Of a stretch of DNA of 64,000 bases, positions 1 through 64,000 are shown in pieces (positions within the stretch are counted from its first letter, which is position 1; each line of letters begins with the position of its first letter). Source of the stretch: Clostridia bacterium. GTDB lineage: Bacteria > Bacillota > Clostridia > CAKSNL01 > HGM11501. The translations under genes and the position numbers were made by a program. The notes below the pieces were generated by a model, which was not told the origin of the DNA, made no database searches, and saw only the letters and a program-made list of their open reading frames with translations. The DNA lies in assembly GCA_045545475.1 (NCBI GenBank), contig JAZQAZ010000034.1:33287-97286 (forward strand), read 5' to 3'.

Positions 1-126
1 CTGCTTGAGCAGATAAGGACAATTGATAAAAAGAGATTAAGGGAAAAGATTGGGCATCTGGATGATGAAAAAATGAAATCGGTAAACGAGGCACTTAACA
101 TAAGCTTCGGTTTGCCTGGAAACTGA
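1..126 (+). CDS. 3' end of a mazF/ndoA-type endoribonuclease toxin gene (5' part upstream of the window)
   Basis: In-frame translation [41 protein letters not shown] closely resembles the C-terminus of B. subtilis NdoA/MazF; stop TGA at 124-126. Confidence 0.6.
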
Positions 127-145
127 GGGATAAGAAAGGGGTATA

Positions 146-589
146 TTGATGAAGGGACAAAAGAAAAATATTTTTGTTATTACCTTGATACTGATGTTGC
201 TTTTTACAGCGGTTATAAAAGGTACTGTGGGATCGGAGGATGATCCTTTAATTTCTTTAAGCTATGTTGAAAATGTAATTATGCCCTATATTGATGAGGT
301 CGCAGGTGAAAACGACGGCTTTACCGTGGTGGAAGTTGAAAAGGGAAGCAGCATAGAATTTCATGCTGGTGCCGAAATTATTTTAAGAAGCGGTGAAGGC
401 GTTATTGTAATTCCCAAAAGTGCGGGCGGCGGTTTTACAGATGTAACCTCCGGTGTGGATAAGGCCACAGGCACTTTAGCTGAGGCAAACCATCTTTTAA
501 TTTGTCCAAGAAGTGACGGACGCAGAATAAAGGCTAACTCCAAGCTTTATATTATGGTAAGAGGAAGCTATGAAATTATTCAGGGGTGA
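146..589 (+). CDS. hypothetical protein with N-terminal TM/signal segment, Gly-rich beta-type C-terminal region
   Basis: 147-aa ORF, hydrophobic N-terminus, 4-nt overlap with the next gene; no family recognised. Confidence 0.4.
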   Translation: MMKGQKKNIFVITLILMLLFTAVIKGTVGSEDDPLISLSYVENVIMPYIDEVAGENDGFTVVEVEKGSSIEFHAGAEIILRSGEGVIVIPKSAGGGFTDVTSGVDKATGTLAEANHLLICPRSDGRRIKANSKLYIMVRGSYEIIQG

Positions 590-1854
590 AGAGAATGAAA
601 AAATTGCTCGTTGCCCTGACGCTCCTTTTGTCTGCTTTGTTTATTAATTGCTCTGCCATGGAAATTCCTGATTTTGTAAGAGTTGGAATAAATGCATCAA
701 ACCTGACAGAACAAGTTATTCTTGAAGCAGACGGAGGAGTTTATACGGAGGCTCTCTTTGCCATGCCCGAAGAAGGCGGTGAAGGTTCGGCCTTTTATAT
801 AGCGGAAAGGGCAGAAGTTACCGTTTCCGAAAACGGTACATTAATATGTAACGGTATAGAAACCGACGAAACCGAGGTTGACTTTTTAAAGACTTCGGAA
901 TTTATCGTGTGTCAGGGGAAAAAATACCGAGGAGCCATAAGGCTTAGTGTAAGACACGGAAAAATTCTGATAATAAGCGTTTTATCGATGGATGAATATC
1001 TTTACGGAGTTGTGGGAAAGGAAATGTCTGAAAGCTTTCCCCTTGAAGCGTTAAAGGCACAGAGCGTTGCGGCAAGAAACTATACCGTAATTTCCATGGG
1101 ACGTCATGAAAGTCAGGGCTTTGACCTGTGTAACGGCATCCACTGTCAGGCCTACGGTGCAGTGGCATCGGAGGGCAGTAAAGTAAGGCAGGCGGTGGAC
1201 GAGACAACAGGAAAGCTTTTATATTATGAAGGTGAAGTGGTTCAGTGCTACTATTATTCTTCAAACGGAGGCTACAGCGAAAGCTCGGAAAACGTATGGG
1301 TATCCGAAATCGGCTACCTTAAGGGAAAGGCCGACCCCTTTGAGGACGGCACAAGAATTCCCGGGTATAACTGGGAAGTAACCTTTACGGCAGAGGAAAT
1401 AAGAAACAATCTTGCATCCCGAGGCATTGACATAGGGGACATTGTAAATGTGGAAGTTACGGAGTATTCCGAGAATAACCATGTTACGGAAATAAAAATT
1501 GAAGGCACAAAGGACGATAAATATTATTATAAGGATAACATCAGAGCAGCCTTTCCTCAAAGCCTCAAAAGTACATATTTCACAGTTTCTTCGGGAAATA
1601 AAGAAGCATCGGTAAGAGTTTTATCAATAAACGGTATGGAAACCGTAAAAATAGCTCCGTCCTATGTCCTTAGCGGAAGCGGACTGGCTTATGTAGAGGG
1701 AAAAGGACAAGAAGGCGAATTTACATTTACCGGAAGCGGCTACGGCCACGGCGTGGGAATGAGCCAGTACGGTGCTTACTTTATGGCGGAGCAGGGTTAC
1801 ACCTTTGATGATATACTTAAATTTTACTATACAGACACGGAGATTTCAGAATAA
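586..1854 (+). CDS. SpoIID/LytB-domain protein (sporulation-type lytic transglycosylase family)
   Basis: C-terminal motif [31 protein letters not shown] typical of SpoIID/LytB; signal peptide present. Confidence 0.8.
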
Positions 1855-2882
1855 TGAGAGTAGAAGATTTTGATTATTACCTTCCCGAGGAGCTTATAGC
1901 TCAGGAGCCTCTGGCAGACAGGTCCTCCTCAAGGCTTCTTACATTGGAAAAGAATACGGGAAAAACGGAGCATAAAATATTTAAAGACATTGTTACCATG
2001 CTTAACAAGGGTGATTGCCTGGTTTTGAATAATACCAGGGTAATTCCTGCAAGGCTTATCGGAACCAAGGAGAAAACAGGCGGTGCCATTGAGATGCTCC
2101 TTTTAAAAAGGGTAAATACCTCTGACTGGGAGGTTGCCTTAAAACCCGGAAAAAGAGCAAAGGTAGGGGCGATGTTTGTTTTCGGCCCCAATGAGGAACT
2201 AAAGGCCGAAATTCTTGAAATTGTAGAGTGCGGAAACAGAATCGTACGTTTTTACTACGACGGTCTTTTTGAAAATGTGCTTGATAAATTAGGGCAGATT
2301 CCACTTCCCGGTTACATAACAAAAAAGCTTGAAGATAAGGAACGCTATCAGACCGTTTATGCAAAGTACGACGGAAGTGCGGCAGCACCGACGGCGGGGC
2401 TTCACTTTACAAAGGAGCTTTTATCCTCCATTTCGGAAAAGGGCGTAAAAATTGCATATGTTACGTTGCATGTTGGCCTTGGAACATTCCGTCCGGTAAA
2501 GGTGGATAACATTGAAGAGCACACCATGCACTCGGAATATTTCATAATTGATGAAAAAGCGGCAAGTATTATAAATGAAACAAAGTCATCAGGCGGCAGA
2601 GTTATTGCCGTCGGAACAACCTCCTGCAGAACTCTTGAATCTGCGGCAGATGAAAACGGACATATATCACCCTGCGAAATGAATACGTCAATTTTCATTT
2701 ATCCGGGCTATAAGTTCAAGGCGATTGATGCACTTATTACAAATTTCCATCTGCCCAAATCAACTCTTGTTATGTTGGTTTCGGCTCTTGCGGGAAGAGA
2801 AAATGTGCTTTCTGCATATAAAGAGGCAATTGAAAACCGATATCGCTTCTTCAGCTTCGGCGATGCGATGTTTATAAAATAA
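1854..2882 (+). CDS. queA: S-adenosylmethionine:tRNA ribosyltransferase-isomerase
   Basis: N-terminus [19 protein letters not shown] and overall 342-aa length match QueA; followed by tgt as in the classic queA-tgt-yajC-secDF arrangement. Confidence 0.93.
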
Positions 2883-3014
2883 AAGAAATTGTTCGTCCGA
2901 GATCCTTCATTGCGTCACAACGCACTGTCATTCTCGAGCGAAGCGAAGAATCCCGCGTGGCGACGCAGTTCAAGGATGACACGGGCGAGGTTCTTATATC
3001 CCGTACACATCGTT
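2876..3014. mobile_element. ~139-bp MITE-like structured insertion flanked by 14-bp target-site duplication GATGCGATGTTTAT (2862-2875 and 3015-3028)
   Basis: Direct repeat on both sides; internal imperfect ~30-nt inverted repeats (cgtccgagatccttcattgcgtcacaacgc / gcgtggcgacgcagttcaaggatgacacgggcg) around a central stem-loop. Confidence 0.5.
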
Positions 3015-3178
3015 GATGCGATGTTTATTAATTGAAATTTTATTTGTAATATCGTTTTTCAGAACGGCTTGCCCGTTCCGAAAAACAAAAGGGCAGGAGC
3101 TCTTCTCCTGCCCTACAGTATTGCATAAATCAATACCATAGAAATGGAAAATTTTGCACTTAATAAGGGGGGCGGCGG

Positions 3179-3586
3179 ATGAAAAGGCACAGATATCTCT
3201 TTTTAGCAATAGGATTTTTAATTCTTTCTGGAATATCGGCTTTGTTTTTCACAGAAACCTTTTCTTCTGATTTCACTCTGTTTATGGGGTTCGGTCTTTT
3301 GCCGGTTTCCCTTGCTTTGACCATTGGCTTTTTAGCAGCATGGCTATTTGAAATTTTCAAAAAAAGCGGAAAAAAACCGGGCCTTACGGTGAGTTTTATT
3401 TTGGTAACGGCTTCTGCTTTAATAATTGCGGGAATAGCAACATGGGATGTTTTATTCAGCAATGAAAGCTTTTTCCCTGGGCTGTTCGGATTGATTTTAT
3501 TTATTTTTGCTCTGCCGCCTTTGGCGGTTGCGGCAATAACGCTTCTTGTAATAATGATAGTGAAGAGAACGAGAAATGCAAAATGA
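3179..3586 (+). CDS. polytopic membrane protein, unknown function
   Basis: 135 aa, four hydrophobic helices, RBS GGGGGG upstream. Confidence 0.5.
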   Translation: MKRHRYLFLAIGFLILSGISALFFTETFSSDFTLFMGFGLLPVSLALTIGFLAAWLFEIFKKSGKKPGLTVSFILVTASALIIAGIATWDVLFSNESFFPGLFGLILFIFALPPLAVAAITLLVIMIVKRTRNAK

Positions 3587-3638
3587 ATAATTTTGCATAA
3601 CCCATTTTGCGTTTTACATTTAACAAAGGAGGACAGAA

Positions 3639-4769
3639 ATGTTTGAGCTTTTAAAGACTGAAAACAAGGCGAGGCGAGGTCGTTTTACTACGCCTCACGG
3701 TGTAATAGAAACCCCGGTTTTTATGAACGTTGGAACATCTGCCGCAATTAAAGGCGGCTTATCCGCCGAGGATTTAAGCGAGCTTCACTGTCAGGTGGAG
3801 CTTTCCAATACATATCATCTTCATGTACGTCCGGGGGATGAAGTCGTGAGAGACCTTGGCGGTATAAGAAAATTTATGAATTGGAACGGACCTGTATTAA
3901 CCGACAGTGGCGGCTTTCAGGTTTTCTCCCTTGCAGACCTTCGTAAAATAAAGGAAGAGGGCGTGTCTTTCAAGTCCCATCTTGACGGAACAAGAATTTT
4001 CATGGGACCCGAAGAGAGTATGCAGATTCAGTCAAATCTGGCATCCACCATTGCCATGGCCTTTGACGAGTGTATAGAAAATCCGGCACCCAAGGATTAT
4101 GTTAAAAACTCCATTGCGAGAACCACAAGATGGCTCCATCGCTGTAAGGCGGAAATGGCAAGGCTCAATTCCCTTCCCGACACAATAAATAAAGAGCAGA
4201 TGCTTTTTGGCATCAATCAGGGCGGAACTTATCCCGACCTCAGAATTGAGCACATGAAGGAAATTTCCGAGCTTGACCTTCCCGGCTACGCCATAGGCGG
4301 CCTTGCGGTGGGGGAAACCGCCGAAGAAATGTATGACATAATAGATGCTGTTGAACCCTTTATGCCAAAGGACAAGCCCCGTTACTTAATGGGTGTGGGA
4401 ACACCTGTAAATATTTTGGAAGGCGTGGCCCGAGGTGTTGACTTTTTCGATTGTGTAATGCCCAGCCGTAATGCCCGCCACGGCCTTTTATTTACCAGCG
4501 TGGGAATTATAAATTTAAACAATAACAGATATTTAAGGGACGAAAACCCCATAGACCCGAATTGCGACTGCCCTGCCTGCAGAAAGCATTCCCGCGGTTA
4601 CATCCGTCACCTTTTAAAGGCAAAGGAAATGCTTGGTATGCGTCTTTGTGTAATTCACAACATTCATTTCTACAATCAGATGATGCAGGATATAAGAGAC
4701 GCTCTTGACGAGGGCCGTTTTACGGAATTTTATAAAGAAAAAGTGGAGCTTTACGGTTCGAGATATTAA
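3639..4769 (+). CDS. tgt: queuine tRNA-ribosyltransferase
   Basis: MFELLKTENKARRGRFTTPHGVIETPVFMNVGT... and C-terminal zinc site CDCPAC...H typical of Tgt. Confidence 0.93.
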   Translation: MFELLKTENKARRGRFTTPHGVIETPVFMNVGTSAAIKGGLSAEDLSELHCQVELSNTYHLHVRPGDEVVRDLGGIRKFMNWNGPVLTDSGGFQVFSLADLRKIKEEGVSFKSHLDGTRIFMGPEESMQIQSNLASTIAMAFDECIENPAPKDYVKNSIARTTRWLHRCKAEMARLNSLPDTINKEQMLFGINQGGTYPDLRIEHMKEISELDLPGYAIGGLAVGETAEEMYDIIDAVEPFMPKDKPRYLMGVGTPVNILEGVARGVDFFDCVMPSRNARHGLLFTSVGIINLNNNRYLRDENPIDPNCDCPACRKHSRGYIRHLLKAKEMLGMRLCVIHNIHFYNQMMQDIRDALDEGRFTEFYKEKVELYGSRY

Positions 4770-4836
4770 AAAGGACTTGCAAAGTTTTGGAAAATAGTAT
4801 ATAATTAGTAAAAAATATTTTTGGAGGTTTACTTTT

Positions 4837-5214
4837 ATGTTAATGATGATGTTAATGTCCATGCCTCAGGGTATGGGTGACACGGCAACAACAGAGGCTG
4901 TTACACAGACAACGGAAGCTGCAACTCAGAGCGGCAGTTCATGGATAACTTTCCTTCCCATGATTATAGTTTTGGTGGCTATGTACTTTATCTTGATTCT
5001 TCCTCAGAAGAAGCAGGAAAAGAAGCAGCGTTCCATGATTGATGCCCTTGTTCCCGGTGATGAAATTGTTACCATCGGCGGTATTTACGGTAATGTTGTT
5101 TCCGTAAAGGATGATTGCATCGTAATCGAATCTTCTGCTGATAAGACAAAGATAAAAATCGCAAAGTCTTCCGTAAGCAGATGCTTAACCGTTCACGAAG
5201 AAGAAAAGAAATAA
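4837..5214 (+). CDS. yajC: preprotein translocase subunit YajC
   Basis: TM helix followed by ILPQKKQEKKQRSMIDALVPGDEIVTIGGIYGNVVSV, the YajC signature; position between tgt and secD. Confidence 0.8.
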   Translation: MLMMMLMSMPQGMGDTATTEAVTQTTEAATQSGSSWITFLPMIIVLVAMYFILILPQKKQEKKQRSMIDALVPGDEIVTIGGIYGNVVSVKDDCIVIESSADKTKIKIAKSSVSRCLTVHEEEKK

Positions 5215-5264
5215 GTAATTAAAACGCCTTTTCCCGAATAGACTTATTTGGGGAGGCGTTTTTT

Positions 5265-5663
5265 ATGGATGAAAAAGAAAAAAGAAAAGGCCTGGATATG
5301 CTTTATGCGGTTCTCGGCTCACTTTTAACGGCACTTGTGCTTACAGGGCTTTCGCTTCTGATTATTTCGGTAATTTATCTTTCAAGAGATTTATCTGACG
5401 AAACGGCAAGAAGCCTGGTTACGGCGGCGGCTCTTGTTTCGGTGTTTGTGTCTGCCTTAATTTCCGGCAGAAAAATGAAAAGCAGAGGCCTTTTAACAGG
5501 CTCGCTTGTGGGGGCGGCCTATTCTTTGTGCCTTTATATCACAGGGGTTCTTGCCTTTGGGATAATGCACTTTTCAAAAAGCTTTTTCGGAATCCCGGCA
5601 CTTTCGGTATTCATCGGGGCCCTGGGCGGAATTGCAGGAGTAAATCTTAAGGGCAAAAAATAA
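5265..5663 (+). CDS. small polytopic membrane protein, unknown function
   Basis: 132 aa, 4 predicted TM helices. Confidence 0.45.
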   Translation: MDEKEKRKGLDMLYAVLGSLLTALVLTGLSLLIISVIYLSRDLSDETARSLVTAAALVSVFVSALISGRKMKSRGLLTGSLVGAAYSLCLYITGVLAFGIMHFSKSFFGIPALSVFIGALGGIAGVNLKGKK

Positions 5664-5740
5664 CAGGGCAAAAGACTTAAAAAGATGCGGAGTTTTTAAA
5701 ATATCCGCATCTTTTATTTTGCTCTTTTAACAAATTTTAG

Positions 5741-5775
5741 TTGACTAAACGCTCCGAAAGTTATATAATAGATGT
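5741..5775 (+). promoter_or_regulatory. sigma-A type promoter (TTGACT-N17-TATAAT) upstream of secD
   Basis: ttgactaaacgctccgaaagttatataat read directly. Confidence 0.45.
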
Positions 5776-5803
5776 GCTATACATTTTTTAAGGAGGATAA
5801 AGC

Positions 5804-7108
5804 ATGAGAGCAAAAAACATTATTGCACTTATCTTAATTGCGGCAGTTATATTCATGATGTGCTTCGTATGCCTGTTTGATGTAACTATCGGCGATTACA
5901 GATTCCCGGATGCTCTTGATGAAGAGTACGGAATTAAGCAGGGCCTTGACCTGGTGGGAGGTTCGCTTATTGAATTTAAACCTGATACAGAGGAAACACC
6001 TTCTGCAGACCAGATGGCAACGGTTAATTCCATTATGAGAAACCGTCTGGACTCCCAGAGCTATTATGATGCAACGGTAGCAATTCAGGCTGACAATACC
6101 ATAAGAATTGAAATTCCCAACGTGGATGACCCTTCCGAGGCAGTTTCAATTCTCGGTTCCACAGCAAAGCTTACCTTCAGAGATTATGAGGGTAACGTTC
6201 TTATGGAAGGCTCCGAAGAATTCGTTGCAGATGCACAGATGCAGTACGGACAGACTTCCGAGGTTGGTGTAGCACAGTATTATGTTGCACTTACACTTAC
6301 CGCTCAGGGAAGAGAAGCTTTCAAGGCAGCAACAGAGGCTGTTCTTAACTACACTTCCGAGGGTAATAACTACATCGCAATTTATCTTGACGAAACACCC
6401 TTCAGCCAGCCCATGGTATCTGAAGTAATCGATGCAGAATCCTGCGTAATCACAGGTGATTTCTCAAGAGAAAGTGCTGAAACACTTGCGGCACAGATCA
6501 GAAGCGGTCAGCTTCCCTTTAATCTTGCCGTTTCTCAGCTTCAGAGCGTAGGTCCCACACTCGGTGAGGAAGCTCTTTCAAAGAGCCTTGTTGCAGCAGG
6601 TATTGGTATTCTTCTTGTAATCATTTTCATGATTGCATTGTACAGACTTTCCGGTGTTACTGCGGCAATCAGCCTTTGTGCTTACGCAGCACTCGTTGTA
6701 ATCATTCTTATAAGAATCGGTGCAACACTTACACTTTCAGGTATTGCAGGTTTGGTTCTTTCAATCGGTATGGCGGTTGACGCTGACTGTATTATATTTG
6801 AAAGAATGAAGGAAGAACTTCGTACAGGAAAAACCATTGGTGCATCACTTGATGCAGCATTCAACCGTGCAATGGTTGCAATTTTCGACGCTAACGTAAC
6901 AACATTGATCTGTGCTGTAGTGCTTTACTTCTTCGGTACAGGCTCTATCAAGGGCTTCGCTGTTACACTCGGCGTTGGTACATTGGTAAGCTTCTTTACA
7001 GCAATCGTTCTTACAAAGGTTATATTAAAGCTTATCGTTAAAGGCTTTGGAATCAAAAGTTCCGGCTGGTTCGGTGTGAAAGGAGTGGCTATTGATGAAA
7101 CAGTATAA
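5804..7108 (+). CDS. secD: protein translocase subunit SecD
   Basis: LDLVGGSLIEF periplasmic motif and C-terminal 6-TM SSD-like region; followed by overlapping secF. Confidence 0.9.
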   Translation: MRAKNIIALILIAAVIFMMCFVCLFDVTIGDYRFPDALDEEYGIKQGLDLVGGSLIEFKPDTEETPSADQMATVNSIMRNRLDSQSYYDATVAIQADNTIRIEIPNVDDPSEAVSILGSTAKLTFRDYEGNVLMEGSEEFVADAQMQYGQTSEVGVAQYYVALTLTAQGREAFKAATEAVLNYTSEGNNYIAIYLDETPFSQPMVSEVIDAESCVITGDFSRESAETLAAQIRSGQLPFNLAVSQLQSVGPTLGEEALSKSLVAAGIGILLVIIFMIALYRLSGVTAAISLCAYAALVVIILIRIGATLTLSGIAGLVLSIGMAVDADCIIFERMKEELRTGKTIGASLDAAFNRAMVAIFDANVTTLICAVVLYFFGTGSIKGFAVTLGVGTLVSFFTAIVLTKVILKLIVKGFGIKSSGWFGVKGVAIDETV

Positions 7109-8024
7109 TTTTACAAAAAACAGTAAAATATTTGCCATCGTTTCTCTGGTTCTCATTCTTGCCGGAATCGTAGGCCTTGTAATAAACGGCGGTCTTAACT
7201 ACGGTATCGACTTTACAGGCGGTACAAACATTCAGCTTTCCATGAAAACAGAAAGCTATGAAATTTCCGCAACAACAGACGAAATTGAAGACCTTGTGTC
7301 AGGCGTTCTTGGCGGTGCTGAGGTTCAGGCGCAGTCTCTCGGAACAGAGGCCATTGTTATAAAGACTGTTGAGCTCGGCGGATATTTAGATGCAGAGGCT
7401 GAAGCAGTTGAGGGCGAAAGCGATGTTGAAAAGGTTTTCGCAGCAATTGAAGAAGCATATGGCATTTCCATTCCCGAAGAGGAGAGAAACGTAACCACAA
7501 TCAGCGCATCCACAAGTAAGAAAATCTTAACCGATTCTCTTTCTGCAACATTACTTGCTGTTGTGCTTATGCTGCTCTACATCACCGTAAGATTCGAATT
7601 CCTGTCAGGTGCTGCAGCTGTTATCGGTCTTATCCATAACATCGTAATTATGATCGGTGCATATGCACTCTTCCGTCTTCCCATAAACAACTCCTTTGTT
7701 GCGGCAGTTCTTACAATTGTAGGTTACTCCATCAACAATACAATCGTTATTTTCGACCGTGTGCGTGAAAACGTTAAGAAGGAGAGAAAGCTTTCCTATA
7801 AAGATATTGCTGACAAGAGCGTAACTCAGTCTTTAGCCCGAACAATCAACAGCTCTATTACCACACTTCTTACAATAGGAATGCTTTATATCATGGGCGT
7901 AAACTCCATAAGAGAGTTTGCACTTCCCATCATCATCGGTATCGTTGCAGGTACCTACTCTTCAATTTTCCTTTGTGCACCTCTTTGGGTTAAGATGAAG
8001 GAAGCCTTCATTAAGAAAAGATAA
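7092..8024 (+). CDS. secF: protein translocase subunit SecF
   Basis: GIDFTGGT motif, 6 TM, overlaps secD stop. Confidence 0.9.
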   Translation: MMKQYNFTKNSKIFAIVSLVLILAGIVGLVINGGLNYGIDFTGGTNIQLSMKTESYEISATTDEIEDLVSGVLGGAEVQAQSLGTEAIVIKTVELGGYLDAEAEAVEGESDVEKVFAAIEEAYGISIPEEERNVTTISASTSKKILTDSLSATLLAVVLMLLYITVRFEFLSGAAAVIGLIHNIVIMIGAYALFRLPINNSFVAAVLTIVGYSINNTIVIFDRVRENVKKERKLSYKDIADKSVTQSLARTINSSITTLLTIGMLYIMGVNSIREFALPIIIGIVAGTYSSIFLCAPLWVKMKEAFIKKR

Positions 8025-8121
8025 AAATGAAAATAATAAACGGCCAAGGCTTGCCTTGGCCGTTTATATTTGACTTTTCATTACGAAAGGTGTATAATGA
8101 CCTTACAATTTATAAGGAGAG

Positions 8122-9951
8122 ATGACAATGAAAAAGAAATTTTTTGCGGCAATATGTGTTTTTGTGCTTGCCATGGCGGCACTCACTCTTACTTCCTTTG
8201 CGGCAAGAAAGGAGAGTTTGCCCATAACTCTTCGCACAACGGGATATAAAACAGTGAATGAAACGGTAATTACAAGGTTTGAAGTTACCGAAATTGAATC
8301 TTACTACAATGACCAGATACAACTGTGCTTCGAAATGGACAGAATAGTGGTTTCCGGAAGCAACTCAATCAGCATGGAAGTGGACTGCTTCGATGCTGAG
8401 GGCGAATATATAAAAACGGTATACTTAAGTTCATACAGCGATTATATACTGGTACCCGACAATACCGCAACAATTGAACTTAAGGCAGATACCCCTGCAT
8501 CCGACAGCGAAAGCTATGTTTACCGCAAATATGTAGCATTATACAATATTGACGGGGCAACTGCACAGGTTACTAATATACAGGCAGCTACTTATCAGGA
8601 AAACGGATGGCGTACCGCAGCACAGTATAACAATATTAAGAGAACGCTTCCCATTAACCTGGTTTATGATGACGGTGATATTACAACTATAAGTGCATTT
8701 GATATTACAAAAGTAGAAACCGCATGGGATGGAGATCTCAGGCTGAGCTATTCGCTGGAATATGAGTATACAAGAGGATACAGCGGCCCATCTATATACA
8801 TAAGATGTTACAATTCTTCAAGAGAATGTGTTGATACAATGTTAGTTTCGGAGTACGGTTCATATGTGGATGTTCCCTATGATACCACCGATATTGAGCT
8901 GTTTACCAAGTATGGTGCAGCAGACAGCCAGAGCTATCTCATAAGCAATTATTCCACGATGTATTCATCCGACGGAAGAAGCATAGTTGTAAGTGATTTG
9001 CAGATATCTTCCTATGAGGCTGTGGGTTGGGCACTTGCGGTTCCCGTTTACGCTTATGAAAACGGAGAATTTACGAGAATGACTTATATAAGTCCTTATG
9101 ACGTTTCTTCGTGGCAGGCTGTAGGCTGGTACAGCTATGAAGAAACCTGCAATGCCGAAACCTTGTATGCAATGGATGAAAACGGTAAGTTTACGAGAAC
9201 ACTTAAGGTTCCGCAGAGGTTGGTATCTGCATATACGGCGGTTGGTTGGTATACCTATTCTCAGAAAAATGATATTGAAACTGCCGTAACTTTGTACGCA
9301 CCGGATGCAAACGGAAACTTCACAAGAACCATAAGCGTGCCTGCAAAGGATGTTGCCGCATATACGGCGGTTGGTTGGTATACAAAAGAGGAAGCCTTTA
9401 AGAAAACGAGTCTTCCTGTTATATTCTGCAATGCCAATGGCGGAACAATTACATTCAGTAACTTTACGGTTAACGGCGTAAGTAAAGATGATGACGGCAG
9501 AACAAAGATTGAATATGAAATCGGATACACAAATAACAGTAACTCGAATTTTAAGATTTTATATAATCTTTATGATGCGTACGGCAATCTTTACGGGTCC
9601 GTCACGAGCAGTCATACGACAAGAGGCTCAGAAAAGGAAAATTGGACACTCCGAACAGATAGTAAAATTGCAAAAATTGAAATAAAATTAGACGGCGGAG
9701 CAAGTAACAGCCAGACTTATGTATACAGTAATATGATAACAGTATATGCCTCCGACGGAAGAACCATGGAAATTTATGATTTGCAGCTTCCCGTTTACGA
9801 AGCTGTGGGCTGGTACTCATCGCCGGAAGCGGCAAATGCTCCTCCTCCCGGGTCCGAGCCGGAAGAACCCCAGGAGCCGGAAGAACCGGCTGCAGGTTCA
9901 GCCCCCAAAGGTGAAAAGCCTTCCAAGCCCAGCAGACCTCCACGCTCATAA
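8122..9951 (+). CDS. secreted repeat protein with ~40-aa 'YTAVGWY' repeats and Pro/Glu-rich C-terminal tail
   Basis: Signal peptide; repeated blocks ...YTAVGWY...TLYA.D.NG.FTRT..VP...; tail PPPGSEPEEPQEPEEP...KPSKPSRPPRS. Confidence 0.6.
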   Translation: MTMKKKFFAAICVFVLAMAALTLTSFAARKESLPITLRTTGYKTVNETVITRFEVTEIESYYNDQIQLCFEMDRIVVSGSNSISMEVDCFDAEGEYIKTVYLSSYSDYILVPDNTATIELKADTPASDSESYVYRKYVALYNIDGATAQVTNIQAATYQENGWRTAAQYNNIKRTLPINLVYDDGDITTISAFDITKVETAWDGDLRLSYSLEYEYTRGYSGPSIYIRCYNSSRECVDTMLVSEYGSYVDVPYDTTDIELFTKYGAADSQSYLISNYSTMYSSDGRSIVVSDLQISSYEAVGWALAVPVYAYENGEFTRMTYISPYDVSSWQAVGWYSYEETCNAETLYAMDENGKFTRTLKVPQRLVSAYTAVGWYTYSQKNDIETAVTLYAPDANGNFTRTISVPAKDVAAYTAVGWYTKEEAFKKTSLPVIFCNANGGTITFSNFTVNGVSKDDDGRTKIEYEIGYTNNSNSNFKILYNLYDAYGNLYGSVTSSHTTRGSEKENWTLRTDSKIAKIEIKLDGGASNSQTYVYSNMITVYASDGRTMEIYDLQLPVYEAVGWYSSPEAANAPPPGSEPEEPQEPEEPAAGSAPKGEKPSKPSRPPRS

Positions 9952-9954
9952 ACA

Positions 9955-9991
9955 AAAAGATACCGCATCCGTCGGATGCGGTATCTTTTTT
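9955..9991. terminator. bidirectional rho-independent terminator
   Basis: gataccgcatccgtcggatgcggtatc hairpin flanked by A-run and T-run, between convergent genes. Confidence 0.7.
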
Positions 9992-9994
9992 AAC

Positions 9995-11194
9995 TTACTT
10001 TAATTCTCTTGCACCATCGCCGATATCGAAGATGTAGAAGGATGCTTCATAGCCGATTTTTTCCTTATAAATCTTACCAACGGTTTCGATGAAATTATCT
10101 ATCGCATCATTTTTAACAATGCTTACTGTGCATCCGCCAAAGCCTGCACCTGTCATTCTGCTTCCGATTACGCCATCTACCTTCTGTGCGGTCTCAGCCA
10201 GGGTGTCAAGCTCAACGCCCGTTACCTCGTATAAATCCTTTAAGGAAGCGTGGGATTGATTTAAATACTGACCGAAGGTGGCAATGTCGCCTTTCTTTAA
10301 GGCTTCAACGCTCTTTAATACTCTGTCATCCTCGTAAATTACGTGGGTAACTCTGTTTTTAACGATTTCGTCCTTAATTACATCTTTGTGAGCTTCAAAC
10401 TCCGCAGGTGTGATTTCACCGAGGCAGGTTTTTTCGGGCATCACTTCGTGTAAAAGACGGAAGCCTTCCTCGCACTGACTTCTTCGCTCGTTGTATGCCG
10501 ATGCGCCAAGCTTGTGCTTTTTGTTGGTGTTGGAAAGAACCAACTTGCAGTCGCCGATTTCAGCGGGAACCATTTCACACTCCAATGTATCGCACTTTAA
10601 GAACATGGCCATGTTCTTAACACCGTTTGCCGATGCAAACTGGTCCATAATACCGCAGTTTACGCCGACATACTTGTTCTCGGCACGCTGTCCGATTAAG
10701 GCAAGCTCGGTTTTGTTAGCTTCTTTTCCGCCCATCTCGCCTGAGAAGGTGGAGAAAATCTTTGCTGTTACAACCTCGATTGCGGCAGAGGAAGAAAGAC
10801 CGCTTCCGTGGGGAACGCTGTCCTCATAGAGTAAGTCGGCACCCGTTAAAATGTAGCCGTCCTTCATAAGCTCGCAGAGTACGCCTGCCTGATAGTTGCC
10901 GTAGTCAATGTCCTTGTAGTCGCCGATTTTGTCAAGGTCAAGGGTTACGATTCCGTCTAAATCCGTTGCCTTTAAGCGTACAATTCTGTCCGCTCTTTTT
11001 CTTACCGCAACGGTGCTTTCTGCGGAAATTGCCGCAGGGAAAACGAAACCTCCGTTATAGTCGGTGTGTTCGCCTATCAAATTAACTCGTCCGGGAGAAG
11101 CGAAAAAACGGATTTCGCCGCCCTCACCGTAGATTTTTTCAAACTCTTTTTTAAGTGCACATAAATCTGCCATAAAAATCATCCTTTCGATCAT
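9995..11194 (-). CDS. galK: galactokinase
   Basis: GRVNLIGEHTDYNGG GHMP-kinase/galactokinase signature near N-terminus; 399 aa. Confidence 0.9.
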   Translation of the reverse strand: MIERMIFMADLCALKKEFEKIYGEGGEIRFFASPGRVNLIGEHTDYNGGFVFPAAISAESTVAVRKRADRIVRLKATDLDGIVTLDLDKIGDYKDIDYGNYQAGVLCELMKDGYILTGADLLYEDSVPHGSGLSSSAAIEVVTAKIFSTFSGEMGGKEANKTELALIGQRAENKYVGVNCGIMDQFASANGVKNMAMFLKCDTLECEMVPAEIGDCKLVLSNTNKKHKLGASAYNERRSQCEEGFRLLHEVMPEKTCLGEITPAEFEAHKDVIKDEIVKNRVTHVIYEDDRVLKSVEALKKGDIATFGQYLNQSHASLKDLYEVTGVELDTLAETAQKVDGVIGSRMTGAGFGGCTVSIVKNDAIDNFIETVGKIYKEKIGYEASFYIFDIGDGARELK

Positions 11195-11235
11195 TTGCTT
11201 TATATTCTATCATAAAACAAGATGATTTACAAGAA

Positions 11236-12768
11236 TTAATTTCTGAAATCAAAAGAAAGTGTGTTTCCGTCGGACTTGATTTCTTTCTCTGAAACGGCAC
11301 AGCCACAGGTAAGCTTAACCTTGTATGAAACGCCCGAAAAGGAAAGTGTAAGTTCCTTTTCGCTTACACTTTTCACTTCATAGGAATGGGGGCATTCGAT
11401 GCCGATTGCATTTTTAAGTGTAAAGGGCATTTTGCCTTCAATTTTCATGCCGCTTTCCGTGAGAGTAATCGTAATGTCTGAAAATTCAGCTTTGGCAGAG
11501 CCGTTGCTCAAATCTGTAAATTTCATTTCGCTATTTTCGGGAAAGCTTCCGTCTTCAAATGTAATAAATCCGCCTGCTCTCACGCCTTTCCCGGTAAAGC
11601 GACAGCCGTCAATAAAGGGAAGTGCCTCGTAAGTTGCACAGTTTTCGGTGCATACGGAATCAAGGAAGGGGTCTTTAAGGCTGTCAGAATAAATGTGAAG
11701 ATCGCGGATACGTACGCCTTTTTCGTCGGAATAAATATTAACTCTGAAAAATTTGCTTGAATACCAGAGGGAATTTTTGCCCTCGTCGTCAAAAGCAGTG
11801 TGCGCCGTAATTGCCGAGGCGGGAGTGTCGGAAAAGGTTTTTTTATACCATCTGCCCGTTTCGCCTGCTGTTTCAACGGTGATTTTTCCCTCCCTCTGAA
11901 GCTTTTCAAAAAGCGGGAACTGATAATTAAGCCCATCTTTCATTTTGCTCCAGCCGAAGGAATTTTCCTGACCTGCCTGGGTATAGCCAAAGGAAAGACA
12001 GTCGCCGTTAAAGTTTTCCTTCATATACCAGTCAATCCATTTTGGGTTTCCGCCGCATCCGGGATATACAGGCTCTAAAGAGATAACGTCCTGGCGATTG
12101 TAGCTTTCTGCATTTTCATCAAGCTTGTAGTCATATTGATAAACAGGGTCCGATCCCAGCATTCTGAATAGGGGCACCGGCAGCATATTTTCCTTATTTA
12201 CAGCAGGAAGGAACACGTTTTTGCGGTTGGGATAATAGCCCTGACCGTAGTATCCGCCCCAGAGGGTGTATCCGTCGGTGCCGAACTGCTCTTTACAGTT
12301 CATAAAAGCATCAATGCCGTAGTGCTCGTTGGCATATACTGCCGTGTGGGAATCAAAAAGCCAGGAGCCGAAGGTTTTGGGATAGCAGCCAAAAACCTCG
12401 TGGAATTTTGAGAAAAGTACATCGATGAGCTTTTCGCGTTCTTCTTTTGTGTAGCCCACGGAAAAGCCTGTATCTGTGTGCCAGTCCCAGGAATAGCGTC
12501 CGCGCCATGTAAGATTTGCCGCTTCAACGTGGGGCTGGGTGATTTCATACCAAACGCCGATTTCAAACTGACCGGGGTCAAGCTCCTTTAAAAGATCCTG
12601 ATAAAAGGGCATAATCAGTGCATCATACTGAAGCAGAAAGGTTGCCTTTAAATTGTGCTTTTTAAGAAGAGAAATCTGTTCCTTTACGGGAGTTTCCAGA
12701 TCCATGGGAAGACGTGGTTCAACGGCTCTTATAAAGTTTACTATATTTACAATTTGTCTTTTTTTCAT
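11236..12768 (-). CDS. hypothetical ~510-aa protein, possibly carbohydrate-active (operonic with galK)
   Basis: ORF track start at 12966 trimmed to ATG at 12768 (MKKRQIV..., RBS GGAGAC); no family recognised by eye; Trp/Tyr/Gly-rich like glycan-binding enzymes. Confidence 0.45.
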   Translation of the reverse strand: MKKRQIVNIVNFIRAVEPRLPMDLETPVKEQISLLKKHNLKATFLLQYDALIMPFYQDLLKELDPGQFEIGVWYEITQPHVEAANLTWRGRYSWDWHTDTGFSVGYTKEEREKLIDVLFSKFHEVFGCYPKTFGSWLFDSHTAVYANEHYGIDAFMNCKEQFGTDGYTLWGGYYGQGYYPNRKNVFLPAVNKENMLPVPLFRMLGSDPVYQYDYKLDENAESYNRQDVISLEPVYPGCGGNPKWIDWYMKENFNGDCLSFGYTQAGQENSFGWSKMKDGLNYQFPLFEKLQREGKITVETAGETGRWYKKTFSDTPASAITAHTAFDDEGKNSLWYSSKFFRVNIYSDEKGVRIRDLHIYSDSLKDPFLDSVCTENCATYEALPFIDGCRFTGKGVRAGGFITFEDGSFPENSEMKFTDLSNGSAKAEFSDITITLTESGMKIEGKMPFTLKNAIGIECPHSYEVKSVSEKELTLSFSGVSYKVKLTCGCAVSEKEIKSDGNTLSFDFRN

Positions 12769-12964
12769 AAAAAAGTCTCCTTTTCCATTTTTTGCGATTA
12801 TACTGCCGCTCGCATAAAAAGTCAACCGAAAACAGAGAATTGTGTTATTAAATTTAATTTTGTACGATTTTATAATTTTAAAATGTACTTGTATAAAATG
12901 GGAAATTGATGTATAATGAATAAAATATGCAGAGAATGCATTTTGCAAAAAAGGAGGGAGAACC

Positions 12965-13648
12965 ATGCTTCTTGAAGATGAAAAAATTGAAGAGCTTGGG
13001 ATTGAAGGCTTAAGGCTTATTCAATCGGACAAGCTTTTTAAGTACGGCACTGATGCGGTGCTTCTTTCAAAATTCGCCAAGGTGAAAAAAGGTGGCGAGG
13101 TTTTGGACTTTTGCACAGGAAGCGGAATAATTCCTCTCCTTATGTATGCCCGAAACAAGGAATGCTCCTTCGATGCCCTTGAAATAACGGAAAAAGCCTC
13201 GGATATGGCAAGGCGGAGTATGGAATTAAATAACCTTTCCGATAAAATAAAGGTAACAAAGGGCGATATCAAAAACGCCCGTGAAATTTATAAGGGCAGA
13301 CAGTTTGATTTAATAACCTGCAATCCCCCTTATATGGATGCAGGGGGAGGTTTAGTTAATCCCGACACGGATAAAGCCTGTGCAAGGCATGAAATTTTCT
13401 GCACGCTGGAGGATGTAATAAGGGAAGCATCCCACTTAGTGCGTCCCGGCGGATTTTTCTCAATGGTGCATCGTCCACGCCGCTTAACCGACATAATGTG
13501 CTTTATGAGAGAGTATAAGTTAGAGCCGAAACGCCTCACCTTCGTGGCAGACTCACCGGGTAAAGAGCCTGATATGATTTTGATTGAAGGTTTGAAATGC
13601 GGCGGAAAGTTCTTGAAAACAGACATCCTCTATTTAAAGGAGAATTGA
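12965..13648 (+). CDS. tRNA (adenine-N6)-methyltransferase-like (TrmN6/YfiC family)
   Basis: SAM-binding LDFCTGSGIIPL and N6-adenine MTase motif NPPY. Confidence 0.7.
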   Translation: MLLEDEKIEELGIEGLRLIQSDKLFKYGTDAVLLSKFAKVKKGGEVLDFCTGSGIIPLLMYARNKECSFDALEITEKASDMARRSMELNNLSDKIKVTKGDIKNAREIYKGRQFDLITCNPPYMDAGGGLVNPDTDKACARHEIFCTLEDVIREASHLVRPGGFFSMVHRPRRLTDIMCFMREYKLEPKRLTFVADSPGKEPDMILIEGLKCGGKFLKTDILYLKEN

Positions 13649-13649
13649 T

Positions 13650-14486
13650 ATGGCAGGAAAACTTTATTTATGTGCAACACCCATCGGAAATTTGTCCGAT
13701 ATTACTCTTCGCTGTTTAGAAGTTCTGGAATCGGTTGACTTAATTGCGGCGGAGGATACAAGGCACACCTTAAAATTACTTAACCATTTTGAAATTACAA
13801 AGCCATTAACCAGCTACTATGAGCATAACCGAAAGGAAAAAGGCTATATGCTGGCAGATGAAATACTGGCAGGTAAAAATATCGCCCTGGTTTCCGATGC
13901 GGGCACTCCCGCAATCAGCGACCCCGGCGAGGATCTGGTTGCAATATGCATAGAAAAGGGGATTGATGTTGTCCCCGTTCCCGGATGCGTTGCGGCTATA
14001 AATGCTTTAATCGGAAGCGGTATGCCCACGGGCAGATTTTGCTTCGAAGGCTTTTTAAGCGTAAACAAGCAAAGCAGAAAAGAGCATTTAGAGGCGATAA
14101 AAGACGAAACAAGAACGATGATTTTCTACGAAGCTCCCCATAAATTACTTGCTACATTAAAGGATTTTGAAAAGGTGTTCGGTGGTGACCGCAGAATTTC
14201 CCTTTGCCGTGAGCTTACTAAAATCCACGAGGAATATGTAAGGCTTACTGTTTCCGAGGCAATAGCTAAATATGAAGAAACGCCCCCAAAGGGAGAGTTT
14301 GTGCTGGTGGTATCGGGGGCAGAGGAAAAAATCGAGGACTTTTCATCCTTGTCCATATCAGACCACGTTGAAATGTATATAAACGAAGGTTTATCTGAAA
14401 AGGACGCCATGAAGGCGGTTGCAAAGGACAGAGGAATTAAAAAAAGCGATATATACGCAGAATATAAATTAGGGAAGTGCGACTAA
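13650..14486 (+). CDS. rsmI: 16S rRNA (cytidine1402-2'-O)-methyltransferase
   Basis: MAGKLYLCATPIGNLSDITLRCLEVL tetrapyrrole-methylase-like N-terminus typical of RsmI. Confidence 0.88.
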   Translation: MAGKLYLCATPIGNLSDITLRCLEVLESVDLIAAEDTRHTLKLLNHFEITKPLTSYYEHNRKEKGYMLADEILAGKNIALVSDAGTPAISDPGEDLVAICIEKGIDVVPVPGCVAAINALIGSGMPTGRFCFEGFLSVNKQSRKEHLEAIKDETRTMIFYEAPHKLLATLKDFEKVFGGDRRISLCRELTKIHEEYVRLTVSEAIAKYEETPPKGEFVLVVSGAEEKIEDFSSLSISDHVEMYINEGLSEKDAMKAVAKDRGIKKSDIYAEYKLGKCD

Positions 14487-15133
14487 TGGAAAAGACAAGA
14501 ATGATTTTCGTCCGCCACGGCGAAAGCGAAGGAAATAAGGTACACGCCTTTTTGGGCCATTCCGATGCCAATCTTTCGGAAAAGGGACACCTTCAGGCGG
14601 AAAAGACAGCGGAATACTTAAAAAACGAAAAAATTGACGCGTTTTATTCAAGTGACCTAAAGAGAGCCTATCAGACGGGCTGTCACATCGCAGGCCGTCA
14701 CGGATGTGCACCCATTCCGGATGAGCAGCTTCGTGAGGTTTTTGCAGGTGAGTGGGAATGGAAAAAGTTTGAGGATTTATTAATAGAATATCCCGTAAGC
14801 TTCGGCATATGGAAGGATAACGTGGGCGAGGCACACCCCGACGGGGGCGAGGCGGTAAGTCACCTTTATGACAGAATTATAAAAAGGGTTTGGGAAATTG
14901 CAAGGGAAAACCTTGGCAAAACCGTTTTAATCACGTCCCACGCAACGCCGATCCGTGCCCTTCGCGCCTATTGGGAAGGCTTGCCCGCCGGGGATATGAA
15001 GCTTTTCCCCTGGGCAAGCAATGCTTCGGTTTCAATTGCAGATTACTATGAGGATGGTCACATTGAGCTTGTATGCTACAGCGACGATTCTTTTATGGGG
15101 GATATTGCAACAGCATTACCCAAGAATGTGTAA
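14477..15133 (+). CDS. histidine phosphatase family protein (phosphoglycerate mutase-like)
   Basis: RHGES...G catalytic motif (IFVRHGESEGN) and SHATPIRAL. Confidence 0.7.
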   Translation: MRLMEKTRMIFVRHGESEGNKVHAFLGHSDANLSEKGHLQAEKTAEYLKNEKIDAFYSSDLKRAYQTGCHIAGRHGCAPIPDEQLREVFAGEWEWKKFEDLLIEYPVSFGIWKDNVGEAHPDGGEAVSHLYDRIIKRVWEIARENLGKTVLITSHATPIRALRAYWEGLPAGDMKLFPWASNASVSIADYYEDGHIELVCYSDDSFMGDIATALPKNV

Positions 15134-15220
15134 GGGAAAAATTTTCACTTGTCAACGTCAGCGGCGAATATTTCCTGTTTGTAATGCTCTTTATGATATT
15201 AAGAAAATCAATAAGAACAT

Positions 15221-15472
15221 ATGAAAGGACACAGAATGATTGATAAGAAAAAAATCGAGGAATTGTTCAATTACAGTGCAACTATTCCTCTGAACAATGA
15301 AGGACTTAGAAAAGAATATAGGAAGAATTTGTTGTCGGAACTTGGAGAAAACAAGGAAGAGGTTATCCTTTTTATCTCGAATGCAGACGATGACACACGT
15401 TTTATGCTGGATGAAATCTATGAGGAACTGGCTGAGAAGTTTGGCGAAGAGATTGATGATGTGTTGTATTAA
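15221..15472 (+). CDS. small acidic hypothetical protein
   Basis: 83-aa ORF, no recognisable family. Confidence 0.3.
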   Translation: MKGHRMIDKKKIEELFNYSATIPLNNEGLRKEYRKNLLSELGENKEEVILFISNADDDTRFMLDEIYEELAEKFGEEIDDVLY

Positions 15473-15536
15473 AAATTAGAACCTCAAAAGCTTCTCGCAG
15501 GCTATTACTTTGAAGGAACAAAGATGAAACAAAGGG

Positions 15537-15812
15537 GTGCTATTTTTGAACAGTACAGTATTCACGGTTTTTGTTTTACCTTATTTTATCGGAATAATTA
15601 TAAGACTGATATTTGTTAAGTGGAAAAAAGGATATATTTTAACGGGAGCTTTTGCTGCTCTCTCGGTTATAGCGTGGATATGGACAAAGCACCTTACAAA
15701 TCACGGAGTTGACGGAACTGTAATGCTTTGGGCTTTGATGATGACAGAGCTTACTGTGGGGGCCTTGATTACAGGCGTAATAAGGCTTTTAATAAAAAAG
15801 CTAAAGCGTTAA
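15537..15812 (+). CDS. small membrane protein, unknown
   Basis: 91 aa, three hydrophobic helices; followed by hairpin+T-run. Confidence 0.35.
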   Translation: MLFLNSTVFTVFVLPYFIGIIIRLIFVKWKKGYILTGAFAALSVIAWIWTKHLTNHGVDGTVMLWALMMTELTVGALITGVIRLLIKKLKR

Positions 15813-15828
15813 AAATGCTTTAGCTATC

Positions 15829-15862
15829 GGCATAACGCTTTGGCGTTGTGCCTTTTATTTTT
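15829..15862. repeat. 34-nt direct repeat copy A (ggcataacgctttggcgttgtgccttttattttt); second copy at 16407-16440
   Basis: Exact 34/34 identity; copy B encodes the C-terminus ...KGTTPKRYANDI* of the AraC gene on the minus strand, copy A is a non-coding relic (KGTTPKRYADS*). Confidence 0.8.
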
Positions 15863-16358
15863 ATGTATCGGATAACATGTTGCATATGTCTCTGACAATA
15901 TCATCAATATTTTTTTCTGCTGTAATAGGTGTTTCGTTCAACACATCGGAAAAATCTTTTTCGCGCCACCATCTGCGCATATCTTCCTCACCAAATTCAT
16001 GGCAATTGGATTTTGTCTGATGTCTCTTCAAAGTTTCCTCGAAAGGTAAATCAAAATAGAAAGCGTATATTTCCGAATTATATAGTTTATTGGAGAGTTC
16101 AAATAATGGCTTATACCAATCTGCATTCATTATTCCTTCCAATATAACGATATCGCAATGCTTGTGACCGTATATCAAAAGTTCTTTCATAAGCGGCAGT
16201 GCGAGGGTGTTTTCGCCATCTTTAACTTTAAGCATATCTCTTCTTATTACATCCTGCGAAATAAGCATAGTATTAAATCCGAATCTGTCTTGTAATTCTC
16301 TCGCAATCGTGGATTTTCCGCTGCCTGAATTACCTCGGAGTATAATTAATTTTTTCAT
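15861..16358 (-). CDS. P-loop kinase/NTPase (AAA_33 / zeta-toxin-like small kinase fold)
   Basis: Walker A LRGNSGSGKSTIAREL at N-terminus, Walker B-like DIVILEG; 165 aa. Confidence 0.65.
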   Translation of the reverse strand: MKKLIILRGNSGSGKSTIARELQDRFGFNTMLISQDVIRRDMLKVKDGENTLALPLMKELLIYGHKHCDIVILEGIMNADWYKPLFELSNKLYNSEIYAFYFDLPFEETLKRHQTKSNCHEFGEEDMRRWWREKDFSDVLNETPITAEKNIDDIVRDICNMLSDT

Positions 16359-16394
16359 ATTTACACCTCTATGAAAATTTATAATTCTATCTGC

Positions 16395-17216
16395 CTAAAT
16401 ATCATTGGCATAACGCTTTGGCGTTGTGCCTTTTATTTTTTTAAAAAGCTGAACGAAATAGGGAACGTCGGAAAAGCCTGAGCCTTCCGCCGCTTCCGAC
16501 ACGGAAGAGCCGTTTTTAAGCATCTTGCATGCCTCGGAAATCCTTACCCCGTTAAGATAGGAAAGGTATGTAATTCCCGCACTTTCCCGAAACTTTGTGC
16601 AGAAATAAAACTTACTGTAGCCCATTTTTTCCGCTATGTCGGAAATAGAAATTTTCTCACGGAAATGAAGCTTGGTATAGTTTATAATTTCCCGAAGCTC
16701 ACTTTCGTCAAAGGCGTTACCCGATGGGAGAACTTCCTCACGGCTGAAGGTGCGAAGATGAGAAAAAAGGGATACGGCAATGCTTGTTGCCGAAAATATA
16801 TCTTCGGCTTTTGCCAAAGCGTTCACAATGGGCAAAATTTCATCAAAGCAGTCGGGATTTACGTCAATTGACATAAGGCTTTTTCCCTCGGATGCCAAAA
16901 GTGCCTCAAAGCTCAAAAAGGGCGAAAAGCCCTCGGGGGAAAGCTTTACGTTTAAGAGATTACCGCTGCTTTTTTTATAGCTCATTGAATGAACTGTTTC
17001 CGGCGGAATATAAAAAACCTGATTGCCCGACAGCTTATAGCGGTGTCCTCCTATAATCACCTCGCCCGTCGCCCCTGAAAAAAGCAAAATCTCAACAGTT
17101 TCCGCATAGTGGGGTGCGACAAGCTCATCACGGTCAAAGGTCGTATAAATCACCGAAAAAGGTATGCTTTTTGAAAAATCTTTATGCTCTTTAAAAGCGG
17201 TGAAAATATTGTTCAT
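16395..17216 (-). CDS. AraC family transcriptional regulator
   Basis: Cupin-like N-terminal half and C-terminal HTH (YLSYLNGVRISEACKMLKN...PYFVQLFKKIKGTTPKRY). Confidence 0.8.
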   Translation of the reverse strand: MNNIFTAFKEHKDFSKSIPFSVIYTTFDRDELVAPHYAETVEILLFSGATGEVIIGGHRYKLSGNQVFYIPPETVHSMSYKKSSGNLLNVKLSPEGFSPFLSFEALLASEGKSLMSIDVNPDCFDEILPIVNALAKAEDIFSATSIAVSLFSHLRTFSREEVLPSGNAFDESELREIINYTKLHFREKISISDIAEKMGYSKFYFCTKFRESAGITYLSYLNGVRISEACKMLKNGSSVSEAAEGSGFSDVPYFVQLFKKIKGTTPKRYANDI

Positions 17217-17323
17217 AGCCCCATTATATATTAAATAACAAAATATTGCAACATTTTTCCTTAATATTTCCCATTGAAACGGGACTTTTTTCGCACTATA
17301 ATATAATAAAAGGAGGTTTTATT

Positions 17324-18427
17324 ATGATTAAAGCTGTAATTATTGGTTGTGCACATATGCACGTTAACGAAATTGCCTTATATATAACCGAGGCGGAGGG
17401 GATAAATCTGGTTGCCGCCGCCGACCTTGTGCCGGATACCGCAGAAATCGTAAAGGCGAGATACACAAGGGACTGGAATAAGGAAAACATTAAAAATAAC
17501 TATTGTGACAACATTTACGACGACTATATTAAAATGCTTGATACTGAAAAGCCTGACTGGGCGTTTATCTTAACGGAGAACAAAAACAAGCCTGCCGTGG
17601 TGGAAGAGTGTGCAAAAAGGGGAATTAACGTAAGCATCGAAAAGCCCATTGCCGTAAGCTATGAAGAGGCATTAAAAATCGAAGAATCCGTTAATAAGTA
17701 CGACATCGAGGCAATTGTAAACTGGCCCGTAATCTGGCGCCCCTATATGTATGAAATGATAAATGCATATAGACTCGGTCTGGTGGGAGACCTTAAAAAG
17801 CTTTACTACATAAACGGTCACACAGGCCCCCTTGGTGCAGGTGCAAAGCACAGAGGCGTTTCCGACACCGCCGAGGAAATGACGGACGAGGCAAGAAGCA
17901 AAACCTGGTGGTATCAGAAGAATCAGGGCGGCGGTGCCATCCTTGACATTCTGTGCTACGGTGCAATGTATTCTGCACTATTACAGGAAGGCGATGCAAA
18001 AAGCGTTTATGCCTATTCCGACAACTTAAATACGCCCTACTCCGATGCGGAGGACAACGTGAGTGCGGTAATCAAATACGATAACACCTACACCGTTGCC
18101 GAGGGAACATGGACAATTCCTCAGCTTGTTCTTCCTGGCGGCCCCGTACTTATGTGCGAAAAGGGTGCAATTTACACTAAAAAGGAAGACGGTGTATGCA
18201 CCGTTCTCGCTGTTGATATGTACGGAAATCCCTTGGAAATTCCCAAATGCGAATTTCCAAAGTATATGAAAAACATTGCAGAGCATCTTACTTATGTAAA
18301 GAAAACGGGTTCGCCCCTTACAAAGGAAGTAACCCTTTCACAGAATATGAAGGTTATGGCAATTTTAGATGCGGCGAAAAAATCCACCGAATCGGGATGC
18401 GAGGAAAAGGTAGTATGCAGACCGTAA
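17324..18427 (+). CDS. Gfo/Idh/MocA family NAD(P)-dependent oxidoreductase
   Basis: Start trimmed to MIKAVIIGCAHMH (RBS AGGAGG); EKP motif (SIEKPIAVS) of Gfo/Idh/MocA. Confidence 0.78.
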   Translation: MIKAVIIGCAHMHVNEIALYITEAEGINLVAAADLVPDTAEIVKARYTRDWNKENIKNNYCDNIYDDYIKMLDTEKPDWAFILTENKNKPAVVEECAKRGINVSIEKPIAVSYEEALKIEESVNKYDIEAIVNWPVIWRPYMYEMINAYRLGLVGDLKKLYYINGHTGPLGAGAKHRGVSDTAEEMTDEARSKTWWYQKNQGGGAILDILCYGAMYSALLQEGDAKSVYAYSDNLNTPYSDAEDNVSAVIKYDNTYTVAEGTWTIPQLVLPGGPVLMCEKGAIYTKKEDGVCTVLAVDMYGNPLEIPKCEFPKYMKNIAEHLTYVKKTGSPLTKEVTLSQNMKVMAILDAAKKSTESGCEEKVVCRP

Positions 18428-19194
18428 AAGGAATCGTCGCTGACATTCAGCGCTCATCCATCCACGACGGGCCGGGGATAAGAACCACCGTGTTCTTAAA
18501 GGGCTGTCCCTTAAACTGCAGTTGGTGTCACAACCCCGAATGTATAAAAAAAGAGCCCGAAACCCTTTTCTATCCCGAAAAGTGCATCGGCTGTAATATG
18601 TGCGATAAGGGTTGTTTTTCCGGGGCAAAAGTCATTTGCGGAAAGGAAATGACTTCTTACGAGGTTTTAGCCGAGGTTATGCTTGATAAGGCATATTATA
18701 AAAACGATGGCGGCGTCACTTTCTCGGGGGGCGAGCCTATGCTGCAAAAGGAATTTGTGGCGCACCTTTCCGACCTTTGTCACGAAAACGGAATCAACAC
18801 AGCCATTGAAACATCAATGTATATTTTCGACAGCGACGTTTTATCGAAAATGGACTACATAATGTGCGACGTTAAAATATGGGATGACGAAAAGCACAAA
18901 AAATACACCGGCGTGTCGGGCGAAAAAATAAGGGAAAACATTAAAAAAGCGGATAAGCTTGGTATCCCGATTTTAATAAGAACGCCCATAATACCGGGAA
19001 TTAATGACACGGTTGATGAAATTAAAAACATAAAAAGCTTCGTTATGTCCCTTGAAAATGCGGCAGGTTATGAGCTTTTGCCCTATCATCCGCTGGGAGA
19101 CGGGAAGAGGGCGGCGTTGGGACTTATCGCACCCGAATTTAACATTCCCGAAAAAGAAAAAATGGAGGAATTAAAAAGCTATGCTCACATATAA
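18415..19194 (+). CDS. glycyl-radical enzyme activating protein (radical SAM)
   Basis: Start trimmed to MQTVKG (overlaps upstream stop); IHDGPGIRTTVFLKGCPLNCSWCHNPE is the PflA-family cluster motif. Confidence 0.85.
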   Translation: MQTVKGIVADIQRSSIHDGPGIRTTVFLKGCPLNCSWCHNPECIKKEPETLFYPEKCIGCNMCDKGCFSGAKVICGKEMTSYEVLAEVMLDKAYYKNDGGVTFSGGEPMLQKEFVAHLSDLCHENGINTAIETSMYIFDSDVLSKMDYIMCDVKIWDDEKHKKYTGVSGEKIRENIKKADKLGIPILIRTPIIPGINDTVDEIKNIKSFVMSLENAAGYELLPYHPLGDGKRAALGLIAPEFNIPEKEKMEELKSYAHI

Positions 19195-21397
19195 AGACAG
19201 ACTTTCAAGTATGAGGGAAACAAAAATCCGTCATACTCTCTTAAAAAGAAAGCAAAACGGCTTTACCGATTTAGACGATTTCGGCACAGTGCCCATTTCC
19301 GAGGGCTATGCCGTAACACCCTGGTACAACAGCGAAAACGGAAGCTTTTACGGACTTGACGGAATGTGTGAAAACTTCTGCCGTGTACTTGATGCCCACG
19401 AGCCATATGTTGACCCCATGGAAATGCTTTGCGGTCGCTGGAGAGATATGCTTGTAAACTACAGAGGCGACCTTCACTATATGCCCGACTGGCTTAAGAA
19501 CAACCTTAAAAATCTTGAGTTTATCAAAAACGGTGCCACAAATCAGTGGAGTAAGCGTTGGGACGAACAGCGTTTTCCCTATGACCACTTAAAGCCCTGG
19601 CAGGAAAAGTACAACATCACCACCGGCATTGACGGGGATGCCCACTTTGCCTGCGACTATAAAATCGGCTTTGAGCTTGGCTTTGGCGGTTTCCTTGACA
19701 AAATTAAAAAATACCGCGAAATAAATCCCGATAAAAAGGCGTTTTACGATGCGGAAGAGCGATGCGTTCTTGCGATAGTTGCCTTTATCGACCGCCATAT
19801 TGCAAAAATCGGAGAGATGATAAAAACGGAAAACCGCTCCGAAATAAAGGAAAATCTTGAAACGATGAAAAAGGTCTGTGAAAATATTCGCCTGGGTGCA
19901 CCGCAAACCTTCCACGAGGCTTGTCAATGGACGGCGTTTTTCAACTGCGCATCCCGAATTTACACCCGTGACGGTGCAGGCTTTCAGCTTGACGGGCTTT
20001 TATATCCCTTCTACGAAAAGGACGTAAAGGACGGAATAATAGACGATGAAACAGCAAAATTCTTAATTGCAAACCTTCTTTTAATTGATCCCCATTACTA
20101 TCAGATTTCGGGCGTTGACGAAAATGATTGCGATATGACAAATAAGCTTTCCTACCTTATTCTTGACGCGGCAGATTCCATAAACATCGCCTGCAACTTA
20201 ACCGTAAGGGTGCATCCTGCCTGCGATAAGGAGTTTCTTAAGAAAGCGGTTTCCTGCCTTCTTAAAAATAAAAACGGATGGCCCAGATTCTGTAACGATA
20301 AAGCTCTTTGCGAGGGCTATATGAGAAACGGCGTGGACAAGAAAACCGCCCGTGAAAGAATTGCCGTGGGCTGTAACTGGATGTGCGTGCCCGGCAAGGA
20401 ATTCCCCATGAATGACACGGTAAAAATCAACGTGGCAAAGGTTATGGAAGAAGCCTTAAAGGATATGAAATCGGAAAAGGAAAAATCCACCACCCGACTT
20501 TTTGAAATTTACAATGAGCATCTTAAAAAAGCGGTTGAAATCACCGCCGAGGGCATAAATCTTCATATTGACCACGCCCACGACGTAACCCCCGAGCTTA
20601 TTATGAATTTAATGATGCATAACACTTTGGAAAAAGGCCTTGATATATCAGAGTGTGCCTCTCTTTACACCGTGGGCATTGACGGAGCGGGCCTTGCTGT
20701 GGTTGCCGATTCCTTCGGTGCTATGGAAAGCCGCATCGAAAAGGAAAAACTTCTTACCTGGGATGAGCTTTACGGGGCACTGGAGAGTAATTTTGCCGAT
20801 GAGCGAATCCGCCTTATGTTAAATTCAGCACCCCGCTACTGCGGCGGCGAAACGGTGTCGGATATTTGGGCAAATCGTCTTACAGAGTCCTGGGTTAAAA
20901 CCGTCAAGGGGCAGAAAATGCCTGAGGGCAGGTGTTTAGTTCCCGGTTGGTTTTCCTGGAGCAGAACCATTGAATATGGTTCTAAGGTTGGCGCAACCCC
21001 CAACGGCAGAAGGGCAGGGGAGCCCATTTCCCATGGTGCAAACCCCAATCCCGGCTTCCGTCGTGACGGTGCCGTTACCGCGCAGAGCGAGGGCATCGCA
21101 AAAATTCAGTGCGGCTACGGAAACACAGCACCGTTGCAGCTTGAGTTTGATCCCAATCTTGCAAATGACGAGGCGGGAATTGACACGGTTACAAGCTTAA
21201 TTGAAGCACATTTTGAAAACGGCGGAACATTAATAAACATCAACATCCTTGATAAGGATAAGCTTCTTGCCGCCAACGAAAACCCCGACCTTTACCCCGA
21301 CCTGGTTGTAAGAGTAACAGGCTTCACCGCATATTTTGCAAGCCTTTCACCACGTTTCCGTCAGCTTGTGGTAGACAGGTTCTTAGAAGGTATGTAA
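19181..21397 (+). CDS. glycyl radical enzyme, PFL2/HPAD-like, short (738 aa), unknown substrate
   Basis: C-terminal glycine-radical motif VVRVTGFTAYFASLSPRFRQLV; Cys-loop region AVGCNWMCVPGKE; overlaps activase gene. Confidence 0.8.
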   Translation: MLTYKDRLSSMRETKIRHTLLKRKQNGFTDLDDFGTVPISEGYAVTPWYNSENGSFYGLDGMCENFCRVLDAHEPYVDPMEMLCGRWRDMLVNYRGDLHYMPDWLKNNLKNLEFIKNGATNQWSKRWDEQRFPYDHLKPWQEKYNITTGIDGDAHFACDYKIGFELGFGGFLDKIKKYREINPDKKAFYDAEERCVLAIVAFIDRHIAKIGEMIKTENRSEIKENLETMKKVCENIRLGAPQTFHEACQWTAFFNCASRIYTRDGAGFQLDGLLYPFYEKDVKDGIIDDETAKFLIANLLLIDPHYYQISGVDENDCDMTNKLSYLILDAADSINIACNLTVRVHPACDKEFLKKAVSCLLKNKNGWPRFCNDKALCEGYMRNGVDKKTARERIAVGCNWMCVPGKEFPMNDTVKINVAKVMEEALKDMKSEKEKSTTRLFEIYNEHLKKAVEITAEGINLHIDHAHDVTPELIMNLMMHNTLEKGLDISECASLYTVGIDGAGLAVVADSFGAMESRIEKEKLLTWDELYGALESNFADERIRLMLNSAPRYCGGETVSDIWANRLTESWVKTVKGQKMPEGRCLVPGWFSWSRTIEYGSKVGATPNGRRAGEPISHGANPNPGFRRDGAVTAQSEGIAKIQCGYGNTAPLQLEFDPNLANDEAGIDTVTSLIEAHFENGGTLININILDKDKLLAANENPDLYPDLVVRVTGFTAYFASLSPRFRQLVVDRFLEGM

Positions 21398-21415
21398 TAA
21401 GGAGAGGTAAAAAAG

Positions 21416-21516
21416 AGATTCTTCCTCGGCATAGCCTTCATCAGAATGACATAGGTGTACTATGCTGTCATTCTGATAGAGGGGATTCTGAAAGCCCCGA
21501 AGGAAGAATCTGAAAA
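21416..21516. mobile_element. ~100-bp MITE-like palindromic element with 13-nt terminal inverted repeats, flanked by near-identical 16-17-nt direct repeats (21400-21415 / 21517-21533)
   Basis: TIR gattcttcctcgg...ccgaaggaagaatc; inner perfect 12-bp stem atcagaatgaca/tgtcattctgat; flanks aggagaggtaaaaaag vs aggagatgtaaaaaaag. Confidence 0.5.
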
Positions 21517-21770
21517 AGGAGATGTAAAAAAAGTCCAGACCGCAAAAAGGCAAATAAATTAGTGGGTTGGGCAAAGTTACAAACTCTATGTTGTAAAATA
21601 GTGTTGAAAAATCGCATTCCTGCGATTTTTCTTCATTTTGAGCCTTTTTGCTACGAACAAACTTCACCCTCAACGTATCTATATACGCCTTCGGGTAACT
21701 TTCGAAAAGTCTGTAAACAGACTTTCTCAATTCAGTTTGTCCGTTCTGAAGCATTTTTTCCTATCTCCTG

Positions 21771-21800
21771 AAAAAGGGGCTGTAATTATTTTACAGCCCC
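21771..21800. terminator. bidirectional terminator
   Basis: aaaaaggggctgtaattattttacagcccctttatttt. Confidence 0.6.
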
Positions 21801-21801
21801 T

Positions 21802-24636
21802 TTATTTTACAAGATATGCACTTATTTCCTTTACGGTAATTGTACCTGCACCGGTATCTGTTTTGGGTGTAACGGATATTTTCTTAACACAGATTGGTTT
21901 TGTGAAAGTGTAAAGGGATGCACCTGTTGTTATGTCATAGTCGCTGACTCCAACGGACAGTTTATTTCCCTCCGAGTCATATATGTGAACTTCCATTTTC
22001 ATATATTCATCTGATAAGACTGCCGAAATGCTTACACCATCTATCACAAGACCTTCTTTGCCGGGAAACTCCACCATAAGAGTTTTGTCATGAAGAAAAT
22101 CAATGACTTCTGCACTGTCTGTTTCATCAAGAACTGCGGCGGCGGGAAGGTAGGAGGTGTCCTTTTCTATCTTATAGGCGGACCACCCTGTTTTGTTTAC
22201 GAAAGCCTTTTCTCCTGTGGAAGCGTTAAGTGTTGCTATAGTTTCGTCGTTATTTTTTGCTGTGAAGAGACCGCCTATGGCAATGCCACCAAATACGATA
22301 ATGGCAATAGAGGCGATGAGAACCATGAACTTGAAGTTTTTTCCGGAAACTATTTTATTGAAAACACGTTTAATCGGGGAATAATGCTCGCTTACTATTC
22401 CGGATATAACTTTTTTGAATTCCAAAGTGAGGTCTTTATATTCAGGGTGAAGTACCGATACATTATCAAGCTCTTTTTTCAGCTTTTTTATATTACGGTC
22501 ATTGGTTAAAAGTGTATTGTGACGAATGAAAAATTTACGCAGTGACTCATAAAATGATGTGAGGACGGTAAAGTCTGTTCTGATTCCGGGGATATCCCTT
22601 ACAATACGCCCGTTTTTGGTCATAGGTGGAATAAAGAGGTTTGATGATAAAAACCACTCTATGAATTCAAAGGGAGGAATTGATTGCTCCTTATCTATAA
22701 ATTCCAGAATGCTGTCAAAATCCACCTGAGCACGGGAATCCTTTGAACCGTAAATATAAAACAAAATTATGTAAACAATGCGTCTCGGAGAGTCCTTCTT
22801 TTCCTTTATACAACGGAGAAGTAGGGCTTTGAGCAAATCTTCTTTAGCTTTACCGTCTGATTGAGAGTCTGCAAAGTTTGCCCTTATGTTTTCAAAACCG
22901 AAGGCATCATAGTGAACAAATGACATGGCCATATCGTTGGTTAATGCCATTATTTCCTTTGCAGCCATTGCGATTTTGTGTTTGACAGTACATTCTTCGT
23001 TGATTGCTTCTCCGTCGGCAAGGGGGAATTTTTCAATTTTTGCAAGGTTGAGCTCCGAAATATCCAGCGTGGTCATATAGTTTTCAAGAGCATAACGATA
23101 AATTACGTTAAAGAGGGAGGCGTTATCAGGATGCTTGTCTTTAAGGGCAAGACACTTCTCCTCAAGATACTTAACTGCCTCAAAGCGGTCGCCCGAAGTA
23201 TCATAAAGTTGCATTGCTCTTTGCTGTATCATTGATATAATAAGCTCGCTGTCGGCAAGCTGAGGCATTTCGGAAAAAATACTGTCCGCAAATTCCATAA
23301 CCGAATGAACGGTTTTACGCTGTTCGATAAGATAGGTGAAATAGCGTGTTATTAAGCGGTTGCTTTTTGCCATTTTATGCTCTATTAATTTGTTATACAG
23401 CTCGCTGCTTCCTCTGGATGAGTCGATGTGCATGAAAAGAATTTCATTTTCCGAGGATTTAAGGCAGGAATCTATATCCAGCGTTATAAGGTCATAAAGT
23501 TCGTCTTTCTGCTTTTCTGGACAAAGGTCGTATGTTGAAACCAGTCTTTTGAGAATTTCCGGAGGGATCAGTATTTCCTTGCTTTTAATATAGCGTCTGT
23601 AAAGCTTTATAAATTCAGAATAAGAGGCGAGCAGACCTGGTTTGTCATCAGAACGCAAAAATTCTGCAAAAACTGTTGTAATTCTGCCGAGTCTTTGAGG
23701 AAGTGTTTCCTCGTTATCCTTTAAGTTATATATATAGGCAAGGTCGTTATAAAAACGCAGTGACAGAATTTTTTCTGTGGGAAAAGCACGTTCAGCTTCT
23801 CTGGCAAAAGCAAAAAAGTCTGAAAGTGAGGTGCCTGTGGCAAAGCTTGTTGATACAAAGGAAAGGTATTCCTCAGAAAGAGCTTCCTTTGTGTCAGGAA
23901 CCTGAGAACGGTTTTTCTTGCTGAAATTGAATATATAATCCTTTGAAGCGTCATAGGATTCGATTGAAAATCTTCCGCTGGGCGAGACTTTATCGTCGGG
24001 AATAAAGTAGATATTTATTTCGGGGCGAATCTCTGTTTCTCCGAAAAGAGTGCAAAAGCCGGTTTTGCTTCTCATAAAAAAGGGAAGGTATTCGTAGAGT
24101 CCGTACATTATGGCACATATTTTATCAATGTCTGTTTTTCTGGGAAGAGCAATGAAAATTTTTCTGTTTTGCTCAACAGATGCGAAAACAGCGGCGAGAA
24201 GTGCCATGTATTCTGTATGAGACATGTTAAGGGAGGCAAAAGCTTTTTTCAGGAAAGTGCTGCGTTCTTTTGTAAAAGGAAGTTCCTTTAGCGACGGCAG
24301 ATATGGGTTTTTTGCATCATCGGGTTCAGGGAGAGCCAAAATGGCAGCAGGGTCGGAAACAACGGCAGATACATCATCCTGAGGAATGATGTAATTATGG
24401 ATGCAGGAATAAGGTTCTGTAGCCGATTTCATTCCCGTGCCGATTAAAAGACCGCCACCCGATAAAGGAATGAAGCTTTTGTATCCGGGCGAGTCTTTGC
24501 CCTCTAGATAAAAGAGATCCAGCATGGAGTAAAAAGGACGGATTGCATTGTCGATATATTCTTCGGTTAACGTTGTGGATTTTGAAGAAGTTTCAAGTCC
24601 AATTCCCGTTTTTATGTAAATTTGCTGTTCTATCAT
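21802..24636 (-). CDS. large (944 aa) hypothetical protein: ~745-aa cytoplasmic alpha-rich region, single TM helix, ~170-aa beta-rich extracytoplasmic C-terminal domain
   Basis: Long uninterrupted ORF with RBS GGAGGAAAAGG; TM FKFMVLIASIAIIVFGGIAIGGLF near residue 750; no recognisable catalytic motifs. Confidence 0.6.
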   Translation of the reverse strand: MIEQQIYIKTGIGLETSSKSTTLTEEYIDNAIRPFYSMLDLFYLEGKDSPGYKSFIPLSGGGLLIGTGMKSATEPYSCIHNYIIPQDDVSAVVSDPAAILALPEPDDAKNPYLPSLKELPFTKERSTFLKKAFASLNMSHTEYMALLAAVFASVEQNRKIFIALPRKTDIDKICAIMYGLYEYLPFFMRSKTGFCTLFGETEIRPEINIYFIPDDKVSPSGRFSIESYDASKDYIFNFSKKNRSQVPDTKEALSEEYLSFVSTSFATGTSLSDFFAFAREAERAFPTEKILSLRFYNDLAYIYNLKDNEETLPQRLGRITTVFAEFLRSDDKPGLLASYSEFIKLYRRYIKSKEILIPPEILKRLVSTYDLCPEKQKDELYDLITLDIDSCLKSSENEILFMHIDSSRGSSELYNKLIEHKMAKSNRLITRYFTYLIEQRKTVHSVMEFADSIFSEMPQLADSELIISMIQQRAMQLYDTSGDRFEAVKYLEEKCLALKDKHPDNASLFNVIYRYALENYMTTLDISELNLAKIEKFPLADGEAINEECTVKHKIAMAAKEIMALTNDMAMSFVHYDAFGFENIRANFADSQSDGKAKEDLLKALLLRCIKEKKDSPRRIVYIILFYIYGSKDSRAQVDFDSILEFIDKEQSIPPFEFIEWFLSSNLFIPPMTKNGRIVRDIPGIRTDFTVLTSFYESLRKFFIRHNTLLTNDRNIKKLKKELDNVSVLHPEYKDLTLEFKKVISGIVSEHYSPIKRVFNKIVSGKNFKFMVLIASIAIIVFGGIAIGGLFTAKNNDETIATLNASTGEKAFVNKTGWSAYKIEKDTSYLPAAAVLDETDSAEVIDFLHDKTLMVEFPGKEGLVIDGVSISAVLSDEYMKMEVHIYDSEGNKLSVGVSDYDITTGASLYTFTKPICVKKISVTPKTDTGAGTITVKEISAYLVK

Positions 24637-24755
24637 ATCCTTTTCCTCCTTTTTTGAAATTCATAAATATATTCTATCAAAAGTCAGTACATTTTTCAAG
24701 TTATTCTTGACAAATGAATGAAAATTTTTTATAATATTAAATGTTGTGAATATAT

Positions 24756-24831
24756 GCTGGTGTGGCTCAGTCGGTAGAGCAATTGATTCGTAATCAATAG
24801 ATCGTCGGTTCAAGTCCGATCACCAGCTCCA
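24756..24831 (+). tRNA. tRNA-Thr (anticodon CGT)
   Basis: 76 nt, acceptor stem GCTGGTG/CACCAGC, D-loop AGTCGGTAGAGC, anticodon loop tTCGTAa, T-arm GGTTCAAGTCC, 3' CCA encoded; TTGACA-N18-TATAAT promoter upstream. Confidence 0.88.
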
Positions 24832-24835
24832 AAAA

Positions 24836-24871
24836 AGAGAGAGCTACGCAAAGCGTGGCTCTCTCTTTTTT
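24836..24871 (+). terminator. rho-independent terminator after tRNA-Thr
   Basis: agagagagctacgcaaagcgtggctctctct hairpin + TTTTTT. Confidence 0.7.
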
Positions 24872-25175
24872 GAATCTTAATGACGGACTTGAAAGGGCGG
24901 TCCAAACAAACAGTCCGGCGGACTGTTTGTCCGCCCGTGGCTTTTCCGCAGAAAAGCAAGTCCGATCACAAATAAAAGTATAGCTGTTTTTTGAATTTGT
25001 AATTGGCGGAGCGAACTTGTCTTAGGCGAAATTACCCGAAGGGAATTTAGCCGGAGGCAACGCTCAAGGTCCGCCGTGAGGTTAAGCGTTGACTGATTAT
25101 GGGAGCGAACTTGTCTGGCGTGTTTTTTTCTATTGAAAAAGACACAATAATATGATAAAATTTATTTATTAATAT

Positions 25176-26105
25176 TTGACGGTGATAAAAATGAAAAAAT
25201 TACTTGATAAAATACTCAGAGAAACTTATGATTTAAGAAAAGAAGGAAAGGTTGCTTCCTATATCCCGGAACTAGCTAAGGCAAATATCGACAAAATGGG
25301 AATATGCATTGTCAATGCAGAAGGTGAATATTTTGCCGGGGACTACGATGAAAAATTTACCATGCAGAGCGTGGTAAAACCTGTAATACTTCTTCTGGCT
25401 CTTATGGATAGAGGAATGGATGCCGTCCGTGCATTGGTGGGAGTTGAGGCGACGGGAAAGCCCTTTGATGCCTTTAATTACAGCGACCAGGCACTAAAGG
25501 AAGACCACATAAATCCTATGATAAATACGGGTGCAATTGCTCTTTGTACATTGATTTCAGGAGAAAATTATGATGAAAAGTTTAACCGCCTTTTAAATCT
25601 TGCAAGAAAAATGGCGGATAATCCGAATCTTTCCCTTGATAAAAGCGTGTATCTTTCTGAGAAGGCGACCGGGAATAAAAACAGGGCACTTGCCTACATG
25701 CTTAAGGCTTACGGAATGATAGAAGATGATGTTGAAAGTGTGGTTGACTGTTATTTCAAGGCCTGCTCTGTTAAGGTGGACTCATCTGACCTTGCAAAAA
25801 TTGCCTACGTCCTTTCAAATAAGGGAGTGAATCCTAAAACCGGCGAAAGGCTTTTCAATGAGGAATATGCAAGGTTTGTAAATGCTGTTTTAACAACGTC
25901 GGGTATGTACGATGGCTCCGGAGAATTTGCTATAAATGTGGGAATTCCGGCAAAAAGCGGTGTCGGCGGCGGAATTATGGGCGTTGTGCCGGGTAAAATG
26001 GGAATAGGAATATATTCTCCGGCCCTTGATAAAAAAGGAAACAGTGTTGCAGGAGTAAAGGCGATGGAGGCCTTGAGCAGACATCTTGACTTAAGTATTT
26101 TCTGA
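25176..26105 (+). CDS. glsA: glutaminase A
   Basis: Serine-beta-lactamase-like glutaminase motifs: ...VASYIPELAK...QSVVKP (S-x-x-K) ... Confidence 0.88.
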   Translation: MTVIKMKKLLDKILRETYDLRKEGKVASYIPELAKANIDKMGICIVNAEGEYFAGDYDEKFTMQSVVKPVILLLALMDRGMDAVRALVGVEATGKPFDAFNYSDQALKEDHINPMINTGAIALCTLISGENYDEKFNRLLNLARKMADNPNLSLDKSVYLSEKATGNKNRALAYMLKAYGMIEDDVESVVDCYFKACSVKVDSSDLAKIAYVLSNKGVNPKTGERLFNEEYARFVNAVLTTSGMYDGSGEFAINVGIPAKSGVGGGIMGVVPGKMGIGIYSPALDKKGNSVAGVKAMEALSRHLDLSIF

Positions 26106-26161
26106 TATCTTGACAAAAGGAATAATCCGTTATAAAATCAATGATTAAAGGAGGCGTTTTT

Positions 26162-27826
26162 ATGTTGCTTTCAGGTGCAGATATTATAGTAAAAACTTTA
26201 ATAGAGCAAAATTGCGAAGTTGTTTTCGGCTACCCCGGAGGGCAGATATTGAACGTCTACGATTCGCTTTACAAATACAAAGATGAAATCCGCCATATCT
26301 TAACGGCTCACGAGCAGGGTGCCGCTCATGCGGCAGACGGTTATGCAAGAGCCACGGGCAAGGTTGGAGTTGTTATGGCAACAAGCGGCCCCGGTGCTAC
26401 AAATCTTGTCACCGGAATTGCTACGGCTCATCTTGATTCCGTTCCTATGGTGGCGATTACAGGTAACGTAATATCAAGCCAGATAGGTAATGACAGCTTT
26501 CAGGAAATTGACATAACAGGTATCACACTTCCTATTACAAAACACAACTATTTCGTTGACGATATTTCCGAGTTAGCGGATACTATCAGAGAGGCTTTTG
26601 CTCTTGCAAAAAGCGGAAGACCAGGCCCGGTCTTAGTTGACGTTCCGAAGGATGTACAGATGGCTTTTTATGAATATGAAAAAGAGGAGCCTGTAGAGCC
26701 TTACGAAGCTTTCCCCGCAAAGGAAATAAGGATAAAGGAAGCGGCAAAAACCATAAATAAAGCTAAAAAGCCTTTTATTTATTTCGGAGGAGGTCTTCTG
26801 TCATCGGGGGCAAAAGAGGAAATGCTTGCCTTGGCTGAAAAAATCGATGCCCCCATCGGTTGCTCTCTTATGGGGCTTTCGGTAATTCCTACGGATCACC
26901 CACGCTTTTTAGGAATGCAGGGGATGCACGGTAATTTAGCCTCGACGCTTACCATGCATGCATCGGATTTAATTATTGCCCTCGGCGTCCGCTTTTCAGA
27001 ACGTGTGGTTGGAAGAAGGAATAAGTTTTCTCCAGATGCAAAAATTGTGCATATTGATATTGACGGTGCGGAGTTATCAAAGATACTGTCAACAGAGCAC
27101 GCCTTGAGGGGAGATATAAAGGAAACGCTTACAAAGCTTATTCCTCTTATACGCACAAAGCATAATGAAGAATGGAATGATACGGTAGTAAAAAACAGAG
27201 AAAAAGCGGCGTCTCTTTCTGACAGCAGAGAGGGAATGACACCAAAGAACATACTCGGACTTTTAGGAGAATTTTTAAGTGAGGATACCCCGGTTGCAAC
27301 GGATGTGGGACAGCATCAGATGTGGTCGGCACAGTATCTCAAATTCAGAAAAGAACGGAAATTCCTAACCTCCGGGGGACTTGGTACAATGGGCTTTGGT
27401 TTAGGAGCGGCAATCGGTGCATCTGTCGGAACAGACGAACGGAGTGTTTTAATAACAGGCGACGGAAGCTTCGGCATGAATTTAACTGAGCTTGCAACGG
27501 CGGTTAGTGAAAAAGTTCCTGTTGTGATAATTATAATGAATAACGGGGTACTGGGAATGGTCCGCCAGTGGCAGACTCTTTTCTTCGATAAGCACTATTC
27601 GGAGACGGAGCTTTTAAGAAAAACCGATTTCTGTGCTGTGGCAAAGGCTTTCGGTGCAACAGGCGAAAAGGCAGAAAATCTTTCGGAGCTTAAGGCGGCA
27701 CTTGAAAAAGCCTTTAAGGAGGAAGGACCTTTCGTTATTGATTGCAAGGTTTGTAAAGACGAATTTGTTCTTCCCATGCTTCCACCGGGAGGCTCGGTTT
27801 CCGATATAATAACAGAAAAGGAGTAA
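26162..27826 (+). CDS. ilvB: acetolactate synthase large subunit (ThDP-dependent)
   Basis: Start trimmed to MLLSGADIIVKTL (RBS AGGAGG); ThDP motif GDGSFGMNLTELATA...NNGVLGMVRQWQ. Confidence 0.88.
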   Translation: MLLSGADIIVKTLIEQNCEVVFGYPGGQILNVYDSLYKYKDEIRHILTAHEQGAAHAADGYARATGKVGVVMATSGPGATNLVTGIATAHLDSVPMVAITGNVISSQIGNDSFQEIDITGITLPITKHNYFVDDISELADTIREAFALAKSGRPGPVLVDVPKDVQMAFYEYEKEEPVEPYEAFPAKEIRIKEAAKTINKAKKPFIYFGGGLLSSGAKEEMLALAEKIDAPIGCSLMGLSVIPTDHPRFLGMQGMHGNLASTLTMHASDLIIALGVRFSERVVGRRNKFSPDAKIVHIDIDGAELSKILSTEHALRGDIKETLTKLIPLIRTKHNEEWNDTVVKNREKAASLSDSREGMTPKNILGLLGEFLSEDTPVATDVGQHQMWSAQYLKFRKERKFLTSGGLGTMGFGLGAAIGASVGTDERSVLITGDGSFGMNLTELATAVSEKVPVVIIIMNNGVLGMVRQWQTLFFDKHYSETELLRKTDFCAVAKAFGATGEKAENLSELKAALEKAFKEEGPFVIDCKVCKDEFVLPMLPPGGSVSDIITEKE

Positions 27827-27830
27827 TTTT

Positions 27831-28337
27831 ATGGAGAGATATACTCTTGCGGTACTGGTAAGAAACCGTTTCGGTGTTCTTAACAGAGTAACCAGCATGT
27901 TCAGAAGAAGAAGGTTTAATATAAGTGCCCTTACGGTTAGTGAAACGGAATCTGCGGATTTTTCACGAATTACTGTGGTTTTCGACGGGGATGACGACAA
28001 CAAGGATCAGCTTATCAATCAGCTTTACAAGCTTCCTGATGTGTCCTCAATTCGTGAGCTTAACAAGTCGGAGTCCGTAAGCTGTGAGCTTATGCTTATA
28101 AAGATGGAAAATAATCCCGAAACAAGAGAGGATATATTAACGGCAGCTGATGCCTTCGGTGCAAAAACCGTTAACTATACAAAGGATGCCATTATGTTCC
28201 GTCTGACGGGAGACAGCGTGAAAATTGATGAATTCATAAACCTTATGCGTGATTTCAACATTCTTGAAATCTGCCGAACCGGAAGCGTTTCCCTTGAAAA
28301 GGGCGCAACCACCATAAGGAAGGTAACAAATTTATAA
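27831..28337 (+). CDS. ilvN: acetolactate synthase small (regulatory) subunit
   Basis: ACT domain N-terminus MERYTLAVLVRNRFGVLNRVTSMFRRRRFNI. Confidence 0.88.
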   Translation: MERYTLAVLVRNRFGVLNRVTSMFRRRRFNISALTVSETESADFSRITVVFDGDDDNKDQLINQLYKLPDVSSIRELNKSESVSCELMLIKMENNPETREDILTAADAFGAKTVNYTKDAIMFRLTGDSVKIDEFINLMRDFNILEICRTGSVSLEKGATTIRKVTNL

Positions 28338-28350
28338 GATAAAAAACCGT

Positions 28351-28377
28351 CGCATATGCGGTGTACTCATAAGGACA
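28351..28377. repeat. 27-nt element cgcatatgcggtgtactcataaggaca in 3' UTR of ilvN; inverted copy at 34643-34669
   Basis: Exact 27/27 reverse-complement identity 6.3 kb apart; contains perfect palindrome ccgcatatgcgg. Confidence 0.8.
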
Positions 28378-28385
28378 GTAATTTA

Positions 28386-28423
28386 AAAAGGCAGAAACAA
28401 TTAAATTTGTTTCTGCCTTTTTT
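28386..28423 (+). terminator. rho-independent terminator
   Basis: ggcagaaacaattaaatttgtttctgcc + T-run. Confidence 0.7.
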
Positions 28424-28541
28424 TCTGCCTTTTTATTGTAGGGGCGATTCGCGAATCGCCCATTTTTAAGGTCTTAGGATTATCCTAAAATATTGGAAGA
28501 TGCCATACATCTTCCCTGCTTGTTACAATGCCGGACATAAT

Positions 28542-29417
28542 TTATTTGTTCGAAATATATATTCCCGTTGTAATGAGCAAAAATGATATAATATATTGCA
28601 TTTTAAATATATTCTCGCCTAAAATCAAAGCTCCAAATATACATGCAAACACCGGTTCTGCAAATTTTACGATAAATAGTTTTGAAAGCTCCCCGTTTTT
28701 CACCACGGAAAACCAGATGCAATAGCTGAAAATTGATGCAAAACATATGTAAACCATGACAAATGCAGATTTGCTAAAGGCAAAGTCCATCCCCCCGCCC
28801 AGGAGATTGCCTATAATCAATAAAACTATACCGCCAAACAATTGTGATATTCCTGTTGATGTAATCGGTTTTACTGTTTGAAATACCTTTTTACTAATTA
28901 CATTTGAAAAAACGGTGCAAAAAGACGCTGCAATAATTAGTGCATCGCCAATATTAAAACTTATTCCACCAAAATTTGCATTTATCGCAACAATACCCAC
29001 AAATCCTATAAGTACGCCAATCAGTTTTTTTGCAGTAAGCTTGTCTTCTTTAAAAAACATAGAGGAAAAGCAAACATAAAATAATACACCAACTTGTTTT
29101 AATATTGCAGTTTTAGAACTATCTGTGAGCTTCAATGCACTATATGTAAAGCTATAATGCAAGATTATTGCAAAAAGTCCTGATAAAAGAACAGGAACTA
29201 ATGCATTTTTTGCATCTTTAAAGGAAACCTTATCTGTAATAAAAGTATACAAGCATATAAGTGCACCGCATATAGTAAACCTAACTCCGGCGAAAAACAG
29301 AATATCTCCGGTTGTTACAATGTTGTATGCACCATAACCGAGCTTTACCATAGGAAAAAGCGTTCCCCAAAGGAGCATTACCAAAAGTGCATAAAGCATA
29401 GATTTATTTTTACTCAT
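28542..29417 (-). CDS. EamA/DMT family transporter
   Basis: 10-TM 291-aa protein with duplicated EamA-like halves. Confidence 0.7.
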   Translation of the reverse strand: MSKNKSMLYALLVMLLWGTLFPMVKLGYGAYNIVTTGDILFFAGVRFTICGALICLYTFITDKVSFKDAKNALVPVLLSGLFAIILHYSFTYSALKLTDSSKTAILKQVGVLFYVCFSSMFFKEDKLTAKKLIGVLIGFVGIVAINANFGGISFNIGDALIIAASFCTVFSNVISKKVFQTVKPITSTGISQLFGGIVLLIIGNLLGGGMDFAFSKSAFVMVYICFASIFSYCIWFSVVKNGELSKLFIVKFAEPVFACIFGALILGENIFKMQYIISFLLITTGIYISNK

Positions 29418-30396
29418 TGCACACTCTCAAAACCACTTTGCCTATGTTTTCTCCTCTTTCTAAAATATCCAAAGCCTCGTTTGCCTCTTCCAAAGGCAGA
29501 ACCTTATATATGGATGGCTTCATTTCGCCTTTTTCAATTTTTGGCCATACTTTTTCTACAAGTTCAGCAAGAAGCAAAGCTTTTTCTTCGCTTGTGCGTT
29601 TTCTGAGCATGCTTCCAACAAGGTGAAGCCCTTTTGTAAGAAGAGGTCTTAACATAATATTTGTCTCTGTACCCGCAAGAGTTGAAATAACTACCCAATA
29701 TCCGCCTTCTGCCATATAAGGCAGGCTTTTACCAAGGGTTTCTCCGCACAGACAATCCATTGACATATTGACAGGAGTACCTTTTAATTCTTCTTGTTTT
29801 AAAAATTCCGAAACATCCTGCTTGGTGGAAATTATAACCACATCCGCACCAAGTGATACAATTTTTTCGGCAATTTCATCAGACAAAACGGAAGTAATAA
29901 CTCTTGCGCCAAAAGCTTTTGCCATAGGAATTGCAACAGATGCAAGGCCACTGGCGCCGGCAGGAATAAAAGCGGTTTGCCCCACTTTAAGATGCCCCTC
30001 CCAAAATAAATTCAAATATGAAGTTGCATATGCTTCAGGCAAGGTCGCCGCTTCTTCAAAGGATAAATTTTTTGGCATTGGCATAACCATTCCTTCCGGG
30101 GCACAAACATACTGTGCATAACCGCCTCCGCCTAAAAGGGCACAAACAGAATCGCCGATTTTAAATCTTCCCTTTTGTTTTGCGGTCTCTCCCATAGCGT
30201 CAACAGTCCCTGATACTTCAAGACCGGGCCACTCGGGCCAACCCTTTGGAGACGGATATGTCCCCTTCTTTTGCAAAAGGTCAGCACGATTTATGCCAAT
30301 CGCCTTGACTTTTATACGTATTTCATCGTCACCTGCATTTGGTATTTCCGCGTCTGTCAATAACAGCTTTTCTTCTTTAACAGTCATTGCTTTCAT
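29410..30396 (-). CDS. MDR-family quinone oxidoreductase / NADPH:quinone reductase-like
   Basis: Start trimmed to MKAMTVKEE; GroES-like N-domain and Rossmann GASGLASVAIPMAKAFGARVI. Confidence 0.72.
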   Translation of the reverse strand: MKAMTVKEEKLLLTDAEIPNAGDDEIRIKVKAIGINRADLLQKKGTYPSPKGWPEWPGLEVSGTVDAMGETAKQKGRFKIGDSVCALLGGGGYAQYVCAPEGMVMPMPKNLSFEEAATLPEAYATSYLNLFWEGHLKVGQTAFIPAGASGLASVAIPMAKAFGARVITSVLSDEIAEKIVSLGADVVIISTKQDVSEFLKQEELKGTPVNMSMDCLCGETLGKSLPYMAEGGYWVVISTLAGTETNIMLRPLLTKGLHLVGSMLRKRTSEEKALLLAELVEKVWPKIEKGEMKPSIYKVLPLEEANEALDILERGENIGKVVLRVCNE

Positions 30397-30412
30397 ATCA
30401 ATCAGTTCCTTT

Positions 30413-31468
30413 CTATAATCTGTAAACCACTTCGCCGTCTGCAATAGTCAAGATGCATCTGTATCCGTATTTGCTTTCAATGTGATTTTTGGCTGCGTCT
30501 GTCAGGTCAAAGCCTTCATCGGTATAGTCAAATACTGCAAGGTCAGCACGTCTGCCAACCCTTAAATATCCCCATTCGTTTTCTTTATGGAGAGCTTTTG
30601 CAGGGGCACAAGTTACTGCGCGGAAAATATTTTCTTCATTCATGCCAAGTGCTTTCGCTATGTTCATACACATAGTCATTCCGTATCTTCCGCCACGCTT
30701 ATAGGCGCTGAATTTAGTAATATCCGTGCTTATTGTATCCGGCAGATTTCCGTTCTTTATCGCACTTTCAAATACCGCAAAATCCGTATGGACATTTCCG
30801 GCAAAACCTGCATCAATAATAATTCCCTTTTCTTTTGCTTTGCTTAAGCACTCAAAATTATCTAAGGAAGCGTTATTTCCTCCGCCGTGGTATGCGTGAG
30901 TTATTATGTCGCCTTTGTTTAAGGTTTCTGAAATTTCAGACATACTGACAGGGGCGCCTGTCGTATGAACCATAACAATAAGGTCATTTCTTTTTGCATA
31001 ATCGCAAACTTCTTTCAGCGGATTAGTATCTCGCACATCCGAACTGTTAGTGTCAAAGTACACTTTTATTCCTGCCGCCTTTTCTCCGTAATATTCGAGT
31101 AATTTGATGGTGTTATCGAGTTGTGCTTTATTATCTTTAAAGTCAGCACGGAGGAAGACCTTATTTTTTATAAGGGAATTACTATACTGCTCTTTGCGGT
31201 CAGGCTCTGCTGAAGCATCAGCCGCCGCCGTAACACCAAAGGGAATACAGCTCATTTCTGCGTTTATTCCCCAGTAGCCAAACATATGCGTATGAATATC
31301 AACAAGCCCGGTCGAAACAACCTTTCCGTCCGCATCATATATGTAGTCGGCACTCTCTTTTATATCAGGCGCTATTGAGTGGATATGTCCGTTGTCTGTC
31401 AGAATGTCAGCGTATAAAAATTGTTCTCCGTCCCATACTTTCCCGTTTTTAATCAATATTTTTCCCAA
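30413..31468 (-). CDS. amidohydrolase family protein (metal-dependent, DHOase/D-aminoacylase-like)
   Basis: N-terminal LVDIHTHM metal-binding HxH motif; 351 aa. Confidence 0.68.
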   Translation of the reverse strand: MGKILIKNGKVWDGEQFLYADILTDNGHIHSIAPDIKESADYIYDADGKVVSTGLVDIHTHMFGYWGINAEMSCIPFGVTAAADASAEPDRKEQYSNSLIKNKVFLRADFKDNKAQLDNTIKLLEYYGEKAAGIKVYFDTNSSDVRDTNPLKEVCDYAKRNDLIVMVHTTGAPVSMSEISETLNKGDIITHAYHGGGNNASLDNFECLSKAKEKGIIIDAGFAGNVHTDFAVFESAIKNGNLPDTISTDITKFSAYKRGGRYGMTMCMNIAKALGMNEENIFRAVTCAPAKALHKENEWGYLRVGRRADLAVFDYTDEGFDLTDAAKNHIESKYGYRCILTIADGEVVYRL

Positions 31469-32462
31469 AGAATTTCACACCACCTATTATTTCACTTAAT
31501 ACCTCTTGCACAGCATATTCATGTTCGTATGTAAAAGGATTTTCTTTTGTGCCGTTGATATAAGCATAAAAATCTTTCATCATTTCATCGTATCTGCCTG
31601 TGTCAGTATTATCTTCAAACGGAATAAAAATCTTTCTGTCCTCATAGGTGGCATCTGCAATTGATGTATCAGAATATGTCATTGTAAGCGGACGCTCAAT
31701 CGGACAGATATTAACAGTTCCTTTGCTGCCTGACACCATAAACTGCCGTCTTCCAAATCCATTGACCTCAACAGAAGAAACAAAAACTCTTGCCAGTGCC
31801 TTTTCATATTCCAGAACAGCAAGATTATTATCCGCGAAATCAATGTCTTCTAACATTGTGTGCTTTAGGAATGCTGTTATATTATCGGGTTTTCCCAAGA
31901 TGTAAACTATTAAGTCAACCAAGTGAGAACCTAATATATACATAATTCCGCCACCGAAATTTGTGAGCCACCTTTTATAATCCTTTGGGTGATATGTACT
32001 CATTTCAGCATTGATAGAATAAATCTCACCGAGCTTGCCGTCTTTTATCAGTTCAAAGCATTTCTGTACTGCCGGATTATAACGAAACATATATGCTAAC
32101 TGTACAATAAGATTTTGTGCTTTTGCTGACTCTAACAAGCTTTTGTATTCTTCCAATGTGCCGCTTGCAGGCTTATCCATATGAATATGCTTTCCTGCAT
32201 CCACACATTTTTTTGCAGTTTCGGTTAAATCCCATACATCTGTTTCAATCAGCAAAGCATCGCATTTATGGATTAATTCATCCACCTGATATCTTGTTAA
32301 TCCTTCATATCCTTTTGCTTTACCACGTTTCTTTATCCATTCTTCGTTTTCTTCAGCAAAGCCAATGATTTCAAATAGTTCAGGAAATTTTCTGATTGCA
32401 AGCATTTTATCTTCGCCGTGATTATGTCCTATTCCAATTTGTCCGATTTTTATTTTTTTCAT
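31449..32462 (-). CDS. Gfo/Idh/MocA family oxidoreductase
   Basis: Start at ATG 32460-32462 (MKKIKIGQIGIGHNHG), overlapping upstream stop as ATGA; MDKP motif. Confidence 0.72.
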   Translation of the reverse strand: MKKIKIGQIGIGHNHGEDKMLAIRKFPELFEIIGFAEENEEWIKKRGKAKGYEGLTRYQVDELIHKCDALLIETDVWDLTETAKKCVDAGKHIHMDKPASGTLEEYKSLLESAKAQNLIVQLAYMFRYNPAVQKCFELIKDGKLGEIYSINAEMSTYHPKDYKRWLTNFGGGIMYILGSHLVDLIVYILGKPDNITAFLKHTMLEDIDFADNNLAVLEYEKALARVFVSSVEVNGFGRRQFMVSGSKGTVNICPIERPLTMTYSDTSIADATYEDRKIFIPFEDNTDTGRYDEMMKDFYAYINGTKENPFTYEHEYAVQEVLSEIIGGVKFFGKNID

Positions 32463-33475
32463 CACATATTCCTCCAATCAAATACTGTTCCCATCGGGAA
32501 GTTTTTGTCGTCGCAAAGTTCGTTGTAAATCTGCGGTGCATTTTCAGGCGATTCTATGCGTGATATAATAGGCTCTACCTGAATTCGCTTTGATGCTATC
32601 ATATCAAGGATTGCTCTGCAATCATCGTGATGTGTCCAGTGGTGCGGATAGGATTCAAACTTAGGACGCACAAAATTATGTGCACCGATAAGCTTAACAC
32701 CCGGGCGATGCACCTGCTGATAATAGTCGACTGCACTGTCCGAAACTCTTGTACAACCAAGAAGAGATATTCTTCCCATCCAGGACGCACACTCAAGTGC
32801 CTGATTCATAGCCTGTGCTATTCCCGTAACCTCAACACAGCCGTTTACCCCTTTACCCTTTGTAACTTCTTTTACTTTTTCCACAAAATCTTTGTCTGAC
32901 GGATCAAAAGCATAGTCGGCGCCAAGCTTTAATGCAAGCTCACGTCTTTGTGGATTAAGGTCTACTGCAATTACAGGATTTGCACCGGAAAGTCTTAAAA
33001 ACTGCGTTGCAAATATTCCAAGCAGGCCCTGTCCCATAACCATTGCGCTTTCGCCAAGCTCTATTTCCAGCTTCCTGACTCCGCCAAGCCCCATGGAAGC
33101 GATAATTACAAATGCCGCTTCAAGGGATGAAACATTATCATTTTCGACCTTTGTTATATCATCTTCGGTGCGGATATTATATTTAGAATGGCAGCCGTGA
33201 TAAACTAAAACTCTGTCGCCAACTGACACCTTTTTTACATCCTTGCCGATTTCTTCTACATATCCTACACCACAGTACCCCAGAGACATAGGGAATTTTT
33301 GCGAAGTATTGTTCATTCCTAAAATGCAGGCTCTTTCTGTACCGCCACTCACAACTGTATATTCCATTTTCGCAAGCACTTCATTTTCTTTTACTTTGCG
33401 GACTTCATTTTCTAAAAGCTCCGCCTTGTGAACATCTGTAAAAAATATCTGTTTATTTAACATATTGCACCTCAC
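32462..33475 (-). CDS. zinc-dependent alcohol/polyol dehydrogenase (MDR family)
   Basis: GYCGVGYVEEIG...GDRVLVYHGCHSKYN and Rossmann GQGLLGIFATQFLRLSGA. Confidence 0.72.
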   Translation of the reverse strand: MRCNMLNKQIFFTDVHKAELLENEVRKVKENEVLAKMEYTVVSGGTERACILGMNNTSQKFPMSLGYCGVGYVEEIGKDVKKVSVGDRVLVYHGCHSKYNIRTEDDITKVENDNVSSLEAAFVIIASMGLGGVRKLEIELGESAMVMGQGLLGIFATQFLRLSGANPVIAVDLNPQRRELALKLGADYAFDPSDKDFVEKVKEVTKGKGVNGCVEVTGIAQAMNQALECASWMGRISLLGCTRVSDSAVDYYQQVHRPGVKLIGAHNFVRPKFESYPHHWTHHDDCRAILDMIASKRIQVEPIISRIESPENAPQIYNELCDDKNFPMGTVFDWRNM

Positions 33476-33520
33476 TATATCTTTTTCATATTATCAATCA
33501 CAGCTTTAACTGTTTTTAAA

Positions 33521-33681
33521 TCAAGCTGTTCCATTGTACTGCTTTGGGAAAATCTGCCGACACAGAATATTATCTGCCCCGTCATACATACAATTTTTGA
33601 TTTCTGCAATTGCGTCTTTTGCAGTTTTTTCTCGGATAGCTCCTGCAATAGCAGGTGCCTGTAGTTTTGATAACACTTTCA
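33521..33681 (-). other. 53-aa ORF with RBS; weak resemblance to N-terminus of KDPG/KHG aldolase (possible gene remnant)
   Basis: MKVLSKLQAPAIAGAIREKTAKDAIAEIKNCMYDGADNI...; GAGGTGA RBS 8 nt upstream. Confidence 0.2.
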
Positions 33682-33812
33682 TAAAATCACCTCTTGATGC
33701 CATTATACAAAAGAGTGAAATAAAACGAAATAGCAAATATGATATTTTTATCAAATTTGCTACAAAATTATTGACAAAATATTTTCTATGATTTACAATT
33801 ATTCCAAAAGGT

Positions 33813-34580
33813 GTGATATATATGAATTTAGAAATTTTATCAGATTTGATTATTACCAAAGTCTATTCTGCAACTACAATGTATACAGAAAAAAATGCAA
33901 AAACTGAAAGAAATAATCGTCCAAACTGGGCAATTGTTATCAAATACGAAGGGGAAACCCTGTATGTTTCCGGTGGAAAATCCTATCTCTCAGACATAAA
34001 CAATCTTGTTATTTTACCAAAGGGCTGTTCTTATGAATGGCGGTGTACACATTCTGGACACTTTTCAATTATTGAATTTGAAAGCGAACTTGTATGTAAT
34101 GACATTTTCAGTTTTTATGTGAAGAACAGCGAGAAATTTTTAAAGCTTTTCAAGGAGCTGGAATATCAAAGAACTCTCAGAAAGCCGATGTATGAGGCTG
34201 AAAGTATTCGTGACACATATTCGATTCTGCTGATGCTGATACAATCTGTACAAAAAAAGTATTTACCTACCGAAAAAATAAATAAAATCAGTCCTGCATT
34301 AGATTATATTGCTAAAAACTATAATATAAATATTAAAAACGACATTCTGGCAAATCTTTGCAATCTATCAACTGTTTATTTCAGAAAACTATTTACCGAA
34401 ATTATGGGCACTTCACCAATATCGTATGTGCATGAACTGCGCATAAAAAAAGCCAAGGAAATGCTGAAAAGCGATTACGGCAGCATAACTGATATAGCAC
34501 AATCCTTGGGATATTTAAATATTTACGATTTTTCAAGAACTTTTAAAAAGTATGTTGGTATTTCACCATCAAAATACTAA
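33813..34580 (+). CDS. AraC family transcriptional regulator
   Basis: Cupin-type N-terminal domain + C-terminal HTH (LCNLSTVYFRKLFTEIMGTSPISYVHELRIKKAKEML). Confidence 0.75.
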   Translation: MIYMNLEILSDLIITKVYSATTMYTEKNAKTERNNRPNWAIVIKYEGETLYVSGGKSYLSDINNLVILPKGCSYEWRCTHSGHFSIIEFESELVCNDIFSFYVKNSEKFLKLFKELEYQRTLRKPMYEAESIRDTYSILLMLIQSVQKKYLPTEKINKISPALDYIAKNYNINIKNDILANLCNLSTVYFRKLFTEIMGTSPISYVHELRIKKAKEMLKSDYGSITDIAQSLGYLNIYDFSRTFKKYVGISPSKY

Positions 34581-34630
34581 AAAAGAGGCATAAATTATTG
34601 AAGTAGTCAATAATTTATGCCTCTTTTTTT
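34581..34630. terminator. bidirectional terminator between convergent AraC genes
   Basis: aaaaagaggcataaattattgaagtagtcaataatttatgcctcttttttt. Confidence 0.7.
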
Positions 34631-34678
34631 CTTTAACCATTATGTCCTTATGAGTACACCGCATATGCGGCGTTTTTT

Positions 34679-35551
34679 TTACTTTATGCTTGCTATATAA
34701 GCCTTAGGGGAAAAGCCGGTAGCTTTTTTGAAACTGCGGGAAAAGTTATGGATACTCGAATAGCCGAAAAGGTCAGATATCTGGCTTACAGACAGTGTTT
34801 TCGTGCGGAGCAGCCTCTTTGCCTCGCTTACGCGTAAGCTGTGATAATATTCTATAGGGCTTTGTCCAGTATCGTCACGGAAAAGCTTGCATAGCTGACT
34901 CTTTCCGATGGAGAACTTATCGCACACGGCACTAAGGGTAACGGTGCTGTATACGTTGGATGCAAGAAAATTTTTTACAAGCTCAATAACGGAGCTGTCG
35001 GTGAGGGTGCGGTTTTCCTCTTGAGTTGGAATTCTCATGAAATAGGAGTTTTTCTCACGGTAGAGCTTTATTAAAAATTCCGTCAGATAGCAGGATAAAA
35101 GCTGTGTTGCACCGAAGGGAGCATTTGAGAAATCAGGACTGTCGTGCTTTTCCTGAAATCTTCTGAATTTTCCCAGCGTTTGCTGTGCTTCTTTTATGAA
35201 AAGGGAGAGAAGGGTTTTTTCCGTGCTGTCCAAAGTGAAAATTTTCTTTTTGAAATAGTCCATAGCTTCCCCTTCCACACTGAAGGAAATGACAAGCATA
35301 TTATTTGGCACCTTCTGGTCGGAAATATGGGCGTGCAAATCATTGGGCTCGTGGAAAATTACCTGCCCCTGGGAAAGATGGGTGCTTACTCCGTCGGTTA
35401 CGGCGATGATTTCTCCATTATCCACATACACCAGCTCCCAGAAGTCGTGGCTTTCGGGGGCGTGGGTGAAATCCTTGGTGAACTCAAAGTAATATATGCT
35501 GTAAAAGCCAAGAACGTTTATTTCATTTTTTATTTTCTGAAGTTCGTACAT
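34679..35551 (-). CDS. AraC family transcriptional regulator
   Basis: Cupin N-domain, C-terminal HTH (SQISDLFGYSSIHNFSRSFKKATGFSPKAY). Confidence 0.78.
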   Translation of the reverse strand: MYELQKIKNEINVLGFYSIYYFEFTKDFTHAPESHDFWELVYVDNGEIIAVTDGVSTHLSQGQVIFHEPNDLHAHISDQKVPNNMLVISFSVEGEAMDYFKKKIFTLDSTEKTLLSLFIKEAQQTLGKFRRFQEKHDSPDFSNAPFGATQLLSCYLTEFLIKLYREKNSYFMRIPTQEENRTLTDSSVIELVKNFLASNVYSTVTLSAVCDKFSIGKSQLCKLFRDDTGQSPIEYYHSLRVSEAKRLLRTKTLSVSQISDLFGYSSIHNFSRSFKKATGFSPKAYIASIK

Positions 35552-35674
35552 CTATGTCACCTCGTCGGAATAAATGATACAAAATAGAACCAAAGTGATA
35601 AATACTTTTTATTTTTTTTATTATATAATAATAGTAGCGTAATGTCAATTTTAATTTGAAAGAGAGGTATATTT

Positions 35675-36373
35675 ATGAAAGTTCTGGCAGTTGGATGTCA
35701 TCCCGATGACGTTGAAATCGGATGCAGCGGCACACTCATCAAATGTGTAAAAAGAGGCGACGAGGTTATGGTTTGCCACGTAGCTAACGGCGATATGGGA
35801 CATGCTATTATTATGCCCCCCGAACTTCGTGAAATAAGAATAGGAGAGGCAAAAAAGGCAGGAAGTCTTGCCGGTATCAAGGTTACAACACTTGACATCG
35901 GAGACCTTATGCCCAATGCGGCTATCCAGGAACAGCGTGATAAGATGGTTAAGCTCTTAAAAGAGTTCCAGCCTGATTTTATTATTACTCACGCTCCCAA
36001 CGACTATATGCCCGACCACAGAGAGGTTTCAAAGCTTGTGTTTGACGCATCCTTTGCGGCAAGCGTACCTCACTACGGTGCAGAAGGTTCTGCTGCAGTA
36101 ACTCCCATTTTCTATATGGACAATCTTGCGGGAACAAACACCATTCCCACAGAGTATGTTGATATCACTGATGAAATCGACTTAAAGCTTCAGATGCTTG
36201 AATGCCACGAAAGCCAGCTTAAGTGGATGAGAGACCATGACCACATCGACTTTGCTGAGTTTGTAAAGAGCTGTTCACGCTTCCGCGGAATCCAGGCAAG
36301 CTGCGGCTATGCAGAAGGCTACACACAGGAGCTTTCCTGGCCCAGAATCACAACAAAGAGACTCTTACCGTAA
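35675..36373 (+). CDS. PIG-L/LmbE family N-acetylglucosaminyl deacetylase
   Basis: N-terminal MKVLAVGCHPDDVEIGCSGTL (HPDDE motif). Confidence 0.8.
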   Translation: MKVLAVGCHPDDVEIGCSGTLIKCVKRGDEVMVCHVANGDMGHAIIMPPELREIRIGEAKKAGSLAGIKVTTLDIGDLMPNAAIQEQRDKMVKLLKEFQPDFIITHAPNDYMPDHREVSKLVFDASFAASVPHYGAEGSAAVTPIFYMDNLAGTNTIPTEYVDITDEIDLKLQMLECHESQLKWMRDHDHIDFAEFVKSCSRFRGIQASCGYAEGYTQELSWPRITTKRLLP

Positions 36374-36393
36374 AATAAAAGGAGGAAAAAAAC

Positions 36394-37332
36394 ATGGATT
36401 TTTTAACAACAGTAAAAGGCAGTCTTCTTGAAGGCTTCTATCCCAAGGGATGGGATATGGCTAAAATTGACGCTTGCTGCGACAAGGGCGTTGCAAGAGA
36501 GGATTTCTGGCATAAGGATTTCAATCCTGTTGAGTGCCAGAACATCTATGAATTTGACACACTTATGGGTCACGAAATTGCTCTTCAGATTAAGAAGGCA
36601 AAGGAAGAGGGTATTAAGCTTGCTATGATTCTTCCCGTAGGTCCCATGGGTATGTACAAGTGGGCATCCTACTTCATCAACGAATGGAACATCAAGTGCG
36701 ACCACGTTTACACATTTAATATGGACGAATGGGCTGACGGTGACGGAAATACTCTTGAAAACACCAACCCCGCTTCCTTCGAATACAGCATGAAGCAGGC
36801 ATTTTTCGATAAGCTTGGAGAAAATACAGTTCCTCCCGCTCAGAGAAATTTTGCTACAAAGGCAAACCTTCCCACATATCCCGAAAAGATTGCAGCGTTA
36901 AAGGCTGAAGGTGCACGTCTTGTTCTTGTATTCGGTATCGGAAGAATGTGCCACATCGCATTCTGGGAGCCTCACTTTGCTGACGACTTTAACTCTGTTG
37001 AAGAGTGGAAGAGCCAGTGCTACAGAATCGGAGCTAAGCTTCATCCTCTTACAATAGAGCAGAACGCTATTACAAGCTTTAAGAGCCGTTCTACACTTGT
37101 TCCCTGCAGAGCTAACACAATCGGTCCCGGCCTCTTCTTACAGGCTGACTATATTATCGGCGGATGCGACGGTGCTCTCGGTAGAGGAATGGGCTGGCAG
37201 GGTATGAGCTTTTTAACAACTCTCCACTACGGTCCCGAAATCAGCATTCCTTCAACATTTATGCCTACAATGCCCGGAAGACTCTTCTATCTTTCTGAGC
37301 TTGCAGGTCCGTTAGTTGCTGAATGTAACTAA
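36394..37332 (+). CDS. glucosamine-6-phosphate deaminase/isomerase (NagB) family protein, long form
   Basis: Alignable by eye to E. coli NagB: [10 protein letters not shown].., ..FFD.., [17 protein letters not shown] (cf. GVGNDGHIAFNEP); ~70-aa N-terminal extension. Confidence 0.65.
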
Positions 37333-37384
37333 GAAAATAACATAGGAATAAAAAACTGTCATCCGTCAGGATGACAGTTTTTTA

Positions 37385-39727
37385 TTATATTTCTTCTACA
37401 GTTCCGCCAGATGGTACAGGAACTGGAACCTGAGGGGGTTCCGGGGAAGGGGTATCTTCAACTTCCGGAGCTGGGGTTATAGTTTCTGTGGTAGCAGTTT
37501 CGCTTGTGGAAGGAAGAGAGGGAGAGGAGGGTGAGGAGGGTGAGGAGGGAGTGATTGTCGATTCTCCTGTAGCCGTACCGTTTTCCGGTGAAGTTAAAGT
37601 TCCATCGGTACCCGGTAATGCTTCGAGTTCTTCTTCAGAAATGTGCTCTTCGGGAGTACATTTTTTTATACTGTAGGCCACATCCTCTTCCATATATACT
37701 CTGTATGTTGTTTCCAGTGCTGTGCATACGCTTGTAGCACGGAGTCCGCTCACGGTACACAAAGTACAACGCTGAAGATTATCAAAGCTTAAAACATCCT
37801 CAAATCTGTGTGGTTTATCCTCATAGTCGATCTGGGACATAACCTTTTTCCACAAATTAATCGCAGGGTTTCCGGAAACACTAATGTTTGTAGGAGTGTC
37901 ATAACCAACCCATGTGGCACCGATAAGTGAAGGTGTAAAGCCGACAAACCATTTGTCGTGGTTGTTTGTGGTGGTTCCTGTTTTACCTGCAAGGTCCACT
38001 CCGCTGAAGCGTGCGGAACTACCTGTACCTCCTGTTACAACCCCTGAAAGAAGCTCTGTCATTATGGTTGCTGTGGAGGACCTAATGGCTCTGTGTCTTA
38101 AGGGGTGCTTAGAATAGAGTAAGTTTCCGTTATAGTCATATATTTCGGTATAGGTGTGTGCTTCGGTATAATAACCCTTGCTTATGAAAGGTGTATATGC
38201 GGCGGCCATTTCTATGGGAGATATACCGTCGGTCAAACCTCCAAGAGACAAGGGGGCAAGGCTTTTGTCTGAAATGATTCCTTCATCGGTTTTGCGGCTT
38301 TCAACAAGAGTTGAAATTCCAAGGCCTTCTGTAAGAAATTCGTAGGATCGTTCGATTCCCATATCGTGAAGAACCTGAGCGGCAGGGACGTTGAGCGATC
38401 TTGAAATTGCAGTTTTGAGAGAGACGGGACCTGAATAGTAGCCGCCGGAGTTTCTTGGGGTCCAGGTCGTACCGTCATCCAGTGTGAAGGTGGTTTTAAC
38501 ATCGTTTAATACGCTTCCGCTGTGAATGATGCCAAAATCTAAGGCAGGAGCATATACTGATATAGGCTTTATTGAGGAGCCCGGCTGACGTGGTGCCGTT
38601 GCACGGTTGTATGTTCTTGAACCGCCTTTATCGCCTATGCCTCCGACAACGCCTTTTACCTCGCCTGTAACGGCTTCGATAACAACCATTGAGGATTGCA
38701 GAAGCTCGCCGTCTGCGTTTCTTATGAAATTAGCTTCGTCTTCGTATACACTTTCAAGAATTGCCTGTATTTCGGGATCTATCGTACATTTAATCTGCAG
38801 ACCGCCGGTGTACAGGAGATTTTGAGCCATTGCAGGGCTGTAATTATATCTTGTTTCAAGGTCTTCTAAAACTTCCTCGATAACCGTGTCAACAAAGTAG
38901 GAGTAATAAGATGTGTCAAACTCGGCCGCCCGCTCAAATATCAATTCGTAAGAAACGGCTTCGTCGTATTCCTCCTGAGTGATCATTTCAAGCTCAAGCA
39001 TTTTGGAAAGAACGGTAAGCTGTTTTTCCTTGTTTGCCTCCGGGTTAAGATAAGGGTCGTAAAGAGAGGGATACTGTGTTATTCCCGCTATGGAGGCACA
39101 TTCGGCCAGATTTAATTCACTGATATCTTTATCAAAGTAGATTTTGGAAGCAGAGCCGACACCGTTGCAGTTCTGACTGAGATAGATTGTGTTAAGGTAA
39201 AGTTCCAGTATATCGTTTTTGGATAAATCCTTTTCCAGTCTTATGGCACGATATATTTCCCTGAACTTACGGAGAATGGACCTGTCGTCTTCTTTTGTGA
39301 GGTTTTTTACAAGCTGCTGTGTGATAGTACTTCCGCCGTAAACGGAACGGTTTTTATCGAAAAGACGTAAAATGGTGTTTAGTCCTGCACCGGTAAGTCT
39401 TTTGATATCGAAGCCGGGGTGTGAATAAAAACGTTCATCCTCAATTGCAACGAAGGCGTTTTTCATATCAAGGGGAATCTCGTCAAAATTTACCCAGCTT
39501 CGGTTTTCTCCGCTGTATAGGTTCTGCATTATCACCTGTTCACCGTTATCATCCTCGTAGTACAGGACAGAAGTCATCTTCATGTTAAGCAATGAAGCGT
39601 CAATTGGTTCTGTCGTTATGCATATTGCAACGCCTGCAAGGATGGCGGTGAGCATGGCCAAAAGTACAAATGCCAGGGTAAAGCGAAGAAGCTTTTTGGC
39701 AATTTTCTTTTTACGTTTTTTAGCCAT
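37385..39727 (-). CDS. class A penicillin-binding protein (PBP1A; transglycosylase + transpeptidase) with Ser/Pro/Thr-rich C-terminal tail
   Basis: GT51 motifs (EDERFYSHPGFD, GGSTITQQL) and transpeptidase SxxK/SxN/KTG (GSSIKP..., KTGTT). Confidence 0.9.
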   Translation of the reverse strand: MAKKRKKKIAKKLLRFTLAFVLLAMLTAILAGVAICITTEPIDASLLNMKMTSVLYYEDDNGEQVIMQNLYSGENRSWVNFDEIPLDMKNAFVAIEDERFYSHPGFDIKRLTGAGLNTILRLFDKNRSVYGGSTITQQLVKNLTKEDDRSILRKFREIYRAIRLEKDLSKNDILELYLNTIYLSQNCNGVGSASKIYFDKDISELNLAECASIAGITQYPSLYDPYLNPEANKEKQLTVLSKMLELEMITQEEYDEAVSYELIFERAAEFDTSYYSYFVDTVIEEVLEDLETRYNYSPAMAQNLLYTGGLQIKCTIDPEIQAILESVYEDEANFIRNADGELLQSSMVVIEAVTGEVKGVVGGIGDKGGSRTYNRATAPRQPGSSIKPISVYAPALDFGIIHSGSVLNDVKTTFTLDDGTTWTPRNSGGYYSGPVSLKTAISRSLNVPAAQVLHDMGIERSYEFLTEGLGISTLVESRKTDEGIISDKSLAPLSLGGLTDGISPIEMAAAYTPFISKGYYTEAHTYTEIYDYNGNLLYSKHPLRHRAIRSSTATIMTELLSGVVTGGTGSSARFSGVDLAGKTGTTTNNHDKWFVGFTPSLIGATWVGYDTPTNISVSGNPAINLWKKVMSQIDYEDKPHRFEDVLSFDNLQRCTLCTVSGLRATSVCTALETTYRVYMEEDVAYSIKKCTPEEHISEEELEALPGTDGTLTSPENGTATGESTITPSSPSSPSSPSLPSTSETATTETITPAPEVEDTPSPEPPQVPVPVPSGGTVEEI

Positions 39728-39872
39728 CTGTTATCCTTCCTTTCCAAGAGAAAATAGCTAATAATATACAGCCTACATTATATCAGCTATTTTTTAAAAA
39801 AGTATTACAATCGCATATTTTTTTGATTACAGGTAAAAATGTTAAATGAATACTTGTGAAAGATGTGTTTTT

Positions 39873-40190
39873 ATGAAAAAAGTTTTATGTATGATTGCTG
39901 TGGCGGTAGCGGTATTTGCTTTTGCGTATTTTATTATCGGGAGCGAAAAGACAGTAAATGATGCATCAAGCGGGAAAATTGATTTGCCCGTGGCAAAAGA
40001 GAGTAGCTATATAATTTTAATTGAAGATGATGACGTGGTTTTATACAGGACAGAAAAAGGCGAAAAAATACTCATCAAACGGGAACGGCATATGCCGGCG
40101 AGAGAAGGTGACAGAGCATTGCTTCTTAAAGGGGTAAGGGTTGAAAGCTTAGAAGAGGCTCTTATGATTTTCGAGGATTTCATAAGCTAA
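39873..40190 (+). CDS. small membrane-anchored hypothetical protein
   Basis: Start trimmed to MKKVLCMIAVAVAVFA; ~105 aa. Confidence 0.4.
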   Translation: MKKVLCMIAVAVAVFAFAYFIIGSEKTVNDASSGKIDLPVAKESSYIILIEDDDVVLYRTEKGEKILIKRERHMPAREGDRALLLKGVRVESLEEALMIFEDFIS

Positions 40191-40192
40191 TA

Positions 40193-40224
40193 AAAAAACT
40201 CCGATGCATTTGCATCGGAGTTTT
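40193..40224. terminator. bidirectional terminator
   Basis: aaaaaactccgatgcatttgcatcggagtttt. Confidence 0.7.
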
Positions 40225-40231
40225 AAGTTTG

Positions 40232-41353
40232 TTAGTTAAGAATTGCAAGCTCTGTATCTTTGTCGAAGATGTGAAGTCTGTTTGTATCAAATACAACGTC
40301 AATCTTTTCGCCTGCTTTAGCCTTTGTTCTGGGGTTAACTCTTGCAACAGCGTGTGTGCCGTCGATATCAAGGTGAAGAAGAGTATCTGCACCAAGAGAT
40401 TCTGTTAAATCAACGTCAACAGTAATCATGCTGTCGGGCATTGTTGCGATGTAATTTTCTTCATCATGTACGTTTTCAGGACGGATACCGATGATAACTT
40501 CTTTTCCGATATACTCGGGATGTGTTTCCATTAGCTGCTTAGCCTTTCCTTCAACAAGGAAAATCTTGTGGCTTTCGCCGAAGGAAATAGCAACTCTTTC
40601 GCCTTCCTTATCAAGCTTTGCATTGATGAAGTTCATTTCGGGGCTTCCGATGAAGCCTGCAACGAAAAGGTTAACGGGATGATCGTAAAGTTCCTGAGGA
40701 GAGTCAACCTGCTGAATGTAACCGTCCTTCATAACAACGATCCTTGTACCCATTGTAAGAGCTTCTGTCTGGTCGTGTGTAACGTAGATGAATGTTGTCT
40801 GAAGTCTCTGATGAAGCTTGGAAATCTCAGCTCTCATCTGTACACGAAGCTTAGCGTCAAGGTTTGATAAAGGTTCGTCCATCAAGAATACCTTGGGCTC
40901 ACGAACGATAGCACGGCCGAGAGCAACACGCTGTCTCTGACCACCGGATAAAGCCTTGGGCTTTCTGTCAAGAAGGTGCTCGATGCCAAGAATCTTAGCT
41001 GCGTCAGAAACACGTCTCTTGATTTCATCCTTGGGAGTCTTTCTGAGCTTAAGACCGAATGCCATGTTATCAAATACTGTCATGTGGGGATAAAGAGCAT
41101 AGTTCTGGAAAACCATTGCGATGTCTCTGTCCTTGGGAGCAACGTCGTTCATAAGCTTGCCGTCGATATAAAGCTGGCCGGAAGAAATGTCTTCAAGACC
41201 TGCGATCATACGGAGAGTTGTGGACTTACCGCATCCGGAAGGACCAACGAGGATGATGAACTCCTTATCTTCGATTTCAAGACAAATGTCGTTTGCAGCG
41301 ATAACGCCGCCGGAATATTTCTTATAGATGTTTTTTAAACTTAAACCTGCCAT
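40232..41353 (-). CDS. sugar ABC transporter ATP-binding protein (MalK/MsmK/UgpC family)
   Basis: Walker [10 protein letters not shown], signature [14 protein letters not shown], Walker [13 protein letters not shown]-terminal TOBE/MalK regulatory domain. Confidence 0.9.
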
Positions 41354-41496
41354 ATCTGATTATTTCCTCCTAAATATTGTTAAAATGATAGATTTATTAA
41401 CGATACATAAATAGGATACCACAATTTTGTAAAAAAAGAAAGTGTGTTTATTAACAAAAAAAGAAAAGTATCTTTGGCACAATTGCATAAATATAT

Positions 41497-42183
41497 CTAA
41501 AAAATACTTTCGTCCGGCTTTAAGGGGCGATATTCACCTTCTTTGAGGCTTTTGTCCAGCATAAGCTTGCCGAATTTTATCCTTTTTAAATATACAACTT
41601 TATTGCCTCTTGCCTCAAACATAAGCTTGACCTGATGGAACTTTCCTTCGGTTATTGTAAGATGAGCACTTTTTTCGGAAAGGATTGAAAGTTTTGCGGG
41701 AAGAGTCTTTGTGCCGCCCGCTATAAAAACGCCTTCTTCGAAAGCAAGCTTGTCATCTTCGGTTATTAAAGTTTCTGTTTCCACATAGTAAGTTTTTTCC
41801 ACATGTGATTTCGGGGAGAGTGCTTTATGTGCCATTTCTCCGTCATTGGAAATGATTAAAAGACCTACGGTGTCTATATCAAGTCTTCCTACGGGGAATA
41901 AATCATAGTGGTCATATTTTTTGTCGATAAGCGACAATACGGTTTTCTTGCTTTTGTCTTCTGTGGCGGATATTACGCCTGCGGGTTTATTCATCATAAG
42001 ATAAATGAAGGGGGAATAGGTAACGGCCTGTCCCGAAAAAGTGACGGAATCTTTTTCGTCAACGTGAAATCCGGGATCTTTTATTATAACAGAATTTACT
42101 GTGACATTGCCTTTCTTTATGGCGTTTTTTATTTCGCTTCGACTGCCTAAGGCACAGTCGGCAAGGAATTTATCAAGTCGCAT
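41497..42183 (-). CDS. rsuA: 16S rRNA pseudouridine synthase (RsuA/RluB family)
   Basis: S4 domain MRLDKFLADCALGSRSEIK + catalytic GRLDIDTVGLLIISNDGE. Confidence 0.85.
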   Translation of the reverse strand: MRLDKFLADCALGSRSEIKNAIKKGNVTVNSVIIKDPGFHVDEKDSVTFSGQAVTYSPFIYLMMNKPAGVISATEDKSKKTVLSLIDKKYDHYDLFPVGRLDIDTVGLLIISNDGEMAHKALSPKSHVEKTYYVETETLITEDDKLAFEEGVFIAGGTKTLPAKLSILSEKSAHLTITEGKFHQVKLMFEARGNKVVYLKRIKFGKLMLDKSLKEGEYRPLKPDESIF

Positions 42184-42186
42184 AAT

Positions 42187-42597
42187 TTACTCCTTTTTGC
42201 TAAGAGGAATCATATCTCCCGACAGGGAAGGATTGAGTATATCTCCGCCGCAGATTTCACCTTCTGAAATTAGAATATTTGCCAGAGTATATTCACTGTT
42301 TGTCAGCCTGAAGGAATAACGCATAATTGTTTTTCCTCTGAAAGGCGTAAGGTCAAATCCTGCTTCTTTTTGGAGATTGTTGTAGGATTCGTACACTTTT
42401 CCAAATCCCTCCGGAATGCTTATTTCTGAAATTTCATAAGGCTTTTTTTCAAATGAATACCCTTGCTCTTTCAGAAATTTTCTACAAAGAGATACGTTTT
42501 TATCGCAGGGCAAGACGGACAGAAAAAGGGCTGTAATAATTATGGCAATCAAAAGAACGGAGAGTATAATCTGACTTTTCTTAACAACAAAAAACAT
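42187..42597 (-). CDS. hypothetical membrane-anchored protein
   Basis: 136 aa, N-terminal TM, no family recognised. Confidence 0.4.
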   Translation of the reverse strand: MFFVVKKSQIILSVLLIAIIITALFLSVLPCDKNVSLCRKFLKEQGYSFEKKPYEISEISIPEGFGKVYESYNNLQKEAGFDLTPFRGKTIMRYSFRLTNSEYTLANILISEGEICGGDILNPSLSGDMIPLSKKE

Positions 42598-42648
42598 ATA
42601 AGCACCCCTTATTATGAGTTATTATATGTTTATGTAAAAAATAAGCTT

Positions 42649-42906
42649 TTATTCTAAATTGTTTTTTGCATCAAGCAATGCTTTTGCCAACTGGTCAGGG
42701 CAGCTTGTCTGTTTAAAACCGCATTTTATGCCTGCTAAGGATGCGATAATCTCATCTGCGGATTTGCCTTCGCAAAGAGCGGCTATACCCTGAAGGTTTC
42801 CGTGGCATCCGCCTTCAAAGGAAACGGCTGAAACAGTTCCGTTTTCTGATATGTCAAAGCTTACGCTTCTTGAGCAGGTCCCCTGGTTTTTTCTTGTGTA
42901 TTTCAT
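42649..42906 (-). CDS. TSCPD domain protein (4-Cys small protein)
   Basis: GGCHGN...KQTSCPDQLAKAL motif. Confidence 0.55.
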   Translation of the reverse strand: MKYTRKNQGTCSRSVSFDISENGTVSAVSFEGGCHGNLQGIAALCEGKSADEIIASLAGIKCGFKQTSCPDQLAKALLDAKNNLE

Positions 42907-42919
42907 AAAATCTTCCTTT

Positions 42920-43432
42920 CTATAATAGCTCTCTTGGTATGTGATCGGGGTCTTCTTTAAGCATTCCTGCTTCTTTTAAATCCGAAAACCCGGTCTGACG
43001 AAGCGCCTCGTATATCATTATAGCAACGGAATTTGAGAGATTTAAGCTTCTTGCCTCATCAATCATGGGAATACGGACCGAGGAGTCGGGGTTGTCCCAT
43101 ATAAGAGTTTCCGGAAGCCCCCGTGTTTCCTTTCCGAAAACAAGAAAATCTCCATCCTCATAGGATATATCGGAATAAACCTTTTTTGCCTTTGTTGTGG
43201 CGAAAAACAATCTTTTCCCTTTGGCATATTCCAAAAATGCTTCAAGATTGTCATGATATGTAATATTTAAAAGATGCCAGTAGTCAAGACCTGCACGCTT
43301 TAACTTTTTGTCGTCGATTTCAAAGCCAAGGGGACGAACCAGATGAAGTGCGGCACCGGTTGCCGCACAGGTTCTTGCAATGTTTCCTGTGTTCTGGGGG
43401 ATTTCAGGCTCGATTAAAACTATGTTGAACAT
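42920..43432 (-). CDS. trmL: tRNA (cytidine/uridine-2'-O-)-methyltransferase TrmL (SpoU family)
   Basis: Start trimmed to MFNIVLIEPEIPQNTGNIARTCAATGAALHLV. Confidence 0.82.
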   Translation of the reverse strand: MFNIVLIEPEIPQNTGNIARTCAATGAALHLVRPLGFEIDDKKLKRAGLDYWHLLNITYHDNLEAFLEYAKGKRLFFATTKAKKVYSDISYEDGDFLVFGKETRGLPETLIWDNPDSSVRIPMIDEARSLNLSNSVAIMIYEALRQTGFSDLKEAGMLKEDPDHIPRELL

Positions 43433-43448
43433 ATAAAAATCCTTTCTT

Positions 43449-44072
43449 TTATGTTGTTCCCGATGCATAGAGGGAAGGTATTTCTCCTGCTATTACTGTT
43501 TCGGAAAGCGGAAGAAGCATTTCTGCCTCCGTAACCTTATTTGAAAATGGTGCCATAAGCCGAAGAGATACTTTTGCATTTATGTATACGGAATGCTTTG
43601 TCTGATTAATGCCTGCCGATGAAAATTCCGAACTGACGGTTGCGTCTATGCTTCCCAATTGGACAATCCTCAGCGGAATCTTCATCCCTCTGCCTGAAAG
43701 GAGAGGGATTCCGGTCAGGTTACCCAAAGGGATGTTAAAAACCGAATAATCATCCTTTGCCAGCGTGCTGTTGGCTTTACTTGCAAAGGATGATGTTATT
43801 TTGTTAACCTTGGCAGAATTTAAAGAGATGCCGCATATTTTGCCGTTTTCTCTCAAAATTACCGAAAGGTCAGAAAAGTCTTCGCTTTCAGAAACAGAGT
43901 TTAAAGCTTCGTACAGTGCCGCACGGGCAATGTTGGAAGCACCGGATTCTGCAAGAACGCTGAAAGCTGAGGACATAAAAACCGCAGAAAGTGTAATAAA
44001 AATAAAAACGGTAATAAGAGAAAGCGTTATAAAAGGAAGAAACCGTCTTTTCTTTAAATTAAGCCTTTTCAT
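43449..44072 (-). CDS. sporulation protein YunB-like
   Basis: N-terminal TM then secreted domain of size/composition typical of YunB; weak by-eye call. Confidence 0.4.
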   Translation of the reverse strand: MKRLNLKKRRFLPFITLSLITVFIFITLSAVFMSSAFSVLAESGASNIARAALYEALNSVSESEDFSDLSVILRENGKICGISLNSAKVNKITSSFASKANSTLAKDDYSVFNIPLGNLTGIPLLSGRGMKIPLRIVQLGSIDATVSSEFSSAGINQTKHSVYINAKVSLRLMAPFSNKVTEAEMLLPLSETVIAGEIPSLYASGTT

Positions 44073-44223
44073 TATATCACCCCTGAAACAGTTTATGCAG
44101 TTTCATAAAAGGGGTTACTGAGTATTATACACTATTTTGGCAGATTATGCAAGAGAAGAAATCTTGACTATTTTTGATAACTGGTATATAATAACAGAGA
44201 ATGAACTTATAAAGGAAGATTTT

Positions 44224-44976
44224 ATGAAGGAAGTAACCGTAAAGAACATTAAAATATGTTATAATGATGAAGGCGAGGGAAAATGCATTCTTTTGCTTCA
44301 CGGCTGGGGAGCAAACAAGGAAAGTCTTTCGCCGATATTCAATTCGCTTAAAAATTCCTTCAGGGTAATCGCTCCTGATCTTCCCGGTTTTGGTGCATCG
44401 GGAGAACCTTCTGATGCATGGAATGCGAAAGATTATGCCGATTTTCTTTTGGAATTCATAAAGGTTCTTGATATTAAACCCTTTGCTGCACTGGGGCATT
44501 CCAACGGCGGAAGAATACTTATTAAAGTATCGGAAACTTTTTCTCCTGAAAAGCTTATTCTTATGGACAGTGCAGGGATAAAGAAAAAGCATGGCCCCAT
44601 ATATTATGCTAAAGTATATTCGTATAAGCTTGGCAAAAAGATATTAAAACTTCCTTTATTAAATAAAACGGGACTTTACGAAAAATTAATTAAAAATGCA
44701 GGAAGCGACGATTATAAAAATTCTTCGCCTGTAATGCGGGCAACTATGAGTAATTTGCTTTCAGAAGATCTTACGGGAATGCTTCCGGGAATAAAATCGG
44801 AAACGCTTCTTATCTGGGGTACGCTTGATACGGCAACGCCAATAGCGGACGGTCGCAAAATGGAAAAGCTCATAAAAGGGTCGGGGCTCGTTGAGGTTGC
44901 CGGCGGAGGACATTTTTCCTATCTTGACAATCCCGGAAAGGTTATGGGAGCTATAAACTATTTTCTCACACATTAA
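44224..44976 (+). CDS. alpha/beta hydrolase
   Basis: Start trimmed to MKEVTV (RBS AAGGAAG); LLHGWG oxyanion region and nucleophile elbow GHSNGG. Confidence 0.75.
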   Translation: MKEVTVKNIKICYNDEGEGKCILLLHGWGANKESLSPIFNSLKNSFRVIAPDLPGFGASGEPSDAWNAKDYADFLLEFIKVLDIKPFAALGHSNGGRILIKVSETFSPEKLILMDSAGIKKKHGPIYYAKVYSYKLGKKILKLPLLNKTGLYEKLIKNAGSDDYKNSSPVMRATMSNLLSEDLTGMLPGIKSETLLIWGTLDTATPIADGRKMEKLIKGSGLVEVAGGGHFSYLDNPGKVMGAINYFLTH

Positions 44977-44989
44977 TATATAGGAAGGA

Positions 44990-46534
44990 ATGAACCTTTT
45001 GAACTATTTGTTTTTGGTGGCAGCCTTTGCGTTTTTGCTGTTTTTTGCATTCAGCGGAACGTATTACATACATATGCTTCAGTTAAACTCATATAAAATA
45101 GAAAGATACGGTAAGTGGCTTTGCGAAAACAAGGGAAAGATTTTTGCTTTAAGGGCAATCTGGCCTGCTTTATCACTTGCACTTTTCGCTTTAGGAGATA
45201 CGGCGGTATACGTGGCGTTTTCCGTGCTTATGATTCTGGCTGTTCCGTTTAAGAAAAAGAAGGCTAAAAAGCCTCTTGTTTATACGGCCAGAGTTAAAAG
45301 ACTTATTATTGTATATATGATTCTTGGAACAGCAATTGCTGCGGGGGCTTTTTTTGTAAAAGATGGCATATGGAAAGCGGCAGTACTTGTTGTGGGGGCA
45401 TTTTTAATTCCGCATATAATTTCTCTTGCTCTTATCGTTGCGGAGCCCATGGAAAAGGGAATTTCTCAATATTATTATAACGATGCAAAGAAGATCCTTG
45501 CTTCGGCAAAGGATCTTATCGTAATAGGCGTAACAGGCTCTTACGGTAAGACAAGTATGAAGTACATAATAACAAGCCTGCTTTCCGAGAAATATAATGT
45601 GCTTATGACTCCCGGAAGCTTTAACACCACCATGGGAGTGGTGAGAACCGTAAGAGAGCAGCTTAAGCCTACCCATCAGGTATTTGTGGTTGAGATGGGA
45701 GCGAAAAACAAAGGGGATATCAAGGAGATTTGCGATCTTGTAAAGCCGGGATACGGAGTTATTTCGTCAATAGGCCCTCAGCACCTTGAAACCTTTAAGT
45801 CAATTGAAAATATAATTTCAACGAAGTTTGAACTTGCAGAGGCGGTACGCGAAAACGGAGGAACGGTATTCCTTAATTACAGCAACGACTATATAAAAAA
45901 TTACGGATTTTCCGGAAAGTTTGTTTCTTTTGGTAACAGTGAAGAGTGTACTTACAGAGCTATGGATATGAAGTGTTCATCTTCAGGTGCAAGCTTTACG
46001 ATAAAGGGCGAAGAACTTAAGACTACACTTCTCGGAGACTTCAGTGCGGTTAATATTGCCGGAGGTATGGCTGTGGCAGAGCATCTTGGCGTTAAGCTTG
46101 ATGATATAAAGGTGGCGGTTCGACGTTTGAAAGCCCCGGAACACAGACTTGAACTTAAGAAAAATCCGAGATATACGATAATTGATGATGCGTATAATTC
46201 AAATCCGGGAGGAAGCACGGCTGCACTTAAAACGCTGGCGTTGTTTGAAGAACGCAAGATTCTTGTCACCCCCGGAATGGTGGAGCTTGGAGAAGCTGAA
46301 TATGAGCTTAATAAGGAAATGGGCCGAAAGGCGGCTCATTCGGCGGATTACATAGTGCTTGTGGGTGAAAAACAGGCAAAGCCTCTGGCAGAAGGAATAA
46401 GGGAAGAGGGATTTTCTGAGGATAGGCTTTACATTGCGAAGGATATAAATGATGCTCTTTCGTATGTGTATGGGATTACGGATGTGCCTTCGGTGGTTCT
46501 TCTTGAAAACGACCTGCCGGACAATTTCCTTTGA
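44990..46534 (+). CDS. murF: UDP-MurNAc-tripeptide:D-Ala-D-Ala ligase (MurF)-like Mur ligase with N-terminal ~150-aa polytopic membrane domain
   Basis: Mur ligase P-loop VTGSYGKTS, MurF-like TPGSFNTTMGV and DDAYNSNP; N-terminal UDP-binding domain replaced by 4-5 TM helices; ddl immediately downstream. Confidence 0.7.
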   Translation: MNLLNYLFLVAAFAFLLFFAFSGTYYIHMLQLNSYKIERYGKWLCENKGKIFALRAIWPALSLALFALGDTAVYVAFSVLMILAVPFKKKKAKKPLVYTARVKRLIIVYMILGTAIAAGAFFVKDGIWKAAVLVVGAFLIPHIISLALIVAEPMEKGISQYYYNDAKKILASAKDLIVIGVTGSYGKTSMKYIITSLLSEKYNVLMTPGSFNTTMGVVRTVREQLKPTHQVFVVEMGAKNKGDIKEICDLVKPGYGVISSIGPQHLETFKSIENIISTKFELAEAVRENGGTVFLNYSNDYIKNYGFSGKFVSFGNSEECTYRAMDMKCSSSGASFTIKGEELKTTLLGDFSAVNIAGGMAVAEHLGVKLDDIKVAVRRLKAPEHRLELKKNPRYTIIDDAYNSNPGGSTAALKTLALFEERKILVTPGMVELGEAEYELNKEMGRKAAHSADYIVLVGEKQAKPLAEGIREEGFSEDRLYIAKDINDALSYVYGITDVPSVVLLENDLPDNFL

Positions 46535-46578
46535 TTAATATATTCCTTATTATATAGGAAAGAAAGGTATTGATATAA

Positions 46579-47766
46579 ATGAAAATAAATCTTGCGGTGA
46601 TATTCGGAGGAAAAAGCGTTGAACATGAAGTGTCTGTAATATCTGCTGTTCAGGCGATGTACTCTCTGAATAAAGAAAAGTATGAAATCTTTCCTTTGTA
46701 TATGACAAAGAAAAATGAATTTTACACGGGAAAAAGACTCTTTGATATAGAAAATTATAAGGATATCCCGTCTCTTTTGAAAGGTTGCGAAAGAGTGATA
46801 TTTACTTCAGACGGTGATGAGGCTTATATTGAACATTATCCGGCAAAGAAATTCGGAAATAACCGCTTGGCCAGAATTGACGCAGCGTTGCCCATTGTCC
46901 ACGGCACCAATGTGGAGGACGGAATTCTTCAAGGTTATCTTGAAACTTTGGGTATTCCCTATGCGGGATGCGATGTTATATCAAGTGCAGTGGGAATGGA
47001 TAAATATGTAATGAAGGTTATGCTTAAAGAAGCCGGAGTAAATGTACTTCCCGGTTTTTGCTTTAGCTCAAAGGATTTTTACAGGGATCCTTCTGACATA
47101 CTTGATAAAATAGAACTTGAAATAGGTTATCCCGTAATCGTAAAACCCGTAAACTTGGGTTCCAGTGTGGGAATTAAAGTGGCATCCGACAGACAGAGCT
47201 TAGAAGCGGCACTTGAAAATGCGGCACTTTTCGCAGGAAGGATACTTACGGAAAGAGCGATAACAAATCTCAGGGAGATAAATTGCTCTGTACTTGGCGA
47301 TTATATGACGGCAAGAGCTTCGGTTTGCGAGGAGCCGCTGACGGCCGGAGAAATCCTGAGCTATGATGATAAGTATAAAGGCGGGACAAAGGGTTCAAAG
47401 GGCATGAGTTCGGCCATGAGAAAAATTCCGGCAGACCTTACGGAAGAAGAAAGAAATACAATTGAAGCCATGGCAGTTAAAACTTTCAGGGTTTTGGGAT
47501 GTGCAGGGGTCGCGAGAATAGACTGCATGATTGATAAGGACAGCGGAGAAATTTTTGTAAACGAGATAAATACGATTCCCGGTTCTCTTTCGTTTTATCT
47601 CTGGGAGCCTTCGGGAGTTACATATACGGAGCTGTTGGATGAGCTTATAGATATAGCATTGAAAAGAAATCGTGAAAAGCAGAAGCTGAGCTTCTCTTAT
47701 GATACAAATTTACTGTCTTTTAACTCACTTTCGGGTTTAAAAGGGGCAAAAGGTACAAAAAAATAA
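46579..47766 (+). CDS. ddl: D-alanine--D-alanine ligase
   Basis: MKINLAVIFGGKSVEHEVSVISA N-terminus and ATP-grasp body. Confidence 0.88.
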   Translation: MKINLAVIFGGKSVEHEVSVISAVQAMYSLNKEKYEIFPLYMTKKNEFYTGKRLFDIENYKDIPSLLKGCERVIFTSDGDEAYIEHYPAKKFGNNRLARIDAALPIVHGTNVEDGILQGYLETLGIPYAGCDVISSAVGMDKYVMKVMLKEAGVNVLPGFCFSSKDFYRDPSDILDKIELEIGYPVIVKPVNLGSSVGIKVASDRQSLEAALENAALFAGRILTERAITNLREINCSVLGDYMTARASVCEEPLTAGEILSYDDKYKGGTKGSKGMSSAMRKIPADLTEEERNTIEAMAVKTFRVLGCAGVARIDCMIDKDSGEIFVNEINTIPGSLSFYLWEPSGVTYTELLDELIDIALKRNREKQKLSFSYDTNLLSFNSLSGLKGAKGTKK

Positions 47767-47774
47767 AAAAAGCT

Positions 47775-47803
47775 TGACAAGAAGATGAGGTTATGCTATA
47801 GTA
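47775..47803 (+). promoter_or_regulatory. sigma-A promoter TTGACA-N17-TATAGT for rpmG-secE-nusG
   Basis: ttgacaagaagatgaggttatgctatagt. Confidence 0.5.
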
Positions 47804-47884
47804 GTATTGCTTCATCTTCGGACGGAGCTTTTTTAGAGTGCAAAAAACGGGCCGGAAAGGCCGTTATTACAGGAGGTTTTAACA

Positions 47885-48034
47885 ATGAGAGTAAAGATTA
47901 CATTGGCATGCAGCGAATGCAAGCAGAGAAATTACGACACAGTAAAGAACAAGAAGAATACTCCCGACAGACTTGAACTTAGCAAATACTGTCCTTTCTG
48001 CCGTAAGCATACTATGCATAAAGAGGCTAAATAA
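47885..48034 (+). CDS. rpmG: 50S ribosomal protein L33 (not in ORF track, 49 aa)
   Basis: [49 protein letters not shown]. Confidence 0.88.
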
Positions 48035-48068
48035 TTTTGTTTAACTGAAGGAAGGAAGTGTACCTAAA

Positions 48069-48272
48069 ATGGCAGAGAAAAAGGGCAACATTTTCAAAAG
48101 AATCGTAAGATTTTTTAAGGACGTAAAATCTGAACTTAAGAGGGTTACCTGGCCTACAAAGAATCAGGCTGTTAAAAATACAGTTGTTGTATTGTTATTT
48201 TTAATAGTAATCGGTCTTTTCGTATTCTTGATTGACTTACTGTTCCAGGGAGTAGCAGGCTTTATCTGGTAA
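48069..48272 (+). CDS. secE: preprotein translocase subunit SecE
   Basis: VKSELKRVTWPTKNQAVKNTVVVLLFLIVIGLF signature. Confidence 0.85.
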   Translation: MAEKKGNIFKRIVRFFKDVKSELKRVTWPTKNQAVKNTVVVLLFLIVIGLFVFLIDLLFQGVAGFIW

Positions 48273-48336
48273 ATCCCGTAAAGAGAATCGAAAGGAGGCT
48301 TTGTGCGTCGCTTGAGGGCGGCTGCACAGATTTGTC

Positions 48337-48864
48337 ATGGCTGATAGTTCTCAGGCTAAATGGTATGTAGCTCATACTTATTCGGGCTACGAAAATAAAG
48401 TTAAGGACAATATCGAAAAGTCCATCGAAAATCTCGGAATGCAGGATTTGATTTTTGAAGTTAAAGTTCCCGTGGAAGAGATTGTAGAAGAAAAGGAAAA
48501 CGGCGAAAAGAAAATTGTCCAGCATAAAATTTTCCCGTCTTATGTGTTCATTAAAATGATTATTACCAATGACAGTTGGTATGTTGTCAGAAACATAAGA
48601 GGCGTAACAGGTTTCGTAGGCCCCGGAAGCGATCCCGTTCCGCTTACGGAAGACGAAATCATCCGCATGAATATAGAAAAGAAAGAAGTTAAGGTTGATT
48701 TCGCAGAAGGCGACAGCGTAATTATTACAGACGGTCCCTTCAGAGATTATGTTTGCACAGTCGATAAAATCGACATGGACAAACAGGTTGTTACCGTACT
48801 TGTTCCCATGTTTAACGGCGATACTCCCGTTGAGCTTGAGTTCGGACAGGTTGACACATTATAA
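48337..48864 (+). CDS. nusG: transcription termination/antitermination factor NusG
   Basis: KWYVAHTYSGYENKV NGN domain + C-terminal KOW (GDSVIITDGPF). Confidence 0.9.
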   Translation: MADSSQAKWYVAHTYSGYENKVKDNIEKSIENLGMQDLIFEVKVPVEEIVEEKENGEKKIVQHKIFPSYVFIKMIITNDSWYVVRNIRGVTGFVGPGSDPVPLTEDEIIRMNIEKKEVKVDFAEGDSVIITDGPFRDYVCTVDKIDMDKQVVTVLVPMFNGDTPVELEFGQVDTL

Positions 48865-48964
48865 GGTAACATTTTAAAGGTGATAAGCCGCATGCGGCTT
48901 GTTATAGTGGGAGGATGTTAAAGCATCCGCTCTTTACCACATTTTTTTAAGGAGGTGCAATTAG

Positions 48965-49390
48965 ATGGCTCAGAAAGTAGTAGGATACATTAAACTTCAG
49001 ATTCCTGCTGGTAAAGCGACTCCGGCTCCCCCCGTTGGTCCCGCTCTCGGTCCCTACGGTGTAAGCGCTCCTCAGTTTGCAAAGGAATTCAATGAGAGAA
49101 CATCAAAAGATGCAGGTCTCATCATTCCCGTTGTAATTACTGTTTACGCTGACAGAAGCTATTCCTTTATCACAAAGACTCCGCCTGCAGCAGTTCTTTT
49201 AAAGAAGGCTTGCGGACTTGAATCAGGAAGCGGCGTACCTAACAAGACAAAGGTTGCTACTGTAAAGAAAGAAGACGTAAGAAAGATCGCAGAGCAGAAG
49301 ATGCCTGACCTTAACGCGGCATCAATTGAAGCTGCAATGAGCATGGTTGCCGGAACGGCAAGAAGCATGGGCATTGTAGTAGAGGACTAA
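48965..49390 (+). CDS. rplK: 50S ribosomal protein L11
   Basis: [20 protein letters not shown] signature. Confidence 0.95.
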
Positions 49391-49448
49391 TCATTTAATT
49401 TAATTTTGTGGGAGAAAGCATTGACTTTCGCATGACCACAGGGAGGTT

Positions 49449-50141
49449 TTGAAATTGGGTAAAAAGTATATAGATAGTGTTAAAACTATCAACTCCGCCG
49501 AATTATATGATCCCGCTGCTGCAGTAGCTCTTGCAAAGAGCACAGCAAAGGCGAAATTCGACGAGACAATTGAGTGCCACATCAGACTTGGTGTTGACTC
49601 AAGACATGCAGATCAGCAGGTTAGAGGTGCAATCGTTCTTCCTCACGGAACAGGTAAGAAGGTTAGAGCTCTTGTTTTCGCTAAGGGCGACAAGGTTCAG
49701 GAAGCACTTGATGCAGGTGCTGATTACGCAGGCGGCGAAGAACTCGTTGCAAAGATCCAGGGCGAAAACTGGTTCGAGTTTGACGTTGTTATAGCTACTC
49801 CCGATATGATGGGTGTAGTAGGACGTATCGGTAGGGTCCTCGGTCCTAAGGGACTTATGCCCAACCCCAAGTCCGGAACAGTTACCATGGACGTGGCAAA
49901 GGCTGTTGCAGAAGTTAAGGCCGGTAAAATCGAATACCGTCTTGACAAGACCAACATCATTCACTGCCCCATCGGTAAGGCTTCATTTACTGAAGATCAG
50001 CTTAAAGAGAACTTCGACGCTCTCTTAGGTGCTGTTATTAAGGCTAAGCCCGCTGCAGCTAAAGGTCAGTATATCAAGAGCGTTGCTGTAGCAAGCACAA
50101 TGGGCCCCGGTGTAAAAATTAATCCTGCAAAAGTTGGTTAA
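49449..50141 (+). CDS. rplA: 50S ribosomal protein L1
   Basis: GKKYIDSV...[15 protein letters not shown]... typical L1. Confidence 0.95.
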
Positions 50142-50149
50142 TTTTTATA

Positions 50150-50312
50150 CTTGACAAAATAAGGATTATATGATATTATAATCAACGCAGTTATCCATAG
50201 ACAGCAGGCATAAAGGTAAGTCCTGCCGAGGAAGGTGCAAAAATCCATGAGATTTATGCGGCTTTGTCTATGTGACCAAGCCGCTTTTTTGCGGCTATAA
50301 ATTAAGAAGGAG
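50150..50312 (+). promoter_or_regulatory. rplJ (L10) leader region with promoter (TTGACA...TATAAT) and structured autoregulatory leader
   Basis: ttgacaaaataaggattatatgatattataat then ~120-nt structured leader with hairpin gaccaagccgcttttttgcggc before rplJ RBS; position matches L10-leader in Firmicutes. Confidence 0.5.
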
Positions 50313-50909
50313 GTGCCACATATGCCCAGTACACAGATATTGGAACAGAAGAAGCAGTTGGTAAACGAAATGGTTGAGAAGTTCAAATCAGCTTCCGCCG
50401 GCGTTTTCGTTGACTATTGCGGTCTTACTGTTGAAGAAGATACAGAACTTCGTAGAAAGTTCCGTGAAGCAGGCGTTGAGTACAAGGTTGTAAAGAATAC
50501 TCTTACTTCAAGAGCAGCTAAGGAAGTTGGCTTAGAAGCATTGGATCCTATTCTTAACGGCCCCACAGCTCTCGCTATGAGCGTTGATAATCCCGTTGCT
50601 CCTGCAAAGATTATCGCAGAATTCGCTAAGAAGCACGAAGCACTTGAGGTTAAGGCAGGTTTCATGGATGGTGCAGTTATGTCCATTGATGAAGTAAATG
50701 TACTTGCTGCTACACCTACAAGAGAAGAACTCTTAGCAAAGATGATGGGAAGCATGAAGTCTCCTATTTCCGGCCTCGTAAGATTGCTTAATACAATCGT
50801 TGAAGGTGGAGTAGAGATGGTTGATCTCGCAGCTAATAAGGCTGCAGAAGCTGCTCCCGCAGAAGAAGCTACTGAAGCTCCCGCAGAGGAAGCTCCCGCA
50901 GCTGAATAA
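50313..50909 (+). CDS. rplJ: 50S ribosomal protein L10
   Basis: typical L10 sequence; Ala/Glu-rich tail. Confidence 0.9.
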
Positions 50910-50965
50910 TTCCAGGCAATATTAAAAAGAAAAAAATAAAATTTTATAAACGGAGGTATATTAAA

Positions 50966-51337
50966 ATGGCAGATTTAAATCAGATCTTAGATTCCATTAA
51001 GGAATTAAAGTTATTAGAAGTTGCTGAACTCGTTAAGATGATGGAAGAGGAGTTCGGTGTTAGCGCAGCAGCTGCAGTAGTAGCAGCAGCTCCCGGTGCA
51101 GTAGCAGGTGCAGCTGCAGAAGAAAAGACAGATTTCGACGTAGTTCTTACAGAAGCAGGTGCAAACAAGCTTGCTGTTGTTAAGCTCGTTAAGGAAATCA
51201 CAGGTCTTGGTCTTAAGGAAGCTAAGGACGCTGTTGACAACGCTCCTTCTACCCTTAAGGAAGGCATCGGCAAGGAAGATGCTGAAAAGTATAAGGCTCA
51301 GCTTGAAGAAGCTGGTGCAAAGGTTGAACTTAAGTAA
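50966..51337 (+). CDS. rplL: 50S ribosomal protein L7/L12
   Basis: [32 protein letters not shown]... [21 protein letters not shown]. Confidence 0.95.
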
Positions 51338-51349
51338 TTTTGTTCATGT

Positions 51350-51388
51350 GAAAATCCGTCTGCATCTGCAGGCGGATTTTTGTTTTTT
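51350..51388 (+). terminator. rho-independent terminator after rplL
   Basis: aaaatccgtctgcatctgcaggcggatttttgttttttt. Confidence 0.75.
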
Positions 51389-51459
51389 TGGGATAATATG
51401 TATTGACAAAATAAGACAATTAAAGTATAATGAAACAAAATATATAGGAGGAATGAAAA

Positions 51460-51846
51460 ATGTTTTGTAAAAACTGTGGCGAAAGCATCAATGAAAATCA
51501 GGCAATTTGTGTTAAATGTGGCGTTAAAGTAGGAGATGGTTCTACATTTTGTGCTAACTGCGGGCAGACCGTGAATGGCGATGCAGACGTTTGTATGAAC
51601 TGTGGCGTCGCTATTAAAAAGGCTGCGGGCGGAAATCTCAACGGTCAGGATAAGGTTACAATGATTATCGTTTGCTTATTCCTCGGCGGTCTTGGTATAC
51701 ACAACTTTATGATGGGCGAAAGCAAGAAGGGCGTATTTAAGATAATAATGTCATTTTTGTGTGGCATCGGCGGTATCCTTGCTCTTATTGACCTTGTCAA
51801 AATTGCAATGGGTACTTACGTTGTAGATCCCACAAAGCTTGTTTGA
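51460..51846 (+). CDS. zinc-ribbon + TM2-domain membrane protein
   Basis: Three CxxC pairs (CKNCG...CVKCG...CANCG...CMNCG) then two TM helices. Confidence 0.5.
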   Translation: MFCKNCGESINENQAICVKCGVKVGDGSTFCANCGQTVNGDADVCMNCGVAIKKAAGGNLNGQDKVTMIIVCLFLGGLGIHNFMMGESKKGVFKIIMSFLCGIGGILALIDLVKIAMGTYVVDPTKLV

Positions 51847-52118
51847 TTTAGACTCGCTTCAAAAATGTGGATGTAGGAAATGTCGGTAGTGACTTACTGA
51901 TTCGTATTTACAATGTAAAAAAATGCAGGCACAACGTGTCTGCGTTTTTTTTGTGTTTTGCAGAGGCGAAATTACGACATGGAGTAAATGAGATTTTGAG
52001 ATGTTTTGCCTGACAATGCAAATGTTAAAAATTTCACAAAAATGCAAAAATATATTGAAATGCAGCTTTTCATATGTTATAATTTAGAAAAGATGATTTT
52101 TTTATATCGGAGAAACAG

Positions 52119-53417
52119 ATGAAAATAATAGTTACAGAGCTTATGAAAAAGTTAATACTGTTTATCCTGCTGCTTGGTTTTTTGTGGTTAGCTCTGGTAG
52201 GTGCTTGCACCATCCCCAATGAAAAAATCAGAGAAAATATGGAAAAAAGTGCACTTTACTATAAAAATACCGAGGCATTTTCTTATAAAAACGGTGAGAA
52301 GCTTAATGCCGTTTCCGACAATTATGCCGACAGTATACTTCTTAATCTGAGCTATAATATGGGGCGTGGTACATGCTTAAGGGCGAGTCTTGATACTGCA
52401 TATTATGCTGGAGAAGAAGGGCTTAATCTGGCACTTTACCGTACGGTACATGAGGATGTATTGCCTGATACAGCTTATACAAGATACTGGCACGGAACTG
52501 CGATGGTTGTACGATTTATGCATCTTTTTACCGATATTTCCGGGATAAAAACGGCAGGAATAATAAAGGTTATAATTTTTCTTTTTATAAATCTTTTTGT
52601 TCTAATAAAAAGGAAAAATTATGTAACTGCACTTTCTCTTTCGTTTGCAGCAGTTTTTATCCATATATGGAATGTGGGGCTTTCTCTTGAATATCAGAGT
52701 AGTTTTGTTATAGGTTTTCTTATGTGCATTCTGTTTCTTCAGGCAGAGCGGAAAAAGGAAAAAGCCTTATCATATATAGCACTTGCAGGTGGCGTTTTGG
52801 TTGCGTTTTTTGACTTTCTTACAACAGAAACCGTTGCGATTTTACTTCCGCTTATTCTTGTAACATCCGCAAGGCTGGAAGAAGGAAGGCTTAACGATAT
52901 TGAAAAATACGGAAAAACTCTTATAAACTGCGTCATATCCTATGCATCAGGCTATGCTCTTACATTTATTTCAAAGTGGGTTCTGGTAGGAGTTTTTACC
53001 GGAATGAACAGATTTTCAGAGGTTTTTTCTAAATCGCAGGCACTTTTTGAGAAAAGCGGTGAGACGGCAAACAATATATTTATCCGCATGATAAATGCAG
53101 TCGCGGCAAATTTTACAGTACTTTTTGGAGGGATTTATCGTATAGATTATTTTCTGGTGTTTATATACTTTGTCGTTATTTCTGTGTTGATATTATCTCT
53201 TTTATATCTTTTTGGAAAGAAGCGTAAAATAAATGGCTTGTTTCTTCTTCCTCTCTTAGGTGCAATAGTAATTTTGAGATACATTGCTTTGCCGGGGCAT
53301 TCCTATATGCATAATTTCTTTACATACAGAGCACTTATCTCAACACTTACGGCAATTTTTGCGACAACCGGAATCAGCATAACTTCAAGGCGGGTGAAAA
53401 AGAATGGAAAAGCTTGA
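52119..53417 (+). CDS. polytopic membrane protein, possibly GT-C-type glycosyltransferase (operonic with GT2)
   Basis: 432 aa, ~10 TM helices, overlaps downstream GT2 gene. Confidence 0.45.
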   Translation: MKIIVTELMKKLILFILLLGFLWLALVGACTIPNEKIRENMEKSALYYKNTEAFSYKNGEKLNAVSDNYADSILLNLSYNMGRGTCLRASLDTAYYAGEEGLNLALYRTVHEDVLPDTAYTRYWHGTAMVVRFMHLFTDISGIKTAGIIKVIIFLFINLFVLIKRKNYVTALSLSFAAVFIHIWNVGLSLEYQSSFVIGFLMCILFLQAERKKEKALSYIALAGGVLVAFFDFLTTETVAILLPLILVTSARLEEGRLNDIEKYGKTLINCVISYASGYALTFISKWVLVGVFTGMNRFSEVFSKSQALFEKSGETANNIFIRMINAVAANFTVLFGGIYRIDYFLVFIYFVVISVLILSLLYLFGKKRKINGLFLLPLLGAIVILRYIALPGHSYMHNFFTYRALISTLTAIFATTGISITSRRVKKNGKA

Positions 53418-54084
53418 ATTTACCATACTGATGCCCTGCCTGAACGAGGAAAAGTCCATAGGCTTCTGCATAAACGAAGCGAAAGAATATATAGAGAAAA
53501 ACAGCCTTTCGGCAGAAATTTTAATTGCGGATAACAAAAGCAGCGATTCTTCAAGAGAAATTGCTGAAAGTCTTGGAGCACGAGTGGTTATTTGTGAAGA
53601 TAAGGGCTACGGAAATACGCTTCGCAAAGGAATAAGAGAAGCAAAAGGAAAATACATAATAATGGGCGATTCCGACGGAAGCTATGATTTTTCCAATCTT
53701 TCGCCCTTCTGCGAAAAACTTCGTGAAGGCTATGACCTTGTAATGGGAAATCGGTTTTCCGGTAAAATAGAAAAAGGGGCAATGCCGTTTTTGCACAAAA
53801 TCGGAGTTCCTGCTCTTTCTCTTCTCGGAAGGCTTCGCTACGGCGTCAAAACAGGCGATTTTCATTCAGGGCTTCGGGGCTTTTTGAGAGAAGCTGCCAT
53901 GAAAATGGAATTTAAGGCTACGGGAATGGAATTTGCTACTGAAATAATCGGAAAATTTGCGGAAAAAAACAAAAAAATGTGTGAAGTGCCAATAAATTTA
54001 CGGTGCGACAAACGGGACGGAAAATCTCATATAAGAACATTCCGCGACGGATTAAGACACGTTTTTTTGATATTAAATAAGTAA
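53404..54084 (+). CDS. family 2 glycosyltransferase (polyprenol-phosphate sugar synthase-like, DPM1/ArnC type)
   Basis: FTILMPCLNEEKSI...ADNKSSD...MGDSDGS (DxD) motifs. Confidence 0.82.
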   Translation: MEKLEFTILMPCLNEEKSIGFCINEAKEYIEKNSLSAEILIADNKSSDSSREIAESLGARVVICEDKGYGNTLRKGIREAKGKYIIMGDSDGSYDFSNLSPFCEKLREGYDLVMGNRFSGKIEKGAMPFLHKIGVPALSLLGRLRYGVKTGDFHSGLRGFLREAAMKMEFKATGMEFATEIIGKFAEKNKKMCEVPINLRCDKRDGKSHIRTFRDGLRHVFLILNK

Positions 54085-54107
54085 TCAATTTAAAAGGAGG
54101 ACAATAT

Positions 54108-55946
54108 ATGAAGAAAAAATTAAAGGGGCTCATTTCAATCTATCTTGCGGTGATTATGGCTTTATCTATGGCACTTTCAGCCTTTGCGGCAAATCCCGCA
54201 ATGCTTTATACGGGTGATGAGGCAATAGAAGTTAATGATAACAAAGACCACAGCGAGTTTGATGAAATCAATATAAATTTCAGTAAGAAGCTTAATAAAC
54301 AGATAGATGTGACTGTTCCCGACAATCATGAGCATACAGGCTGGAAAATCTGGGGAGCAAATGAATCCGGCGGTCTTAACTTCTACGAAGAACCTGACGA
54401 GGTTGATGTTGATTTTACGGTTACCGAAGATTATTATAATGAAATTGTTGACTTCGGTTATCTTTTGGTTATCGAGCCTGTGTTTACAGAAAAACACGAT
54501 CATTCTTACATCTATGAAGCAGACGGTGCGATCCTCACTGAAAGCTATGACTGCGGCTGTACGGGACATACAGAAACTGCTGAAATTGCAGCACCCGACG
54601 ACCTCGTTTATAACGGAAAAGCGAAAAAGGCGACGGTTTCCTATTCCGACAACTGGCAGGGCGGGAAGCTTGAAATCACCTATGCTCCTTCCGATATTAT
54701 AAATTGCGGAAGCATAGAAGCAAGCATTGAAAAAGATGGAGAAGTTGCAAGTATAACTTATGAAATTGCGGAAAAGCCCGTTGATGAAGAAATTGACCTT
54801 GCAAAGCCTAAGGCGAACAGGACTCCTGTGACAGAGCTTGAAACAGATGAATACAATGCTACGGTTTCCTGGGAGGCGGACGATGAAAGGTTTGGATACG
54901 AAACTGTTTATACGGCAACCATTGAAATAACTGCAAAGGCAAACTATACCACAGAGGGGGTAGAATTTACCGTTCCCGGTGCGGATGAAGTTTCGCAGGC
55001 GGGAGATACCGTTACAGCGGTATTCCCCAAGACAGGTAAGAAACATACCGGAAGCAGCGGAGGAGATACAGGGTCCAGAACATACAATGTACAGTTTGAA
55101 TCAAATGGCGGTAGCTATGTTAAAATTCAGAGCGTTGAAGAAGGAAAAAAGCTTATAGAGCCTGAAGAACCCACTAAGGACGGAGCTGAATTTGCAGGCT
55201 GGTATAAAGATACTGAACTTGCCGAAGAATATGATTTTGATGAAAAGGTAACGAAGGGCTTCACTCTCTATGCTGCCTGGACAGAAGATGAGGAAGATGT
55301 AACCGGCAAAGATGAAAAGGATAAAACCGACGGAAATGGCAAGGAAAGTGCAGACTCAACCGGTGGCGGAGATGACGAATGTGCGAGAAATATTGAATGT
55401 CCTATCACTCCTTTCAAGGACGGAAATCCGAAGGCCTGGTATCATGACGGTGTTCACTATTGTCTTGATAAAGAGTATATGATAGGTTGCGGGGATGACA
55501 TGTTTTATCCCAACGCTACACTTACCCGTGCGATGATTGTTACTATTCTCTGGAGAATAGACGGAGAAACAGAGGCGGAATATGAGCTTGAGTTTGCTGA
55601 CGTAAGTGAAGATGCGTACTATTATGTACCAGTTAAGTGGGCAAGTGCTGAGGGGATTGTTGCAGAGAGTGAAAATTTCAGACCCGACGAAGTGATTACA
55701 AGAGAAGAGTTTGCCGTGATGCTTTACAATTATGCAAAGTATAAGGGTATGGATATGACTGCGGGTGAAAATACCAATATTCTCTCCTACGAAGATTTTG
55801 ATAAGGTTTCTGAAGAAGCAATTCCCGCAATGCAGTTTGTGACATCAACAAAAGTTGTAATAGGTAAAACTTCTACTACATTAAATCCCAAGGATACTAT
55901 TACAAGAGCAGAATTTGCTGAAATGATATATAGATTTTTAGGATAA
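54108..55946 (+). CDS. cell-surface protein with C-terminal triple S-layer-homology (SLH) domains
   Basis: Signal peptide; three C-terminal repeats of SLH type (FYPNATLTRAMIVTILWR; FADVSEDAYYYVPVKWASAEGIV...ITREEFAVMLYNYAK; ...ITRAEFAEMIYRFLG). Confidence 0.7.
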   Translation: MKKKLKGLISIYLAVIMALSMALSAFAANPAMLYTGDEAIEVNDNKDHSEFDEININFSKKLNKQIDVTVPDNHEHTGWKIWGANESGGLNFYEEPDEVDVDFTVTEDYYNEIVDFGYLLVIEPVFTEKHDHSYIYEADGAILTESYDCGCTGHTETAEIAAPDDLVYNGKAKKATVSYSDNWQGGKLEITYAPSDIINCGSIEASIEKDGEVASITYEIAEKPVDEEIDLAKPKANRTPVTELETDEYNATVSWEADDERFGYETVYTATIEITAKANYTTEGVEFTVPGADEVSQAGDTVTAVFPKTGKKHTGSSGGDTGSRTYNVQFESNGGSYVKIQSVEEGKKLIEPEEPTKDGAEFAGWYKDTELAEEYDFDEKVTKGFTLYAAWTEDEEDVTGKDEKDKTDGNGKESADSTGGGDDECARNIECPITPFKDGNPKAWYHDGVHYCLDKEYMIGCGDDMFYPNATLTRAMIVTILWRIDGETEAEYELEFADVSEDAYYYVPVKWASAEGIVAESENFRPDEVITREEFAVMLYNYAKYKGMDMTAGENTNILSYEDFDKVSEEAIPAMQFVTSTKVVIGKTSTTLNPKDTITRAEFAEMIYRFLG

Positions 55947-56157
55947 ATTTATATTTCTGCGGGAGAGGAATCGGTAATACTTGACATTCTGCGGATACTT
56001 ATACTATTGATACAGAGTAATAAAAAAGAGTAACAGCAACGCTGTTACTCTTTTTCGTAAAATGAAAAAAGGGCTATGCAATTTGACAAATGGCAATAAT
56101 ATATGGTAAAATTATATAAGGTGGGTATTTTGGCTGAAGCAAAAGGAGAGTGGCGGA

Positions 56158-56718
56158 ATGGAGCTTAATATTTTGGGCATATATCTTATCGGTATGTTAA
56201 TTGTCTTATCTCTTGCAATTATTGCAGGGGCAGTTTTTATTATCATAAAGGCGATAAAGGCGAAATCCACAGGTAGCAGAATGGTGCTGCTTTCTATATT
56301 TCCCGCTCTTGTAATTCAGGCACTTTCCTGGATTTTCAATATCGGGTGGATGAGATTTGGTCTTACCTTCTCGGGTTATCCCTTCATTCACGCCGTACTT
56401 TTTATAATTGCAAGTATTATAGCATCACCCTATTGGGATAAGTCAAAGAAAATAAGAGTAATGAATGTTCTGTTTTTTGTTTCCTATATTATGACATATA
56501 TTTTTCTTCCGGATGTATCCGATGACGGAACGTGGTATTTTCTGTTTTTCAGTGTAAGGAGCAACTGGCTTTCGCTTATTGCGGGAGTAATAGCTTCTGT
56601 TTCAGCAACAGGGAATTTTGTGCTGTTCATACTTCAGCTTGTCGGGATAAGAGAACTCAAGTCGGAAGAAAGCAGAAAAGTTCAGTCTATACATACTGAA
56701 AACAGCATTGAAGAATGA
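56158..56718 (+). CDS. polytopic membrane protein, unknown
   Basis: 186 aa, 5-6 TM. Confidence 0.4.
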   Translation: MELNILGIYLIGMLIVLSLAIIAGAVFIIIKAIKAKSTGSRMVLLSIFPALVIQALSWIFNIGWMRFGLTFSGYPFIHAVLFIIASIIASPYWDKSKKIRVMNVLFFVSYIMTYIFLPDVSDDGTWYFLFFSVRSNWLSLIAGVIASVSATGNFVLFILQLVGIRELKSEESRKVQSIHTENSIEE

Positions 56719-56749
56719 CGGAAAATATCAAATCGAAAGAGGGACAGCA

Positions 56750-57988
56750 ATGAAAGGTACTTTTGAAGAAAGAAATGAAAATATCTGCGGAATGGAATCA
56801 CTCCGTGAGCTTTATAAGGTGGGAAGAGGGCCGTCAAGCTCCCATACAATAGGACCTGAGCGCGCCTGCCGGGAGATGGCGGAAAAATATCCCGATGCTG
56901 ACGGCTTCAAGGCTGTTTTATACGGCTCCCTGGCAAAAACGGGAAAGGGGCACTGTACGGATGAGGTCATTAAAAAGACCTTTTTGCCAAAGGGGTGTAC
57001 TGTTGAGTTTAATCTTACAGAATCGGAATTGCCCCACCCTAATACTATGGATATTTTTGCATTAAAAAGAGAAGAAATAATCGGAAAAGCCCGCATTTTA
57101 AGCGTTGGCGGCGGAAGTATTGTCTTTGACGGAAAAGAAGAGGCACGCCCCGAAAGAATATATAAACACACGAAGTTTTCCGACATTTCAGCATACTGCG
57201 AAAAGGAAAATATCGAGCTCTGGGAATATGTTTTTTCTGTGGAGGGGGAAGAGTTTTACGACTATTTAGCCCATATATGGGAAACAATGAAAAACTCAAT
57301 AAATAGAGGTCTTGCCGACGAAGGAATATTGCCCGGAGGACTTGATGTCCATAAAAAGGCGAAGACACTTTTCTTAAGTCAGCATATTGATGAAAGCAGT
57401 GAAACCAGGGAAAACCGTATGGTTTGTGCCTATGCCTTCGCTGTGGGAGAGCAGAATGCCTCGGGTGAAACAATTGTAACTGCACCCACCTGCGGAGCGG
57501 CAGGAGTGCTTCCTTCGGTGCTTTACTATGAACAGAAAAAGCATCGCTTTTCGGATGATGCTGTAATAAAGGCTCTTGCGACGGCAGGGCTTATCGGAAA
57601 TCTTATAAAAACCAACGCCTCTATTTCGGGTGCGGAATGTGGCTGTCAGGCAGAAATAGGAAGTGCCTGTGCCATGGCAAGTGCGGCTCTTGCATCGCTT
57701 TTCTCCCTTTCAATAGATAAGATAGAGTATGCCGCTGAAATTGCCATAGAGCACCATTTGGGGCTTACCTGCGATCCTATATGCGGTCTTGTGCAGATTC
57801 CCTGCATCGAGCGTAATGCCGTTGCGGCAATGAGAGCAATAAATGCGGTAAATCTTTCGAGTTTTTTATGGAATACAAGAAAAATTTCCTTTGACAAGGT
57901 GGTAAAAACCATGAAGGAAACCGGACTTGATATGCATTCGGCGTACAAGGAAACCTCTGAGGGCGGGCTTGCAAAGATTGATGTGTGA
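56750..57988 (+). CDS. sdaA: L-serine dehydratase, iron-sulfur-dependent (fused beta/alpha)
   Basis: Start trimmed to MKGTF (RBS GAGGGA); GPSSSHTIGP motif; Cys residues for 4Fe-4S. Confidence 0.82.
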   Translation: MKGTFEERNENICGMESLRELYKVGRGPSSSHTIGPERACREMAEKYPDADGFKAVLYGSLAKTGKGHCTDEVIKKTFLPKGCTVEFNLTESELPHPNTMDIFALKREEIIGKARILSVGGGSIVFDGKEEARPERIYKHTKFSDISAYCEKENIELWEYVFSVEGEEFYDYLAHIWETMKNSINRGLADEGILPGGLDVHKKAKTLFLSQHIDESSETRENRMVCAYAFAVGEQNASGETIVTAPTCGAAGVLPSVLYYEQKKHRFSDDAVIKALATAGLIGNLIKTNASISGAECGCQAEIGSACAMASAALASLFSLSIDKIEYAAEIAIEHHLGLTCDPICGLVQIPCIERNAVAAMRAINAVNLSSFLWNTRKISFDKVVKTMKETGLDMHSAYKETSEGGLAKIDV

Positions 57989-57998
57989 GGAGGCAAAT

Positions 57999-58637
57999 AT
58001 GACAACTTTTGTTATAATAAGACACGGATTGAGTGTGACAAATAAGGGAAGCAGGTTTACAGGGCAGATGGATGTGCCTCTTGCCGAGGAGGGAGTTATT
58101 CAGGCGAAGGAAACCGGACGCTACATAAAGGAAAACTTTAAGATTGATTCGGTATATTCGAGCGACCTTTGCCGTGCAGTGGAAACTGCACGGCCCGCCG
58201 CAGAAGCTTTTGGACTTTCCATACAAAAAAGACCGGATTTAAGGGAAATGAATGTGGGCTTATGGCAGGGAAGGACACTTTCGGATATTGAAAAGGAAGA
58301 GCCGGAAGCATATGGAAGGTGGATAAAGGATATACCCTCATTTGGCTTTCCGGGAGGCGAAAGCCATAAGGATATGGCGATACGGGCAAAAAAAGCCTTT
58401 GATGAAATGGCCAGAGAGAATGAAGGAAAAACAGTCCTTGTTGCAACCCACGGCGGACTTATAAGGAATATTCTCTGCACATTTACCGATAAAGGTATCG
58501 AAGGCATAAAAGATACCCCCAGGCTTTTAAATGCTTCTGTTACGGTGATGAAATACGATAACGGAAAAGCAGAATTTGTTTCTGTGGGAAAAACCGACCA
58601 CCTTACAGAGAATGCATACAATATAAAAGGAGAATGA
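57999..58637 (+). CDS. histidine phosphatase family protein
   Basis: Start trimmed to MTTFVIIRHGLSVTNKGSRFTG (RBS GAGGAGG); RHG motif. Confidence 0.75.
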   Translation: MTTFVIIRHGLSVTNKGSRFTGQMDVPLAEEGVIQAKETGRYIKENFKIDSVYSSDLCRAVETARPAAEAFGLSIQKRPDLREMNVGLWQGRTLSDIEKEEPEAYGRWIKDIPSFGFPGGESHKDMAIRAKKAFDEMARENEGKTVLVATHGGLIRNILCTFTDKGIEGIKDTPRLLNASVTVMKYDNGKAEFVSVGKTDHLTENAYNIKGE

Positions 58638-59893
58638 TTATGGTTAAAGAATATTTTCCCGACGGCACGGAAATTTCTTCATGGTTTTACGATACAAAAA
58701 TCCCATCGCTTGCTGAGATGGGGAAAATATATAAAATTACAGATTACGGAATATTAAACGACGGAAGCGTGCATACCGAAAAGCTTCAGAACTTAATTGA
58801 TACGGCACATTCCGAGGGCGGTGGCGTAATTTATGTACCCGGCGGAATATTTAAAACCGGTGCACTCTTTTTCAAACAGGGTGTAAACCTTTACATAGAA
58901 AAGGGCGGCGTTTTAATGGGAAGCGATGATATATCGGATTATCCGCTTATGGAAACAAGAATCGAAGGCGAAAGCTGTATGTACTATCCTGCATTAATAA
59001 ATGCAGATAATGTTGACGGATTTGTGATTTCCGGTGAAGGCGTAATTGACGGAAACGGTCTTAAGAGCTGGAAGGCGTTCTGGCAGAGACTTAAGTGGAA
59101 CCCGAAAGCAACCAACAAGGATGAACAAAGGCCGAGGCTTCTTTATATCTCCAACAGCAAAAATGTGATTATTTCAAATCTTACTCTCCAAAATTCCCAT
59201 TTTTGGACAACTCATATATATAAGTGCAGTTTTGTTAAGTACTTAAACTTAAGAATTTTCTCGCCCGTAGCACCCGTAAAGGCACCCAGCACCGATGCCA
59301 TTGATATCGATGTCTGCACGGATGTGTTGGTTAAAAACTGTTATATGGAGGTAAACGATGATTCCGTTGTATTAAAGGGCGGAAAGGGTCCTTGGGCGGA
59401 TGAAGCACTCGAAAACGGATCAAATGAACGCATAATAGTTGAGGATTCAAAATACGGCTTCTGCCACGGATGCTTAACCTGCGGCTCGGAATCGGTGCAT
59501 AACAGAAATATAATTTTAAGAAGAGTTAAAATTGAAAAGGGTAACAACCTTTTGTGGCTTAAAATGCGTCCGGATACTCCTCAGAAGTATGAATATATCA
59601 GATTAGAGGATATAGAAGGCAGAGTTTCAAGCTTTATTAACATCAATCCCTGGACACAGTTTTTCGACCTTAAGGGAAGGGAGGATATCCCACTTTCATA
59701 TGCCGAAAATATTACGATGAAGAATATTGATATAGACTGCAACATTTACTTCAATGTAAAGGGCGACGAAAGCCAGTATCACCTTTCGGACTTTACCTTT
59801 GAAAATATAAAGGTGAGAGCAAAGGAAGACAGATTTACGGAAGGCGTTGTTAAAAATATGAAATGCATTGATGTAAATGTGGAATTAAAATAA
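58634..59893 (+). CDS. glycoside hydrolase family 28-like / pectin-lyase-fold beta-helix protein
   Basis: N-terminal KITDYGILNDGSVHTEKLQNLID...GGVIYVPGGIFKTG typical GH28; repeated beta-helix turns. Confidence 0.7.
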   Translation: MIMVKEYFPDGTEISSWFYDTKIPSLAEMGKIYKITDYGILNDGSVHTEKLQNLIDTAHSEGGGVIYVPGGIFKTGALFFKQGVNLYIEKGGVLMGSDDISDYPLMETRIEGESCMYYPALINADNVDGFVISGEGVIDGNGLKSWKAFWQRLKWNPKATNKDEQRPRLLYISNSKNVIISNLTLQNSHFWTTHIYKCSFVKYLNLRIFSPVAPVKAPSTDAIDIDVCTDVLVKNCYMEVNDDSVVLKGGKGPWADEALENGSNERIIVEDSKYGFCHGCLTCGSESVHNRNIILRRVKIEKGNNLLWLKMRPDTPQKYEYIRLEDIEGRVSSFININPWTQFFDLKGREDIPLSYAENITMKNIDIDCNIYFNVKGDESQYHLSDFTFENIKVRAKEDRFTEGVVKNMKCIDVNVELK

Positions 59894-59929
59894 ATAAATC
59901 GCTGAGGCATTGCCTCAGCGATTTATTTA
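59893..59929. terminator. bidirectional terminator
   Basis: aaataaatcgctgaggcattgcctcagcgatttattt. Confidence 0.75.
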
Positions 59930-60508
59930 TTTTCCGCTTTTTAATCTGAACTTAAGCTTTCCGATTACGTTTTCTATGGGAACCGGACCTATGACACGGC
60001 TGTCTGTAGAGTGATTGCGGTTATCTCCCATAACCCAGATATAGCCTTCGGGGACTTCGATTTCGCTTCCTGAATATACCGGGTCTTCATCGGGATTTAC
60101 ATAGGTTTCTTCAAGAAGAATTCCGTTTCTGTAAAGTTTTCCGTCTTCCATTTTAATGGTGTCACCGGGAAGGCCTATTACACGCTTAACCCAGTATATA
60201 TCATCTGTGGAAGGTTTCAAAAGCGATGTTATCACGTTGTATTTCAGTATGTCGGTAAAATCATCCGAAAGAGATCTTACACGCTGACTTCTGCTGTCGA
60301 TAACAATGACGTCTTCGTAGTCGGGGAAGGCATTGGTTAAATTGCCAATCTTTGAGATTACATATAAATCACCATGATGCAGTGTGGGAACCATTGAAGA
60401 ACCTTGCACCCTGGTAATCTGGAACACAAAAACATTCAATAAGGAAGCAATAATGAATGCGGCGGCAATGTATAAAAGCCAGCTTCCGATTTCTTTTAAG
60501 ATTTTCAC
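59927..60508 (-). CDS. lepB: signal peptidase I
   Basis: VQGSSMVPTL (box B), YWVKRVIGLPGD (box D Lys), GDNRNHSTDSR (box E). Confidence 0.88.
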   Translation of the reverse strand: MKILKEIGSWLLYIAAAFIIASLLNVFVFQITRVQGSSMVPTLHHGDLYVISKIGNLTNAFPDYEDVIVIDSRSQRVRSLSDDFTDILKYNVITSLLKPSTDDIYWVKRVIGLPGDTIKMEDGKLYRNGILLEETYVNPDEDPVYSGSEIEVPEGYIWVMGDNRNHSTDSRVIGPVPIENVIGKLKFRLKSGK

Positions 60509-60677
60509 TTAAAACAAGTCCTTTCTTAATGGGTTACTAATTATTATAGTACATAGTTTCCGCTTAGTCAATAAAAATTAAGTAACTTTTTGTCCGAAAA
60601 TTTTAATTATTTTATGACATGGTATGACATGATTTGCATCCGTTTGACTGTATAATTAAGCAAAAGAGGGTGGTTGT

Positions 60678-61583
60678 TTGATTTTGTATATAGACAGCTT
60701 CTTTTTCATCAATTTTCTTTTTGATTTTCTTATTCTCTTTATAACGGCATATCTTGGCGGAATAAAAATCTGTTTTGGGAGACTTATTCTTTCATCAGTT
60801 ATCGGAAGTATTGCTTCCTGTATAGCGGTGCTTTTCGGCTTTGTGACGTCATTTTTCTTAAAAGCCGTAGTTATTGCTTTAATGAGCCTTGTTGCCTTTG
60901 GGTTTTCGTCCTTTAAGATATATTTAAGGCAGAGCGTATTGCTGTTTACGGGATTTTTCATTCAGGGAGGTGCTGCCGGTCTTTTGTCACTTTACGGAAA
61001 GGGAGATGTTTACAGCGGCATTTATCATGTGGACTTTCCGCTTATCGGGTTTCTTTTTCTGATAGTTATGGGGTTAAGTGCTACGTTTATTATTTCAGCA
61101 GGCATAAAAGAAAGAAGAGGAAAAATATTTGTGGCGGTGGAAATTTACAAAAACGGTGAGCGTTTTAAGCTTAAAGCACTCTATGACAGCGGAAATCTTT
61201 GTACCGATGTTTTGACTAATCTGCCCGTTATAGTGGCAGAAAATATATTTCCGGGAGTGCAAACTCGGGAGAATGTATTTACAACGGCGTCGGGAATCGG
61301 AGAAATGGGGATTTTTTATCCTGATTATGTAAGGGTAAATATAAAAGGAGAAACCTATGAAGGAAAAGATATAGCAATCGGTGTTGTAAATGAAAGGCTT
61401 TCGTCTGACCGCAGGTTTAATGCATTAATTGGAGGGATTTGTTTTGACAGACTTATTAAAGAAATTAATTCATCTTCTGGCTGTATTAAGGGGAGAAGAA
61501 GGAGTTTATTACATAGGGACGGCACATCCGCTCCCACCGCCCCTGGACATACAAGAGGAGGAAAAACTTTTAAGGGAGCTTAA
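60678..61583 (+). CDS. spoIIGA: sigma-E processing peptidase SpoIIGA
   Basis: [27 protein letters not shown]-terminus, 5 TM, C-terminal protease domain with NALIGG; ORF as read overlaps sigE by ~140 nt in another frame. Confidence 0.78.
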
Positions 61584-62148
61584 AGACGGAAACGAAAAAG
61601 CAAAGGAGGAACTTATCGAAAGAAACTTAAGACTTGTAATTTATATTGCAAGAAAATTTGAAAACACGGGAGTTGGAACAGAGGATTTGGTATCCATTGG
61701 TTCAATCGGACTTATCAAAGCCATAAACACATTTGATACGGATAAAAATATTAAGCTTGCAACCTATGCATCCAGATGTATAGAAAATGAAATTTTAATG
61801 TATCTTCGTAAAACCGGAAATCAAAGAACAGAAATTTCTCTGGATGAGCCGCTTAATACAGACTGGGATGGAAACGATTTGCTTTTATCCGAACTTCTGG
61901 GTACAGACGAGGATGTGGTGAACAGAAATATTGAAACAAAAACAGAGCATAAAATGCTTCTGGATGCTGTGGGAAGACTTGGGAAAAGAGAAAGGATAAT
62001 AATGAATTTGAGGTTTGGGCTTGACGGTTCTAATGAGAAAACTCAAAAAGAAGTGGCAGATTTGCTGGGAATATCGCAAAGCTATATATCGAGATTGGAA
62101 AAGAGAATTTTGGAAAAGCTTAAAAAGGAAATTATAAAATTAAGCTGA
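61444..62148 (+). CDS. sigE: RNA polymerase sporulation sigma factor E (pro-sigma-E); TTG start with GGAGGGA RBS (alternative TTG at 61429)
   Basis: [13 protein letters not shown] pro-sequence/region 1.2 junction, [13 protein letters not shown]..., [34 protein letters not shown] nearly identical to B. subtilis SigE. Confidence 0.9.
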
Positions 62149-62159
62149 AAGGAATTTTT

Positions 62160-62459
62160 ATGTATATAAATAAAGTGGAACTTTCGGGAGTTAACACATC
62201 AAAGCTTCCGGTTTTGACGAAAAAGGAAAAGGAAGAGCTTCTTTTAAGAATCAAAGAAGGAGACGGCCAGGCCCGGGAAAAATTTATAGGCGGAAATTTA
62301 AAGCTTGTCCTGAGCGTTATGCAACGTTTTTCATCCCGCGGAGAAAACCCGGATGATTTATTCCAGGTGGGTTGCATAGGGCTGATAAAGGCAATTGATA
62401 ATTTTGACATTACACAAAACGTACAGTTCAGTACGTACGCAGTGCCGATGAATGTATAA
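62160..62459 (+). pseudogene. sigG: sporulation sigma factor G, 5' fragment only (99 codons; regions 3-4 missing)
   Basis: VELSGVNTSKLPVL...GGNLKLVLSVMQRFSSRGENPDDLFQVGCIGLIKAIDNFD...VQFSTYAVPM then NV*; B. subtilis SigG continues ...AVPMIIGEIRRYLRD... for ~160 more aa. Confidence 0.7.
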
Positions 62460-62465
62460 AGGCAT

Positions 62466-62512
62466 GAAAAACGCATAGCTCAAAGAAAGGTTTGAAGCTA
62501 TGCGTTATTTTT
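62466..62512. terminator. bidirectional terminator at the sigG break / end of minus-strand cluster
   Basis: gaaaaacgcatagctcaaagaaaggtttgaagctatgcgttattttttt. Confidence 0.65.
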
Positions 62513-62518
62513 TTATGT

Positions 62519-63010
62519 TTATTTTTTTATGTTTAATTTTTTAAGGAGATTTTTTAATGCTCGTTTCGGAAGGCGAAAACGATTTTTTGCCTTTTTTTCT
62601 TTAATCATTTTCTCGGTATAGCGAGAATATTCTTCGCATTCGGAGAAGATTATTTCAATATCGTCTCTTATCATTCCTGATGCCACAGCAATCATATGTT
62701 GCCTTAAAATACCTTTTTCAAGAACAGTCTGATTGTCTCCGCACATTGTATAAGCATTACGTTCTTTTCTTATAACTCTGTGAAGAACGAATTTGCCGTC
62801 ATCTCTTTTATATAAAATTATATCTCCGGCTTTTACCTCATCGGGTAACGGGGAAAGAATAACTGAATCGTATCCTTCACGGATAAGAGGAAGCATGCTT
62901 GTTCCCCTGGGCATCATTGGAAAGGTATAGCCATTTTCAAGGGTTTCCCTTATCAGTGGCTCTAAGTCCTTCATGGAAAAGCTGATGCCCATTTTAATCC
63001 TCCAGAGCAC
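62519..63010 (-). CDS. S24/S26 (signal-peptidase/LexA-fold)-like peptidase, probable Ser-His variant
   Basis: PMMPRGTSMLPLI (cf. SPase box B GSSMxPTL), GDIILYKRDDGKFVLHRVI (cf. box D ...VKRIIG, Lys->His). Confidence 0.5.
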   Translation of the reverse strand: MLWRIKMGISFSMKDLEPLIRETLENGYTFPMMPRGTSMLPLIREGYDSVILSPLPDEVKAGDIILYKRDDGKFVLHRVIRKERNAYTMCGDNQTVLEKGILRQHMIAVASGMIRDDIEIIFSECEEYSRYTEKMIKEKKAKNRFRLPKRALKNLLKKLNIKK

Positions 63011-63263
63011 CGATGGAAGAAAGGGTGCTTATAAATTTGGTTATATCGGCATTTGCTGTTGCTTCATCAACATCATATTCGTTAAGGAAAGCATCAAGGA
63101 TTTCTTCTTTGCCCTTGCCTTCCGAGATGAGGTTAAATAAAAAAACACCTGTTTCGTTTAATGTAATGATTTTATTTTTGAGGTCTGGGTTAAGAAACAT
63201 TAAAATGTTTTCTCCGGCAATTTCCTTTAATATAAAGCCTGATTTGATTTTCATTTTTATCAT
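62994..63263 (-). CDS. PqqD-family protein (RiPP recognition element-like)
   Basis: 89 aa; ...ILMFLNPDLKNKIITLNETGVFLFNLISEGKGKEEILDAFLNEYDVDEATANADITKFISTLSSIGAL matches PqqD/RRE pattern. Confidence 0.7.
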   Translation of the reverse strand: MIKMKIKSGFILKEIAGENILMFLNPDLKNKIITLNETGVFLFNLISEGKGKEEILDAFLNEYDVDEATANADITKFISTLSSIGALED

Positions 63264-63964
63264 CCTTTCTTATTCATTGTCCGCTCGGCAATGATTGCGG
63301 CTTCATCTGATATATTGCATGAAAGTCTGTATGCAGGAATATGATTTAAAAAACTGTCAAGTAGAGTGAACAGTTTTTCGGTGGCTTCTTTTTCTTCAGG
63401 TATATACAACTGGTCAAATATTTTTAAGAGAACCTCTTTGCTGCTTATGGGACAGATACTGTTTTTTTTGGATCTTTCAATAAAGCAAAGGGCACCGACC
63501 TTTGCACGGGCGTTTTTATTATAGCCTTCTTTTCCGCACCAGGGAGTGCCGTATACATAAAACTCCCCGTCAATAAGTCTGAAAATGGGTTTATCCCCGT
63601 TTATTATAAAAGAGCCGGGGAAGTTTTTGAGCCACAGCATCGAATGGGTGGTTTTTCCCGTTCCGCTTTTAGCAGTAAAGACGTAGGCAACACCTTGATG
63701 AACCACCACGGAAGAATGCATCATAAAGGCGTTATGTGAAATAACCAGCGAACAGATTTTTCTGTAAAGACAAAGGGATTCGTGATAAGGAACAGGGAAG
63801 GCGGGTTCCTTCTTTGCGGCAAGAAGGAGATCATCTTCTGTAACCTCAACGGTGAAGTCGGCTTCATCTTCGGTCGTTACTACATAATCCTTTATAAGGT
63901 CAAGGGTGCATTTATACTTTATTTTTATATCGAACAACAAGTCGCAAAGCTTAAGCTTAAGCAT
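63260..63964 (-). CDS. HPr kinase/phosphorylase C-terminal-domain-like P-loop protein (HprK-related kinase)
   Basis: Walker A FTAKSGTGKTTHS followed by G-rich loop; size and P-loop position as in HprK C-domain; overlaps PqqD gene by 4 nt (ATGA). Confidence 0.6.
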   Translation of the reverse strand: MLKLKLCDLLFDIKIKYKCTLDLIKDYVVTTEDEADFTVEVTEDDLLLAAKKEPAFPVPYHESLCLYRKICSLVISHNAFMMHSSVVVHQGVAYVFTAKSGTGKTTHSMLWLKNFPGSFIINGDKPIFRLIDGEFYVYGTPWCGKEGYNKNARAKVGALCFIERSKKNSICPISSKEVLLKIFDQLYIPEEKEATEKLFTLLDSFLNHIPAYRLSCNISDEAAIIAERTMNKKG

Positions 63965-64000
63965 TTTACACCCTCCTTACAAATATACTTATTTCAGTAT

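What the first reader, a model, noticed from the sequence alone, without database searches (positions are those of the whole stretch)
62160..64000. sigG ends after codon 99 exactly where an HprK-like kinase / PqqD / signal-peptidase-like gene trio begins; cluster runs off the window
What the sequence shows:
- spoIIGA-sigE-sigG is the canonical contiguous sporulation-sigma arrangement, and spoIIGA and sigE are intact here.
- The sigG ORF matches SigG regions 1.2-2.4 almost residue for residue up to ...FSTYAVPM, then reads NV-stop. The roughly 160 residues of regions 3 and 4 are absent.
- Immediately 3' lies a bidirectional terminator (62466-62512).
- Then come three tightly overlapping minus-strand genes reading toward sigG.
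  - An HPr-kinase-C-domain-like P-loop protein (GTGKTT).
  - An 89-aa PqqD/RRE-like protein.
  - A signal-peptidase-fold protein whose box-D Lys is replaced by His (VLHRVI).

HprK-like kinase plus PqqD pairs are known from kinase-containing lasso-peptide loci (paeninodin type) and from an uncharacterised conserved neighbourhood. Here no lasso cyclase, B2 protease or precursor peptide is visible, and the protease partner is a signal-peptidase-like protein instead.

Either an uncharacterised RiPP-like or peptide-modification system has inserted into, or replaced the 3' half of, sigG. Alternatively, sigG is split by an intervening element whose other end is beyond 64000.
Basis: partly seen in the sequence, partly recalled or inferred. 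Interest (0 to 1): 0.78.

Follow-up and report, generated by a model that had tools for sequence, protein, structure and literature searches.

The report
sigG split at a recombinase site
The gene for the spore-compartment sigma factor SigG is cut in two exactly at the docking site of a family of phage integrases. In this bacterium's lineage the cut has become permanent yet the remaining half is still kept intact by selection, which suggests the gene is re-joined by DNA recombination in the cell that becomes the spore.

Summary
The observation mostly holds. sigG stops after codon 97 (then Asn-Val-stop). A strong bidirectional terminator follows, then a complete three-gene minus-strand operon: a soluble SipW-type S24 peptidase, PqqD, and a 234-aa P-loop protein.

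The interpretation needs changing. The operon did not make the break. The break is the attachment site of large-serine-recombinase (LSR) phages that target sigG codons 95-100 in gut Clostridia. Evidence from related sequences:
- a free phage attP;
- a complete 61-kb prophage flanked by both sigG halves;
- 14 metagenomic attR junctions;
- a recombinase gene directly upstream of the 3' half.

In this organism's clade no phage DNA is left at this locus. What remains is a 57-nt attL that is identical between species whose synonymous sites are saturated, and a 5' fragment evolving under the same constraint as intact sigG. To its right, sister species carry different core genes (this operon; spoIIAA-spoIIAB-sigF; fur; pgk-tpi), with no compositional break.

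I infer a distant recombinase-attR-sigG-3' locus that is re-joined to this fragment during sporulation, by inversion or reversible excision, because SigG acts in the germ-line forespore. That partner was not found for this species (absent from -62 to +10 kb), so a dead relic is not excluded. No paper in the searched library describes a split sigG.

The parts
60678..61583 (+). spoIIGA (pro-sigma-E protease), a single 301-codon ORF with a TTG start that overlaps the start of sigE
   Evidence: Pfam Peptidase_U4, E 2.5e-38. The same intact ORF is present in L001.
61429..62148 (+). sigE (pro-sigma-E), full length
   Evidence: Sigma70_r2 and Sigma70_r4. pN/pS against L011 is 0.125/0.678.
62160..62459 (+). 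sigG 5' segment: SigG codons 1-97 (62160-62450), then AAT GTA TAA supplied by the foreign arm
   Evidence: The identical product lies on 12 independent contigs. pN 0.078 at pS 0.80 against L011.
62415..62471 (.). attL-type recombination site. It consists of 30 nt of sigG (B arm), the 7-nt core CCGATGA (62445-62451) shared with intact sigG and with attR/attP, and a P' arm of about 20 nt, ATGTATAAAGGCATGAAAAA.
   Evidence: - The 57 nt are 100% identical to L011, although synonymous sites elsewhere are saturated.
- Synonymous codons are 11/11 identical in codons 86-97 against 29/73 in codons 1-85, p = 1.2e-4.
- The P' arm is the reverse complement of the P arm ACATTCAT found before sigG 3' halves and in the phage attP.
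62460..62520 (.). bidirectional intrinsic terminator (hairpin flanked by an A-run and a U-run)
   Evidence: Fold energy -25.3 kcal/mol, z = -7.75. A different hairpin sits at the same place in L011.
62519..63010 (-). Soluble SipW/archaeal-type (Ser38/His77) S24-family peptidase. The likely true start is at 62992 (157 aa).
   Evidence: Pfam S24, 25.1 bits. TIGR02228, E 1.8e-8, below its cutoff. GTSMLP and HRV motifs are present and there is no hydrophobic segment.
62994..63263 (-). PqqD-family (RRE-type) small protein
   Evidence: Pfam PqqD, E 1.1e-14. The lasso-type PqqD models match only below their cutoffs.
63260..63964 (-). 234-aa P-loop protein (SGTGKTT), first gene of the operon. It belongs to a very large uncharacterised family of proteins of about 235 aa.
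   Evidence: - 8,307 clusters at 50% identity match at E <= 1e-3, and 591 at E <= 1e-30.
- Invariant residues are H83, G101, G103, K104, T106, W111, D124, P141, W142 and G144.
- There are only weak hits to HprK_rel_A, ScmC, PEPCK and HprK.

Best explanation
The 99-codon ORF is the 5' segment of sigG. It is cut at the attachment site used by a family of phage large serine recombinases (LSRs) that integrate into sigG codons 95-100 in gut Clostridia.

In this organism and its sister species no phage DNA is left at this locus. The locus keeps only a functional attL of about 57 bp: sigG arm, core CCGATGA, and a phage-derived arm of about 20 nt. Ordinary chromosome follows directly. Here that is a terminator and an unrelated S24-peptidase/PqqD/P-loop operon.

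The matching piece would be a recombinase gene, then attR, then sigG codons 97-258, as seen in L126-L128, L143 and L150-L159. I infer that it lies elsewhere on the chromosome and that the recombinase, with a directionality factor, re-joins the halves during sporulation to make sigG.

SigG acts in the forespore, whose chromosome is inherited, and the DNA next to attL carries core genes. The reaction is therefore most likely an inversion, or an excision that is reversed on germination, rather than the one-way deletion seen for mother-cell genes.

Shown: the cut, its identity with an LSR att site, conservation of the site, purifying selection on the fragment, and the native flank. Inferred: that the partner locus exists in this genome, the timing, and the topology.
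For: 1. Truncation at the same codon with the same arm occurs in at least five species-level groups. These are the window with L001-L010, then L011, L139-L142, L106-L113 with L172-L176, and L076.

2. 3' halves start at the same ATG and are preceded by the mirror-image arm ACATTCATTCCN. L091 and L092 were found by protein search, independently of any DNA pattern. A further 14 of 15 hits to a DNA pattern built from those two junctions turned out to be sigG 3' junctions.

3. Phage origin:
- The free phage contig L103 has, in order, the LSR C-terminus, attP GGTACATTCATCGGCATGAATGTACC, and p202. The prophage in L121/L115 carries the same p202 (95-100% identity) next to attR, together with terminase, portal and capsid genes.
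- IMGVR_UViG_3300045988_022179 (60,979 bp) has the sigG 5' segment at one end and LSR, attR and the sigG 3' segment at the other, on the same strand, with PHROG phage genes at both ends.
- Dulem virus 39 has an attP after its integrase with the core GTGCCAATGATTAT.

4. The LSR (PF00239, PF07508, PF13408) lies directly upstream of attR and the sigG 3' segment in L126-L128, L117, L114 and L143.

5. Selection:
- The fragment shows pN 0.07-0.08 at saturated pS against L011 and L139. That is the same range as between species with intact sigG, 0.03-0.15.
- All six members of the fragment's own 90% cluster keep the short open frame (five of 99 aa, one of 102), and 22 clusters in all end in the same Asn-Val-stop.

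6. The att block is invariant at synonymous and non-coding positions.

7. Sporulation genes around the site are intact: spoIIGA and sigE here, and spoIIAA-spoIIAB-sigF in L139.

8. 9 of 9 attR loci lack a Shine-Dalgarno-like motif before the ATG, so the 3' halves are unlikely to be translated on their own.
Against: - The 3' half and the recombinase were not found for this species or for any of its four sister groups. They are absent from the 64-kb window, from 9.5-10 kb downstream, and from all class-A loci. I could not search the rest of those genomes.
- No re-joined (attB) form of this species' sigG was seen.
- The loci where an LSR abuts sigG 3' next to core genes (L127, L128) come from other habitats (I believe termite gut, from the sample identifiers; not checked here). 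They cannot be tied to this clade.
- In L139 the spoIIA operon starts 10 nt after the 22-nt arm (32 nt after the fragment's stop codon). Recombination there would change what lies upstream of an essential sporulation operon.
- L106 carries a decayed antitoxin remnant after the arm, as expected of a decaying element.
Confidence: 0.55

Rival explanations
1. Dead relic. A phage integrated into sigG in an ancestor. A later deletion or rearrangement removed the prophage and the 3' half. The lineage no longer makes SigG, either because it is asporogenous or because another factor substitutes, and the fragment is a leftover.
For: - There is no 3' half, recombinase or phage gene within -62 to +10 kb.
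- Ordinary genes abut the arm.
- A decayed Phd-like antitoxin remnant lies in L106.
- Loss of sporulation is common in gut Clostridia (general knowledge).
Against: - The junction predates the split of the window species, L011 and L139, whose synonymous sites are saturated. Even so, the fragment keeps an open 97-codon frame with pN about 0.08, as constrained as intact sigG.
- The 57-nt att block is invariant, including its non-coding part.
- spoIIGA, sigE and the spoIIA operon remain intact.
Confidence: 0.2
2. One reading: the S24/PqqD/P-loop cassette is a RiPP-like system, or the cargo of a mobile element, that inserted into or replaced the 3' half of sigG.
For: - The cassette lies 60 nt from the sigG stop here and in L011.
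- A related S24/P-loop pair lies 2 kb from a sigG 3' half in L091.
Against: - The same junction occurs without the cassette in L139, L106, L173 and L076.
- The cassette is absent from 75 loci with intact sigG and from all other attR loci.
- There is no compositional break.
- There is no integrase, cyclase, B2 protease, radical-SAM enzyme or precursor nearby.
- The L091 species is distant: its SigG N-terminus is 61% identical.
- The P-loop protein belongs to a family with thousands of clusters.
Confidence: 0.04
3. Two-piece sigma factor. The N-terminal (regions 1.2-2.3) and C-terminal (regions 2.4-4) polypeptides are made separately and assemble on RNA polymerase, with no DNA rearrangement.
For: The 3' halves begin with an ATG (codon 97). 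Both pieces are conserved.
Against: - By comparison with the sigma-70 region map (my own knowledge, not tested here), the cut falls inside the conserved FSTYAVPMIIGEIRRY stretch of region 2.3/2.4.
- No ribosome-binding motif lies before the ATG in 9 of 9 loci.
- This reading does not explain why the DNA of the att block is conserved at silent and non-coding positions.
- It also does not explain why a serine recombinase gene abuts the 3' half.
Confidence: 0.04
4. Population switch rather than developmental step. The same recombinase reaction occurs, but rarely and reversibly in growing cells. Only a minority of cells carry an intact sigG and can finish sporulation (bet-hedging phase variation).
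For: - The structural evidence is the same as for the best explanation.
- All assemblies show only the split form, as expected if the intact form is a minority.
Against: - There is no evidence on timing either way.
- Known sporulation-gene rearrangements are developmentally timed (PMC4191935, PMC5595907, PMC5025042).
Confidence: 0.12

Closest known systems
skin element in sigK (B. subtilis SpoIVCA; C. difficile skinCd with its directionality factor)
   Same: - A sporulation sigma-factor gene is split into 5' and 3' segments at a serine-recombinase site.
- The element is a decayed prophage.
- The recombinase gene lies next to one junction.
- The gene is re-made by attL x attR recombination (PMC4191935, PMC5025042).
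   Different: - sigK is a mother-cell gene, and the excised DNA is lost with the dying mother cell.
- Here the gene is sigG, which acts in the forespore (PMC4191935 introduction).
- No element DNA is left next to attL.
- The flank is core chromosome.
- The partner half was not found.
SPbeta prophage in spsM (SprA integrase with SprB)
   Same: - An active LSR prophage splits a sporulation gene.
- The att sites are about 50 bp with a short common core and inverted repeats.
- This corresponds to the true prophages found here in sigG: L121/L115, L177, and IMG/VR contig 022179.
   Different: - Excision of SPbeta is restricted to the mother cell, and the prophage stays in the spore genome (PMC4191935).
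- For sigG the compartment that needs the gene is the one whose genome is inherited.
gin element in gerE of B. cereus ATCC 10987
   Same: It shows that a gene-intervening element need not be phage-like and can be little more than recombinase genes plus att sites (PMC5595907).
   Different: - gin is a discrete 28.6-kb insert in a mother-cell gene.
- Here no discrete insert can be delimited.
Reversible 'active lysogeny' (Listeria comK prophage; Streptococcus SpyCIM1 at mutL), as summarised in PMC7192596
   Same: The element leaves and re-enters the target gene in cells that go on to reproduce. A forespore gene would need this logic.
   Different: - In those cases the element is an intact, discrete prophage or island.
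- They are not linked to sporulation.
- sigG is not among the known or newly proposed cases in that survey.
Kinase-containing lasso-peptide loci and the SynChlorMet (ScmC/ScmD) cassette, for the three-gene operon only
   Same: A PqqD-family protein is paired with a P-loop protein that weakly resembles HprK-related kinases and ScmC.
   Different: - All matches are far below the curated cutoffs.
- There is no lasso cyclase, B2 protease, radical-SAM enzyme or precursor within 10 kb.
- The protease partner is a soluble SipW-type S24 peptidase.

Membership tests
Sporulation-gene intervening element / regulated gene integrity by a large serine recombinase | The host gene is interrupted at one precise position, shared by independent genomes | tested here: met
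   The same codon and the same arm occur in five species-level groups. 3' halves begin at the same ATG.
Sporulation-gene intervening element / regulated gene integrity by a large serine recombinase | att sites of about 50 bp with a short common core and inverted-repeat arms | tested here: met
   The core is CCGATGA. The arms ACATTCAT and ATGAATGT are mirror images. A 57-nt block is conserved.
Sporulation-gene intervening element / regulated gene integrity by a large serine recombinase | A recombinase gene is encoded next to one att site | tested here: inconclusive
   This is met in related loci: L126-L128, L143, L150-L159 and L161-L165. It is not met at this locus or in any sister species within +/-10 kb.
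Sporulation-gene intervening element / regulated gene integrity by a large serine recombinase | The 3' segment of the gene is present in the same genome | not testable with these tools
   Only -62 to +10 kb around the fragment could be read.
Sporulation-gene intervening element / regulated gene integrity by a large serine recombinase | The intervening DNA is a discrete foreign element (prophage-like or other) | tested here: not met
   The right flank has native GC content and GC skew. It holds core genes: ileS here, spoIIA-tsaEB-glnA in L139, and pgk-tpi in L173.
Sporulation-gene intervening element / regulated gene integrity by a large serine recombinase | The gene is re-joined during sporulation | not testable with these tools
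   This needs DNA from sporulating cells or spores. The indirect support is purifying selection.
SigG (NCBIfam NF006071 / TIGR02850) | Full-length match including regions 3 and 4, above the curated cutoff | tested here: not met
   163 bits against a cutoff of 372. Only profile positions 1-98 of 258 are matched. This is a SigG fragment, not a SigG.
Lasso-peptide gene cluster (kinase-containing type) | Asn-synthetase-like cyclase, transglutaminase-like B2 protease, and a precursor peptide | tested here: not met
   None is among the called genes and Pfam hits within 8-10 kb on either side. No conserved small ORF lies in the operon's flanks.
Lasso-peptide gene cluster (kinase-containing type) | Lasso-type PqqD (B1) above the curated cutoff | tested here: not met
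   NF033530 scores 36 bits against a cutoff of 70. NF033536 scores 29.6 bits against 80.
SynChlorMet cassette | ScmC and ScmD equivalogs plus the radical-SAM enzymes ScmE/ScmF | tested here: not met
   ScmC scores 13.8 bits against a cutoff of 125. ScmD scores 16.8 bits against 100. There is no radical-SAM gene nearby.
HPr kinase C-terminal domain fold | Significant sequence or structure match to HprK/P | tested here: inconclusive
   A profile of 34 family members hits HprK chains at E about 0.09 and PEPCK at E 0.005. The AlphaFold single-sequence model was unusable, with pLDDT 31.
Peptidase S24/S26, SipW/archaeal signal-peptidase type | Profile match, with a catalytic Ser in a G-x-S-M-x-P motif and a His in an H-R-[VI] motif | tested here: met
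   Pfam S24 scores 25.1 bits against a cutoff of 23.3. TIGR02228 matches at E 1.8e-8 but below its cutoff. GTSMLP lies at residue 36 and HRV at residue 77, and there is no membrane segment.

The most novel reading that the evidence does not exclude
A programmed DNA rearrangement in the bacterial germ line. A domesticated phage serine integrase would flip a large stretch of core chromosome, or cut it out and later put it back, in the forespore to assemble sigG. It would reset the split state after germination. This would be a natural 'set/reset' recombinase switch gating the late forespore programme, fixed in a clade of ruminant and gut Clostridia.
Probability: 0.3. Interest if true: 0.92.

Novelty: new variant of a known kind. 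Interest (0 to 1): 0.8.

Why it matters
Every sporulation-gene rearrangement described so far (sigK, spsM, gerE, spoVFB, spoVR) affects a gene used in the mother cell. That cell dies, so the deletion is never inherited. The papers read here use this to explain why such elements are tolerated (PMC4191935, PMC5595907, PMC7192596).

A split sigG breaks that rule, because SigG works in the compartment whose chromosome becomes the next generation. Two things follow.
- sigG is a common integration target for gut phages. This raises the question of whether lysogens can sporulate and whether spores are cured of the phage.
- In one clade the split is old, fixed and still under selection. This calls for a non-destructive or reversible recombination, which would be a new kind of developmental control.

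Both points can be tested directly with spore DNA from ruminant or human gut samples.

There is also a practical consequence. Annotation pipelines currently call the fragment an ordinary 'sigma-70 family' protein (MBR6719828.1), and gene-presence surveys could score such genomes either way.

Tried and rejected
Searches for the partner half:
- Exact look-ups of the P-loop and PqqD proteins found nothing.
- I looked for the 3' half through protein searches with the C-terminal halves of a relative and of P0055. Several 161-aa hits were artefacts of N-runs or assembly errors. These include P0123 (L104), P0279 (L129-L138), and its cluster-mate P0105 by inference. The real ones belonged to other species.
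- No partner att site lies in the window.

Searches for the phage:
- Palindrome and attP patterns in IMG/VR gave one true hit (L103), recognised only later. The rest were chance hits, or there were none.
- p202 has no match in INPHARED.

Synteny test:
- A deletion model based on L091 synteny proposed that the S24/P-loop pair lies downstream of sigG ancestrally. I rejected it because L091 is a distant species, with a SigG N-terminus 61% identical. Closer species with intact sigG lack the pair.

Work on the operon:
- Structure prediction of the P-loop protein from a single sequence failed (pLDDT 31).
- PADLOC has no hit for the three proteins.
- Rfam finds nothing at the locus.

Alternatives dismissed from the sequence alone (my own reasoning):
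- A split intein, because only two extra residues follow codon 97.
- Group II trans-splicing, because there are no intron boundary motifs.

Caveat: all 120 best relatives of the fragment were short. The word-based candidate filter may favour short proteins, so I do not use this as a frequency estimate.
Full report
**What is in the window**

The plus strand carries spoIIGA (60678-61583), sigE (61429-62148) and a 99-codon ORF (62160-62459).
- The ORF's first 97 codons are SigG. They are 66% identical to a B. subtilis SigG probe over residues 1-97. They match the NCBIfam SigG equivalog over profile positions 1-98 of 258 (E 7.9e-48). They carry only sigma region 2 in Pfam.
- After ...FSTYAVPM the frame reads Asn-Val-stop.
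- No region 3/4 coding sequence other than that of sigE exists in the 64-kb window.
- A hairpin follows, flanked by an A-run and a U-run (-25.3 kcal/mol, z = -7.75).
- Then come three overlapping minus-strand genes: an S24-family peptidase, a PqqD protein and a 234-aa P-loop protein.
- The identical 99-aa product occurs on 12 independent metagenome or MAG contigs of the same species, at about 98.3% DNA identity.
- The longest of these contigs (L001) shows that the operon is complete. It is followed by ThuA, an AraC regulator, a creatininase-family gene, ileS and a trehalase. There is no integrase and no sigG 3' half.

**The breakpoint is shared and is a recombinase site**

A scan of species-representative genomes returned 80 loci.
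- 75 of them have a full-length sigG.
- L011 (89% identical fragment) and L076 (74%) stop at the same codon with the same following bases (CCGATG|AATGTA...).

Separate sigG 3' halves begin at the same ATG.
- In L091 and L092, found by protein search, they are preceded by ...(T/G)ACATTCATTCC(G/T)|ATGAT....
- ACATTCAT is the reverse complement of the ATGAATGT that follows the cut in the window. The two junctions therefore look like the attL and attR of an element whose attP is an inverted repeat around the core CCGATGA.
- A metagenome scan with the attR pattern gave 15 hits. 14 of them are sigG 3' junctions.

**Phages do this**

- The viral contig L103 carries the C-terminus of a large serine recombinase, then GGTACATTCATCGGCATGAATGTACC, then a gene (p202). 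That gene is 95-100% identical to the one next to attR in the prophages L121/L115/L125, which continue with a small tyrosine recombinase, HNH, terminase, portal and capsid genes.
- IMGVR_UViG_3300045988_022179 (60,979 bp) has the sigG 5' segment at positions 121-405. At its other end it has integrase (phrog_95), attR and the sigG 3' segment. Both halves are on the same strand, and phage genes lie at both ends.
- Ten viral contigs show recombinase, attR, sigG 3'. Seven show sigG 5', attL, then the recombinase on the opposite strand.
- Several recombinase families cut within the same dozen bases.
- In GenBank, MT839977.1 ('Bacteriophage sp.') is a recombinase-attR-sigG 3' junction.
- Dulem virus 39 has an attP after its integrase whose core is the sigG sequence GTGCCAATGATTAT.
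- At least one such prophage is polymorphic. An intact SigG (P0083) is 100% identical to the 3' half in L091.

**In this clade the split is old, fixed and maintained**

- The window species, L011 and L139-L142 share the sigG arm and 22 nt of foreign arm exactly.
- L106-L113 and L172-L176 share a close variant.
- Between the window and L011, synonymous sites are saturated (pS 0.80). Yet the fragment has pN 0.078 and is the most constrained gene in the neighbourhood.
- Across split lineages pN is 0.07-0.22. Between lineages with intact sigG it is 0.03-0.15 at similar pS.
- A 57-nt block around the cut is 100% identical between the window and L011. It consists of 30 nt of sigG, the 7-nt core and 20 nt beyond it.
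- Among codons with the same amino acid, 11 of 11 are identical in codons 86-97 against 29 of 73 in codons 1-85 (p = 1.2e-4).
- This block size fits the roughly 50-bp att sites described for such systems (PMC5595907).
- A pseudogene would not keep either property.

**The right flank is ordinary chromosome and differs between sister species**

After the arm come the following:
- in the window and L011, a terminator and the three-gene operon;
- in L139, spoIIAA-spoIIAB-sigF-tsaE-tsaB-rpiB-nrdR-glnA, starting 10 nt after the arm;
- in L106, L172 and L173, fur-rubrerythrin and onward to pgk-tpi;
- in L076, an H+-pyrophosphatase.

GC content and GC skew are the same on both sides. None of these loci holds a sigG 3' half or a related recombinase within +/-10 kb, and the window holds no partner site. 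The three-gene operon is therefore a lineage-specific neighbour. It is neither the cause of the break nor cargo.

**What the partner probably looks like**

In L126, L127, L128, L117, L114 and L143, a 465-495-aa recombinase gene lies directly upstream of attR and the sigG 3' segment, on the same strand. It has Resolvase, Recombinase and Zn-ribbon domains. In L128 the next genes are rplM-rpsI, and in L127 they are polysaccharide-synthesis genes. So there too the surroundings are chromosomal rather than phage. None of nine attR loci has a ribosome-binding motif before the ATG. This argues against separate translation of the halves.

**Mechanism**

I conclude that this locus is the attL side of a domesticated serine-recombinase system and that sigG is re-made by attL x attR recombination.

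SigG is the late forespore factor (stated in PMC4191935), and the forespore genome is inherited. The one-way deletion used for mother-cell genes would therefore lose DNA from the lineage, and here that DNA includes core genes. An inversion loses nothing. An excision whose circle stays in the non-dividing forespore and re-integrates on germination also loses nothing.

Serine integrases can do both, with direction set by an accessory factor (PMC5499854 and PMC5025042 for the factor; that they can invert is my own knowledge of engineered integrase switches). Which topology applies cannot be decided without seeing both halves on one molecule. For this clade the existence of the partner remains an inference. 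The main rival is a relic. It fits the missing partner but not the selection data.

**The operon**

- The peptidase has the Ser/His motifs of SipW/archaeal-type signal peptidases but no membrane segment.
- PqqD is clear.
- The P-loop protein belongs to a very large family of proteins of about 235 aa (8,307 clusters at 50% identity). The family has invariant His, Walker-A, Trp, Asp and PW-G motifs. No Pfam model captures it at threshold. It resembles HprK and PEPCK only at the P-loop.
- No lasso, radical-SAM or precursor gene is nearby, and there is no defence-system match.
- It is a small peptide-maturation-like cassette of unknown function, 61-67% identical in L011 with pN/pS 0.26-0.36.

**Novelty**

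Full-text searches on sigG or spoIIIG together with intervening element, prophage, attB, integrase or serine recombinase found no description of a split sigG. A systematic survey of genes regulated by integrative elements lists sigK, spsM and gerE but not sigG. NCBI names the fragment simply a sigma-70 family protein. I rate this a new variant of a known kind. The enzyme class and the logic of a split sporulation gene are known. The target compartment, the absence of a discrete element and the implied non-destructive reaction are not.

Noticed in passing
L020 around 10283, L030 around 5304, L039 around 2406 (not in the window): In another group of species sigG carries one extra C between codon 99 (Ile) and codon 100 (Gly): ATG ATA AT(A/T) C GG(A/C) GAA GT. 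The zero frame stops 10 codons later, giving the 107/108-aa 'IIRR..KIFKR*' products. There are about 45 such clusters, one of them on 199 contigs. Both halves are under purifying selection (5' pN/pS 0.052/0.431; 3' pN/pS 0.058/0.499). This looks like a conserved +1 recoding site at a rare CGG codon, 5 nt from the integrase core.
   Followed up: partly
L139 10290-10340 (also L140, L141): In a sister species the spoIIAA-spoIIAB-sigF operon starts 10 nt after the 22-nt foreign arm (32 nt after the fragment's stop codon), with no terminator between. The sigF operon would therefore be read through from sigE and the sigG 5' segment, and its upstream DNA would change if the site recombines.
   Followed up: partly
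L115 974-4772: In the host of the L121-type prophage, the sigG 3' half is convergent with an RNase J-like gene, sigE and spoIIGA, all on the opposite strand. sigG is therefore not in the usual spoIIGA-sigE-sigG order there.
   Followed up: no
L091 9263-10427: An S24-like/P-loop gene pair (45% and 35% identical to the window's, with no PqqD) lies 2 kb downstream of a prophage-split sigG 3' half. The species is distant, with a SigG N-terminus 61% identical. This may be coincidence or an unexplained link with sigG.
   Followed up: partly
L106 10300-10500: Right after the foreign arm lies a decayed Phd/YefM-like antitoxin reading frame (MTTVTATDM*..NNFGKYLKMAQDGEEMAIT). It is a likely remnant of the original element.
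   Followed up: no
L143 (GenBank MT839977.1) and L144 (Dulem virus 39, PP511791.1) 3850-3900: A GenBank record labelled 'Bacteriophage sp.' is in fact a recombinase-attR-sigG 3' junction that includes host DNA. A complete lemur-gut phage genome has an attP whose core equals the sigG target.
   Followed up: partly
window 62493-62520: The T-rich stretch after the terminator contains a 14-nt tandem duplication (TTTTTTTATGTTTA x2). It is absent from the other contigs of the same species and is the only indel in 5.7 kb.
   Followed up: no
L127 7818-8351: A 177-aa DUF402 protein is encoded between the recombinase gene and attR. Its position would suit an accessory or directionality factor, but it is absent from L128.
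   Followed up: no
L001 9860-9890 and L011 11833-11860: In the divergent promoter region between the P-loop gene and ThuA there is a conserved ATGACAAAAAA(G/A)T(G/A)CTGTTTT element. In this species it could encode a 9-aa Cys-rich micro-ORF (MTKKCCFCA). It is more likely an operator.
   Followed up: no
window 50177-50298 and 24756-24828: Rfam finds a ribosomal protein L10 leader and one tRNA. No other known RNA family is present in the window.
   Followed up: no
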